Shown here: positions 1 to 64,000 of the stretch, piece after piece
Numbering within the stretch: the stretch's first letter is position 1
How the letters are laid out: the number at the start of each line of letters is the position of its first letter
Origin: Geosiphon pyriformis uo1
Lineage: Eukaryota > Fungi > Glomeromycota
Assembly: GCA_016748015.1 (NCBI GenBank)
Contig: JAAOMT010000602.1
Span: forward strand, 1,501,696-1,565,695
Direction of reading: 5' to 3'
DNA: 64,000 nucleotides
Notes under the pieces: model-generated
The model's input: only the letters and a program-made list of their open reading frames with translations
Told to the model about the DNA's origin: nothing
Database searches by the model: none
Made by a program: the position numbers and the translations under genes

Positions 1-633
1 TTTTGAGCAAGAATAAGATCTCTTTATTCTATCAATGTTACTAGCATATAGAACACTAAAACAAGATACCACAAAACACACACTATTTAATTTAACCTAC
101 GGAAGGACAGCAATATTACCAATTAGTTTCACAATGGAAACATATCCAGTACAACCAATTAATAAAGACAACTTTCAGGAAACACTACAATGAAGAGCCT
201 ATACTCTGCTTAACACATTGGAAGGAAAATGATGAATAGCAGCCACCCATATTAAACACTCCCAAGCTTAACAAAAAGAATGGCATGACAACAAATTGTC
301 TCCAGTTACCAATGAATTTAAAATTGGAAACAAAGTTCTTTTACACAAAACTAAAGCTGAAAAACAATGGAGTAGAAAATTTGAAAATAAATGGAATGGA
401 CTATTTTTTATCCATGAAGTCCTAGGCAACGGATCATACAAGCTAAGACTTGATGACAAAATCCTAGCAAAAGTTGCACATGGAGATTATTTGAAACACT
501 ATAATTCCAGACACAATCCTGAACCATTAATTCCACAAATTGGTACACATTTTCCTTTAATCAATCCTGAAAATATTCCCTAAAATTTAGAACCAATAGT
601 TGTTATTGAACAATCTCCCAACTTGAACACTTA
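1..633 (+). pseudogene. Ty3/Gypsy integrase C-terminal part (element A), interrupted by stops
   Basis: Reads LLAYRTLKQDTTKHTLFNLTYGR...FKIGNKVLLH...KWNGLFFIHEVLGNGSYKL (GPY/F-type tail). Homologous to 3985-4593 and ~13500-14100. Confidence 0.85.
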
Positions 634-756
634 ACTTAAATTTATTATTATAATTATTTCCTTATAATTTAGAAACAATCTCACAAAAACAAAGCAAAAA
701 TAACATAAAAACCCATACACCAAAAATAATTTTCTTTTATTTTCAAATTTCTTATA

Positions 757-1433
757 ATGACTATTCCTCAAAACATTCAACAATTATTCCAAAAACTAAT
801 GTTAGCTTTAAAAACAATACCCGAATTATCTATTACTGTTACTGGAAGCCACATTAATTATACTCAAACAGAAGTAGTTACAAATTTAGCCCCAAATTCA
901 CAAAAATATCACTCATATAAGAAGAACACAAGAAGTTATTCTGGAATTCACCTGCCAGAACTTTTAAAGCTTGCTTTAAGAGAAAACTTAATGCTCATTC
1001 CTATTAGTATTCCACCAAATGCTACTATTCAACAAAAACTTCAACTGTGTCTTAATAAAGAAAACTACGATTATACTCCAATATATAGATATTTCTACAT
1101 TGGAAAAACACTTCATAAATGAAAACAGGAGCTTACAGCAGCAAATCTCACAAAAGAAGCTATTCGGAAACAACTCCATAATGAATTCAAGACAACAGCT
1201 GGACCTACAAACAGTCATTATAAACTAAGAGCTGCTCTTAGACTTTATGACCTATTCCACATCTGTGAAAACGTCCTACAAAACCCAATTTTACAGTCTT
1301 TGAAGATTTAATACATTGGAAAGCTTACAGAACTGAAATTTCAACAATTTTCAGACCAAATTTCTTCAATAATTTTGGATTATTATCTGAAAATTACAGA
1401 CAGTACTTGGACTTCAATGGAGCTTAGTTTTAA
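757..1433 (+). pseudogene. Extra ORF (ORF3) of Gypsy element A, unknown function, degenerate
   Basis: Lies between integrase and polypurine tract. Shares motifs with 4637-5351 and 12787-13453 (QL..AL...EL.I, PIYRYFYIGK, IGKLT...FQQ, DFNGA). Confidence 0.7.
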
Positions 1434-1444
1434 GAAGGAGGTTA

Positions 1445-2160
1445 TGTTACCAGACAAAATTAGAAATATTGTTTAGCATGAAATTACCCTTATAAATCTT
1501 ATTATTAATTAGCATATATTATCATTTCAAATTATCACTTATTACATTAGCAAAATGTCCGAAATTATCATTTAATTAATAACCCAATTTGTACATAACA
1601 CAAATGTAATCTAAGTGTGATGATCAATCATGTAATACCCTGAAATATGTAACATTCAAAAGTTTGCCAAAATTTGTAGAAATTTGCCGAAATAATTGAT
1701 AGTTCACCAAAATATCTAATAGTTCGTAGAAATAACTTGTAGTTCACCAAAATGTATCTTTAGTTCAGCAAAATTGTAGAAAAGAGCAAAGTTCAAGTTC
1801 ATAGAATAGTGTTATAATAAGTTGTATAAAAGAAGAGCTTCTCTCTTTGAGAAAATGTATCTTACTTTAGATTTATTACTTAGAACTATTTCTACACACA
1901 CAAAAAAAAATAAATATTAAATAATTCAAAAAACCAAATTCTTTAATTATTGCACTTAGAAATCCCCAAAACCCAACTAATGTTTTGAAATTGATTAGCT
2001 ACCAATTTCAGTAAAACTGTTAGTAACTCCCTTGACAGAATTCTATTTCTTTTATATTTCTTTTATTTTCTTTCTTTTATTTTTTTATTATAATCATTAG
2101 GGTAGCCTACAGACAAGATTCCTGTAGAAGAGTTGACTTTTACAGCAAAGTAACTACACA
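1445..2160 (+). mobile_element. LTR of Gypsy element A
   Basis: Starts TGTTAC right after purine tract AAGAAGGAGG (1432-1441). Contains short degenerate repeats (gttcaccaaaat-like). Ends ...CA before a possible decayed PBS (tagtgagcttcc). Right end approximate. Confidence 0.6.
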
Positions 2161-2440
2161 TTTTTAGTGAGCTTCCAAACGAGCAATTTCTGGAAAAGAG
2201 TTAACATTTACTACAACATAACTACACGAAGCAACTGGCACGGAATTGGTCATTCCACTTATAAGTCCAGCAGTTCAAATTATAAAAGATAATTTGAAGA
2301 TAAAAATTCAGTTATCAGAAATTCAAACACTTCCCATAATCATAAATTAACAGTATTACAACAAACATACAAGAGCTAAGAAGAGACCAAAAACCTCTGG
2401 TAATACTGAAAACTCCTAATTACACTCAAAAGCTCAAACA

Positions 2441-3165
2441 ATGCAATTGGAGAAATATACCAATTACAGAAAGATATTCATTGCTATTCCAAAAACTTTT
2501 TTTTCAACCAAAATTTGAAGTGGGGTTTGAAAACCATGAAGAAGAGTCTGAATCGGAATCTGAAGAAACCAGTAAAAAAAACAAGCACAAAACCAGTTAC
2601 TGAAACAAGTAGCCAGTTCAGAAACCAAGAAACTCATGATCAAGAGAAAGAAGTAATACATACCAACCACCTCAGAGACACAACCAGAAATTCAGTGACA
2701 GCCAAAATAATTGCTTGTCACACCAGGACTTCAAAACAAAAACACACGCCTGCTATTTTTACAAATGCATAGGACATTTGATTAGTTAATATCGAATATA
2801 AATAATACACAAAGCATACAAGAATAATTATTACATGCCACTTCAAATGCCCAGGAATTAATACAGACCAATATTACATTAATACTCTATTATGTACCAA
2901 AATCAAAGAACTTACTAGCAACAGCCCATGGTAGCCAACCAAAATTGGCATTTCAAGTCCCAAAATCAGCCCATGTGGAATCAAAATGCATTGGTTTAGA
3001 GAAACCCAAACCACGTAGGACTTAATTAGCAAACAAACACAAACTACTCAAACTACCCAAATTTTCAACCAACTTACCTTAATATATTAGAAAACTTAAA
3101 TTTTGGAAATATTAATAATAATGTACCTGGAACCAAAAATATTATCAATGCTAACTACTTGTCAT
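2441..3165 (+). pseudogene. Probable gag N-terminal relic
   Basis: Broken acidic and Q/N/P-rich reading frame following an LTR and PBS-like site. No diagnostic motif seen. Confidence 0.4.
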
Positions 3166-3199
3166 GAATGAAACACATATAAAAACCATCAAACAATAA

Positions 3200-4593
3200 T
3201 CAATTCATAAACAATAGACAATTACCTTTATAAAAATCTTAGCCAATACTTAAGAACACTACAGCTAGATAAAAACACACCAATAAAAGAACTAATTAAG
3301 TTCCAGAAATTATCAAACCATTATTTTATTCAAAACCACATACTTTATTACTGAAATCAACAAAATCCAAATAATCTATTAAGAGTTATAACCGAAAATA
3401 AAAAAGAAACTATCTTATTTAACATGTACTCAGATATCTATTCAGGCCACTTTAAAAAAACAACAACTATTCAACATACAACTAGTCATTATTATTGGCC
3501 AAAAATGCACTCAGATATTATCCAATACATAAAATATTGTGACTCATGCCAACAAAGAGGAGGAACAAAAACAACAGAACCATTAAGACTCATAAAAGTT
3601 GGACAACTATTTGATAGAATTGGAATTGATTTAGTTAGACCATTACTAATAACAGTAAAAAACAATCATTATATTACAATAGCAGTAGATTATCTTACTA
3701 AATAGCCAGAAGCCAGAGCCATTCAAACAGCTGATGCTATATCTATAGTCTACTTTGTACATGAAGATTTAATTTGCCGCCATGAATGTCCACAAGAATT
3801 GTTGTTAGACCAAGGGACACATTTTGTAAACAGTACACTAAATAAGCTCAGCCAAAGATTTGGAATTAAATGACTATTATTATTACCATACTATCCCCAA
3901 ACAAATAAATTAGTTGAATGGTTTAACCATACACTATATAAAGCATTAGCCAAAATCAGCAATGAACATAAAAAAGAATGGAATTTGTTCATACTAGCAG
4001 TTTTATTAGCATATAAGACATTAAAACAAAATACTATACAATTTACACTATTTGAATTGGTTTATGGAAGAAAGGCCATATTATCAATTGAACTTACTAT
4101 TCCAACTTATCCAAATGAAATTATTACAAAAACAACATTCTACAAAACAATACTTAGAAAAACATATAAGTTAATGGAAATTTTGAAGAACAAAAAAAGA
4201 AAAGCAGCTCAAAATATTGAACAGTCACAAGCACAACAAAAAGTGAGACATGATAACCAGTTACCAAATAATATAATTAGCTATAAAATAGGAGACAAAG
4301 TATTGTTGCATCATACTAAAGCAGAAAAGCAATGGAGTGGAAAGTTTGACTACAAGTGGGATAGACCATTCTATATTCATGAAATACTTGGCAATAGAGC
4401 ATACAAGTTAAGACTAAATGAAAAAATTTTAAGAAAAGCAGCACATGGCAACTGGCTGAAATTATATTACAACAAATCAGTAATAACAACACAAATACTT
4501 AGAATTAGAACACAAATACTACTAGTATCACTAGATCAGATTCCGCAAAATTTAGAACCAGTAGTTTTAATTAAACATTATATAAAAAGATAA
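3200..4593 (+). pseudogene. Ty3/Gypsy integrase (element B), interrupted by stops
   Basis: Zinc-binding region (SGHF...YYWP...CDSCQQR), core GIDLV / LDQGTHF / LVEWFN, tail KWDRPFYI...YKLRL. Confidence 0.9.
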
Positions 4594-4636
4594 TTAATCT
4601 TAAATTACACCAAAAAACAGTTAACAAAGCATAAAA

Positions 4637-5351
4637 ATGTATGCAAAAGAGCCCAAAAAGCAGTCAAAAATTAAAACAATAACATATATTCCAGAAAACA
4701 TTAGTAAGTTAACCCAACAACTATGTCAAAGCTTACAACAATCAAATTCAGATTTAGAAATTACAATTAATAGTTCCAAGATATCATATAAAAAAAAAAT
4801 GATACCAAATTCTACAATAAATGAGAAACCTAGTTTTGCACCATATACTACTATGGTCAAAAACAGTAACAGTTTTATCAACAAAACCATTAAAAATTTA
4901 GGAATAGCATTGGACAATACATTAATAATAGAAAAAATGAACATAGTAGAATTAACACCAAGTATATTTGAACAGCTGAAGAAAAAATTCCCCATTAATT
5001 ATTATTATTACCAATTAGAAAAACAATTAAATATACAAATATTATACTTAAAAGATTCAGTCAAAAGTATTCAACAAAACAACAATACAACAATTAGAAA
5101 GTTTTATTGGAAAAACCAACAATATACTTCATATAAAAGCTGTTTACAAAATTTTTAAGGCTTTCGAAAACTGTCACAAAGTACTATTGAATTCAACTAT
5201 GAATTTTATAACAATTAATAGCATTGGACGATTAACCAATTTACAATTTCAAAATTTACAACAACAAATTAATAATACAGTATTAGATTATTATAGTAAT
5301 ATAGAAATCAATAAAGAAATTAACTTTGATTTCAACAGAGCTCAATCTTAA
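4637..5351 (+). pseudogene. Extra ORF (ORF3) of Gypsy element B, frameshifted
   Basis: 173 aa ORF plus a shifted-frame continuation (LHIKAVYKIFKAF...IGRLTNLQFQ...DFNRAQS*). Stop codon abuts the PPT AAAAGAAGGGGA. Confidence 0.7.
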
Positions 5352-5364
5352 AAGAAGGGGATAA

Positions 5365-6120
5365 TGTTATAGTTTAAGAATTTAATAGGAATTATAAATA
5401 ATATAAATTAGCCAATCATGAAATAGCATAACAACAATTTATAAAAAAAAATGATTTACAAATAACAGCAAGCACTATTTTACAATAGCAGCAAGCACTA
5501 TTTAGAAATAATAGAAATAGAGTATTACAAGACATTATTTTGTAAAACAATAATTATATATATATATAATAGTTTTTAATAATAAAGAAAAAAACAGCTT
5601 CAACTAGAAGCAACAAATATGTAAATAAAATCTTATTTAAAAAAAATTAATAAAAATAATAAATTGAATAAATATTACAATTATGAGATTAACAATAGAA
5701 TTTACATACTCTTTCTAGTGAATAAAACTATCATTCCATCTTTGAACCCTTTGGAAGAATAATTCCTAATCAAAATTATTCACATAGTTACTAATTAAAT
5801 TGAAAAAGCTTTATTATATACTTATAGAAATCACGAAAAAACCATTAACATTCTGTGTTTTTAGATTAAAGAAACACATTAGACAATTGCAAGAATAGTC
5901 TCAGAGAAGACTCCAAACAGTGGGTAGATTTCAGATTAGCCTCTGGAAAAGAGTACACAACATACAAAGACAACTAGAATTAAAGAGAAGACTTACATCA
6001 CAACATTAAGAAAAAATCTTTAGTATATTATTATTAATATCCAACACATAAAATTGAGGAACTCATGAAAGACTAATTGCAATTAAAATGAGAGATCAAC
6101 AATTAAAATATACCAAAAAA
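5365..6120 (+). mobile_element. 3' LTR of Gypsy element B (end uncertain)
   Basis: Starts TGTTAT directly after the purine tract. Contains an AGCCAATCA box and repeated agcaagcactattt. Confidence 0.5.
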
Positions 6121-6137
6121 ACATTTTTGTAACAGCT

Positions 6138-6993
6138 TTTATGATTTCTGATTCTACCATTTTTGGATAATTGTTGTTGGTACTGGTTCTCTGTAAGATT
6201 ATACTTCACAGAAAGCACCAAATGTTACAGGTAATTATTTGAGATCTCAAATTAAATAACAATACCTGTAACTTGGTGTTCAGAAGCTATTCATAATGAT
6301 AGTAATCTGAAGGTTTTTTGTTATTTGAAGGTTTTTTTGTTGAATTTTTTGTATAATAGACAGAGATTTATTGGTAATAGTGTTATCCATAGCTTTTCAA
6401 AACCTCAGTTTTGTCAATTTCTTTCTCAGTATAATGGCTGGTAATTCTTCTGGTAAGCTATCCTCAATCAAGTGTTTTACCTTTATTTCTGGGTTTTTTA
6501 CCAATCACTTTATCTTGATGTCAGTACCCTGCATATTAATCTTCAATAGAGTTAGTAAACAACAAACAAAGAAAAAAACAAGAAATAAAAGAAAATGAAA
6601 TAAAAAAATAAGCCAAGGCAATACACAAGTTAGTATTCCATCAATAGCCAGGATCAAGAGCTATTGTTCTAATGTGGTTAAGTATCAGTTACTATCAACA
6701 TGGAGTGTTGATAGTGGAAGGTGAATTTGAGATAGTAAATAGTTATTTTATTAAATGATTGTGATTTGGAAGATTGCTTAGATTAAATCTAAAACTGAGA
6801 GGTCTCTAACTAAAAGATTCTACTTTTTTTACTTCTAATGCTACTGCTATATATACTTAATTAATGTTCTATGAGATCACTCACATTCTTGAGCAATGTG
6901 CCATAATTTCTTGAGCAATGTGCTTATGTGCTAACTATTACTTTTTTATTGGTCTACTATTTTTCTTATATATGTTTTCTTTTATGAGTAATA
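6138..6993 (-). mobile_element. Truncated Gypsy copy: 5' LTR (6223-6993) + PBS + start of internal region
   Basis: Colinear with 24195-25164. PBS-like cacagaaagcacca lies next to the LTR terminus tgttacag. Confidence 0.85.
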
Positions 6994-9410
6994 ATGATAG
7001 CTATTCTCATTAATCAGAAAGTTAAAAATGTATTTTTATTTATTAATGGATTACCTATTTTAATTACCAAAAGTAGTGTTCCATACAAGTATTTAGGGAT
7101 TTTTTTATTTACTAATAGAATGTTCAAATGTAGTCTGACCAAGACATAATCTGATGTAAAGTTTTTTTCAAATATGGTTTTAAAAAAAGTTGTTATAAAT
7201 ATGCAGTTTTTATACTTGGTTTTAGCAGTTTTATAGTTTATTGTTGGTTATTATATATAATTTAGTTTTATTTCTCCTAGGGTCTGTTATTAATAAAATG
7301 TTTTAATTAGAAAAAATTTTAAGTCAAAAACTGATTTGTTTCATAACTTTTTAAGTAAAATACTGTATTATTTCTTATTCTATAATTTGAAAAAATTTGA
7401 ACAAATTCAGACTGAAGAAAAGATTTCTTTGGCTGTTATCTTTGTAAACACTTTTGAAATTCTTGGTCAGCTCTTTAAACACTGATTTTTGGATTTTTGA
7501 ATTCTGGATTGTGTTTTTTTGAATTTTTTACAGCATCTAATAAAGTTGCATATTAGTTTTTTTAACAATTTTTTGGCAGAAATAATACATATCTTTTTAG
7601 ATAATAGTTTATTATTAAATAATAGCTTGGTTAATGCATTTTTTGGTCTTAACAAATTTTCTGTGTCAAGTGTTTTTAGGGCTTTTGTGTATTATGAAAA
7701 GATTAAATTCTTAAAAAGATTTGGTGTGGCTTTTTGTAACAGACTTCTGGATAAGTAAAGTAAAATTATAAAATAGAAGAGATTTTGCTAATAAAAAAAA
7801 TTAAATTCTAAAGGACTTGTGTCTTTATGGTTCATTTTGGTATCAAATTTCTTGCATAATACTAAATATATTCTGGTTTCTTCTAATGTGGTTTCTGAAT
7901 CAGATGGTAATAATATTGTTTTATTAAGTTAATTTTCTGCATTAAAAGAACATTTCTATAAAATATAAGTGAATATAATTATTGTGTATACAGATAGTTC
8001 TTTGAAAATTTTGGGTTCTTTTGCTGTAATTGGTAAAACTACTGCATATTTTCTCAAAATTGATTTAAGGATTGGTATTAGAGTTAATAGTCTGCTGTTA
8101 TCAATAATAATTAAATTACAGACTGTTGTTCTGGCTTTAAAATGTACATATTTTTTCTGTACTGTAGTTGTATATTTGAACAGTTAGGCTGCTATAGATG
8201 TGTGTGTTTTAGAATTAAAAATGTCAAGTTTTGATTTTCAAAACTGCTGCTGAATAGAGAAAAAGCACATTGCAAACTTGGTTAACATTAAAAATCTTTT
8301 AGTAGTTTGGTCTAAAGTTAAGAAACATTCTGGTATTTCAAATAATATTTATGCTGATGTTTTGGCAAAAACTACTTGTATGTTTTTGGTTTTATTTAAT
8401 AATATACATAAGTGTTTTATCAAGACTAATGGTTTGTTAGTATTCAGTAATATTTATTATTTTATTCAGAATATATATAGATCAATATATTATACTTGTT
8501 GAAAAAATAGTCCTGGTTTTAAGGTGTTAAATGGCTCTTTAATTTGAAGAGTTAATTAAGTCTAGATAATTGCTGTATAATACTCAGACTTACACATGCT
8601 ATCCAGTTTCATAAGTAAGATTTCAGCTGGTTTGCATACATATTTTATGAAAACAGTTCATAAGAGATTGCCAGTTGTTGTTAAGAAAAAACTTTATAAT
8701 AAAAAGTATCTAAGTGTTTTGTATTTGCAGTATAGAAAGATTAAGTTTTCTAATCATGTTTTTACATGTGCCAAAGAGTTTGATTCTCATAGAAAAATTT
8801 TGCTTAAACAAGTTACAATTTGAAAGTCTTTAATAAGATTTTACATATTTTCTTCTATAGTTATAGAATCTTTTTTGTTATGTTTATTGAATATTAGTCT
8901 GTATGTTTTTTTCTGCAAAGGCTTTGTGCTTGAGAATTGGTATAGTAAAGCTGTGTAAACATTTGATGATCATAAAAAGACCTCCCAAATTTTGGTTGGT
9001 TTTGTGTATGGTTTATATAAACAGCATTATTGTGTTTTATAGGGGTTTAGATCTAAATTCAAAGCAGATATAGATAAGTGTAATTTGATCAATAATTTTG
9101 GAATGGTTCTTAATATTTTTTGCAATTTGGTATCAGGTTTGTCAGATAAGATAGTTAAATTAATTGGTATTAATAAGTTTTTTGGTATTAGTTTTGGTTT
9201 TTGTAAGCTTTGTTTGTTTTTTTCTGGTTTGAATAATAAAGCTGTAGTTTATATAAAAGTATAGTGTTTTTTTAATTGGTTTGAGTGACTGGTAACATAT
9301 AGTAAATGTGTGAATTGTATTTAGTTGGAGTTCCTAATTTTAGCTTTGTATATTAGATAGCAATTAGACTGTACTTATTAAATTAATAAAATAAATAAAT
9401 TAGAAAAAAA
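6994..9410 (+). mobile_element. Decayed LINE 3' half (RT C-terminus, RNase H, C-terminal Cys/His region, 3' UTR, A-rich tail)
   Basis: YKYLGIF, VYTDSSL, VYLNS*AAID, WSKVKKHSGISNNIYADVLAK. 3' UTR similar to 30609-30750 and 35047-35180. Confidence 0.85.
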
Positions 9411-11190
9411 ATTTATTTTATTATTATTATTAATTATTTATACTTAAAAAAACTATTAAAATACATTAATTAAAGCTGTTTTTTGATATAAATAACAAAA
9501 AGTTTATATTTATTTAAATCTAAAAAAAAGTTTTTTGATCTTAATTTTAAAAACCAATATAAAATTAAAGTTATATATTGTTAAAACATTTTAATCAAAC
9601 TTATTTTAAATTAATGTCTCTAAAAATTAAAGTTATAATTAAACTAATATTAAATTATTTTTAAACTCAAAACAAAGTTCTATTTGTATTTTTAATATTA
9701 AATTAGTTTTGGTTACATAAATTGTGTTTTTTTAATAAAAATAAACTACTTAAATACTAAAAAATTAATTTAATTTTAATTATTAAATTTTACTAATGCT
9801 TTTTATTATAGCTTTATTAATTTTATTTTGATTAATTAAATAATATTAAATTTAAATAGTACAGTATACACAGTTTTCATTAATATTTTTATTGAAATTT
9901 TTTGATTATTATGATTATTTATTAATTACTTAAAATTAGTATTAACTATTATATTATTATTATTTATTAAGTTGGTAGTTTTTATTATACTAAATTTAAA
10001 CATAAAAATTGTATAAATTATTTTATTAAATTTTGAAAAAATAAACACTTTTCAAAATTATTTATATTTAAAAATAATTTTTAAAATAATTTTAATTTAA
10101 TTTAAGCAGATTTTTTATTAACTGTCAATAAATTTATATTTAAAGCAAAAATTTTCTTAATTAATATATTTACACTAATTGTAAAAAAAAAGAAAAAAGA
10201 GAAAAAATATTATTATTATTTTTAAAAATAATCTTGTTTAAAAACTTTATAATTATTATTTAAGTTTTAAGTTTTAATATTTTTGAAATAATATTTATAT
10301 TAATTATTTCTATTTTAGTGTTATTATCTATATTGAAAACAGTTTTTTTTCTTAAGTAATACTTATTTATATTAATACTTTTAATTTCTGTTGTATTATT
10401 TATATTAGCATTATTTATATTATTAACTAAAACAGCTATTTTAAAAAAATAGTATTATTGTTATTAAGTTTTAAAAAAAACACATTTTTGTTTTGGTTAA
10501 AAAAAATTTGTTAACAAAGTTAACATCCAAATTTTTAATACTTTTATTAAAAATTATTATATTATTTAATTTAACAACAGCTATATAATTAAATAAAAAA
10601 AATATAAAAGTATTAAATTAAATCTTAAAAACTATTATTAATAAAAAAAAAAGAAGTTTTTTGTTTTTTTAGTTATAGTCTAATAAAAAAAAATTTGAAA
10701 ATATAAAATAATTATTATGTCTTAACTAATATATTAAATTATATAATACAATTTTATTAAAAAGTTAAATATTATATAATTTTATTAAAAAAAATCAATA
10801 AAATATTTTTTTACTATTTGTTTTAATTATTATTTTACAATATTGTTTCATTAATTCTATTAAATTAATTAAAGTAGATTCAAAAATATATTGTTATTTT
10901 TCTTTTATAAATTTTTTAATTTATTATAATTTTAAGATATTTTTTTTTATATTTATTTTAACAATATTCCAAAAATTTTTTATTAAGTTTAAGTCAAAAC
11001 AATTAATTAATCACTTTAATAATTTAATTGTATTTTTAACAATAAACTTTTTGGCAAGTTTATTAGTATGCTTGGAATTATTATCTTGTTAAAATTACCA
11101 ATTATTCTCTAGTATTGTTTTAATTTCAAATAAGTAAATATAAAAAATATTTATATAAAATTGAGTATTTATTATTTAAATAAAACAAAA
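9411..11190. other. Extremely AT-rich, CpG-depleted segment (probable terminally decayed repeat)
   Basis: Very low G+C by inspection. No ORFs in the track. Confidence 0.6.
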
Positions 11191-11905
11191 AAACTTCTTT
11201 CTTTTTTTCATCCCAAATTCTCAAAAAAGAGTCAAAAAACTTTTTTGAAAAAAGTTTTTTACAATTCAGTATGATAAATCAAAACCGTTTTTGTTTGACT
11301 ACAAGGCCACTGTTGGCTGTAGTATTGTTGTTATGAAGAAAACTGTCAAAAGTTCTGGTTCTAACACTAATAATAAGGATGTTGTTTTCAGGAAGAAAAA
11401 AAAAATTGTTGTATTAAAGAATAGTACTACTTATAGTATGGCTTCTACTAAAGAGATAATTAGAAGTTCTTGGGGTTTTAATGCTAGAGATATCACTAAA
11501 TCTAATAGTGTTAACATGAAAAAAGAGTTCTTGATAGAAAAAACCAGTGTGGATTATGATGAAAGAAATATGTTTATTAAAAGTAACTCTAAACAGACAC
11601 TGAAAGAACCAAAATTAGTTATAAAGCAGGCTTTAAGTACACTATTGGGAAAAATTAATTTTTTAGCTGCTAAGAATAATAATGATGTTCTTTTGAATGC
11701 TTTTGTGGTTTTCTCCCTCTCTTTGAAAAATTTGGTCAATGTTTCTGTCAGGAAATTATTTGTTTTGGATATTAGTCTGGACAAAGTTGTTGGAAAAACT
11801 TGTAATAATAAGAAAATTATTCTCAAAAGTCAATGGTTTTGGAGAGGTCTCTATCTTTTTAAAATTTGCTGAAATTATTAGAGTGATATTCACTTCTGAG
11901 TCCAG

Positions 11906-12773
11906 TGTTACAGGTAATTATTTGGGGTCTCAAATCAAATAACAAACTCATAACTTGATGCTCAATTAATATAATAGTGTTAATGATATTGGTTTTTGAA
12001 GATTTTGTTAATCTGAAAGTTTTGTTGTAGAGTTTTTTGTATAATGGACAGAGATTCAATAGTTGTTTTTAGTAGCCTTCTGGAATTGCAATTCCATTCA
12101 ATTTCTTTCTCAGCATGGTGGCCAGTAATCTGACAAAGATGTTTTTCTGGTAAGCTATCCTTAAATTATCAAACTTTATACTTTTTCTTTGGGATCTTTT
12201 ACTAGGATATTCTTAATGTTAATAATTCAGCACTTTTCTTTTTAATCAATTAGTAAAACAAAAAAATAACAAAAAAAATGAAAAAAAAATAAAGAAATAA
12301 GCCAAGGCAATAAGTATTAGTATTTCATTAATAGCCATAATTAAAAGCTATTGTTCCAGTGTGGTTAAGTATCAATTACTATCAACACTTCATGTTAATA
12401 GTGGAAAGTAGATTAAAATAGTGAATAATTATTTATTAATATTTTGTAAATGGAAGATTGCTTAGATCAAATCTAAACTGAGAGGTCTGTTTTTTCTTCT
12501 TCTAATGCTATTACAATATATACATAATTGATGTTCTATGAGATTGCTTATATTCCCAAGCAATGTACTATAATTTCTTGAGCAATGTGCCCTAATTTTC
12601 TAATATTGCTACACATTGTTGAGTAATATGTTGTGATTTCTGATATTGTTCTATATTGCTGAGCAATGTGCCCTAATTTCTGATATTGCTTTATATTGCT
12701 GAACAATATGCTCACATGCTAACTACTACTCCCTTATTGGTCTGCTATATCTATTTTCTTTTTATGAGTAATA
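11906..12773 (-). repeat. 3' LTR of element C
   Basis: Colinear with 24280-25164. Preceded on the minus strand by PPT AAAAAGAGGAGATAA. Confidence 0.92.
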
Positions 12774-12786
12774 TTATCTCCTCTTT

Positions 12787-13453
12787 TTAATATTGAGCTC
12801 CATCAAAATTCTTATTTTGAATTATGTTAAATACTTCTTTTTCAAGTAGCATCTGTTCCATCCTACTCTTTATTTCTTTAATTTGTAAGTTGTTTATTCT
12901 TTCCCATTGGTTGATAGTTATTGTTTCCATGTTAAAGTGTAACAATACTTCTGAGTAGTTTTGGAATATAGTGTGTAGTTGATAAATGGTCCTAATGTGT
13001 AGTGTTAAATTTGTTTTCTTTCCAATAATGTTTTCAATGTTTCAGATTATCTCTTGATTGAAGATTTTTTTTAATTTCTCAAGATATAACTTCTGAATGT
13101 CTATTTTTCGTCCCAATTAATGGTAGCAATATGGTATTGGAAGTTGGTTTATCTATTGATTCCAATTTTCTTTTGTTAGTTCTTTTGTTGAAGCAATAAT
13201 AGTTGTTTTTTCAAAAGTGTTTTTTACTTTTTCGACTATTTTATCTAACCAATTTATTGATTGTTTCTGTGGTTGCTGGTATGGTGTACTTTTTCCTTTT
13301 TGTTTGGTGTTTTGATAACAAATTGTTTGGTTGTTAATGATAATTTCCAGGTTTACTTGCTGTTGACTTAAAGCCTGAAACAATTGTTGAGCTAAAGTAT
13401 GAATGTGATCTGGTATTTCTATTTTTCTTTGTTGCTTTTGTTATATATATCAT
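12787..13453 (-). pseudogene. Extra ORF (ORF3) of element C
   Basis: IPDHIHTLAQQLFQALSQQQVNLEIIIN...PIPYCYH*LGRK...NFDGAQY*. Stop abuts the PPT. Start approximate. Confidence 0.7.
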
Positions 13454-13479
13454 GTCTTTATATACTCTTTTTGGTTATT

Positions 13480-15687
13480 TAATTGGATGTATTTGGTTCA
13501 ATAACTATAATTGGTTCCAGATCTTGTAAAATCTCATCTGATTGGACTAGTATTTTCTGTACTCCTAGCTGTGAAATATTACTAGTGAATAATACTATAT
13601 AATGATATGGTTTCAGTCAATCACCATGTGCTGCTTTGACTAAAATTTTGTTATTCCATCTTAATTTATAAGCTCTATTTCCTAGAATTTCTTCTATGTG
13701 AAATGGTCTGTCCCATTTGAAATCAAATTTTTTACTTTATTGTTTTTTCACTTTGGTACGATGTAAAAGTACTTTGTCTCCAATTCTGAATTTGACTGGT
13801 TTATATAGTAGCTGGTTATCATGTCTTTCTTTTTGTTTTTCTTGTGACTTTTAAATGTTATTAGCTGCTTTTTGCCATTTGTTTTTTAGTGTTTCTATTA
13901 AGTTATATGTTCTTTTCAACAATGTTTTTTGCAAATTCTCTTCTGTTATTGGTTCTGTTGGATATGTTTTGACTTTTATCTCAACTGGTAATGTTGCTGT
14001 TCTACTGTATATTAATTCAAATAGTATTGCTTGTATAGTGTCTTGTTTCATTGTTTGGTAAGCAAATAATACTAATGGTATGAATAAATCTCATTCATCT
14101 TGGTTTTTCTGGCTAATCTTGGCTATTGTTTCACATAGTGTTCTGTTAAATCCTTCAACTAACCCATTTGTTTGTGGATGATATGGTAATGATAATAGTC
14201 TTTTTATTCCAAATTTTTGACTTAATTCTGCTATTGTTCTATTCACAAAATGAGTTCCTTGATCTGATAATAGTTCTTTTGAACATCCATGTCAACATAT
14301 TAAATCTTAATGAACAAATTTGGCAATGGATTCTGTATTTGCTCTTTGAATGGCTTTTGCTTCTGGCCATTTAGTGAGATAATCTATGGCTACTGCAATA
14401 TATTTGTTGTCTCTGCTAGTAATTGTTAATGGTTCAACTAAGTCAATTCCAATGTGATCAAATAATTGTTCTACTTTGATTAATCTTAATGGTTCATTGG
14501 GTCTTGTTCCTTTTCTTCTCTGACAAGCATCATAATTTTGAACATATTAGATAATATTTGAATACATTGATGGCCAATAGTATCTTTTTCTGGTTCTTTT
14601 CATAGTTGCTTTTTTATGAAAGTGTTCTGCTGTTAGATTTGAGTGCATGTTGAATAATATTATCTCTTTTTCTGATTCTGTGATTACTTTGGTTGGTTGA
14701 TCTGTATTTTTTTTGTTCTTCTGGTAAAGTATATTTTGATAGTTAATAAAATGTTTTAATTGTTGTTTTATGTTATTTTGTTCTTTTTGAGATAATTTCT
14801 CCTTGAATGATTGGGTATTTATATAATGTTGGAGTTGTTGGTATTTTTGTATATTCATTTTTTTGTTATATTTTGGGTTGAAATGTTTTTAGATTTGTTT
14901 TATTCACAACAATCCATCAGCATTTCCGTTTTTTTTTCCTTTTTTGTAATGTACTATATAATTAAATAGTGAAAGTTCTATTTTCCATCTGACATGGTGA
15001 TTGTTTCCAAATTTTTGCTTCTGAATTGAAGTCAATTCTTTATAATCAGTGTACACATCAAACTTTTGATTCAAGTATTTTTTCTATTTGATGACAGCCC
15101 AATAAATAGCTAAGTGTTCCAATACTGGAGTTTTATAGTTTTTTTCAGCTGGACTTAAGCTTCTGCTGGCATAAGCTACTAGATGTTCTTGTCCATCTGG
15201 TTTTTTCTAAAATAATACTGCTTCCAATGCTTGATCAAATACATCAATTGTGATTATGAATGGCTTGCTATAATTTAGATAGATTAGTACTGAAGCTTAA
15301 ATAAGCTTTTTTCTTAATATATTAAAAGCTTCTTGCTAAGTTTCTGTCTATTTATATTTAGTGTTTTTTGTTTGGAATTGGTATAGTAGTTGAGCTATTT
15401 TGGAAAAGTTTTTGATAAAACAATAGTAGTATCCAGCAAATTCCAAGAATGCTCTTAATTCTGTAAGATTATTTGGTACTGAAAAGTTTTTAACAATCTT
15501 GTCTGAATCTGTTTTGATCCCATCTTTGCTTACAACATGTCCCAAAAACTTGAGTTCTGTTTTGTCAAAGAGACATTTATTGGCATTTAATTTCAATTCT
15601 GCTCATTTGAATCTCTCAAACACTTGTTAGAGATGATGCAGATGATTATTAAATGTTTTTGAGAACATGTTAATGTCATTCAAGTAT
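13480..15687 (-). pseudogene. pol 3' part of element C: RT C-terminus, RNase H, integrase
   Basis: YLNDINMFS (YLDD), LKFLGHVVS, LRAFLEFAGYY, HLVAYASRSL, VYTDY, HSNLTAEHF...YYWP, IGIDLV, GLVEGFNRT. Confidence 0.92.
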
Positions 15688-15691
15688 ACGA

Positions 15692-16544
15692 TATTACAGG
15701 TGATTATTTCTGCTGTCGAATTAAATAACAAATTTATAACTTGGTGCTTAAAAGCTACTTCTGTGGATGAGGTTCTGCAAGTGTTGTATCTGAAGGTTTT
15801 GATGGAGTTCTTTGTATAATGGACAGAGATTCAATAGTGTCAATAGTAGATATATCTTTCAAGAGTTTTTCCAATTTCTTTCTCAGCGTGGTGGCCGGAT
15901 TTAGTCTGGTAGTCGTGCCCTTCTGGTAAGCTATCCGATAATATATAAAATCCTACCCTTATTTCTGGATCTTTTACCAGACTATTCTTGATGTCAATAA
16001 CTCAGTGCTTAATCTTTTAATCAATTAGTATACAACAACAAAATTAAAAGAAAAAAAATAAAATAAAGAAAATAAAAATAAAGAAAATAGAGAAAATAAG
16101 CCAAAGCAATTTGGTACATTAGTATTTCATCAATAGCCATGATCAAGAGCTATTGTTCCAGTGTGGTTAAGTATCAATTACTATCAACATGAAGTGTTGA
16201 TAGTAGAAAGTGAGTTGAGATATGGAATAATTATTTATTTGATAATTGGAAACTAGAATGTTGCTTAGATTAAATCTAAACTGGAAGGTCTGTCTTTTCA
16301 GCTTTTAATCCTACTGCTATATATACATAATTGAGATTCCTCAATTCCTCAATTCTTTGCAACAGAAATCCTGCGATTCCTGATAAGAGGAATCCTGCAA
16401 TTTTGGAATCCTGCAATTCCTCATCGGAGAATTTTGCAATTTCTCTGAGAAAAATTCTGGAATTCCACATTTATTATGTTTACCTCTGATTGGCTAATAT
16501 CTACTGACTAATAATACTATATTTCTTATATTCTATGAGTAACA
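15692..16544 (-). mobile_element. Solo LTR inserted in the RT active-site region of element C
   Basis: Related to the element C LTRs. TSD acga (15688-15691) / acaa (16545-16548). Removal restores in-frame KSVVVYLND. Confidence 0.9.
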
Positions 16545-17110
16545 ACAACTACTGATTTCCATAGTAGCCCAGTATAAACAATTTCTATAAGTCACTGGAA
16601 AGTGGCTGGAGCATTCATTAAGCCAAATGGCATAACCTCAAATTCAAAATTCTTTTCTCATGTTGTAAAAGCCATTTTCTCTTTATCTTCCAGTTTTATG
16701 GCTACTTGCCAGTAACCACTGTCTAAGTTTAAAGTTAAGAACCATTTTTTCCTTCCAAAAGCATTAAATAGCTCTTAAATCTTTGGTGTCAAGTAACTAT
16801 CTCTTTTTGTTACTCCATTTAGTTTCCAGTAATCCACACAAAAGTGGATTTTCCCATTTTTCTTATGGACTAATACCACTGGTGATAACCATGGGCTCAT
16901 TGATGGCTGAATTAGTCTATTGTTAAGCATCTAATTGATTTCTTGACAAATAATCTCATGGCTGGCTGGTGGTACTCTGTATGCTCTTTGTTTAATTGGC
17001 ATTGCATTTCCAGTCTTGATCTGATGCTGGATTATGACAGTTCTGCCAAATTCATTTTTACTTGCAAAGATGTCATTGAAGTTGTTAAGTAATATTTTAA
17101 ACTACATATG
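16545..17110 (-). pseudogene. Reverse transcriptase N-terminal half of element C
   Basis: PIKQRAYRVP, SPWLSPVVLV, FCVDYWKLN, LDSGYWQV, VMPFGLMNAPATFQ. Confidence 0.92.
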
Positions 17111-17574
17111 TTGTAGTAAGTCTAGATTTCCCAAGTTTATCTGTTCTAATTGTTCTGGTTGGAGTAGATAACACTCTTTTCATTCATATATTGTTTGAGA
17201 TGTGATATTTACATATCTACACAATTGTGGAAAGTCTGAAATGGTGTTTGGCAGTTGTTCTTTAATTTTGGTGGTTAAGTATCCAATAGTGGTTCCTTCT
17301 GGTATCTCAATAATATTTTCTGTATTATTATAAATGGGAATTTTGATATGTTTATGGTTTTTTGCTAGTATGTATAAATTGACTAGTTCAATCTTTCTTG
17401 ATTTACAAAGTGTTGCTTCTGCCTCAAAAATCTGAACCTAATTTTTTACTTTTCTTTTTATGACTACCATGCACTGATCATATGATAGAATAAAAATTGA
17501 TTGATAAACAAAGATAATTTCTTCCTTGTCAACAGTTTTTTTTTCTGCCATATTAAATAGTATATCTATTCTAT

Positions 17575-17965
17575 TCATAAATCCGAAACTCTATATTCCT
17601 CTCACTGTAATTCCTAATTTCTCTCTGTTTTTTACTAATATTAATTGAGCTATTTTAACCAGAGGCAGGAATATTGTCTGTGCTATCTTTTCATTTGGCT
17701 CTATGATATAGACTTTTTTTGAGTCATTTTGTAGCATTGCAATGATATTTCTTACATACTCTGTGTCAATTATTTTTCTTCTGATGTTGATTCTTTTTTT
17801 TGCTAAACTACTTCTAAATGCTAGTTGAACCATTGTTGTTGCTGGAATTTTTAGTGCTACTTTAAGATCAATACAAGTGCATGAATGTGGCTCCAATTTA
17901 ATGGCATCTTTTTTCAAATATTTTAGATCAAATCCTGCATCAGTATCATGTGCTTGTTCTGACAT
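17575..17965 (-). pseudogene. dUTPase domain within Gypsy pol
   Basis: Five trimeric-dUTPase motifs, decayed: AGFDL, RSSLA, IIDTEYVRNI, KIAQ, RGI*SFG. Confidence 0.9.
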
Positions 17966-19180
17966 GATGTCTTCATTGTTATCACTGAACCATTTGAATT
18001 TTTGTTCCTTGAAGAGATTAGAAAAAGCAATATATGTTTTTAAGTTTGAATCAGAGTATGAATTATTGTTATTTTTGTTGCCATTTTGAATGGAGCTGGA
18101 ACTGTTATTCTCGTTATCATTATTGTCAGAATTTGAATCGGGATTGACATTTGATTTCGATTTTGATGGGCAGCTGCTGATTGGTTTATTTTTCTCTGAA
18201 ATTATATAGATCATGTGTGGTGGTGGATTGTAAATGAGATCACACTCATTACAATATTGAAAATCACATGGGATCAGACAGTGATTATATAACTGGGTGT
18301 TTATTTCTTCTAAACACTGTTCTTGCTCTTCTCTTATTGGTGCCAAATTTTGATGGTATTCATAAAACTTCTCTGAACCTGTCTTTAAGTCGAAAAAAGC
18401 ATCTGGATTTGGGATAAAGACAATGTCAACTGGTTCTAAAAAATTATTTTTAATTTTCAAGATTTTGCTGGATGTGGCTCCCTCAACTTTGGTATTCACC
18501 ATTCTTCAAATTTTGTCTTCATCATGTGGGTAGCCATCTAAGTGAGTTATTGCTCAGTGCCAGACTGCAGTAATAAGAGTATTACAATTGACCCAGTTGC
18601 TTATGAGGATTGTGTATTGGCATGACACATTGCACATTCGTCCTTGACTAGGAATGTTATTCCACATTCCTTTGTTAAATAACTATTCGCCACAAGTAAA
18701 ACATGGTTTATTGTCCCACTTTTCCTGTTTCTTTGGGTAACCATAGCATTCCCTATAACATGGCTTGCAGTAGTAGTGGGTTCTGGTCCAATAGTTTTTG
18801 TTAGAGACTATCCAAGCTTTTATGGAGGAAAGTTTCTTTTTATAATTCTTGCATTTAAAGAGTATATATGGTGGCTCTTTTATTGGCTCATATAAGTACT
18901 CTTTTTCTCAGCCACTAGTTATTTTTTCTGTAGTAGCATCTTTTTCTGGTGTATTTTCTTCCTTTCTTTTTTTTTTGTTGTTCCAAAAGAATACTAATGA
19001 TAGCTCATTGTGTTTAGTGTTAGCCCAGGAAACTTGGTATGCTTCTTAAGTAGGTTTTTTTTTTTTTTTTCTAATTCAATAAGTGGCTTGTCATTGATAG
19101 TGGTCTTGAAGTGACCACAAGTGGCTGGCACACATATGTGGTGGCCATTCTGGCTAAGCTGCAGTTTTTAGATGTTTTAA

Positions 19181-22100
19181 TCAAGCATGGCATTGGTTTT
19201 GTACAGCCAGTTGTTTTCAATAAGAGCTTGATACTAAGTTGCTTTCATTACCAATACTTTGATTGATATTATGATGCCATTGACTTCAAATGGAAAGTTG
19301 TCTATTTTATCAATTAGAGTTTTGGTCACTCCATTAGCAGTTATAATTCTGGTGCTGGCAGCATGATCAACTTGGCAACCTAATTGGTTCATGAATTGTC
19401 ATGTAATAATGCTGCTTGCTGACTCATTATCAAGGATAAGCTTGATAGAGTGGCCATCAACTTTGGCATCAGTGTACATAGCAGTGATTGGTTTTTCCTC
19501 AAGTGCAGTTCTACTAAATAAAGACATAGATATTAGTTTCTTAAGTTCAAATGGAAAGATAGCTACAAGTAATTTGTCATTGGTAACAGTAATTGGAGGT
19601 ATATTGCTGGTGAGTGGTTGTTTTGGCTGGGTTTCATGTTGTTGAATGAGGCATTTTTTGGGATTATCAGGAGACTTAAATAGTTTTAAGAATTCAGGTT
19701 TTAGGTATATCCAGTTCTTGAATTTTGCTGGCATGATTCCGATGACTGATTTAAGAAGGTGAGAATTGGTTGGTGAACAATCATTGCCAATCTCCAGTTT
19801 TGAGTGACTTTAGGTCTGAGATTTTTTGATGTCATCTGAGCTGAGTTTGGGGTAAAAATTACCAGTGTCTAATAAATTACTTGTGGCTGTGGTGGTTGAT
19901 AGATTATGGGTGTTATTGGTTAATAGATTGCTGCTGGAGACTGATATACTGGAAGTGAGTATAATTGCTGTATCATTGGGGTTTGATAAATCAGTTGCAT
20001 CATTGGAAAATAATGTAATTGAGATTAGTATTATTCTGATAATTAATTACTATCATAATTCTGAGTTTGAAGTCAGTAATTAGAGTTTTAATACTAATTA
20101 GCTGATCTTAGATTGCTTATCTTTTTTCAACATTTGAATTGCAAATGTTTTTGTTTACCACAATAGTAACATACACATGTTTTTTGCTGCCACTGGTGAT
20201 TGGTTGACACTGCTAAACATGGTTGATTTTAGATGTGATTAGGGTTTTCTTGATTATTGTGCTATTGAAAAGGTTGATAAATTGTTTGATTGTTGTTAGC
20301 TAAGTATTTCTCTAATTTCTGATTGATTGATTTACTGAATTGCTTCAATTTGGAATTCAAGTCAGATGATTCATTCATTACTAGATTTATGGCTTGGGTG
20401 TGGTTGGCTTCAAGTTTAGCTGCTTTAAAATCTCTGGCATTTGTAACTGTGGCTTGAAGGTTTGCTAAATGCATTAGGCATATATATTGGAAGATGCTAT
20501 TGTGCAGGTCTCTAATGAATTGATTTAGAATTTGTGGCACTGTAAAATAATCAGCTTAGATTGTCTGGATTTGGTGCAGATTCCTATGGAAGCATTCTAA
20601 GTAGATAGTGACTGTTTCATTCTCTCCTTGCTTAATGGTAGTGAAAGTGTTGGCCAATCAGTTGATGCTATTATTATTGCTGAAATATTATAGGAATGCA
20701 AGCTTGAATGCATTAAAATTTTGAGGTTTGTTAACCAGATTTTGATACCATAAGTTGGTAGTACCCTGAAAAAAGTATAGAATGGCTTGCATGGCTCTGG
20801 TGTTATTTTATTTATTGGCTGTAATGGCTTTTTCAATATTGTTTAGCCACACTTGGGCATTGTTTTCTTCACCCATGAACTTTTTGAGTTTTGCTATTAA
20901 AGTATAGACTATTGGATCTAAGTTTGGTTGTTGTTGTTGTTGTTGCTATTAAAGTGGCTGCTGTGATTGTTGAGGTGATTAAAATAGTTATTGAATAGAT
21001 TGCTAAAGTGGCTGCTGTTGAATTGGTTTAATAATTGGTTCAATTGGTGACTGATCGATGACAATTACTGGAGATAAGTTTTTTTGATTAATTGTTTTGG
21101 AGTTTGGATTGTTTTGAGTTTGCTGAGTTTGAATGTTTGGAGTTTCAATTTCCGGATTTTTTAGGATTAGGTTTTGGTAAGTAAATTCTTAATCCTCACT
21201 TTCTTCTTCTGATTCCATTACTTTCCACAAACTTGTGGTTCCAAAGTCTGGTTGAGGTAGCAGTGATCAAAATTCTAATGGCATTGGTGATCACAATTTA
21301 AATCCTTCTAAATATTTGCCATATGGTCCTAATAATTTTGTTTTTTTTGTTTACTTTAAAATAGAAATTATCCAAAGATTAATATTGCATTTGATGTGGA
21401 TGCGTCTGCTAAGGAGATATTGATGGCATTTCTTGATATATAATAGTATAATAGATTGGTTGATAATTCAACTCTGGTTTTCTTCCAAGTGGGTGGTTGT
21501 ATCTTTTTGGGTGTTNNNNNNNNNNNNNNNNNNNNTCAAGCATGGCATTGGTTTTGTACAGCCAGTTGTTTTCAATAAGAGCTTGATACTAAGTTGCTTT
21601 CATTACCAATACTTTGATTGATATTATGATGCCATTGACTTCAAATGGAAAGTTGTCTATTTTATCAATTAGAGTTTTGGTCACTCCATTAGCAGTTATA
21701 ATTCTGGTGCTGGCAGCATGATCAACTTGGCAACCTAATTGGTTCATGAATTGTCATGTAATAATGCTGCTTGCTGACTCATTATCAAGGATAAGCTTGA
21801 TAGAGTGGCCATCAACTTTGGCATCAGTGTACATAGCAGTGATTGGTTTTTCCTCAAGTGCAGTTCTACTAAATAAAGACATAGATATTAGTTTCTTAAG
21901 TTCAAATGGAAAGATAGCTACAAGTAATTTGTCATTGGTAACAGTAATTGGAGGTATATTGCTGGTGAGTGGTTGTTTTGGCTGGGTTTCATGTTGTTGA
22001 ATGAGGCATTTTTTGGGATTATCAGGAGACTTAAATAGTTTTAAGAATTCAGGTTTTAGGTATATCCAGTTCTTGAATTTTGCTGGCATGATTCCGATGA

Positions 22101-23870
22101 CTGATTTAAGAAGGTGAGAATTGGTTGGTGAACAATCATTGCCAATCTCCAGTTTTGAGTGACTTTAGGTCTGAGATTTTTTGATGTCATCTGAGCTGAG
22201 TTTGGGGTAAAAATTACCAGTGTCTAATAAATTACTTGTGGCTGTGGTGGTTGATAGATTATGGGTGTTATTGGTTAATAGATTGCTGCTGGAGACTGAT
22301 ATACTGGAAGTGAGTATAATTGCTGTATCATTGGGGTTTGATAAATCAGTTGCATCATTGGAAAATAATGTAATTGAGATTAGTATTATTCTGATAATTA
22401 ATTACTATCATAATTCTGAGTTTGAAGTCAGTAATTAGAGTTTTAATACTAATTAGCTGATCTTAGATTGCTTATCTTTTTTCAACATTTGAATTGCAAA
22501 TGTTTTTGTTTACCACAATAGTAACATACACATGTTTTTTGCTGCCACTGGTGATTGGTTGACACTGCTAAACATGGTTGATTTTAGATGTGATTAGGGT
22601 TTTCTTGATTATTGTGCTATTGAAAAGGTTGATAAATTGTTTGATTGTTGTTAGCTAAGTATTTCTCTAATTTCTGATTGATTGATTTACTGAATTGCTT
22701 CAATTTGGAATTCAAGTCAGATGATTCATTCATTACTAGATTTATGGCTTGGGTGTGGTTGGCTTCAAGTTTAGCTGCTTTAAAATCTCTGGCATTTGTA
22801 ACTGTGGCTTGAAGGTTTGCTAAATGCATTAGGCATATATATTGGAAGATGCTATTGTGCAGGTCTCTAATGAATTGATTTAGAATTTGTGGCACTGTAA
22901 AATAATCAGCTTAGATTGTCTGGATTTGGTGCAGATTCCTATGGAAGCATTCTAAGTAGATAGTGACTGTTTCATTCTCTCCTTGCTTAATGGTAGTGAA
23001 AGTGTTGGCCAATCAGTTGATGCTATTATTATTGCTGAAATATTATAGGAATGCAAGCTTGAATGCATTAAAATTTTGAGGTTTGTTAACCAGATTTTGA
23101 TACCATAAGTTGGTAGTACCCTGAAAAAAGTATAGAATGGCTTGCATGGCTCTGGTGTTATTTTATTTATTGGCTGTAATGGCTTTTTCAATATTGTTTA
23201 GCCACACTTGGGCATTGTTTTCTTCACCCATGAACTTTTTGAGTTTTGCTATTAAAGTATAGACTATTGGATCTAAGTTTGGTTGTTGTTGTTGTTGTTG
23301 CTATTAAAGTGGCTGCTGTGATTGTTGAGGTGATTAAAATAGTTATTGAATAGATTGCTAAAGTGGCTGCTGTTGAATTGGTTTAATAATTGGTTCAATT
23401 GGTGACTGATCGATGACAATTACTGGAGATAAGTTTTTTTGATTAATTGTTTTGGAGTTTGGATTGTTTTGAGTTTGCTGAGTTTGAATGTTTGGAGTTT
23501 CAATTTCCGGATTTTTTAGGATTAGGTTTTGGTAAGTAAATTCTTAATCCTCACTTTCTTCTTCTGATTCCATTACTTTCCACAAACTTGTGGTTCCAAA
23601 GTCTGGTTGAGGTAGCAGTGATCAAAATTCTAATGGCATTGGTGATCACAATTTAAATCCTTCTAAATATTTGCCATATGGTCCTAATAATTTTGTTTTT
23701 TTTGTTTACTTTAAAATAGAAATTATCCAAAGATTAATATTGCATTTGATGTGGATGCGTCTGCTAAGGAGATATTGATGGCATTTCTTGATATATAATA
23801 GTATAATAGATTGGTTGATAATTCAACTCTGGTTTTCTTCCAAGTGGGTGGTTGTATCTTTTTGGGTGTT
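19181..23870. repeat. Exact tandem duplication of 2335 bp separated by a 20-N gap
   Basis: 19181-21515 equals 21536-23870. ORF translations are identical at offset 2355. Confidence 0.95.
19200..19490 (-). pseudogene. Retroviral-type aspartic protease of element C
   Basis: AKVDGHSIKLILDNESASSII (decayed LDSGS motif), downstream of the gag knuckle. Confidence 0.75.
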
Positions 23871-24230
23871 ACTGCTGGTGTTTGTAATTTTCCTTTGTCT
23901 TTGTCTGTGTAGGTAATGGGAAATTATTGTTGAGTGTACCTCTCAATGGTTTGATTGATTTTCCTAATAATTGGTGTAAAACTGTAGTTTTTTGGTAAGC
24001 TGGTATGTTGAAACAATTCTGTATAGAAATTTTTTCTTGTGGATTCAATGTTAACTGTTCCTCTTAAGTAGTCTGTGATTTTATTGTTGACATAAAAGTT
24101 AAAGGCTGATTCTGCTGAGAAGTGGTTATTGTATAATCCTAATTGTTGGCTGTACTGTTAAAACAAAGATTTGGCAAATCTTAAATGGTTTGCTCCTATA
24201 ATTTCTGATTTTGCCACTTTTGGATAATTG
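22480..24230 (-). pseudogene. gag of element C (duplicated copy at ~20125-21515)
   Basis: KLKKFMGEENNAQVWL...IKQGENETVTTY...QFIRDL capsid-like region and zinc knuckle CYYCGKQKHLQFKC. Confidence 0.8.
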
Positions 24231-24259
24231 TTGTTGGTGCTGGTTCTCTGTATGATTAT

Positions 24260-24277
24260 ACCTCATAGGGAGCACCA
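24260..24277 (-). other. Primer-binding site of element C
   Basis: TGGTGCTCCCTATGAGGT, 2 nt from the LTR end. Complement ends ...GGAGCACCA like a tRNA 3' end. Confidence 0.8.
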
Positions 24278-24279
24278 AA

Positions 24280-25164
24280 TATTACAGGTAATTATTTAGG
24301 GTCTTAAATCAAATAACAAACCTGTAACTTGGTGCTCAATTGATATAATGGTGTTGATAATGTTGGTTTCTGAAGGTTTTGTTGTGAAGTTCTTTGTATA
24401 ATAGACAGAAATTCAATAGTTGTTTTCAGTAGCCTCCCAGAATTGCAATTCTATCCAATTTCTTTCTCAGCGTGGTGGCCAGTAATCTAGCAGAGATATT
24501 TTTTTGGTAAGTTATCCTTAAATTATCAAACTTTATACTCTTCTTTTGAGATCTTTTACCAGACTATCCTTGACATCAATAATTCAGTGTTTTTCTTTTT
24601 AATCAATTAGTAAAACAAAAAAATAACAAAAGAAAATGAAAAGAAAATAAAATAAAGAAAATAAAGAAATAAGCCAAGACAATAAGTATTAGTATCCTGT
24701 TAATAGCTGTGATCAAGAGCTATTGTTCTAGTGTGGTTAAGTATTAATTACTATTAACATAAAGTGTTGATAGTGAAGAGTAAATTGAAATAGTGAATAA
24801 TTATTTATTGATATTTTGTGAATAGAAGGTTGCTTAAATCAAATCTAAACTAAGAGATCTGTCTTTTCTTCTTCTAATGCTACTGCTATATATACATAAT
24901 TGATGTTCTACAAAATCATTTATATTTCTGAGCAATGTGCTATGATTTTTTGAGTAATGCTTATATTGTTGAGCAATGTGCCCTAATTTTCTAACATTGT
25001 TCCACATTGCTAAGCAATGTGTTGTGATTTTTAATATTGCTTTACATTGCTAAGCAATGTGCCCTAATTTCTGACATTGCTCCACATTGCTAAACAATGT
25101 GCTCATGTGCTAACTACTACTTCCTTATTGGTCTGCTATATTTGTTTTCTTTTTATAAGTAACA
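24280..25164 (-). repeat. 5' LTR of element C
   Basis: Colinear with 11906-12773, adjacent PBS, outer end GTAACA followed by the TSD. Confidence 0.92.
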
Positions 25165-26368
25165 CCAGCTTAATACAAACTACTAAGAAAGCAAAGAGTG
25201 CAAAGATTCTGGTGAATACCAATCTCAAAAAATCTTCAATGTATTTAAATTGGACTGTGATTGTAAAAGAAATTCCAATTGAGATGTCAGCTGATGCTGT
25301 GCATACTGCAATGTCTGAATATGGTTTGGTAGTGTTGATCAAGATGCAACTAGTTGGATTATGGCAAAAAGCAGTAGTCAAATTTGGTAAGACTAAACAG
25401 ACTGACTTGATTGCAGCTTGTTAGTTTATCCTGATTGGAAAGAATGCAATATGTATGGCCAGGACTGATCAAAACAAAAAATTATAGAATACTAAGAATC
25501 TTTATAGAGCACTGTTCTATACTCTGCCAATAAGAACAAATGCTTATGACATCTGGGATTTTATTGGTTTTGTAGGTGAAAAAACATGTGCAATTAATCA
25601 TCATCCTATCATGTATGCCTGGATCAGATGTGCTGTTGTTTGTTTTGACTTGGCTGAGTCTTTGAATGCTGTCATGGGAACCATACCAGTAGTAAGGGGT
25701 GCTTATTTTCACTGGTCTCATCTTGTTTCTGCTGTGTATGCCAAGTGTGGAAAATCTGGTCATATATCTTTGGACTGTGTTTTTGGTAGAAAATTTTCTT
25801 CTGGTGGCTTGTCTTACAAAGTTTTTTCAGATGCTAATAAAAGCAGGCTGGCTGCCATTTATGCCAAATATTTAGCTCTGGTAGCCCATTTTGTTTCTTT
25901 TGGTGGTGTTTCTTGGACACAGATTGCTAATAAGTTATCTTTCCTATCTTTCTTTTTAAATAATAGTTTAGTTAGTTTTGGTTTCTCTTTGAAGAAAAAA
26001 CCTATTCCACTGGTGTCTGTGAAATTGAATAACAGATTTGCCACTCTTGAGTGCAGTTTTACTAATCTCACAGAGCAAGTTAATAAGCTGGCTAAGAAGT
26101 TGGATGCATTTGGGCCAACAGTTTTTCAGCCTAGTTCTGGATGTCAACCATTAGTGATCCTTTTATCACAAAATTAAAGAGTGAATATAGTAATGAGTAA
26201 AAGTTTAAGTGTGGTCATTAGTAGTAAAACTGTTGCAAGAGCAGTGAGTTTTAATCTATTAGTGGTCTCAAAACTGAAAGATACTTTAAACAATTTAATT
26301 AAAACATTAATGGACTTTTCAGCCAGAATGAAGAATACTGGTGTAAGTTCTGGCAATAATTTCTTTCA

Positions 26369-29300
26369 ATGACTGTTCTCATTTGGAAAATAGCTATGTG
26401 TAATGTTAAAGGCATAAATAATGTTGCTAAACAAGTAGACATTGTTTGATTGCACAAAGATATAAACAATTTGATTTTGATTTTTACAGAAACAAAGCTG
26501 AAAGGGAAGGTTTGTTTATAGATTACTAATAAGTTTGATAGTGTTTAGATTTTCACTTCTGGTTTGAATTCTGGTTACATGGGCTTTAAGGTTGCAATTG
26601 TCATGAATGCTTTTTTGGCTAGACATATATGTAAAATTTTTGAGATGTCTGGTCAGCTCTTTTTTTTTAGGTTACTCTTTAAAAATAAACTCTCTGTTTC
26701 AATTTTGGGGCTTTATGCTGATGTTTCTTCTACAGTTCAGTTCTTTTAAGCTGGTAATATCAATTCTTTGATTGCAAAAGCTGTGAATGAATCTTTTTTT
26801 GTTATCTTGGACAGCAATTTTAATAAAAATGGTTTCTACAGGTGTGCCAGTTTTAAGAAATGCTTTAATTTAGGTTAGGTTAATTTCTTGAATGGGAGTT
26901 TGTTTGTAAAGGTGCTGATATGGGCTAGTTCTAAAAGTATTACAAAAACAATTGACTATGTGCTTATTTTTTTTAACCTGGTTAATGCATTGGTAGGTCA
27001 TAATATGCTTTTAATTAAGGAATATTTTGACACTGATTATTAAGCTGTCTTTGTTTCTGTAAGATTGGACAGTTTGTTGGATGTGCATTTGAATTTTTTA
27101 CACAAGCAGGCAAATATAAACTATTGAAAGTTTGATGTTAAAAATGCTAATGAGGTGAAATAGAGTAAATTTAAGAATACTACAACAGCAAATACAGCAA
27201 TGTTTTCTGATGACTTTGCTACATTTAGGCAATTCTCTAATTTGAATGCAATGTGGGATGTAGTTTGCAAAGTTGTTACTCTTTCAGCTAATGAGATATT
27301 CAAAAAAATGCAGTTTAAAGATTTTAATAGTGTCTTTACCAAAAAATCTTCTAGGTTTTACAAGTTGGACCAAAAAGCATGAGGTGATTTTTGATATCTC
27401 TGATAATTGGTCTCGCCAATATCAGTCTTTGGGTTATGTTTTTAATAATGTCTTTTCTGATGTAATGTGTTTGATTAGTTTTGATGAAATGTTCAATGTA
27501 ATTTCAAGTCTGTCTGATGGAAAAATGGCCAGTTTGTTTGGTATCTCAAATGAATTGTGAATACACTATAATAATTTGGTTTTGAATATGCTTTTGGTGC
27601 TTTTGAATTTGTGTTTAATTTGTGAATCAGTATCTGAGCTTTGGAGAAAAGCTTGGGTTTTGATGATTTCCAAGCCATATGAGTAAAAGAATGTTCTTAT
27701 AAATACTTATCTTATTGCTTTAATTAAGACAGCTTGCAAAATCCTTTTCAAAATTCTTTCAGACAAGATTTTTTCTGCTTGTAATGCTTTTGAGGTTCTT
27801 TAAGAAGATAACTTTTCTATTTTAAAAGATACAACAACACAGTTTCCTATTTTTGCCATTAGTTCTGTAGTCAAAAACATCTTAGAAAAAAACTGGGAAC
27901 TGTGACTTGTTTTGTAGGATATACATAAGACCTATAATTCTGTTGGGTGGGAACATCTCAGAAAAAATTTGGTTAAGATCAAAATATGCAGCAGGTTCAT
28001 TAAATTTTTTGGTAGCATTCACAATAGTCATGTCAACAAAGTGATGATAGACTTTGGTTTGACTGATGAATATCAGATTTATAATGGATTAGATCAAAGA
28101 AAAGTTTTCTCACCTTTTCTTTGACACATATTCTATGATCTGCTTTTATGTAAGGTCAAGAAATAAAAGAGCATGTGTGGTTACAGATTGAATTCTTATT
28201 TTGTTGCTAAGACTGGCCAAGTAGAATTTTAGACTGAGATAATATTCTTTCTTGCTGCTAGTGCTTTTGTCAATAATACAATCTGGATTGGTAGTAGCCA
28301 AACTGCTATACAATACATTTTCAATGTTACTAGTGAATTTTTTCAGTTCAATGACATTTCAATTAATAATAACAAGACTATAGCCATTCTTATTAACTAT
28401 TTTTATCACTAAAAAAGAGAAATCTTATTGCTATTTGGGCATTTTTTTATCTTCTGAGGGTTTGTTGAAGCCCAGTTTGACTAAGGCTTATTTGGATGTC
28501 TGGGTTTTTACCAATTTAGTTTTGAAGAAAGCAATCTTTAATAAGCAGTTTGTATATTTGGTGTCTGCAGTTCTTTATCTTATTATCAGTTATAGAATTC
28601 AATTCAGTTATATTTTTATTGGCATATGTAATAAATATAACACTCTAATTCATAGGAGTTTAAAGTCTAAATTTGGTTTGTTGCTTGATTTTTCTAATGA
28701 CACTATTCATCATTCTTCTCTATATGATCTGAAAACATTTGAACAAATTCAGGCTAAGAGCAAATCAGCTGGTACTGTTTTCTTTGCAAACTCTGTTGGG
28801 ATTTTGGGTTAGCTGTTTTCTCACAGATTCCATAATCTGCAAGTTTTTAGCTGGCATCTGCTTCATTCTTTGCAGTTTTCAGTTAATATTAAAGTCAATC
28901 TTTTGAATAATTTTTTGGCAGGTGTGGTCCATATTTTTTCTGAATGTGATTTGTCTTTGGATGTCCCTATGGCTAATGCTTTTAGGTTTCAGAGTAGGAC
29001 TCCCATGTCTCTTGTTTTTGGTGATTCAAATTATTTTAAATATCTTTTTTCATTTTAACATTATAGGATTGGCTTTGTGGAACAGCTTTGTAACTGTAAG
29101 GGCACTGTTTTTAATTAGAAGATGTTCAAACAGTAAAAGTGATTGGACTCTTATGGCCTAGTTTCTGTTTAGTTTAAGCTCTCTGTTTGTTTTTTTTGTG
29201 ATGTAATTTCTTTTTCTGTCTACTTTCCACCTTTGGGTGGCTGTAGCTCTTTAAACATTCTTAAGTCTCATGAGTTTAAGGTCATTTGTGATGGTCTTTT

Positions 29301-30608
29301 GGGTACTAAAGCAGATCAACTTTCAGTTTATATGAATGAATTTTTATGTGATTTGAGAACTTTGGACATGAAGGCTGGTGCTGCAGCTTTTTTCAAAAAT
29401 GTAGATTTGGGTTTGAGTGTTGAGATTTTTGGTTTAATGTCTTCTATTATGGCAAGTTGCAGGCCATTGTATTGGTTTTTAAATGTATTCTTTCATCTTT
29501 TTTAGTTAACTTATATTTGGACAGCCAAACTGCTATAGATAGTTGCAGGTTAGAATTGAGTTTGGTTTGTCCAGATTTCAGAAATTATTGTTGGTTCAAA
29601 TGCTACCACATTGTGAATATTATCTGATGCAAAAATTTGAATGTTAATTAACATAAGGTTAAGGATTACTCAGGTGTTACAGGTAATAAATGTGCTGATA
29701 TGCTTGCCAAGACTGCCACTCTCTTTAGTTAGCATCTTTTATATTTGGTTGGTAAGCATTATATTAGGGCTGGTAGTAATGTTGTTTTTGACAATTCTAA
29801 ACATTTCATTTGTGAAGTTTTTCAGTTAGTTTTTTGTGTGTGTTGAGAAGTTGGCTTTGGTTCTCAGGTTGTGTCAGATAGTTTATATATGGATGTTAAT
29901 TGGTTTAGATCATCTTTGGTATGACATTCTGACTCTCATATGGCTGCTGGTTTCATCAGCAAATGTTCTGCTGGGTCCTACACATATCTTATGAAAGCTC
30001 TATATTATTGGCTACCTGTCATTTTGTGTAAGCAGCTATATAACAAGTGCTATCCCAGTGTGGTATTTTGTTTTATAATAAAATAGAGGTTTCAAACCAT
30101 GCTTTTTTTTGTGTTTTTGATGCTGCTGGTTGTACTCAGTTATTGAATGTTTATATAACTGCTTGGAGAGTACTTTCTGGTTTTCTTCACTCTGCTTTTT
30201 GTGTTTTACAATTGTTATTCATCTGTGTTTCTAATATTGTCATTAGTGTGGTTCTGTATAAGGGCTTTGTTTTCAATAACTGGTATCATAAGTCCTGTTT
30301 CTGTTTTCAAGAATTCCAAGGTAGCAAGTCAGAATATTATTGATTTTGTGCATGAGTTTTGTCTGGCTTTCTAGGACAAATTTTGGTTGGTTTGTACTAA
30401 ATACAGAGCTTTTATGGAGAAGAATAGGTTGATCCCACATGGTAGATCTATTTTTGTTTTAGTATTTGGGCTTTTTTTAATGCTTTCAACTGGTGTAGTC
30501 AAATTATTGGATATAGCTGAAGTTATTAATGTTAGTTTTGGATTTCATGAATCTTGTTTGTTTTTTTTGGGTATAGGGAATATGGTTTCTGTTTATATAG
30601 GTGGTTAA
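26369..30608 (+). pseudogene. LINE ORF2: AP endonuclease, reverse transcriptase, RNase H (many stops, some deletions)
   Basis: CNVKGIN...TETKL, IDYV, DTDY (APE); DIHKTYNSV, GLDQRKVFSP, AFVNNT (decayed FVDD); LYLDSQTAID, KVKDYSGVTGNKCAD (RNase H). Confidence 0.85.
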
Positions 30609-30849
30609 TATTGTTCTGTCTGGTTTGAGTAACTGGTCATGTGTAAAAAATACATGATTTACACTTAGTTTAGATTAATTGTATAATGTATTGTACTAGG
30701 TAGTGTTTGGACTTTACTCATTAAACATGTAAAAAAAATAAAAAAAATTAGTTTTTATAGAAATCTCTTTACATAAAAAATTTTGTTCAATTTTTAAACA
30801 TAAAACAAATTAGTCAAGTATTTTTATATTAATATTTTATTTAATTGTC

Positions 30850-33800
30850 CACAAAAAATACAAGAAATCTAAATTATACAAATCCAAGTTAGCTAAAAAA
30901 ACATTTATCAAAAAAGCAATTAAAAAGCACATGAAAAATTTTTGTTCTAATAAAAAAGGCATAATAAAAAATGTTCTAGACTAGTCATTTTGCAAAATAG
31001 TTTTAAAACACTTGATAATAAAGGATAAATTGGTTTTGAAACCAAAAAAAGTAAAACTTAGTGTTAACAAAATTATTAAAAATTAGACAAAAAAGCAAAC
31101 TGTATCTCTGATAATGCTTAATCTTTGGATTTATCAATATATACTATTAGACTATATGAATAACAATATTTTTTTTAGAATAATAAAAAAGATCAGTATA
31201 AAGAAATTGCTTTTGGTAATTAGTAGTCTATCTAATAATAAAGCTGTTAAATTGTCTGATATCTCCAATAAACTTTGAAAGCATAGTAGTAATAAAGTGA
31301 TAGAGTTTTTTTGGAATTGTTGAATTTATGTTTATCTCTTGGTAACATTTTTGTTTTATGAAAGAAAATTTGGGTTTTAATAATTTTCAAGTCATAATTA
31401 AGATAAAATTTTAACAAATACCTAATCTATTGCTTTAATTAAGACAGCCAAAAAAATTTTCTTAAAGATTTTATCTGATTAAATCTCAACTACATATAAC
31501 AAGTTTGATGTTTTATGTAGTAATAGTTTTTTAGTATTAAAAAATATTTCAATTTAGTCTTTTGTGTTTGCTGTTGGGTCTATAATTAAAGATGTTTTGG
31601 AAAAAAATAAAAAAATTTGGTTGGTCTTGCAAAATATACACAAAATATATGACTTAATTAGATGGCATCATCTAAGGGCTAGTTTTCAATAAATCAAAAT
31701 GTATAATTAGTTTTTTAACAACATATATAAGAGTAGAATCAATAAGAGATAATTAATTTTGGACTCTTAAATAGCTATAAAGTACATAATAAGTTGGATT
31801 AAAAAGAAGTTTTCTCATCTTTTCTTTGAAAAATTTTTATAATCCACTATTATATAAAGTTAAGAGGCATAAACATTTGTTCAAATATTGAATTTTTTAT
31901 GATTAATGATATTTTAATCAATAATAAAAAGATAATAACTATTTTTATCAACCAAAGCATTAAAGTTGCTTCTTTAAAAATCAGTGGCTTGCTAATTTTT
32001 ATTGTTAAGAGAAATGAAACACACAAATATTTAAGTATCTTTTTGTTGACTAAAGAATTGTTTAAGTCAAGTTTAGTTAAAACTTATTCTGATGTCTGAT
32101 TTTTTGTAAATATAGTGCTCAAAAAAGCCATTATGAATAAATAACGTTTTTATCTAATATTGGCTGTTTTGTAGCCCATAATTTGCTATAAATTTCAGTT
32201 TAGTTTTATCTTGTTAAGTGTGTATTATAAATAGAACATTATAATTAGAAAAAGTTTTAAGTTTAAGACTGATCTGCCACATAACTTTCTTAGTAAGATA
32301 TTGTATTACTTATTTTTATATGGCTTGAAATTGTTTAAACAAATATAAACTAAAACCAAATTAGTATTAGTGGTGTTTTTTGCCAATTTTCTAGGCATTC
32401 TTAAATAGTTGTTTGATCATAAACATTTGAATTTGCAGATTCTAAACTGGACTTTTTCAAATTTATTGTAATATTTTATCAAGTTACATGTTAGTCTTAT
32501 CAACAATTTTTTGGTAAAAGTGGTGAAAATTTTTTTGGTTAATGATTTATCTTTAAATAACAAGCTGTTTAGTGTATTTTACAGTTCTGAAAAATTTTTA
32601 ATATTAAATATTTTGGAAAAATCTTTGTATTATAATTCAGTTTACTTTTTAAAAAGATTTAGTGTGGTTTTTAATAATAGAATCTTGGACAAATATAATA
32701 ATATAATAAATTAAAAAACATTTTATCATTAAAAAAAACTAAATTCCAAAAGTTCTGTACTATTTTGGTTCAAGTTAACTTTAAAGTTTTTTTGTGATAA
32801 TACTTTTCTAATAATTAATTCTGATTATACCAATGGATCTGATGGGTTAAGTGTTTTGAAATCTAATAAGTTTTTTGATATTCATGAATATTTATATAAG
32901 ATTTGAACAGATACTATTAAAGTATACATTAATAGATTATTAAAAAATTTGAATTCTGTAAAAATGGCTTGTAAAACTGCAACATATTTTTTGACATTGT
33001 TATAGTAATTCTTTGAAATCTTAAATCAAGTTACAAACCTATAACTTGGTGTTTAATAGCTGATATGAATATTAGTATCTAAAAATTTTGGTATTTAAAA
33101 ATTTTGGTTAAGTTCTTTGTATAATGGACAGAGATTCAATAATGTTTTATCTGTTACTTTTTAGAATCACAATTCCATCAGTTTTTTTTAGTGTAGTGGC
33201 TGGTAATTCTCTTGGTAAACTATTTTTAATTTCAATTATCTATCCTTATTTCTGGATTTTTTACTAGTGTTATATTCTAACATTAATACTTCTATGTATT
33301 AATCAATTAATAAACAACAAAAAAACAACTAAAGAAAAAGAAATAAAGAGAAATAAAGAAAATAAGCCAAGATGATAAAAAGTTAGTATTTTGTTAATAG
33401 TCATAATCAAGAGTTATTGTTCCAATGTGATCATATATTAGATACTATTAACATAAAGTATTAATAGTAAGGAGAGTAATTTAGATGGTAAATAATTATT
33501 TATTGATATTGATGATTCTAATTAAGATGTTTTTTAATGAAAAAATCTTGGTATTGATTCTATCTTTTTTGCTTTTAACACTTTTGTTATATATACATAA
33601 TTTGGATTTTATGAAATCATTTACATTCTTGAGTAATGTGCTATAATTTCTTAAGCAATGCTTATATTGTTAAGCAATATGTTATAATTTTCTGATATTG
33701 TTTTACATTGCTAAGCAATATGCCATAATTCTTGACAATGTTCTACATTGCTAAGCAATGTGCTTATGTGTTAACTACGATTTTTCTATTGGTTTATCTG

Positions 33801-35180
33801 TTTTTTTTACTATTTTTTTGTATGTTTTTTTCTATGAGTAATAATATTAAATATGAGAATTAGCATTAAAATACATAATTTCTTAACATCCACAATAATT
33901 GAATTATAGACTGTTGCTCTGTTTTTGAAAAATGTCTTATCTTTTTATATAATAACTTTATATATAGATAATTAAGCTGTTATTAATATGTGTACTTTTA
34001 AGACTGGATTTAATACACTGAATTTTTGTAATTAATATTAAATAGAGAAAAGACTTATTAATAATCTGATAAAAAACAAGAATTTTACTGTCAGATGAAT
34101 TAAGATTAAAAACTATTTGAATATTTTGGACAATATTAAAACAGATTGAATATTAAGTAAGACTATAAACTCTTCCTTATTTTTGCCAAATAGAATTTAT
34201 AAATGTTTTATTGTGGTCAAAAACATGGCTGTTTTTGGCTTTGTTTGTTACTTCATTTATAATGTATATAAGTCTATATATTATGCTTATTAAAAAAATA
34301 GTCTTGGCTAAAATATGGTTTTAGGTAAATTAATTTAAAAGATAAATTAGTCATCTATTATAAAAATATAACATTTTAATTTAAATATGTTTTTTGGTTT
34401 TATGAATAAAAAATCTTCCAATCTGCATATATATTAATAAAAACTGTACATGAATACTTGTTTATAATAGTCAAAAAGAGACTATATAATTAAAATATTA
34501 TGTTTGTTATATGAAAAGATAGAATTTTTAAATCATGTTTTTATCTGTTCTAAGAATATTGTTATTTGTGAAGAGATTTTGACTAAGCTTTTTGGCATCT
34601 GAGTTTATTTAGTAGGTGTCTGTACTTTTTTTTCTTCTGTTATATTAAAAACTCTTTTTTGATATTTAGTTAATATAAATTTATATGCTTTAATTTGTAA
34701 AAAATTTGTGCTAAAAAAATGGTATTTGAAAGCTATCATGGTTTTTGTTAACAGAAAGAAAGCTTTAAATATTGTGGTTGTTTTTATGAGACAGTTAGTA
34801 AAATTTTATTATTTAAAGATTTGGCTTATTAAATTAAAGTTTAAAGTAAATATAAAGAAAGTGAGTTTAATAAGTAATAAAAGTATAAAGTCTGGTCTGG
34901 CTGTTAGCTTGGTAGCTAGTTTATTAAATAATGTGATTTATCTTTTGAAGTTTATTAAATTATTTGCTATTAGTTTTGGTAAACACAAACTGTATTTGTT
35001 TTTTTCTGACTTGAGTAATAATATAAAAGTTTATATAAATATATAGTATTATTTTGTCTGGCCTAAGTGAATAATTACATATAGAAAGCATATAAGTTGT
35101 ATTTAGTTTAAGCTTCTTAGTTTAATTCTATGTATTAAATAGCAATTAGATTTTACTTATTAAAATAAATAAATAAAAAA
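30850..35180 (+). mobile_element. Second, more decayed 5'-truncated LINE (RT-RNaseH-3' UTR)
   Basis: IALIKTAKKIF, LQNIHKIYD, HKYLSIF, decayed RNase H. 3' UTR matches 9266-9410. Confidence 0.8.
32998..33843 (-). mobile_element. Solo LTR of the element C family inserted in the LINE RNase H region
   Basis: Colinear with the other LTR copies. TSD acat (32994-32997) / atat (33844-33847). Confidence 0.85.
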
Positions 35181-38090
35181 TATAATTTAAAAAATTTTAA
35201 ACAGATTTAGATCAAAATAAAATAGTTTTTATAGTGGTTTTTTAATTATTAAAGATATTTTTAAAAAATTATTTTAATTATTAATTATTGAATTTGCAAA
35301 TTTTTATAAAATATCTTAAAATTTTTTGTTTATTTATATATATAGTTTAAGATAAAAAAAATGGAAATTATTATTTTAATTATAATTTAATAAAGATTTA
35401 TTTAAATAATATAAATTTTTAAATATATATAGTTTAATATTAAATAAATGTTTATTTAAAATAGTTTTATTAAAAAAATAAATGAGTTTATTTTTAACTA
35501 TTTTTTAAAGATAAAAAAAATTAATTATAAAATATATTACAAATATTTTTTTAATTTTTTATATATAAATAATTAATAAAAAATTCCATTTTTTAAAAAA
35601 AAAAGTTATAAATAAAAAAATTATCATATTATTTTTATTAATTATATAACTAATAATTATTAAACTTTAATAAAAATTTAATTATATATTATTAAGAAAC
35701 TAATAAATAAGTTTGATAATATTTGATATTATTTATTAAAATAATAAAATATTTTTTAAAAAAATTTTATTTAGATTTCCATTTTTTTTGTTTTAGACTG
35801 TATATTTAAATATTAGATTTATAAATAACTTTTAAAAATTTTTTTAAATTGTAATACTTTTTTTATTAATAGTTTATTTATTATATTTTAATATAAAATT
35901 AATATTTTTATAGTAAATATTTTAAACTTTATTATATTTCAAATATTTAAATTAATTAAAAAATTTAGTATTATATTTGTAAATTAATTATTAAATTAGT
36001 ATTATTTTAAGAAAACAGTTTTTATTTAATTTAAATTAATATTAAAATTTGATAAATTAAATAACTTAATTAAAATATTAATTATAGTATATGATTTAAA
36101 TTTTTGAATTATACGAAATTTTTGTGATTTTTTTTTAATTAAATTTGAATTAAAAAATATGTGTTTAAATAAAATTAAAATATTTATTAATAATTCTATT
36201 AAAAAATTGAATTTTTTTAATATAGCTAAAGATATATTAATTTATTTTTTGAATATAAATTAGATGTTAAAATTTATAATATTATATTTTTTATTTTTGC
36301 TAAATTACAAATAACTATATTAATGTTTAAATTTATTTTAATAATAAATATTATTATTAATACAAATAATTAAAGAGTATTAAATATATATAAAATAGAA
36401 TTTAATTTGTTTTAATCTAATATTTATAATAAATATTTAATTAATAATATTAATATTAAATTATCTTATTATTAATTTTTAGATTTTACAGATTTTTAAT
36501 AATATTAATATTTAATTATCTTTATATAATTATAGTAAAAAGTTTTTTAATACTCAAACATAATTTAAAACTTATTAATTTTATTTATAGTTTGGTTATT
36601 AATTTTAAAAAACTTATTTAGTTATCAAATTTTAACCTTAGAATAAAATATAAAAAAAATTTATTAATTAGTAATAATTTTGATATGTAGTTTAATAATT
36701 TTTGAATTTGAAAATTTTATTTGCAAAAAAGTTTATATATAGTTTGTTAATAAATTTTAATTTTATAATAAGTTTGTAATTTATTTTTAATAAAATTTGT
36801 AAAACTTTTAAAGCTATTAGTGTATTTTTTTAAATAATATATAATATAATTTTAATTAATTTAATTAACTAATTACATATAATTAAAACATAAATTATAA
36901 TATTATAATAAGTATTAGTTAAATTATACTTATTAAATAAAATAAAATAATTTTATGTTTAAAAACTTGTAAATAATAGTTTTAATAGATTTATTGTTAA
37001 ATTAATATAATTTATTACTTTTAAAAAGTGCAAAATTTATGGTTTTTGTTAAAATAAATTAATAAAACTTAATTAAAAACAAATAAAACAAAATTACCAA
37101 TAAAAAAAGTTGTATATATAATTATTAATAAATTGTAATATAATACAAAAACAATATTAAGTTTACAAGTTATAATATAAATAAAAAAATAATAATAAAT
37201 AACCAAAAAATTATTTAATTATAAAAATTATAAAAATAATTAAATAAAAAAATAATTAAAAAAAATTACATATTAAAAATAATAATATAATTCGAAATAA
37301 GAATATATTAAATAATAAAAATAATAAAACTAAATAATAGTAAGAATTTTTAAATAAATAAAAAATTTTTAATGACTAATTTTTAAAAAAATTCTCAAAA
37401 ACTGTAAATAACAAATATTATATAAATATTAAATTAATTAAAATATTTTTAACAATTATTATAATTACAAATATTAACAAAAAAAAATGTTATTTATTTT
37501 TAATTTAATTTATAATTATATAAAAATTAAACATCTAATAATATTTGTGTAATAATTAGCAATTTTAATTAAAAAAAAATTATTTTTTTAAAATTTATAA
37601 TTATAATCAGAACTAAAAATAAAAATCTACTTTTTTTATAATAATTAAAGAAAACAACAATCTAAAAGCTTTTTTAATGGTTTTTACCATTAAAATAAAC
37701 ATTGTAAAGCAGCTAAAATTCAAGTAAAAATTAACATAAAATCATCTCTTTAATTATTATTATTAATTAATATATATTATTGTTTTATATTTTGATTTTA
37801 CAAATTTTTATCTTTGTAAAATTGTGTATTAAATAATGTATTCTAAATTTTATATGTTTTAAAATTATCACATTAATAGTTTTGTAGTTAATATTTGTGT
37901 TAATATTTGAAAATTTTTTTATAAGTAATTACTATGTTGTTTATATACAATATTTTTGGATTATTTTTTTTCATTTTTTTCAAAACAGAAAAAATTTGAT
38001 TATGACAAAGCATCAAAAAAGTAAATTAGAGATCAATTGTTTTTTAAAATTAAGTTTACATAAAAATTTATTGCAATATATTTAAATAAT
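35181..38090. other. Extremely AT-rich desert upstream of the gene island
   Basis: Almost no G+C and no credible ORF. Confidence 0.6.
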
Positions 38091-38386
38091 ACGAAAAATA
38101 ATAGTCATGATTAAAATAAATTGATTTTCGGCTCATCTTTAACAGCGTATTAATTTACGATGCCATAACCGAATCATTTCTCTCTCAAATTCCAGACATA
38201 TATTTTACTTTTGAGGTTGTGAGTCGAAAAGACTGCTGTTTAATTTTCGTAAAATTTGAAGTGTTAGCTATCTAATTATGATTAAAATAACCCATTAAGA
38301 TAAAGTTATTTGGTAGATAAGAAGGAAAAGTTGCATAATGAAACAGTTGTTTAAAGCACCAAAAGAATATAATGGGAGATCCCGAC

Positions 38387-40416
38387 TTAAATTCCTTGAA
38401 CCACCCTTGGCCATTCTTGACGAATACGTTCAAATAATTCAGGTTTAGTTCGTCTTAATGCATCAGGTTGCTCAGCAAGTGCCACAAAGGTAGTTGTCAC
38501 GCCTGAGTCAATCGCATCAGTAACTACAATCTTTTAAAGCAGTTCGTAAAGTATTGAATCAGTGAAATTTTGAGGCAAAGAAGCTCATTTTTGATGAAAA
38601 GACATACCGTCATCATCAAACCAAGCAAGAAACATACAAGAACAAGGACAAGTATGCGCGTGGTGTCGAATCCTGAGGTGAAGATTTTTATATATGCATA
38701 ACCAAACAGAGCGCATAGAACTCCGATGAAGATGGCGCCCATTGCAAGCACATTTCCTATAAGGTTATCGTTGATGATGGCTTCTACACCTCGATCTTTG
38801 ATCAATGTCCAAGTATCCTTGGCAGCTTCGCAGTAAGACTTGCCGAAAATGGCAACTTCGAGATTATGCAATAGTTAACTTAAATGATTCTTATAGAAAT
38901 AAAATTATCAATATAATAATGCCTTGACCTACCTTCCACATAAGCATAATGATTGAAATATTCGACCAGGCCTTCTATGCATGACAATATATAAGCGAAG
39001 CAACATGCCAAGAATCCCAAGGCCCCATCATCACTGTTGGCAATCGTTCGGAATATTGCCCTTAAAGTGTTTAAGAGGGCAATGATCAGACTACCAAAGC
39101 AAATAGAACCAAGTGACGTAGTGCAAGCGCGCTTAAGTGAGCTCAAAGTGGGGGCAGAGCCAGTTCCTTGAGGAGTGCCTTCAAGGAAATAATATGCAGC
39201 ATAGACACCAGCATCGGTAACGTGAACAATTGTTTTTATGACCTGACTTGTCCAGTAGAAATTGAATAACAAATAAATCATTACAAAGTACAAGTTGTTA
39301 TTTTTGCAACTGATCTTCCCATTCTCGGTTGACTTGCAATCTCCTCGCTTATAGAACAATTGATACCTAAAAGGAATAAATCAATTTAGCTTTAAGTTTA
39401 AAATTTAGAAGACGAATAATATTTTTACATACGATCCAACCGCGGCGAAGGCCCACCAGATCGACCAGCCTACTTGGAATACCAAACCGACGAATCCCAT
39501 CACAATAGTGCCATAATATTTTTTCGTTATACTAGTGACTGTTTCTAACATAATGGCAGCAAATGGAATTCTATGTCTCCAACTCCATGCACAAATAAGA
39601 TAAATTACACCAAAAATTGCAAATATAATGGCCTAGAAAATTGAAACGATAATCAGTATTTCGGAGGTATTATAAAGACTTATTTATAAAGAGCTTACTA
39701 AAACAAATTGACGAGCAAGCCCATAAATGATAGCTGCGATAAAATAGGTGGCGATCGAAAGCCATAAAGTAACTTTGATAAGGGGTTTAGGAAAGCGTTG
39801 CATCAGTAGCATATAAATTAGGCTCAAGAAAAATCCAAAGACCAGAGAAAGGACCAACAACACGATGGATTTGGAATCCAGGTCAATATTGGTTTTACTA
39901 TCATTGGATGAACGATCATTTATAAATTCTTTGATTCCAAAATAACTTAGGGTTATAAAGCCAGCAAATTGAATTGCATATAGTATGAGGGCCCATAAAT
40001 CTAGAAAAAGAAATGAAATCTGTTAAAATTTTGGACAAAGGATGTTTATCATGAGATTTAAACCAATCGAGAATATACAATATTTTCGAACAATATTTTA
40101 CATAAATATTCTAAGAGCTTAAAAAAAGGCTGGGATTATCAACAAAGAATGAGGATTTTCCTTTTCAGCATATTCTCAATTAACTCATAATAATATCTTT
40201 CTCAACTCTTTTTGGATTTCACTCACCTTGATACTTTGGCCTAGGATTCCATTTCTCAGCTACTGGATTTGTGGTTTGCCCTTGTTCATAACTAGGAGGT
40301 TGATAACCAGGAACAGGAGCATATGAGGTTGCTTCTGGGGGAGGATAATATTGTTGTTGTGGGGGAGGAGGATAGTACTGTTGCTGTGGTGGTGGTGGAT
40401 AATATTGTTGACTCAT
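38387..40416 (-). CDS. PNS1: Choline transporter-like (CTL/Pns1 family) membrane protein, 6 exons
   Basis: Exons 40416-40227, 40000-39699, 39632-39433, 39366-38933, 38855-38608, 38530-38387 with GT-AG introns joining in frame. Motifs PKYQDLWA, TTSLGSICFGSL, YFNHYAYVEVAIFGKSY, IDSGVTTTFVALAE. P/Q/Y-rich N-terminus. Confidence 0.92.
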
Positions 40417-40952
40417 ATTGCAAAGAAATGTATTTTTGTCTTCTTATTATACAAAGGGAGCGATACCAAAAATCAAGCAAATAAAATATCGATTTGGGTT
40501 GTAAAGTTTTTTCTTGATTTAGAACTCAATTGGGGCTTTTTATCTTCTCGGAGACAAACAAAAAAAACCCGAGTTTGGATACGAAGGAGAAAAATTGCTA
40601 AAAAGCCACAAATCTCTTGGGCATTTTATCAACCACTATGATGGACCTCATGATTGGCCACAAATTTTAAGGATTAGTTACACTTGTGCCAAAATAAAAT
40701 CTAAATATGTGCATAATATTTATCGACTATTGATAAGCCCGAAGGAAAGGTGGGCTTGGACGATGAAATGTGGGGTTTTTATATTTTGATTCGTCACTTC
40801 AAACGCGTTACGTAAGTCTTTTTGCTTTTATTTGGAAAGTAAAAAAAAATACAATATATACACTAATTACAAAATTGCGAAATGAAAGGTTATATGAATC
40901 GAACTAAAATAACTAACCATTATTTTGGTCAATTGGATAAATTGTCTCAATT

Positions 40953-41984
40953 TTAAACTTGGGCACTCCCTCTTATCCTTACACTTTTTGCTTTTCCTCT
41001 ATTACTCCGAACAGGACCATTGGAAGTTGATTGAGTACCGGTAAGTTTTGTTATACGGGCTTTTCCCAACTGCCGTCCGTATTTTATGGCACGATAAAGC
41101 AATGCTTCATGAGCCTTTTCAGTCTCTGTTTTTTTGAGATAATTTAGACTTGTTCTTATGTACCATCGATCAATGTCTTGTTCAGAAACATGTGTCCAAA
41201 GTGATAATAAGTATCTCTGTTTCTTGTCAGGTTTACGAAGGTTGTTGTCGAGCAAATATTTAATCAACCATAAAGTCGTTTCTGGGTCAATTCGATCACG
41301 CGTCTTTTTTAAATCTTTCTTCAATTCCTTTCGAAAATTCTCAGAAGGGATTCGAAGGAGATTTATAGTGGTTTCCGCAAATCTACTATGGGAACCCACC
41401 AATTCATCAATAATTTCGTTTTGTTGATTACAAAGTTCGATAATTTTTTCTGAAAGACTGCTCATAATAGCAAGAATCTCAAAATCCAATTGTGTTTTAC
41501 CTCCCTTGGGAATTAGAAGATCCATTTCATCTGTAAGTTTCAACAAGTTGGATAAAAATTTTGAAACATTCACTGAAGTATAAAAATTGTCTCGAAAATT
41601 AAGCAACTCCATCAGTATGGGAAAAAGTGGGTGGCTTCCAAATCGTTCGTTATAGAGTCTTAAATTTTCAATTATTTGAGTTTCTTTTTGGTCTGGGAGC
41701 TTCCTAGCTGTAAAGCTATTCAAATTAGAGTTTCCTGCAGAGGATTTTTTCCTATTATCCTCTACAAAATGTTCGGTTGTCACTTTGGAAGAAGCACTTA
41801 GAAATGAAATAGTTGTATTTATTGGTTTTTCTTTTAACCCACTTTGTAAATGGTTTTTATGGAGTGATTCGTAAGAAATGCTTGCATTCCCTAGCTCGAA
41901 GAAAGTTAGATCCAAAGTTGGGCTCAAAGAATCTCCTAAAGGGCGTGGATTGTGGAAGCGGGTTATGCGTTTGTTTTCTTCCAT
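40953..41984 (-). CDS. HD1-like atypical homeodomain protein of the putative MAT locus
   Basis: Intact 343 aa ORF with a degenerate homeodomain at aa ~226-283 (IDPETTLWLIKYL...PDKKQRYLLS...DIDRWYIR). Head-to-head with HD2. Confidence 0.8.
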   Translation of the reverse strand: MEENKRITRFHNPRPLGDSLSPTLDLTFFELGNASISYESLHKNHLQSGLKEKPINTTISFLSASSKVTTEHFVEDNRKKSSAGNSNLNSFTARKLPDQKETQIIENLRLYNERFGSHPLFPILMELLNFRDNFYTSVNVSKFLSNLLKLTDEMDLLIPKGGKTQLDFEILAIMSSLSEKIIELCNQQNEIIDELVGSHSRFAETTINLLRIPSENFRKELKKDLKKTRDRIDPETTLWLIKYLLDNNLRKPDKKQRYLLSLWTHVSEQDIDRWYIRTSLNYLKKTETEKAHEALLYRAIKYGRQLGKARITKLTGTQSTSNGPVRSNRGKAKSVRIRGSAQV

Positions 41985-42448
41985 TTTAATCTCAAGTTAA
42001 CGATTTCTGTTGAAGGATCAAAATGGATAAATCTTTTGCAAAATATTGGCCCTGAACTGAGGTTTATTAGTTATTTTATCTTGGGTTGGAAAACAGGAGT
42101 TTAGAATAATCAGATGAGGAGAGAGAGAAGTAATGGAAAAATTCCCTAAATGCATGTTTATCATGTAAATCTTAATGTATTATGGGTCTCAATCTTTGAT
42201 AATCGATCTGATAGGATGACAGCTATTGTAGTCCAAATATCGTCTTCCTGCCGAAATATCGTTTCTCCTTGTTTCTCATTGTTTTTTTTTGGTTTCAATC
42301 AGGATTATTATCAAAATTATACAAGCAGAAGGAAGGTAAAGCCTCCTGATTTCTGAAGATAAAATCCTGCTAAGATCGCTCCCGCTGACTCTCTAACACT
42401 TAAAGTATAAAAAAGGATGAATATGGTAGATAAGTTTTATACTAGACC
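41985..42448. promoter_or_regulatory. Probable bidirectional promoter between HD1-like and HD2
   Basis: 464 bp between divergent start codons, with TATAAAA at ~42406. Confidence 0.5.
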
Positions 42449-43906
42449 ATGGAATTAATTCAACAAAAAGTTGTCGCATACAACCACATAAGAGAACACT
42501 TTTTGAAGATCAAACAAGCTGTCTCTGACTCTAGCTTTAATGATGAAACTATTTTAAAAAACCCACTTCGCATTCAATTATTTAGGCATCACGGTTATCA
42601 ACTTGAGTCTTTTACGAACGAGATTAATTTTCTAAACCTTTTTCAAAAATACCTTGTTGATCAAACTATCTTCACTTTAATTTCTACTGATTTTGAGCAC
42701 CCTGACATAAGTGAAAGCTATGAAAAAGTCAACATTCAAGCAAAATATTTTGAGGCAGTAAATAAACTTCGTCAATACATTGAACAGACTTGTCTTGAAC
42801 GCAAAATTGATGCATTAAAAAACTATTTCATTATTCCCTTTGGAAATATCGCCCATTTGCAAACAATTATGATTAAAATAGAGCAAGTCTTTATTAATTT
42901 GTTCTTAGAAACACTATCGGAATATCGGAATACCATACGCTTTCAATTTTCTGAATTATTAATTATAAAAAGACCTTTAACAATTCCACACACAGCCTCA
43001 GGCCGCTTCAGTAATGAAACCAAACAAATCATGGAAGAATACTTTGTAGAAAGAAACGACCGACCTGATGCTAAAGAAAAGCAAGATTTGAGCGGCCAAA
43101 CAGGTTTAACTATAAAACAAATCGAGACTTGGTTCAACAACCGAAGAAGTCGTTCTCTTAAAGATGATACCTGCGACAAAGATACGATAGGATTTATGAA
43201 CAAAGAAATAGATTGGGATAATAAATTCTTCAAAATTGAAAAAGAAGCTGGACAAATCATTGAAAGAAAGGAAATTGCATCCTGCGATCTAACTTATTAT
43301 GATGCGTCTGGAATAACCACCATTGACGTCACTCCTTCACAATTACCCATATCATCATTAGTACCATTTTCTTCCAAAAATGGCCTCAATCTCCGACTAA
43401 ACTTAAAAAAAGAGGCACATAGAATAAAAAGTGCACCATATTCAAAATCATTTTTTTCACGAGCTGAAAAGAACTTGGCCAACAAAAACGCCTCTGAAAT
43501 TTATCAATCCGATTTGATTAAACAACAGTTAAATATCACAAAAAATAATACAGTGTCTAAAAGTTCCGGTTGCGTAATTGAAACAAAATCGCTTGAAAAA
43601 TCAGGCATTGACCAAGTTCAAGAAACATATTCAATCCTTGATAATTCGCTTACTTGGACGCGAGAAAAAATTTACCCAACCTTTAATAATTCGCTGACAT
43701 TCGTTCCCATCAGTAATTTAAAAGTTTCACACCACCCCAATAAAGTCACAGCAAGTTCATTTGCAGAACCTTATGGATCCTCTCCTAATTTTCCCAGAAG
43801 GTTAGTAGAGCAAACACCAACATACAATCCTGAATATTCCGAAATCGGTTCACAAACCACTGAACTTCTTATTTCTCCTCTCACGTACAAACCCCCTATC
43901 AATTAA
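42449..43906 (+). CDS. HD2 homeodomain transcription factor of the putative MAT locus
   Basis: Intact 485 aa ORF with a homeodomain at aa ~180-240 (RFSNETKQIMEEYF...GLTIKQIETWFNNRRSR), helical N-terminus and S/T/P-rich C-terminus. Confidence 0.9.
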   Translation: MELIQQKVVAYNHIREHFLKIKQAVSDSSFNDETILKNPLRIQLFRHHGYQLESFTNEINFLNLFQKYLVDQTIFTLISTDFEHPDISESYEKVNIQAKYFEAVNKLRQYIEQTCLERKIDALKNYFIIPFGNIAHLQTIMIKIEQVFINLFLETLSEYRNTIRFQFSELLIIKRPLTIPHTASGRFSNETKQIMEEYFVERNDRPDAKEKQDLSGQTGLTIKQIETWFNNRRSRSLKDDTCDKDTIGFMNKEIDWDNKFFKIEKEAGQIIERKEIASCDLTYYDASGITTIDVTPSQLPISSLVPFSSKNGLNLRLNLKKEAHRIKSAPYSKSFFSRAEKNLANKNASEIYQSDLIKQQLNITKNNTVSKSSGCVIETKSLEKSGIDQVQETYSILDNSLTWTREKIYPTFNNSLTFVPISNLKVSHHPNKVTASSFAEPYGSSPNFPRRLVEQTPTYNPEYSEIGSQTTELLISPLTYKPPIN

Positions 43907-44229
43907 TCTTTTAATCCTTTTATCCCAAATATCTTCAAATGAGTTTATCACCAAATGGCCAACGTAAAGGTTTATAAAGTTGCCCAGGATTTCGCCTCTA
44001 AATGGTTATTTACCTCACTATAATCTCATATTCGAAAAACTGCATTGAGAATTCCTAGTAGAGAATCAAAATTTTTGTTGGTACATACATATTTTCCTGG
44101 ACATTCGCAATGATCGTGATGACAATTTTTTATCATGGAAAATCCACGTGAAATTATGAGATTATCGAATATTAAAATCAAAGTTAAAAATTTTTTCTCA
44201 ATAAACTTTATTCACGAGGAAATATCATT

Positions 44230-45282
44230 ATGTTAAAAACTATTTTCTTCACACGAGTATGTTCTTTGCATCTTTTATTCACGGCATAATTTCAAGGATC
44301 ATTTTTCTCTGAACACAAATATGCATAAGTTTATCAGGTTCACACTAACTGCTTGGCTGCTCATTAGCATGGTCATCGTGCAGACTGGATAACCCCAGAC
44401 GACGAAGATGTTGTGTATCCCACAGGCCTCAACTGGGACCCTCCCCTCTCTCGGCACGGCTGTGAACAAGCCAAAGAACTTGCTCAATACTTTGTTGATA
44501 ACAATATTAAGATCGATCGAATTTTTTCCAGTCCATATTTTCGAACTTTGCAAACTGCAAACGCAGTTGCCGAGGCTTTAGATATCGATATTTGCGTTGA
44601 AGATGGTCTGAGGTTTGATGAAAATCCAATAATATTACTTATCTGTTCAAATTTAGAGCAAAAATTATATTAAATCAGTTTGGATTTGATTTTCAATAAT
44701 TTCAAATTACTTATAATATCAATTTGGGCTTATTTCCAAGTTTTTAACATAAAAATAATTTAAATACCTTCTCTTTGTAGTGAATGGTATGGCCTTCATC
44801 GAATATTTATACCAAGTGCTGCCCCCATATCAGAACTTGAACTATTTTTCCCTCGAATCAATACTTCTCATACTTCACTTGTTCAACATCCGAGTGTTAG
44901 TGAAACCATTCAAGATATACATGGGCGTCTTTCAACCACCATGCGCAAATTAATCGCACTATCTGATGTAGATCCTAAAATCAACACTGTTTTAATAGTG
45001 ACCCATGCGGCATCCTTGATAGCCGGGGTCAGAGCTGTTTTAGAGGAAAGATACGCTTCTATTGGTAGCGCCACATGTTCATTAACGGAGCTGATAAGAA
45101 GAAATGAAAAATGGGTGATGTTACGTAACGGAGATACTTCATTTATGTCCAGTGGGCAAGAAAAAAATTGGACCTTTACAGAACCGAATGTGACTAATGA
45201 TGAAATTGAGATAAAAGGCACACTACCAGCTACCATGGAAGACGAAAAAGGACAAATAAAAAAAAGTACACATCTGCTCTAA
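44230..45282 (+). CDS. Phosphoglycerate mutase-like (histidine phosphatase superfamily) protein, 3 exons
   Basis: Exons 44230-44256, 44368-44612, 44781-45282. Catalytic R|HG split by intron 1. DPPLS..G, IFSSPYFRTLQTA, LIVTHAA. Confidence 0.9.
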
Positions 45283-46549
45283 GAAAAATCCTGTCTTGTA
45301 TTTTATCATTTCTCAGCCTTAAAATATATATCATTAGCTGCTATGAAAGGCGATCCTAAGAATAATGCGAGGAAGACAGGAACAAAATTCATTGTTTGTT
45401 TTTAAGAATTTGACATATATCTACATATTTTTAAACCGGTATTCGCTATTGTTTCTTATTATAATAAGTGCAAATCTGTAATCCTACATGTAAAGAAACA
45501 AAATTAAGCTTCTTTTTTGTTTTTTACTGTGTGATTGGTATCAATTTATAAAATTAGTAACAAATTTTAGTTGAATAAAATTTATTTTCTGTTTTAATGT
45601 ATGAATAAATCTAATTTATAAATTATTGTTCTTAAAATGTTATTAATTAAATTATCCATATATTAAATTTAAAAAATTTTACTGAAATATAAAGATTGCA
45701 AAGTTAATTTATATAAACTTGTTTTTTAAAAAATATAAAATAATATTTGTTTAAATTATAATTAACAAAAATTTAATTATTTTTTAAATTAAAACAATTT
45801 AAATTAATTACCAGATTTATTTTACAATTATATTTAGTTAAATTTTAATCTTAAAAACTATTTATTGCAAATATTATATTTTTTTTATTTTTTATTTTAT
45901 TTTACAAAGACAACTTAATTATTGTTTACTATAATACAGCAAAAAAATACTCTAAATAGATATAACTTATGTTTTATTTATATATAACCAATTATTTAAG
46001 CCAATTAAATCACATTATACAATAAACTATTTGTTTTAAAAGCATTACAAAATTTATTTGAAACATTAACTTATTATTTAATTAAAATACATTAATAAAT
46101 TATAAATAAAATTATTTTTGTAAACAAAAATTCTAAATTTAATAATTATTAAGTCATAAATATTAGATAATTATTTTTTAGTATTAGACTTTTTTTTATA
46201 TTTTATATTGAATTTAAAATTTGATAACTAAATATAATTCTTATATTTAATAATAAAAATTTATAATATATTAAACAGTTTTAATAGTTAATTCAAAAAT
46301 CAAAAAAAATTTTCAATATTAATTCTTAAAAATAAATTTCTTGATTACAATTATATATAAATAATTTAACATAATATTATTATTAAAAACTTATATAATT
46401 TAAAATTATTTATTTATTATATTTAAATTATATAATTTTTTATATAAAATTACTAAAAATTATCTGTAAATAATTTTATTAAATATATATATAAATTAAC
46501 TATAATATAATTTATTAAACCAAATTTTATGTAATTATTAAAATATCAA

Positions 46550-49500
46550 ACTAAGTTTATTTAATAAACAAAGTTTAAACTTTATTTAATACAATATATT
46601 AATAAAATAATTTAAATTAGATATAAATTACATACTTACTATATGTAATCAACTATTTAAGTCAGTTAAAACAACACTATAGATCTATTTTAATTAAAAC
46701 ATTATTAATATTACCTAAAAAAACACACATAATTTATAAATTTCAAAATAAATACTTAAGTTTTTTATAATTCTAAACAATTTTATAATTTTAATTAAAA
46801 GTTATGATTCAAGTCTACAAATAACAAAAAACATAAAATTATCTTAAATATTAAATTATTCTTTTTTATAAAAGCTCTAAGTTTTAAATATGCCAATTAA
46901 ATTTTATTTCTGTAAGCTATTTTTATTATTTAAACAAATTTTACAATCTTATTACTAGTTATTTTAGTATAATTAAAAATTAAAAGAAAATTTAAATATC
47001 AATTTCTAAAAACAAAACTTTTATTTAGAGTTATATATAAATTAATATTGTTTATATATAAAAAAAAATAACTATAAAATAGCCAAAAACAATTAACATA
47101 AACTTAACATAAAAGTTTAAAAAGCTATTATTATTACTATAATATTATAATTTTAAGTATTATTATTAAACATTAATAATATTATAACATAAATCTTAAT
47201 ATTAATTATATAAATTTATTTAAAAAATAATAATTAAATTTATATTTAAGGTATAAAAAACAAATTATATTATCAAAAACCAATCAAACTATTTTATTAA
47301 AGTTACACTAAAATTTTTCAATTAGTTATTAAAAAAGTATTATTTTTAAATGTTTATTTTAAAAAATAAATATAAAAAAAATTATTAAAGAGTTATAAAA
47401 TAGTAAACATAAATTAAAATAATATTATTTAGATATTTAACAAATATATTTTATAAAATATTTTATTATATTACTATATTTATTTGAAATAAAAGCATAA
47501 TAAAATTATTTCTTTTATAATATATTTAAAAAATAATATAATTAAAAAAACTTGCTTATAATAAAAATAAATATATATGAAATAAAAAATATATATTTAG
47601 AACAAAAATGAAAAAAAATGAAAAAAATCTACTATTTATAATAAAACTACAATAAAAAATTGGTTCAATATAAATTAATACTTTTTTTAACTTATAAAAA
47701 ACTGTATATATAATTAAATTATTTAAGATTTATATATTATATTAATACTATTTTAATTATATCAATTATTTATATATATTAAATTAATTAATTTACTTTA
47801 AGTTTATTTAGCATATTAATTTTTTAAAAACTAATAATTTAGATAATCAGATTTTAAATAGCTAAATTTTAAAACTTTAATTATATATTAATAATACTAA
47901 TTACAATATAATTAAAAACATATTAATTAATTAAATTTTTAAAAATTATTTTTAAATAATAATTACAAATTTGAAATATTAGATTGTTTAAATAAGACAT
48001 ATAAAAATTTGAAGCATAATAAAATTTGTTATTATTAAATTACATGTATTAATTTTAAATTTTCATTAATATTTTTTAATTTTTCCAAAATATTTTTGTA
48101 TTTAATTTAGTTTTTAATTAAATTGTAATTAAATTGATTGTTAATTTCTTATTTTTTTATTGTCAATTAATATTTGTTAAATTAATATATTAGTAATATC
48201 ATATATAAATTCAAAATTTTTTTAAAATTTCAATATTTCTACTATATAAAAATAAATATTCAAAAAACTCAATCTTATCACAATAAAAACACAAGACATT
48301 ATAATTACATTTATTATAAAATCACTTCTAAACAATAATTAACAAATATTAATTTAAAAATTTCATATAATATAAATGTAGTTTTACAATAAATTTACTT
48401 ATGTAACTTAAAATCATATATAAATTAAAATACTAAACCAAAAACAATTTATTTCAATTAATATCTTCTATTAAATTTTCTATAATTATATTAATATTAA
48501 AACAAATTTTTTAATAAGTTTAATTTATAATTTTAGAAACATTTTAAACAAATAATATATATTGTTCAAAACAATTATACTAATTGCTTTGATATATTTT
48601 TTATAAATATGAACAGAAAACATAAAACCAAACTAAAAAGCAGTATCAATTAGTATATTAGTTTTTATATTATTTAAAATACTAATATAATTTTTAATCT
48701 TTAATTAAATAATATCAAAACTTTTATTTTTTATAATATTTACAATATAATATTTTTTTAATTAACAATAACTATAAAAATTTGACAAATTTAAACTTAG
48801 TTTAAAAAAAACAAAGTTTAAAACAATCTGGTTATTAAGATATATTATTATTAAACTAGAAATAAAAATATATTTTAAAACTAAAACAACTGCTTACAAT
48901 TTTATAAGTGTTAAAAAAAGCAAATTATCTATTTTGATTCTAATATTCAAATTTATATTAACAAAAAATACAATAATTGTTTTTCTTATTTTTAATAAAC
49001 CAAAATATTTTAAAGACTTATTTATATAAACATTAATAATATATAAATTAATACTAATAAAACTTTTTTTACTAAAAAACTTATTAAAACTAGTTCTATT
49101 AAAAGAATATAAACTACCAACTAAGAAAATATGATATAATAAATAATAAAATAACCCAAAAACACAATAGCCAATTTAAATTAATTAGAAACAAAGTCTT
49201 TAAAATCAAGTTTTTCTTAATAATAAAAGCTTTTTCAATTAAATACTGTATTGTTTTTGGTAAAAAGCTGTTTTACAAAAATAACACCAAATCTTTTAAG
49301 TAAACATAAAACATTAAAAAATATAAAACTTTTTAAAATAACAAAGATTAAAGTATTTTTAAAGAAATAAAACATAAAAAGCAAATTATTCTTAAGAGAA
49401 AAATCAAAATTTTAGAATAATTTTACAATTTTAACCAAAAAATTGTTTCTAAAATTGATTTTTAAATTAACAAAAAACTATAATAGATAATTGAAAAACC

Positions 49501-49800
49501 AACTTAAAACTTGTAAATTCAAAAATTTATAATTAACAGTTAATTAAAAATATTATTAACATTTAAAAACAATACAATTAAAACAATTTTATATTCTGTT
49601 TGTACTTGCTTAAAAGTTTTTAATTTATATAAAAAAAAGTAATAAACAGTTTTATTTAAAAAAATTTTTGATAGGCCAGATTTTATTTTTTAATTTTTTT
49701 TAATTATTTATAAAAATGTTATTTAACAAAAAAAACAACTTGTAATATTTAAAATATATTAAAATATAGTTTAATTATTTTCAATTTAAATTGTGTTGTT
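46550..49800 (-). mobile_element. Fossil LINE sequence inside AT desert
   Basis: Minus strand near 49690-49570 reads KSGLSKIFLNKTVYYFFLYKLKTFKQVQTEYK (compare KFGLLLDFSNDTIHHSSLYDLKTFEQIQAKSK at ~28670). LINE-type 3' UTR at ~46550-46680. Continuity between the two parts not established. Confidence 0.6.
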
Positions 49801-52800
49801 AATAAAAACACTTATTGTAAAAAAAAGTCAAGCCAATTTGTTTTTTAATCTTGTTAATCTTAATAATAAACTTTGTTTAAGTTTAATTATTAAAAATTAT
49901 GTTATATTATTAACTAATTTTTTTAATAATTTTTGTACTTATAATTAAAAACATTATTAAAAAATAACAATCTTACTTATTAAACCATTTTTTTAATTAA
50001 TCTTGAATATTTTGTCTTTTTTTATAATATTTTTTTGTTATAACATATATTATTTAATAAAAAGTCTCTAAACAATATTATAAAAGTTTAATAGTATTTA
50101 TAATTTTATAAAAAATTAAATTTTATACATATTTAAAATTATATATAACTGTTTTTTTTGTTTACTTAAATTTATTAAAATAATCTTATATCTTATTTTG
50201 AAAATTATATTTATTAAAATATTAATATTTAGATTATTTGAATTATTAAATTTTATTATTTCAAATTTTAAATCTTTAGTAATATTAGATAATAAATTTA
50301 TTTTGATAAGTTAGAAAATAGAATTGTTATATATATATAGTTTTATATATTTCTTTAAATGATTATTAAACTTAAACAAATTTGTAAATTTCAAACCAGA
50401 TCTAAATTAAATTCGGACTTGTTAAAAAAATTTAACTTTAAATTTAAATTAAGCTTACTTTAAAAATTTGGTTTGGTTTAAGTTTAATTTATAATTTAAA
50501 CTAAACTTAAACAATATTACAAAATTGTTTTTTTGATATATTATTTATTAATATTTTTATTTTATTATAATAAGTTTTTTATAAGTTTTTAATTCTATTT
50601 ATGTAAAATATTAATATTATGCTAAATATTTTTTTGTTAATATTATAATGTAAACTATTTTTTAATTCTTAATTATTGTATATATTTATGTATTTTTTCT
50701 TAAAAGCTAATTTAAAATCTATTTATAATAATAAAATATTTTCTAAAGCTATTTTTGCAATTGTTTAATGTGTTTTTCTAATTTAAAAACATAGAATATT
50801 AATATTTTTTAGTGCTTTTTTTAATTTTTACAATAGAATTTTTATTAATTAATAATAATTTTAATAATTTAAATAATTTTGATTAGAGATTATTTATCTA
50901 AAAAATTTAATTAATTAATAATAGTTTTATTTAATAAATAAAACAAGTAAATTTTTAATGTTTTAATTATAATACTTTAGTTTTTAATATTATTTCTTAT
51001 TTTTTTTTGATTTAAAGATTTTTTTAAAGATTTATTTAAAAGTAAAAATTAAAAGATAATTAAAGTAAAAGATTGAATTATTGGAATTATTAACTTGTTT
51101 TTTTTTAATATTAAAATTACTATATATATATATGTTTATAGTTTTATAAAAAAACATATTATAATACTTTTTTTTTAATAATTTAATATAATACTTATCA
51201 TTATTATAAAATAGTATTTGCTGTTATTATAATTTTTTACTAAATTTTTAAATTATAACAACAGTATTTAAAGTTTAGTTTAGTTTTATTTATCAAATAA
51301 TTTTATCAAATATTAAAAAACTTTGTTTTTTTAAACCTATTTTATAATTAGATTTAGCCAATCAAATTTAGCCAATCAGATTTTAGTTTTATAATTAACA
51401 ATAATATTTTTAACAAAATTTATTATTGTTAAAAAGTATATAAGCTTTAAATAATCAGTCTTTAAATATAATATTTTTATATAAAACTATATATAAAACA
51501 TTATTATAAATACTTAACAAAAGTAAATATAATATTAAAAATATAGAACTATAAAAAAATAATTACAAATTATCAAATTATACTAAATTTAAAAATCATA
51601 AAATAAATTTTGATTTGAATTCCAATACAACTACTTTAATATTTAACAATAAAGATAAAATTTTAAAGTTATAAAAATTCATTAAAATTAAAATCACTAA
51701 TAATAATTAAAAATTTGGATCCTTATTTAATTATTAAAAATTTAATAAAATATCTGTCTATATTACTTTTAGTTAATTTATAACTTATTTACAATTCTAA
51801 AAAATCTTTAAAAATTCTTAATACCAAAAAAAACAATTTAAATCTAACAAATATTCTTAATATTTAATATTAATTTTTAATAATAATGTTATTTTTTTTA
51901 TTTACAAAGTACAAGTAGTTAAATATTTTATAGATTTTAGATAATGATTTTTTAGTTAGTATTATAACTTAAAATTTTTTAGATGTATTTGAAAAAAAAG
52001 TTAGTAAATTATTAATTAAACTAATAATTAATGTTTATAAAAACAAAAATAAAGACCTAAAAATTATTAAAGCTGTTTTACTCAAATTAATAATATATAT
52101 ATTAAAATTGATATAAAAGTATTCAAAATTCAAAATTATATTATAATATTAAAAATAAATAATTAAAAAAAACCAAAACTTTTTTTAATTACAAGTTTGT
52201 AAACTTATAATTTGTAATAATTAAATATTAATACTAAACAATATTTTTTATAATAGCTTAATAATAACAACAACAATAATAAAACAACAATAATAAAACA
52301 ACAATAATAATAATTTTAAAATTTTAAAAACTTTAAAAAAAAACAAAATTAGTCTTTACTATTATCAATAATAATAAAAAACTTTTAAACAATATGTAAA
52401 AAAACAATAAAAAGTTAGTAATCAATAAAAAATTTAAATATTGCCTATATTATAATATGCTTTGAAAAATATTTAAACAATAATTAGAGAAAAAAATTAT
52501 TAGTAATATGATTTTTATGCTCAAAGTTAATATAACTACTTTTTTTATTTTTTAAGTAATAAATAAATATTATGTTTGATTTTTTTTTAACATTAAAAAC
52601 CAATTAAGTTAATTTAATGAAAAAATTAAGATTGTACAAAAAAAAAGTACCTAAAATTCAATTATTAATTATTAAGCAATCTAGTAAAAAAACTAAAAAA
52701 TTAATATTAAAAATTTATTAATAAAAAATAAACTAATAATATTAAAAAAAATATTCTGAATGAATAAATTTTATTTAATATGTAATTAAAACCAAAAATA

Positions 52801-52849
52801 TCCAATTTATTTATTTGAAATCTTATTAATTAAATTGTTAAAATAATAA

Positions 52850-53900
52850 ATTTATTAAAAAAAAATAGATTGTATAAAAAACTTAAATTTATATAAAAAA
52901 CTTAAAATAAATAGATATTTTTAATTGTAATAATATTTTAAAAAAAATTCAATAATTTTGTATTAATAACTATCAATTAAATACATTATTAAATAAAATA
53001 TATATTTACTTTCAAAATTAACAACATTTTTAATTATTTAAAAATTCAATTTATTTTACAATAATTAATTTAACTATTGAAGCTTGGCAAATAAAAATAG
53101 ATTTTGTCAACAAAAAAAACTGTTTTTATTACAAAATATAGAACTTATAAATTTATTATAATGTTTTTTAAATTAATAAATAAAGTATTTAAATCAGAAC
53201 ATTAGAAGTTATTTTCTGTATATTTTAAAGATATAATTATATATTCAAAAACTAGGAATAAATATTTAAATTACTTTTAAAAAGTTTTTAATCTTTTTAA
53301 AAATATTAAACTTAAAATTAATCTAATTAAATCATTTTTTAAATAATAATCTACCTAGTTTTTAGATTATCTTATAACAAAAAATAAGATTAATTCAAAA
53401 TAAAAAAATTGTAAAAACTTAAATAATTAATGAATATTTTCAAGTTATAATTTTTTTAAATTAGCTTTTTATAATTAAATATTTTTTTAAAATTACATAT
53501 CTATTTAATTAATTTTTAAGAAAAAATTTTAATTATTATTAACCAAAAAACATTTAAAACTTTCAAAGAAAAACTTTTTATTAAGTCTATTTTAAAACAA
53601 CCCAATTTTAACAACTTATTTATTTTTTAATTTAATGTTTTTTTTAATATTATTTTGTTTTAAAAAAAAAAACATATTATAGTCTATAATAGTAAAATTT
53701 TTTAACAAACAAAAAAAAATTACACAATTACTAAAAAATATATTTTATGTTATAATCTTTTGAATATTAGTATAAATATTTTTTTTAAAAAATTTAATGT
53801 TTATATTAAAACTTAAGTCTTAATTTAATTAAAAAACAAAAGAAAACTAAATTATATATTTAAATAAATATAATTAAAACATTAAATATTACAAAAAAAC
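52850..53900 (+). mobile_element. Fossil Gypsy RT-RNase H
   Basis: YFTIINLTIEAWQIK...TVFITKYRTYKFIIMFFKLIN, VYFKDIIIYSKT, ILKQPNF, KHIIVYNSK, KNYTIT: AT-shifted versions of canonical RT/RH motifs. Confidence 0.7.
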
Positions 53901-55277
53901 AGATTAGGAATAGTTAATTATATTATTTATTAGTAATTTATTTTAAATTAAACATGATAATAAACTTAAAAAACTATTAATATTTATTAAAATATAATTA
54001 ATAAAAAGAAAATATTTGTACAAATAATTAAATTTTTATTTAATTTACCAAAACCAATTATATTGTTATAATTAAAACTTTTTTTTTAGCTTTTGTTTTA
54101 TTTAGCTATAATTAGTTATATATATTAGTTATTAATATTATTAACTAATTATTCTAATTATAGAATTAGTTATTAATATAATTATTGATTTAATTAATAA
54201 CTTAGTTATTAACTTAATTAATAACTGAATCATTAATATAACTATTAATCTGATTATTAATTTTTTTTAAAAAATATATAAACAAAACTTTTTAAAACAA
54301 TAAAAAAGTATTTATATTCAAATTATATTTAAATTAATTTTTTTTACTATTTATTTATTTTTTTAATTTGTATAATTATTAGTTTTTGTAAAGTATATTA
54401 AATAAATATTTATTAAAAAATACAATTAATATCTGATATTGAATTTTAAAAATAGTAATATAAGACATAAAATTATATTAATATGTTATTTTTTGTATAC
54501 AATATAAATTATTTTTTTATTTTCAAACTTTTTGTTACTTTTTGAAAAGAATAACAACTAAAATATTTATAAGACTAATTTTGTATATTGAATTTTTACT
54601 AATTTAATTTGCTTATTAAAGTTAAATTATCTTTTAATTATTTTTATTGTTATATAATACTGTTTTTTATTTATTTATTAATGTATTATATCTAACTATA
54701 ATAATATGTTATTCAAATTTGTAACAATATTATAAAAACATAAAACAGAAACAAAATCAAATATAACAAAAAATATTGTAATTTTAAAAAATTAGCAAGC
54801 TTAATGTAATTTTAATATTTTTTAATAATCAATATTAAACTAATAAAAATATATAAAATAAAACCAGATTTATTTTAAACTGATTTAATTTTTACAGTTT
54901 TATTAAATTTTAAAATTAGAAATTATAATAGTTTTTAAATATTATTACAAATAATAATATTTTCAAAAAACCATTTTTTTAAATATTTTAAAAAAATTAA
55001 TAACAATTATTTTTAAAAAAAAGTTGTTTTTTGTTTTTTTTGCTATTTAAATAGTAATAAAAAAATTGTTAAAAAAATAACAGCTTGGTTATTAACTTGT
55101 TATTAAAGATTTTAAAACTTTTAATATTGATAAAAAAATTAGATTAAAATTAATTTTATTTGTTACTAAAAGAAACTTTAAATAAAAAAACTTTTTTTTA
55201 AAGCCAAAAAAAATCTTTTATTAATAGTTAAAAACTGTTTTTTATTTTTAATATTTTAAAAAATGCTGTTTTATTGT

Positions 55278-55388
55278 ATTTTTTTATTTTTTTATTTATT
55301 TAACGAGTAAGACCCAACCACCACTTAATACAATACATCAAACTAAGTGATCTAAACTAGACGCGAATCACGCATTTTTCTACATTGT
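55278..55388 (-). mobile_element. Short LINE 3'-end fragment with A-rich tail
   Basis: Reverse complement matches the LINE 3' UTR at 30640-30750 and retains CpGs. Confidence 0.75.
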
Positions 55389-56974
55389 TTTTATTTCCAA
55401 AAAAACTATTAACTACAATAAAAAAGAGCTGTTTTTTTATTTTTTATTTTAAGTATAATTAAAAAATTATAAAAGAAAAAAGTTTTAATATTAAGTAAAT
55501 ATTTTTTAAAATATTATTATAAAATATAATTTAATTAATATTTTCTTATTTATAATGTATAAATCTTTTATTAAATACAAATTATTATTTTTTTAAATAT
55601 AACTAATTATTTAAATAATTACAACATATTATTATTATTAAAAACACTTTATTTAAAATTTATAATTAACTAAAATTTTAAATAAATTAAATATTATTAA
55701 AATATTTTAGTATTATATTTAAAAAATATTTACTGTTAAATACTATTTAAAAATAGTAATTGATTTTATTAAAATTCAATTATTATTAAAAACAAATTAG
55801 TAGTTTATATACATATTGTTATTAAATAAAATTTAACAAAAACTAATTAATAATTATTATCCTTAATAATTACTTTTATATAATAAAACAATAATTAAAT
55901 TAATTAAAAAAAATACATAGTATTTAGAACAGAAAAATTATTATTACTACAGATTAATTTTTAGAAAAAAATTTTTTTTAATTAAATTTTATAAAACAAA
56001 ATTCGTAAAGAAAAACAATTAAAATTTAACTAATATAAAAAAGCATTTTTTAGTTTTATAAAAAAAACTATGTAATTACATTTTTAGTTTAACAAAATTT
56101 TAACAAATAAATTTTCAAGGTTTTTAATCAGTTTACTAAAAAAAAATTTTATATTCAATAAAAATTCTTTAAAGTATTCATAATAATATATAATATCTTT
56201 ATAGATAATACCTGCAATGAAAATAATTGTTTAATTAAATATAAATTTTATTTTTACATGATTTTTAAAAAAATTTGTAGCTGTTTGGAAAAATATTACA
56301 GGTTTTAATGTATTTAATAATTTTTTTAAAATAGACTAATAATAATAAACTAAATTTTCTGAATTGTTTTTGTTTTTAAAATACTTAACTAATAAATAAA
56401 TCAATATATATATTATAAATTACAATTTTTCTTTTTTTTAATTTTATAACAATAAAAATCTACCCAGTTTTTTTTATATAATTGACTTTAGTATTGCCAA
56501 TATCAATTCAATTTAAGTTGATTATAAAACAGAATACTTGTCAAAAAAATTATTTGCAAGTTTGTTATAAATTGGAAACTTCTTGTTAAGTATAATTTTT
56601 GTTTAAAATTACCTTTGGTATTGGTGTTACATGATTCTGACTCACAAGATATTAAAAAAAATAGTTTTTGAATTATAAAAATATTTTTAAAATCTGGTTT
56701 TCCATCTAAAAAATGCATGTAGAGTTTTCATAAAATTTTGCAAAAAGATTTTTGCTATTAAATAATAAAAGACTGAAAGGTTGCAGGTAACAAAAATTTT
56801 TCTAAACTTCACATTTAGAAATGTACTTTTGATTTCAAATATTCAATTTCTAAGTTGATTGTTCACAGGTAAATGTAAAATCTTTCACACATCATTTCAT
56901 CTATTGAATAATTCAATGATAATTTCAGAATGTGGACAAAAAACCAACGCTAAAAGATCATGCCTGCTATCTAA

Positions 56975-57592
56975 TTAATGACTAAAAGGGGTAATAGCTC
57001 CACCGCGCCGTTGACCGGGACGTCCACGACCAGTACGATTCATATGATCCTCGATTTTTTCGTCCCATTCCCTAGGAATAATCCCTAACCCAGATAACAC
57101 ATAATATACTGCTTTAACTCCAACATAAAGGAAACCTCCAATTAAACCTCCAATACTCGCGATAAACAATAAGACCCCAACCACTGGGAAGAATACCAAT
57201 CCACCTAAAAATGCTAAAAAACCTTCAGTACAAATAATCCCAATACCAGCAATACCGACAACGATAGCGCAAGTCAGGGTGATCCAACCAAGTAAAACAA
57301 TGGTCGGGATTGCAGCAAAGGTTCCAACTATGTAAGTAAACCAACGAAAGAATGGATTATTTTGCCAAGCATTGGTGAGAAAATCAATTATCGGTTGAAT
57401 AGCTGCACGTGGATTTGTAAGGATGATTTTAATGATGCCGGTTGTAGCGCCAGCAGCTTGTTTGACTTTAGTTGCAGCCGTTGAGGCAGTGTCTTCAAGT
57501 TTCTCTATGGTTTTTGATGTTATGATTTCGACTTTTTGTGCTACCTCCTCAGCTTCCATGCCAGAGAAAGGTGATACCTGGGGTGTAGACAT
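56975..57592 (-). CDS. Promethin/LDAF1-like lipid-droplet membrane protein
   Basis: Intact 205 aa ORF with a long hydrophobic hairpin region NPFF...AAIP...TEG...GGLVFFPV matching the promethin pattern as I recall it. Confidence 0.7.
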   Translation of the reverse strand: MSTPQVSPFSGMEAEEVAQKVEIITSKTIEKLEDTASTAATKVKQAAGATTGIIKIILTNPRAAIQPIIDFLTNAWQNNPFFRWFTYIVGTFAAIPTIVLLGWITLTCAIVVGIAGIGIICTEGFLAFLGGLVFFPVVGVLLFIASIGGLIGGFLYVGVKAVYYVLSGLGIIPREWDEKIEDHMNRTGRGRPGQRRGGAITPFSH

Positions 57593-58394
57593 TTTAGAAA
57601 AAATGTTTTTCTCAAGTGATATAGAGATTTAAGAAGTTTTGATTTTCTTTCAAGTGTAGAAAGAGGAAAGCTTTAAATAAAGTTTAAAAGCGACAGGAGA
57701 TAGGTATTTATACTTTAAATCAAATAGAAAAATCTCTAAAAAACCCTAAATCAAACCGAGAGAAAGGTTTGATCATGATTTTTCGTTAAATTGAAATCAA
57801 TCAAAGAATATTGCTTGACATATGATCTTTGACTCATACATTTCATTTAAAAGGTTTTAGAGAGGATCCCTTTGATGATAAATATATAATTTTTTTCTCA
57901 AGATAGAGTAAAGACAAACTTTTTACTTTGAAAAAAAAAAAAAAAAATGCTCAAAACGATTTGAGCGATGGTATCAGAGGCGTCGTTAATACTGTTTTTA
58001 GAGTTACAAAAAGTAAAAAAAAAAACAAAGTTTAGTCCAATTTCTTTGAATCTGATTATCATCATTGAGCATGATTTATAATAATGAATTCTTAATAATA
58101 ATCATTATTTCATTCAAATGTCATGATGAAGTAAAGTTTGGGAAATAATCTTACTACAATTTATCATTAAAATATAACCGCATAATTAAGAGATTTGGAT
58201 AAATAATTTCCCATAGTTATTCTCCGAAATCAGGAATAAGATCGTTTTTAATGAATAAGCAAAAATAAGAATTAAAATTTGTCAATAAAAATGTTTGATC
58301 CTATAGTTTTTTAAAACAAATTAGGAATTTTTGGTAAATTATTTTTCAAAAATGAATTTTTTTTTTTAAAATCAAATAGTTTCCAATTTTCTAA

Positions 58395-58545
58395 TCTATT
58401 ATACAAGAACATCAATTCGCGACGTATGGATCATCCATGGGATGGCCCGTGTTTTGGGGGTAGGTCCTGATTTATGGATTAGTATTAATAATAAGCAACG
58501 GATCGGGCAATCGATCAGAAAAACATATCAAGAACGCTTATGAAA
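58395..58545 (+). pseudogene. Possible TLDc-domain C-terminal fragment
   Basis: With two +1 frameshifts it reads EHQFATY-DHPWDGPCFG-VGPDLWI...TYQ, resembling the TLDc GPxFG..DL motif. Confidence 0.45.
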
Positions 58546-59799
58546 TTAATTTTGATGGTCATAAAAATTTTCAAAATTTTTTTTTTTAGAGACAAATAAA
58601 TTGAGTCGAAGAATTTCTTCAATAATTGAATACAATTGGATTAAATAGATAGAATAATATTATTTTAATAAAATTTATTTTCAAATTTCTAACTAATTGG
58701 GTCATAAAAAAATGAATTTTAAAAAATTTATTTATTTTGAATTTTTCCAGACAAATTAACTTGTAATTTTAAAAATCACAGAAAAAAATACAATTCGTAT
58801 ATTCATAATATGGATTTAATAGACCAGTGGATATTAAATTTACTTTGATAATGAATCCAAGTTAAGTTTAGCCATAAAGTATATAAATTGAAATTATCTT
58901 TCTAGCAATCATAAATTGAAGTTTAATTTGTTTAAGCCTAAAAAAAAATTAATTTCCATCATTCATAAACAAACGACTGACGTTGTGCTATTTTGGGAGT
59001 ACTCTTAAACTTTTAATTTATTTGAAACCCTTTTTCATATTTTTTAATTTCTTTAAAATTCAAAAACACCCCCTCCCCCCGCATTTGGAGTCATAGATTT
59101 ATCGTGGTTGGTAAAAAAATTAAATTTGATTCGTTATATAACAAAAAATTGTTTTCTTAAAAAGTTTTTTTTAGGAATGTTTATTAGTCAGCTCATTACG
59201 ATATAGGCATATATTTTTTCTTAATGTACACACAAATAATAAACTGAAAATAAAATTCTTTTTTCTACATGTTTAAGACTATAAATGAAAATATGAAAGT
59301 TCCAGTCTAAATTTCTAGAATAAAAATTTTAACTCTGAGCATTCGAAAAGATTGACACATATAAATCCTCTTTGTTATGATTCTAAAAGAAAATTCGTGC
59401 ATGCTAACAACCATTTGGAAATAGTGAGACTTTATCCTGAAATTTTTTACGGGAACAATGAATCTAATCTTCAAGAGTGTTAATTAATTAATTAATTAAT
59501 TAAGTAAAAGGTGTAAGCAAAAAACATATTCTAATATCATTATTTTTTTTCGATTCATTCTTTCAGATTTCGACAGTAGAAAATTTTATTTAACCTAGTT
59601 ATCCATAAAATTTTATTTCTTCAAAATAATTTTGTGCTTTAAATCAAAAATGGGAATTTTTTAAATGTAAATCTAAATATATATAGTTTTTATAAAGAAC
59701 ATGTTGATATGACATAAAAATTTGATAAAAGAATTCTCACTCTTGAGATCTAACCTCCTACTACTCTAATTAATCACTTTACTCAATTCAATAGAAATA

Positions 59800-60352
59800 T
59801 TAAGTATTCAAACACTTAGAAGATTGACTATTTTTATTGTAGTTTCCTTTAAAAGTTTGACTCGTAAAAGTACAAGTAGTACCTGGTGCAGAACCGTTAA
59901 TTTTAAAATAAAAGGATCCAGTCTTAGATTCAGGACCAAGATTCAAAATGAAATACGGAGTTGACAGCTTTTCTACAGGAACTGAACCCCGGTATTGCCT
60001 TTGAATAAAAGTCCCTGTGGACAGGTATAAATCGACCGTATCTATTGTTTGTACTTGACTAAGTCCTTTATTCCATGAGACTTGGTAACATTGTCCTGTT
60101 GAAATGGAGTTCAAATTCCAAGGTTTTAATCGCAAAAAAATCAATAAAAAAAAATATAAAATTTCTCAACTTCTTTTTTTTTGCCTTGAAAAGAAAACCA
60201 ATATTGTACTGACCATTTGTAAAAGATATATCATTTTGATTTGGTCCTGGTGAAGTAATAATGAGTCCATTACATGAATTTTGTCGTTTTTCCAAAGGAA
60301 TAGCGGTTAAAAGACACACAAAAAAGGTTAATATCACCAAAAATATCTTCAT
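59800..60352 (-). CDS. Small secreted Cys-containing protein A (144 aa, 2 exons)
   Basis: Exons 60352-60214 and 60095-59800. Signal peptide MKIFLVILTFFVCLLTA, KR site, 4 Cys in the mature part. Confidence 0.82.
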
Positions 60353-60986
60353 TTTCAAAAGTACTTGTATGAATAAAGTATTGGGATTAAATTTTAATTT
60401 CAAAAAGTTTCCAGGATTTTTAATTTAAAAAATTCTTTTACTATAGTAATTTTTATAAAGGTATTTTGTGAAAAATGTGGTTGACAAATTTTTTTTTTCC
60501 CAATCCATTAAAAATCTGGTCATTTTATAAAGAATAAGCCAAGAGGGCTTATTAAGTCAATCATTGTGCGAAACGAAGATTAAAACAAGTTTTTTTTTTT
60601 TTTTTTCTTGTTCTATTATTGTTCAAGGCTGGATGCTCTACAAAGCAATCAAAAACTCTAAAGGAAAATAAACTAACTTCTAAGGCGAAAGATCTTGTTC
60701 TACCATTCCAAAAATATAATTCTCAATTATATCAAACCCCACATGTTGTGTTCATGCTAAAATTGGAGATTATAAATGAAAATTCAAAAATAAACTTAAT
60801 ACAGAATGATTATTTATAAAAATACATCTTTAAAATTAAAAAAAAAACTTTTATATTTAGATGTATTTGAAAATCGCTCGATTGGTTGATAATAAAAAAA
60901 AAAACATAAAAAGTTTATACATTCTCTTTGTAAATTACATATTTAAGAATTAATAGGCTGCTAAAAAGTTACATTTTGAAACGAGC

Positions 60987-61563
60987 TTAAATTTCTAAAC
61001 ATGTGTTAGGAATATTATTTAGATTAAATATTCCTTTAAGTTTTATGTAAGGCACGTCACAGTATTTTGTATCATCACCATCTTTAATCTTTGCAACAAG
61101 AGCCAACAAGTAATCACCACTTTTTTGTTCAGGGCCAAGATTAAGAGGGAAGAGCGGGGTTTGTTGCGGAATAGTTGCGTCACCAAATATTGAACCGCTC
61201 CATTGGTTTACAATGAAATTTCCATCTGTATCTAATAAATTAACATCGGTAACTTCTATACCCCTACTGCGACCGGCATCAAATGAAAGTTGATAACATT
61301 CACCTGGAGTAGTAAGATATATAAAATTTGAAAATTTAGTTTTACCCACTTAATTTCCCTCTCCTTCTGACCTCACCCCCCCCTCTCCCCCTCTCCCCCT
61401 GTAAAAACAAATTTTATTCACCATCTGTCCATGGTCCTGCTTCATCAACCGGAAAAGTGATACGAAATCCAGTACAAGTAGGTTTTTGAATGGTCTGTCG
61501 TTTTGTAGGAAATGCCAACAAGAGAGGAATCATAAAAACGAGGAGAAAAACCAGAGATTTCAT
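60987..61563 (-). CDS. Small secreted Cys-containing protein B (152 aa, 2 exons), paralog of A
   Basis: Exons 61563-61422 and 61303-60987. Signal peptide MKSLVFLLVFMIPLLLA, KR site, shares CYQ.S and LNLGPE.K.G with A. Confidence 0.82.
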
Positions 61564-62317
61564 CTTTTACTTTCAATTTTTAATAATACGTGTGTGTGTG
61601 TATAGTGAATTCTTTTTGATATAATTTTGCTGATTTGAAAAGGATCTCTTTTATAAATCATTTTCGCTTTAACAAAAAATGATTTATTTTCTTTTGGTAG
61701 GGTAAGGTTCATCCTTCACAAGATTGATGACAATTCGTATTAGAAACAATAACATTAATACAAATAAAATAAAAACATTATAAAAAAAATAATTTCTTGT
61801 CAATTTACCACTGTGAATCCCAAATTGATAAAAATAAAAGCTCAAATTTCTACTTTTGAAGACATGAAAATAACACATGGTTATTCTTCTATAAGGAAAC
61901 AATGTCTTTTTTAATTTCTCATGTTTGCAGTTCTTTCAATCGAGGAGATTGCTGTGTTCCGACCAGCCACTTAAGGCTATTTCACACAACAGCCCCGATT
62001 GCCCAAAAAGTCAATTTTTTACCATTTAATTGTTTTTCAAAAAATTGAGTCGACCATTTCCCACTGAAAGAAGTTTAAGCTAGTTTTGTTTTATAAAAAT
62101 TTTTGTCATACAATTAATAACGTTGAATTCATTATTAGAATTTCTTGGAGGAAGTGAATATGCAGTAGTGTCTTACTTGAAAAGTTACACAACGTGATGA
62201 AAATAATATTTGATCAACTTTTGATATTCACAATTATACCATATCGAGAGGTTGTTGGGTTTTATAAAAAAAAAATTTGATGAATTAAAATAAAGTAAAA
62301 AAAAAGATTGTTCTTGC

Positions 62318-62347
62318 TTGATTGATTGATTGATTGATTGATTGATT
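62318..62347. repeat. (TTGA)7 microsatellite
   Basis: Directly visible. Confidence 0.9.
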
Positions 62348-64000
62348 AATATATCAATAAACTATTTCTAAACACAATGAAAGCTAATCTGAATTTTTGA
62401 TGGCCCATGAGATTCAAGAAGTGCGAAACAAACAAATTAATCTTTCATGAGATTGTTATCGTTGTTGCTTTCACACTATCAATATTTTTGTCATTTAAAG
62501 ACCAATGAGAAGAATTTCATTTCGGCGTTTACCAAGATAGACTAAAACTGGATCAACAGTAGTTAATATTTAATTCTAATTTGAAGAGCATCACACTTAG
62601 TTATTCGGAAAGCTCAATTTGTGTAATGATGAATTTCAAAATTTTCAAAGTAATATTCGCAATCTCAGCCAGCCCAAAAAAAGTAATCAAGGATTTCTAA
62701 GGAATATTTATCGTTTTGAACCAGCTCAAAACAAGTAAAACGAGTAACTTCTATAACTTGCTCCCAGATCTTGAAATACTATTACGAGTTCATCAGGTGG
62801 CTTGACAATGAAAGGTTACATCTGATATTATTAATATTATTTTAGATAATTTCCGTTTAATTATTGAACTTTTGAGTCTTATAATGACTTTTAGTTCTGT
62901 TCATCTGGAAAGTAAATCTATACTCGTTTATTTTTTTCCCTAGAGATGCTACTAGAGTTGTGAAAACGTTTCTTCTTTTGAAAACCTCCTCCATTCCAAA
63001 TATTTTGTCTCACATACTCCTGTGAAAAAATGGATGAATCGATCACTGAATTCCGGTCATTCATTCTCTTGAAATTACATTCATGATAGTGATGAGAGAC
63101 GAAACATGTGCTTCTGCTCTTCCTGTAATTTTGGTAACCCAAGAAGATGGTGTTCTTGCTAAAAATTGGCGATGCACGCACAAATAGAATACCATTTGTA
63201 CTTTAATGATTGAGAATATTCCGAATGGTAGTCTTCCTCTTACAGTTGTCCAGTGACCATAGCACTACAACCTGATAATTTTGTTAAATACAAGACTTGT
63301 ATTCGAATAAAGGAAGGGTTTATCTTCAAAGAAAGATTATCACAAATTTTGTGATACTTTAAAAAGTTAAATAATTTTAAAAACCGAAAATGCGAATGAT
63401 TTTGTTCGTTTTCCAAATATTTTGTCTACTATTCATATTTGAGTTATTGTTTTTAAAGAAAAAAAGCTTATAATATTAAAAAAAAAATTACATAGCTACA
63501 TCAATTATTACAATTAAAGATAATGAAATGCTGACATAATTCTATTCAAAATAAATCATTAAATCTATAATTGATGAAATAATAAATATATTTTTTCATT
63601 GTTTAAGTTTTAAAAGATGATTAGTTTTGTGTTTTAAAAAATGAATTTCTATCAAAATACCATAATCTGAAAAAAGAATGAGATCTTTGAAATTTTATCG
63701 TATACACCGAAATAAAAGACCCGATGCTGGAAAGTACGCAATAGGAATTGTTTACGTAAATGTGTTTTATTTTCCAGAACGCCAACGTACTTGATAACAT
63801 GCATCAAAATGACGATATTCTAAATTCGAAAATCCCCAGTTAATTATAGAAATTTCAATGCTATTTAAAATATAAAAACAAATTTATTTTTGGAATTTTT
63901 ATATCTGTCAGCATTTTTCATAAATACCCCTTAATTACTTTTTCCTCATCGAATTCAAACCTGATTTTTGATTAGATAATTGTCGTAGATCTTTTAGGAG

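Follow-up and report, generated by a model that had tools for sequence, protein, structure and literature searches.

It has not been settled whether the homeodomain heterodimers of the haploid-to-diploid transition have a single origin or several (PMC6219170; PMC6368402). Fungi form a gap in the idea of a single origin: MEINOX and PBC domains have been reported absent from them and their HD2 proteins have been classed as non-TALE. The question raised by the putative MAT locus of arbuscular mycorrhizal fungi (AMF), with its homeodomain genes HD1-like and HD2, is from what kind of ancestor this pair descends. Both halves of a MEINOX-PBC dimer side by side at this locus would close the gap and make a single origin testable.

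The locus and its genes

The window analysed here is a stretch of 64,000 nucleotides from Geosiphon pyriformis uo1 (contig JAAOMT010000602.1, GCA_016748015.1). It harbours a choline transporter gene, HD1-like, the divergent HD2 and a phosphoglycerate mutase gene, in this order:

38387..40416, minus strand, choline-transporter-like gene (PF04515), flanking marker
40953..41984, minus strand, HD1-like gene, a single ORF of 343 aa
41985..42448, no strand, divergent intergenic region of 464 bp from the HD1-like start codon to the HD2 start codon
42449..43906, plus strand, HD2 gene, a single ORF of 485 aa, head to head with HD1-like
43955..45282, plus strand, phosphoglycerate-mutase-like gene (PF00300), flanking marker

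In order and orientation all four genes agree with the putative MAT locus published for AMF, and there is no difference in gene content. The HD1-like protein of the window shares 24-43% identity with named HD1-like proteins. Orthologs carrying this name are found in Glomus, Rhizophagus, Gigaspora, Diversispora and Paraglomus, and the closest relatives of the window protein are those of Ambispora. The gene order is kept in Ambispora, Glomus, Paraglomus and Rhizophagus, and on the transporter side in Diversispora; the head-to-head arrangement of HD1-like and HD2 spans Paraglomus to Rhizophagus. Dikaryons carry two alleles of the locus each. The mating role of the AMF locus is disputed, and its diversity has been held to speak against a sexual role (PMC11414155). 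The present analysis concerns a known locus with a domain identity that is probably new: an assignment of MEINOX or PBC domains to fungal mating proteins was not found in the openly accessible literature.

In Gigaspora rosea no HD2 was seen within 5 kb of HD1-like, nor was one seen in the 2.3 kb examined upstream of HD1-like in Acaulospora morrowiae (L125/L127 loci). Both Ambispora species harbour a second HD1-like gene (L001:4599-5426; proteins P0002 and P0003), which in A. gerdemannii lies off the locus with no HD2 called near it. In Ambispora leptoticha a second homeodomain gene starts ~5 kb downstream of HD1-like (L130:10656-10819), past the transporter gene and a PX-domain gene. Within the window the four-gene block is an island of 35% GC amid very AT-rich tracts, possibly decayed repeats, with 9-15% GC at 34000-38000 and 46000-56000 on either side. 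The start of the transporter gene (40340-40416, minus strand) holds a short repeated tract rich in Gln, Tyr and Pro.

Public RNA data revealed a transcript antisense to HD1-like:

40887..41763, plus strand, spliced antisense transcript with exons 40887-41040 and 41231-41763 and a 190-nt intron at 41041-41230

It is represented by one contig of depth 22 from one public run, which skips 41041-41230. The canonical donor, the pyrimidine tract and the acceptor of this intron all lie on the plus strand, and an adapter-plus-G loose end at 40887 may mark the start of the RNA. The antisense RNA looks non-coding; the longest stop-free stretch in exon 2 comprises 64 codons when the exons are read separately. 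An intron within the HD1-like sense gene was rejected as an explanation, as orthologs align across the ORF and the splice sites are on the opposite strand. Most orthologous loci show no evident counterpart of the antisense donor and acceptor. In the one run with signal, the recognition helix of HD1-like is covered by no contig.

The N-terminal domain and homeodomain of HD1-like

The first-pass annotation of the window had noticed two motifs in HD1-like, ~48 aa apart and upstream of a homeodomain with Ile at position 50, and had taken them as remains of a MEINOX domain of the MEIS/KNOX type. The motifs proved to be correctly placed, as did the homeodomain downstream of them, which was located at aa 225-284 by its fold:

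41355..41684, minus strand, MEINOX-like domain (aa 101-210), in AlphaFold models a short helix followed by a three-helix bundle with a long last helix
41601..41636, minus strand, KN-A / HR1-like motif (aa 117-128), from sequence, PREP1 positions, hhalign and a register test
41514..41567, minus strand, middle helix (aa 140-157), from AlphaFold models
41433..41489, minus strand, KN-B / HR2-like motif (aa 166-184), from sequence, PREP1 positions and a register test, with the invariant C185 next to it
41133..41312, minus strand, degenerate TALE-like homeodomain (aa 225-284) with a two-residue loop insert and I50, with R51 for N51 and without R53
41043..41123, minus strand, conserved helix past the homeodomain (aa 288-314), from AlphaFold, 94% identical among Rhizophagus

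Twenty-seven HD1-like proteins were compared; every one with a named source is from Glomeromycotina. The comparison showed a conserved helical domain of ~105 aa around both motifs, and AlphaFold modelled this domain alone with a pLDDT of 86. The first motif is conserved at L127 (25/27), L124 (24/27), P122 (22/27) and H118 (18/27) and less so at P119 (10/27), with an aromatic residue at position 121 in 22 proteins (Tyr in 20, Phe in 2). In the second motif D167 (22/27), E183 (21/27) and L166 (19/27) are conserved, followed by C185, and positions 174, 177, 181 and 184 are hydrophobic in 85-100% of the orthologs. Taken literally, the proposed HPLFP and LD...L...EL motifs persist only in part among the orthologs. 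The two motifs are 48-49 aa apart in the window protein, and P122 and D167 are separated by 41-48 aa in the orthologs. Among Rhizophagus proteins the MEINOX-like helices are 76-82% identical, the tail of the long helix 43% and the homeodomain 95%.

Animal MEINOX domains bind PBC through their HR1 and HR2 helices, and this binding drives nuclear entry; PREP1 residues L63, L66, L67, L70, I122, L125, L129 and L132 are needed for binding to PBX1 (PMC7545097). By spacing, L120, I123, L124 and L127 of the HR1-like motif fall on PREP1 L63, L66, L67 and L70, and M174, L177, I181 and L184 of the HR2-like motif on I122, L125, L129 and L132. These eight positions are hydrophobic in 78-100% of the 27 orthologs, which is partly expected of any amphipathic helix. 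The structure of MEINOX has not been solved, and PREP1 MEINOX is predicted to consist of a helix H1 and a short bundle H2-H4 with a long H4, without a match in the PDB (bioRxiv 10.64898/2026.02.16.706105). The helix layout of the HD1-like domain matches this prediction. PDB searches by sequence and structure with the N-terminal domain of HD1-like found generic or designed helical bundles only, in keeping with the lack of a PDB match for PREP1 MEINOX, and an Atlas shape search gave unrelated bacterial and viral rows only.

For comparison with plants, 120 plant and algal loci were collected by a scan for the KNOX recognition-helix pattern and confirmed by Pfam, their exons being treated singly and never joined. 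The HD1-like profile aligned with KN-A in 30 KNOX pieces over 17 columns (hhalign P=9e-5, probability 60%), and 24 of these pieces scored best in one and the same register. KN-B gave P=0.35. Whole KNOX MEINOX regions scored 25.8, compared to 9.5 +/- 1.9 in 200 column shuffles; the first motif carries this signal, and the hhalign signal spans 10-17 columns only. When aligned over the full length with KNOX, the second motif has its Leu-Asp and its Glu-Leu paired as well, and the distance between the motifs, 48 aa in HD1-like, is 49-50 aa in KNOX proteins of three land plants' loci. For both MEIS motifs cited in the first-pass annotation, the proposed register gave the highest score (P=0.0016 and 0.034 with full shuffles, P=0.013 and 0.043 with shuffles that keep the hydrophobic pattern), values that are optimistic because the motifs had been chosen for their likeness after the HD1-like protein was seen. 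Taken by itself, the MEIS1 10-mer given in PMC7545097 did not reach a significant register score. Shuffling in seven-column blocks was rejected as a null, as it often leaves the His-Pro-x-Tyr-Pro motif whole.

Pfam searches yielded no match to Meis_PKNOX_N in any of the 27 orthologs. This blank is weak evidence, because out of ten true KNOX proteins nine missed this profile too and the tenth reached only E=0.24; several true algal KNOX proteins likewise fell below the Pfam cut-off. KNOX2 and Mating_N (PF12731) gave no match above noise with single HD1-like proteins, trimmed domains or orthologs, and KNOX1 gave a signal in a single ortholog only, spanning 10 residues (E=0.09-0.17). An ELK domain was not matched by Pfam in HD1-like. 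Used on six-frame ORFs of the 120 KNOX loci, the HD1-like family HMM had non-coding junk as top matches and failed to separate KNOX exons from 16,864 decoy ORFs.

Sequence comparisons and fold models together make it likely that the N-terminal domain of HD1-like is homologous to MEINOX. The KN-A match, the motif spacing, the helix layout and the interface positions speak for the original assignment; the comparison of KN-B with KNOX and the Meis_PKNOX_N search did not lend it support. It has to be weighed against the possibility that both N-terminal domains of the pair are fungal inventions, of the Mating_N type in HD1-like and a counterpart in HD2, which dimerise as in basidiomycete HD1/HD2. 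The likeness to MEIS/KNOX would then be due to chance or convergence, amounting to a helix-capping His-Pro-x-Tyr-Pro and amphipathic helices. A feature search of the Atlas with aa 100-215 matched only one cluster, of basidiomycete HD1 carrying Mating_N (PF12731), at a score of 0.76, a lead only, the lead threshold being 0.9. This match cannot separate the two readings, as Mating_N might be a MEINOX domain that has drifted. The poor conservation of P119, the absence of a KNOX match for KN-B and an almost invariant Arg in place of the MEIS/KNOX cysteine after motif A also fit a fungal invention; the Pfam blank is shared with true KNOX proteins. Homology to MEINOX and PBC was reported in Apusozoa, Ichthyosporea and choanoflagellates and neither domain in fungi, where bE/bW were called non-TALE, but the genome table of that study holds two chytrids for fungi (Joo et al. 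2018). Moreover, chance would have to yield both halves of a dimer, each upstream of a fitting homeodomain. An origin of both domains within fungi is considered unlikely.

The model of the HD1-like homeodomain has a homeodomain fold (VIA Z 9.2-9.6 to homeodomains), with Exd, TGIF1 and PBX1 as top Foldseek rows, and in the Atlas the complete protein has Homeobox_KN clusters as its neighbours. By sequence, TALE domains are no nearer to it than PRD-class domains. Positions 20 and 26 enclose seven residues in each of the 27 orthologs (standard homeodomains have five, TALE eight), and PYP was found in the loop of none of them. Helix 3 reads W48-Y49-I50-R51-T52, in which W48 (26/27), I50 (24/27) and R51 (26/27) are conserved; N51 is missing from all 27 proteins and R53 from 25, position 53 being mostly Met or Asn, losses on which the first-pass annotation was silent. 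The first-pass annotation had regarded WFIN with Ile50 as a mark of MEIS/KNOX. This did not hold: Ile50 also occurs in TGIF, in BELL and in the majority of fungal TALE proteins, and it was rejected as class evidence because it occurs in most TALE classes. The homeodomain is 95% identical in Rhizophagus and is therefore under strong constraint for something beyond canonical base reading. The helix that follows it, with L295, R298, A299 and Q305 invariant, may be a partner-binding tail like that of PBX or yeast alpha2.

Two deviating proteins may be mentioned here. HD1-like of Entrophospora candida (P0014) has lost W48, I50 and R51 and has the most degenerate recognition helix of the family. The second HD1-like copies of Ambispora have the most KNOX-like first motif in the set, but Lys at position 50.

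HD2 as the expected partner

If HD1-like carries a MEINOX domain, its partner HD2 is expected to carry a PBC domain. Eight HD2 orthologs were aligned, and two regions are of interest in the window protein:

42458..42949, plus strand, PBC-like domain of HD2 (aa 4-167), PBC-A-like at aa 4-69 and PBC-B-like at aa 98-167, from hand alignment
42986..43168, plus strand, PBX-like homeodomain of HD2 (aa 180-240), N51 and R53 intact, with a one-residue loop insert

Among single homeodomains of the PDB, all eight Exd/PBX1 sequences ranked first with the HD2 profile (38.8-40.6 bits), followed by SIX1 (37.8), Paired (35.5), MATa1 (34.2) and MEIS (about 30 bits); DUX4 came above PBX solely by summing two domains. 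The lead of PBX is 3-5 bits. The ranking was unchanged with the window HD2 alone, and the lead vanished with Rhizophagus HD2 alone (27.4 vs 27.2). In helices 2-3, Glomus HD2 (L126) shares 17/26 and the window HD2 15/26 residues with Capsaspora PBX, hand counts without an E-value, part of this identity being common to all TALE proteins. One extra loop residue is present in the window and Ambispora proteins (Archaeosporales), and six of the eight orthologs have a loop of standard length. All eight have N50 and not G50; Capsaspora PBX likewise lacks G50 (PMC6219170 Fig. S14).

The N-terminal domain was aligned by hand with PBX1, using the residues and peptides in PMC7545097 and the machine-read text of the alignment in PMC6219170 Fig. 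S14. The anchors are collinear. In PBC-A, PBX1 I43/L46/I50/I53 correspond to HD2 residues 11/14/18/21, and M73, K74, L77 and F78 to L40, R41, L44 and F45; PBX1 L105/L108/L112 correspond to F61/L64/L69. In PBC-B, L154/I157/R158 correspond to V104/L107/R108 and P191 to P130; furthermore, I197/V201/I204 correspond to L137/M141/I144. F240 of PBX1 corresponds to F187 of HD2. Invariant columns in the eight orthologs include I14, R41, F45, F61, L64, L123, P130 and I144. Over PBC-B, Rhizophagus HD2 (L129) is identical to PBX1 at 12/38 positions with three gaps, a hand count that has no E-value. Pfam PBC (PF03792) matched neither HD2 proteins nor trimmed domains, and the HD2 N-terminal domain gave no significant match to KNOX or HD1-like profiles (best E=0.07).

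Judged from these alignments, HD2 probably carries a PBC domain. Alternatively, only HD1-like is derived from MEINOX, and HD2 belongs to the ordinary non-TALE homeodomain proteins and has a dimerisation domain of fungal origin, its PBX likeness being a coincidence of helical pattern; HD1-like would then be an old MEIS-type protein whose partner was replaced. The standard loop of most orthologs, the Pfam blank and small bit margin for PBX, and the classification of HD2 in the literature as a classical 60-aa homeodomain agree with a replaced partner. However, the anchors in PBC-A and in PBC-B coincide with columns that are invariant in HD2, suitably spaced from a homeodomain for which PBX is the top rank, and Archaeosporales HD2 retain one extra loop residue. 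Replacement of the partner is regarded as quite unlikely. Independently of one another, the two proteins each point to one half of a single known dimer.

Origin of the pair and comparison with known systems

The HD1-like/HD2 pair may be explained by descent from an ancestral MEINOX-PBC (TALE) heterodimer, as one inherited dimer, and we consider this descent fairly probable. HD1-like would stem from the MEIS/KNOX partner and would have kept the MEINOX domain, with a homeodomain that degenerated. HD2 would stem from the PBX partner, with its PBC domain kept and the three-residue loop mostly or wholly lost. The descent of HD1-like from the MEIS/KNOX class, which the first-pass annotation had put forward, has gained independent support from the PBX-like HD2, although the MEINOX homology is likely and not proven. 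The present analysis establishes sequence, conservation, synteny, the predicted HD1-like fold and the PBX affinity of the HD2 homeodomain. From these we infer the homology of the N-terminal domains, dimerisation, nuclear import, DNA binding and any mating role.

By analogy with the animal proteins, the HR1-/HR2-like helices of HD1-like may dock on the PBC helices of HD2, and the dimer may enter the nucleus. DNA would be bound mainly through the intact recognition helix of HD2, which has kept N51 and R53, and the HD1-like homeodomain with its following helix may provide a second DNA contact or a protein surface. It is proposed that pairing is governed by differences between alleles in the N-terminal domains and that the dimer therefore reports the meeting of two different nuclei. 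Variation in Rhizophagus is concentrated in the putative dimerisation region of HD1-like. The residues mapped by PREP1 mutagenesis offer the AMF field a concrete interface for probing allele discrimination by HD1-like/HD2, which bears on the question of sex in AMF.

It is also conceivable, but very unlikely, that the ancestry holds for HD2 only, or that the homology holds and the pair is no allele-discriminating mating switch, forming a constitutive dimer or serving separate vegetative roles. This would agree with the diversity argument of PMC11414155, with the separation of HD1-like from HD2 in Gigaspora, in Acaulospora and for one of the Ambispora copies, and with the antisense RNA run in which the recognition helix is left uncovered. 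The synteny from Paraglomus to Rhizophagus, the two alleles in dikaryons and the concentration of variation in the dimerisation region favour the proposed switch.

Basidiomycete HD1/HD2 (Mating_N, PF12731) are, as in AMF, a divergent pair with a TALE-like HD1 whose recognition motif is poorly conserved. Partner choice and dimerisation of these proteins have been reported to proceed via N-terminal helical domains of ~110-120 and 130-150 aa, sizes similar to those of the AMF pair. Pfam Mating_N is matched by 0/27 HD1-like orthologs, however, and the flanking genes differ. A tentative extension, for which the chances seem slightly short of even, is that the whole fungal HD1/HD2 system (AMF, basidiomycete HD1/HD2, bE/bW and yeast alpha2/a1) descends from the MEINOX-PBC dimer, the 'non-TALE' HD2 being a PBX without the loop extension. 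If so, the AMF pair would be its least eroded form, and one ancestral switch detecting cell fusion would be common to fungi, algae and plants and redeployed as MEIS-PBX in animals.

KNOX-BELL/GLX (Chlamydomonas GSM1-GSP1) has the KN-A motif and the A-to-B spacing in common with HD1-like, and its heterodimer is regarded as a signal that two nuclei have united, as proposed for AMF. Unlike KNOX, HD1-like has no significant match at KN-B and no ELK match. In algae each gamete gives one partner, whereas in AMF each nucleus has both genes.

Compared to MEIS/PREP, HD1-like has a two-residue loop insert, lacks PYP, N51 and R53, and has Arg for the cysteine after motif A. HD2 differs from PBX by zero or one inserted residue, N50 for G50, a PBC-B that is ~10 residues shorter and the lack of an alanine-rich linker. 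Furthermore, the AMF genes are adjacent and multi-allelic. Animal MEIS/PREP-PBX (MEINOX, i.e. HR1 and HR2, PF16493; PBC, PF03792) nevertheless resembles HD1-like in motif order, spacing, helix layout and hydrophobic interface positions, and in both systems the partner has a PBX-like homeodomain and PBC-like helices. If the proposed descent is correct, fungal mating control would be tied to the same ancient protein pair as MEIS-PBX in animals and KNOX-BELL in plants.
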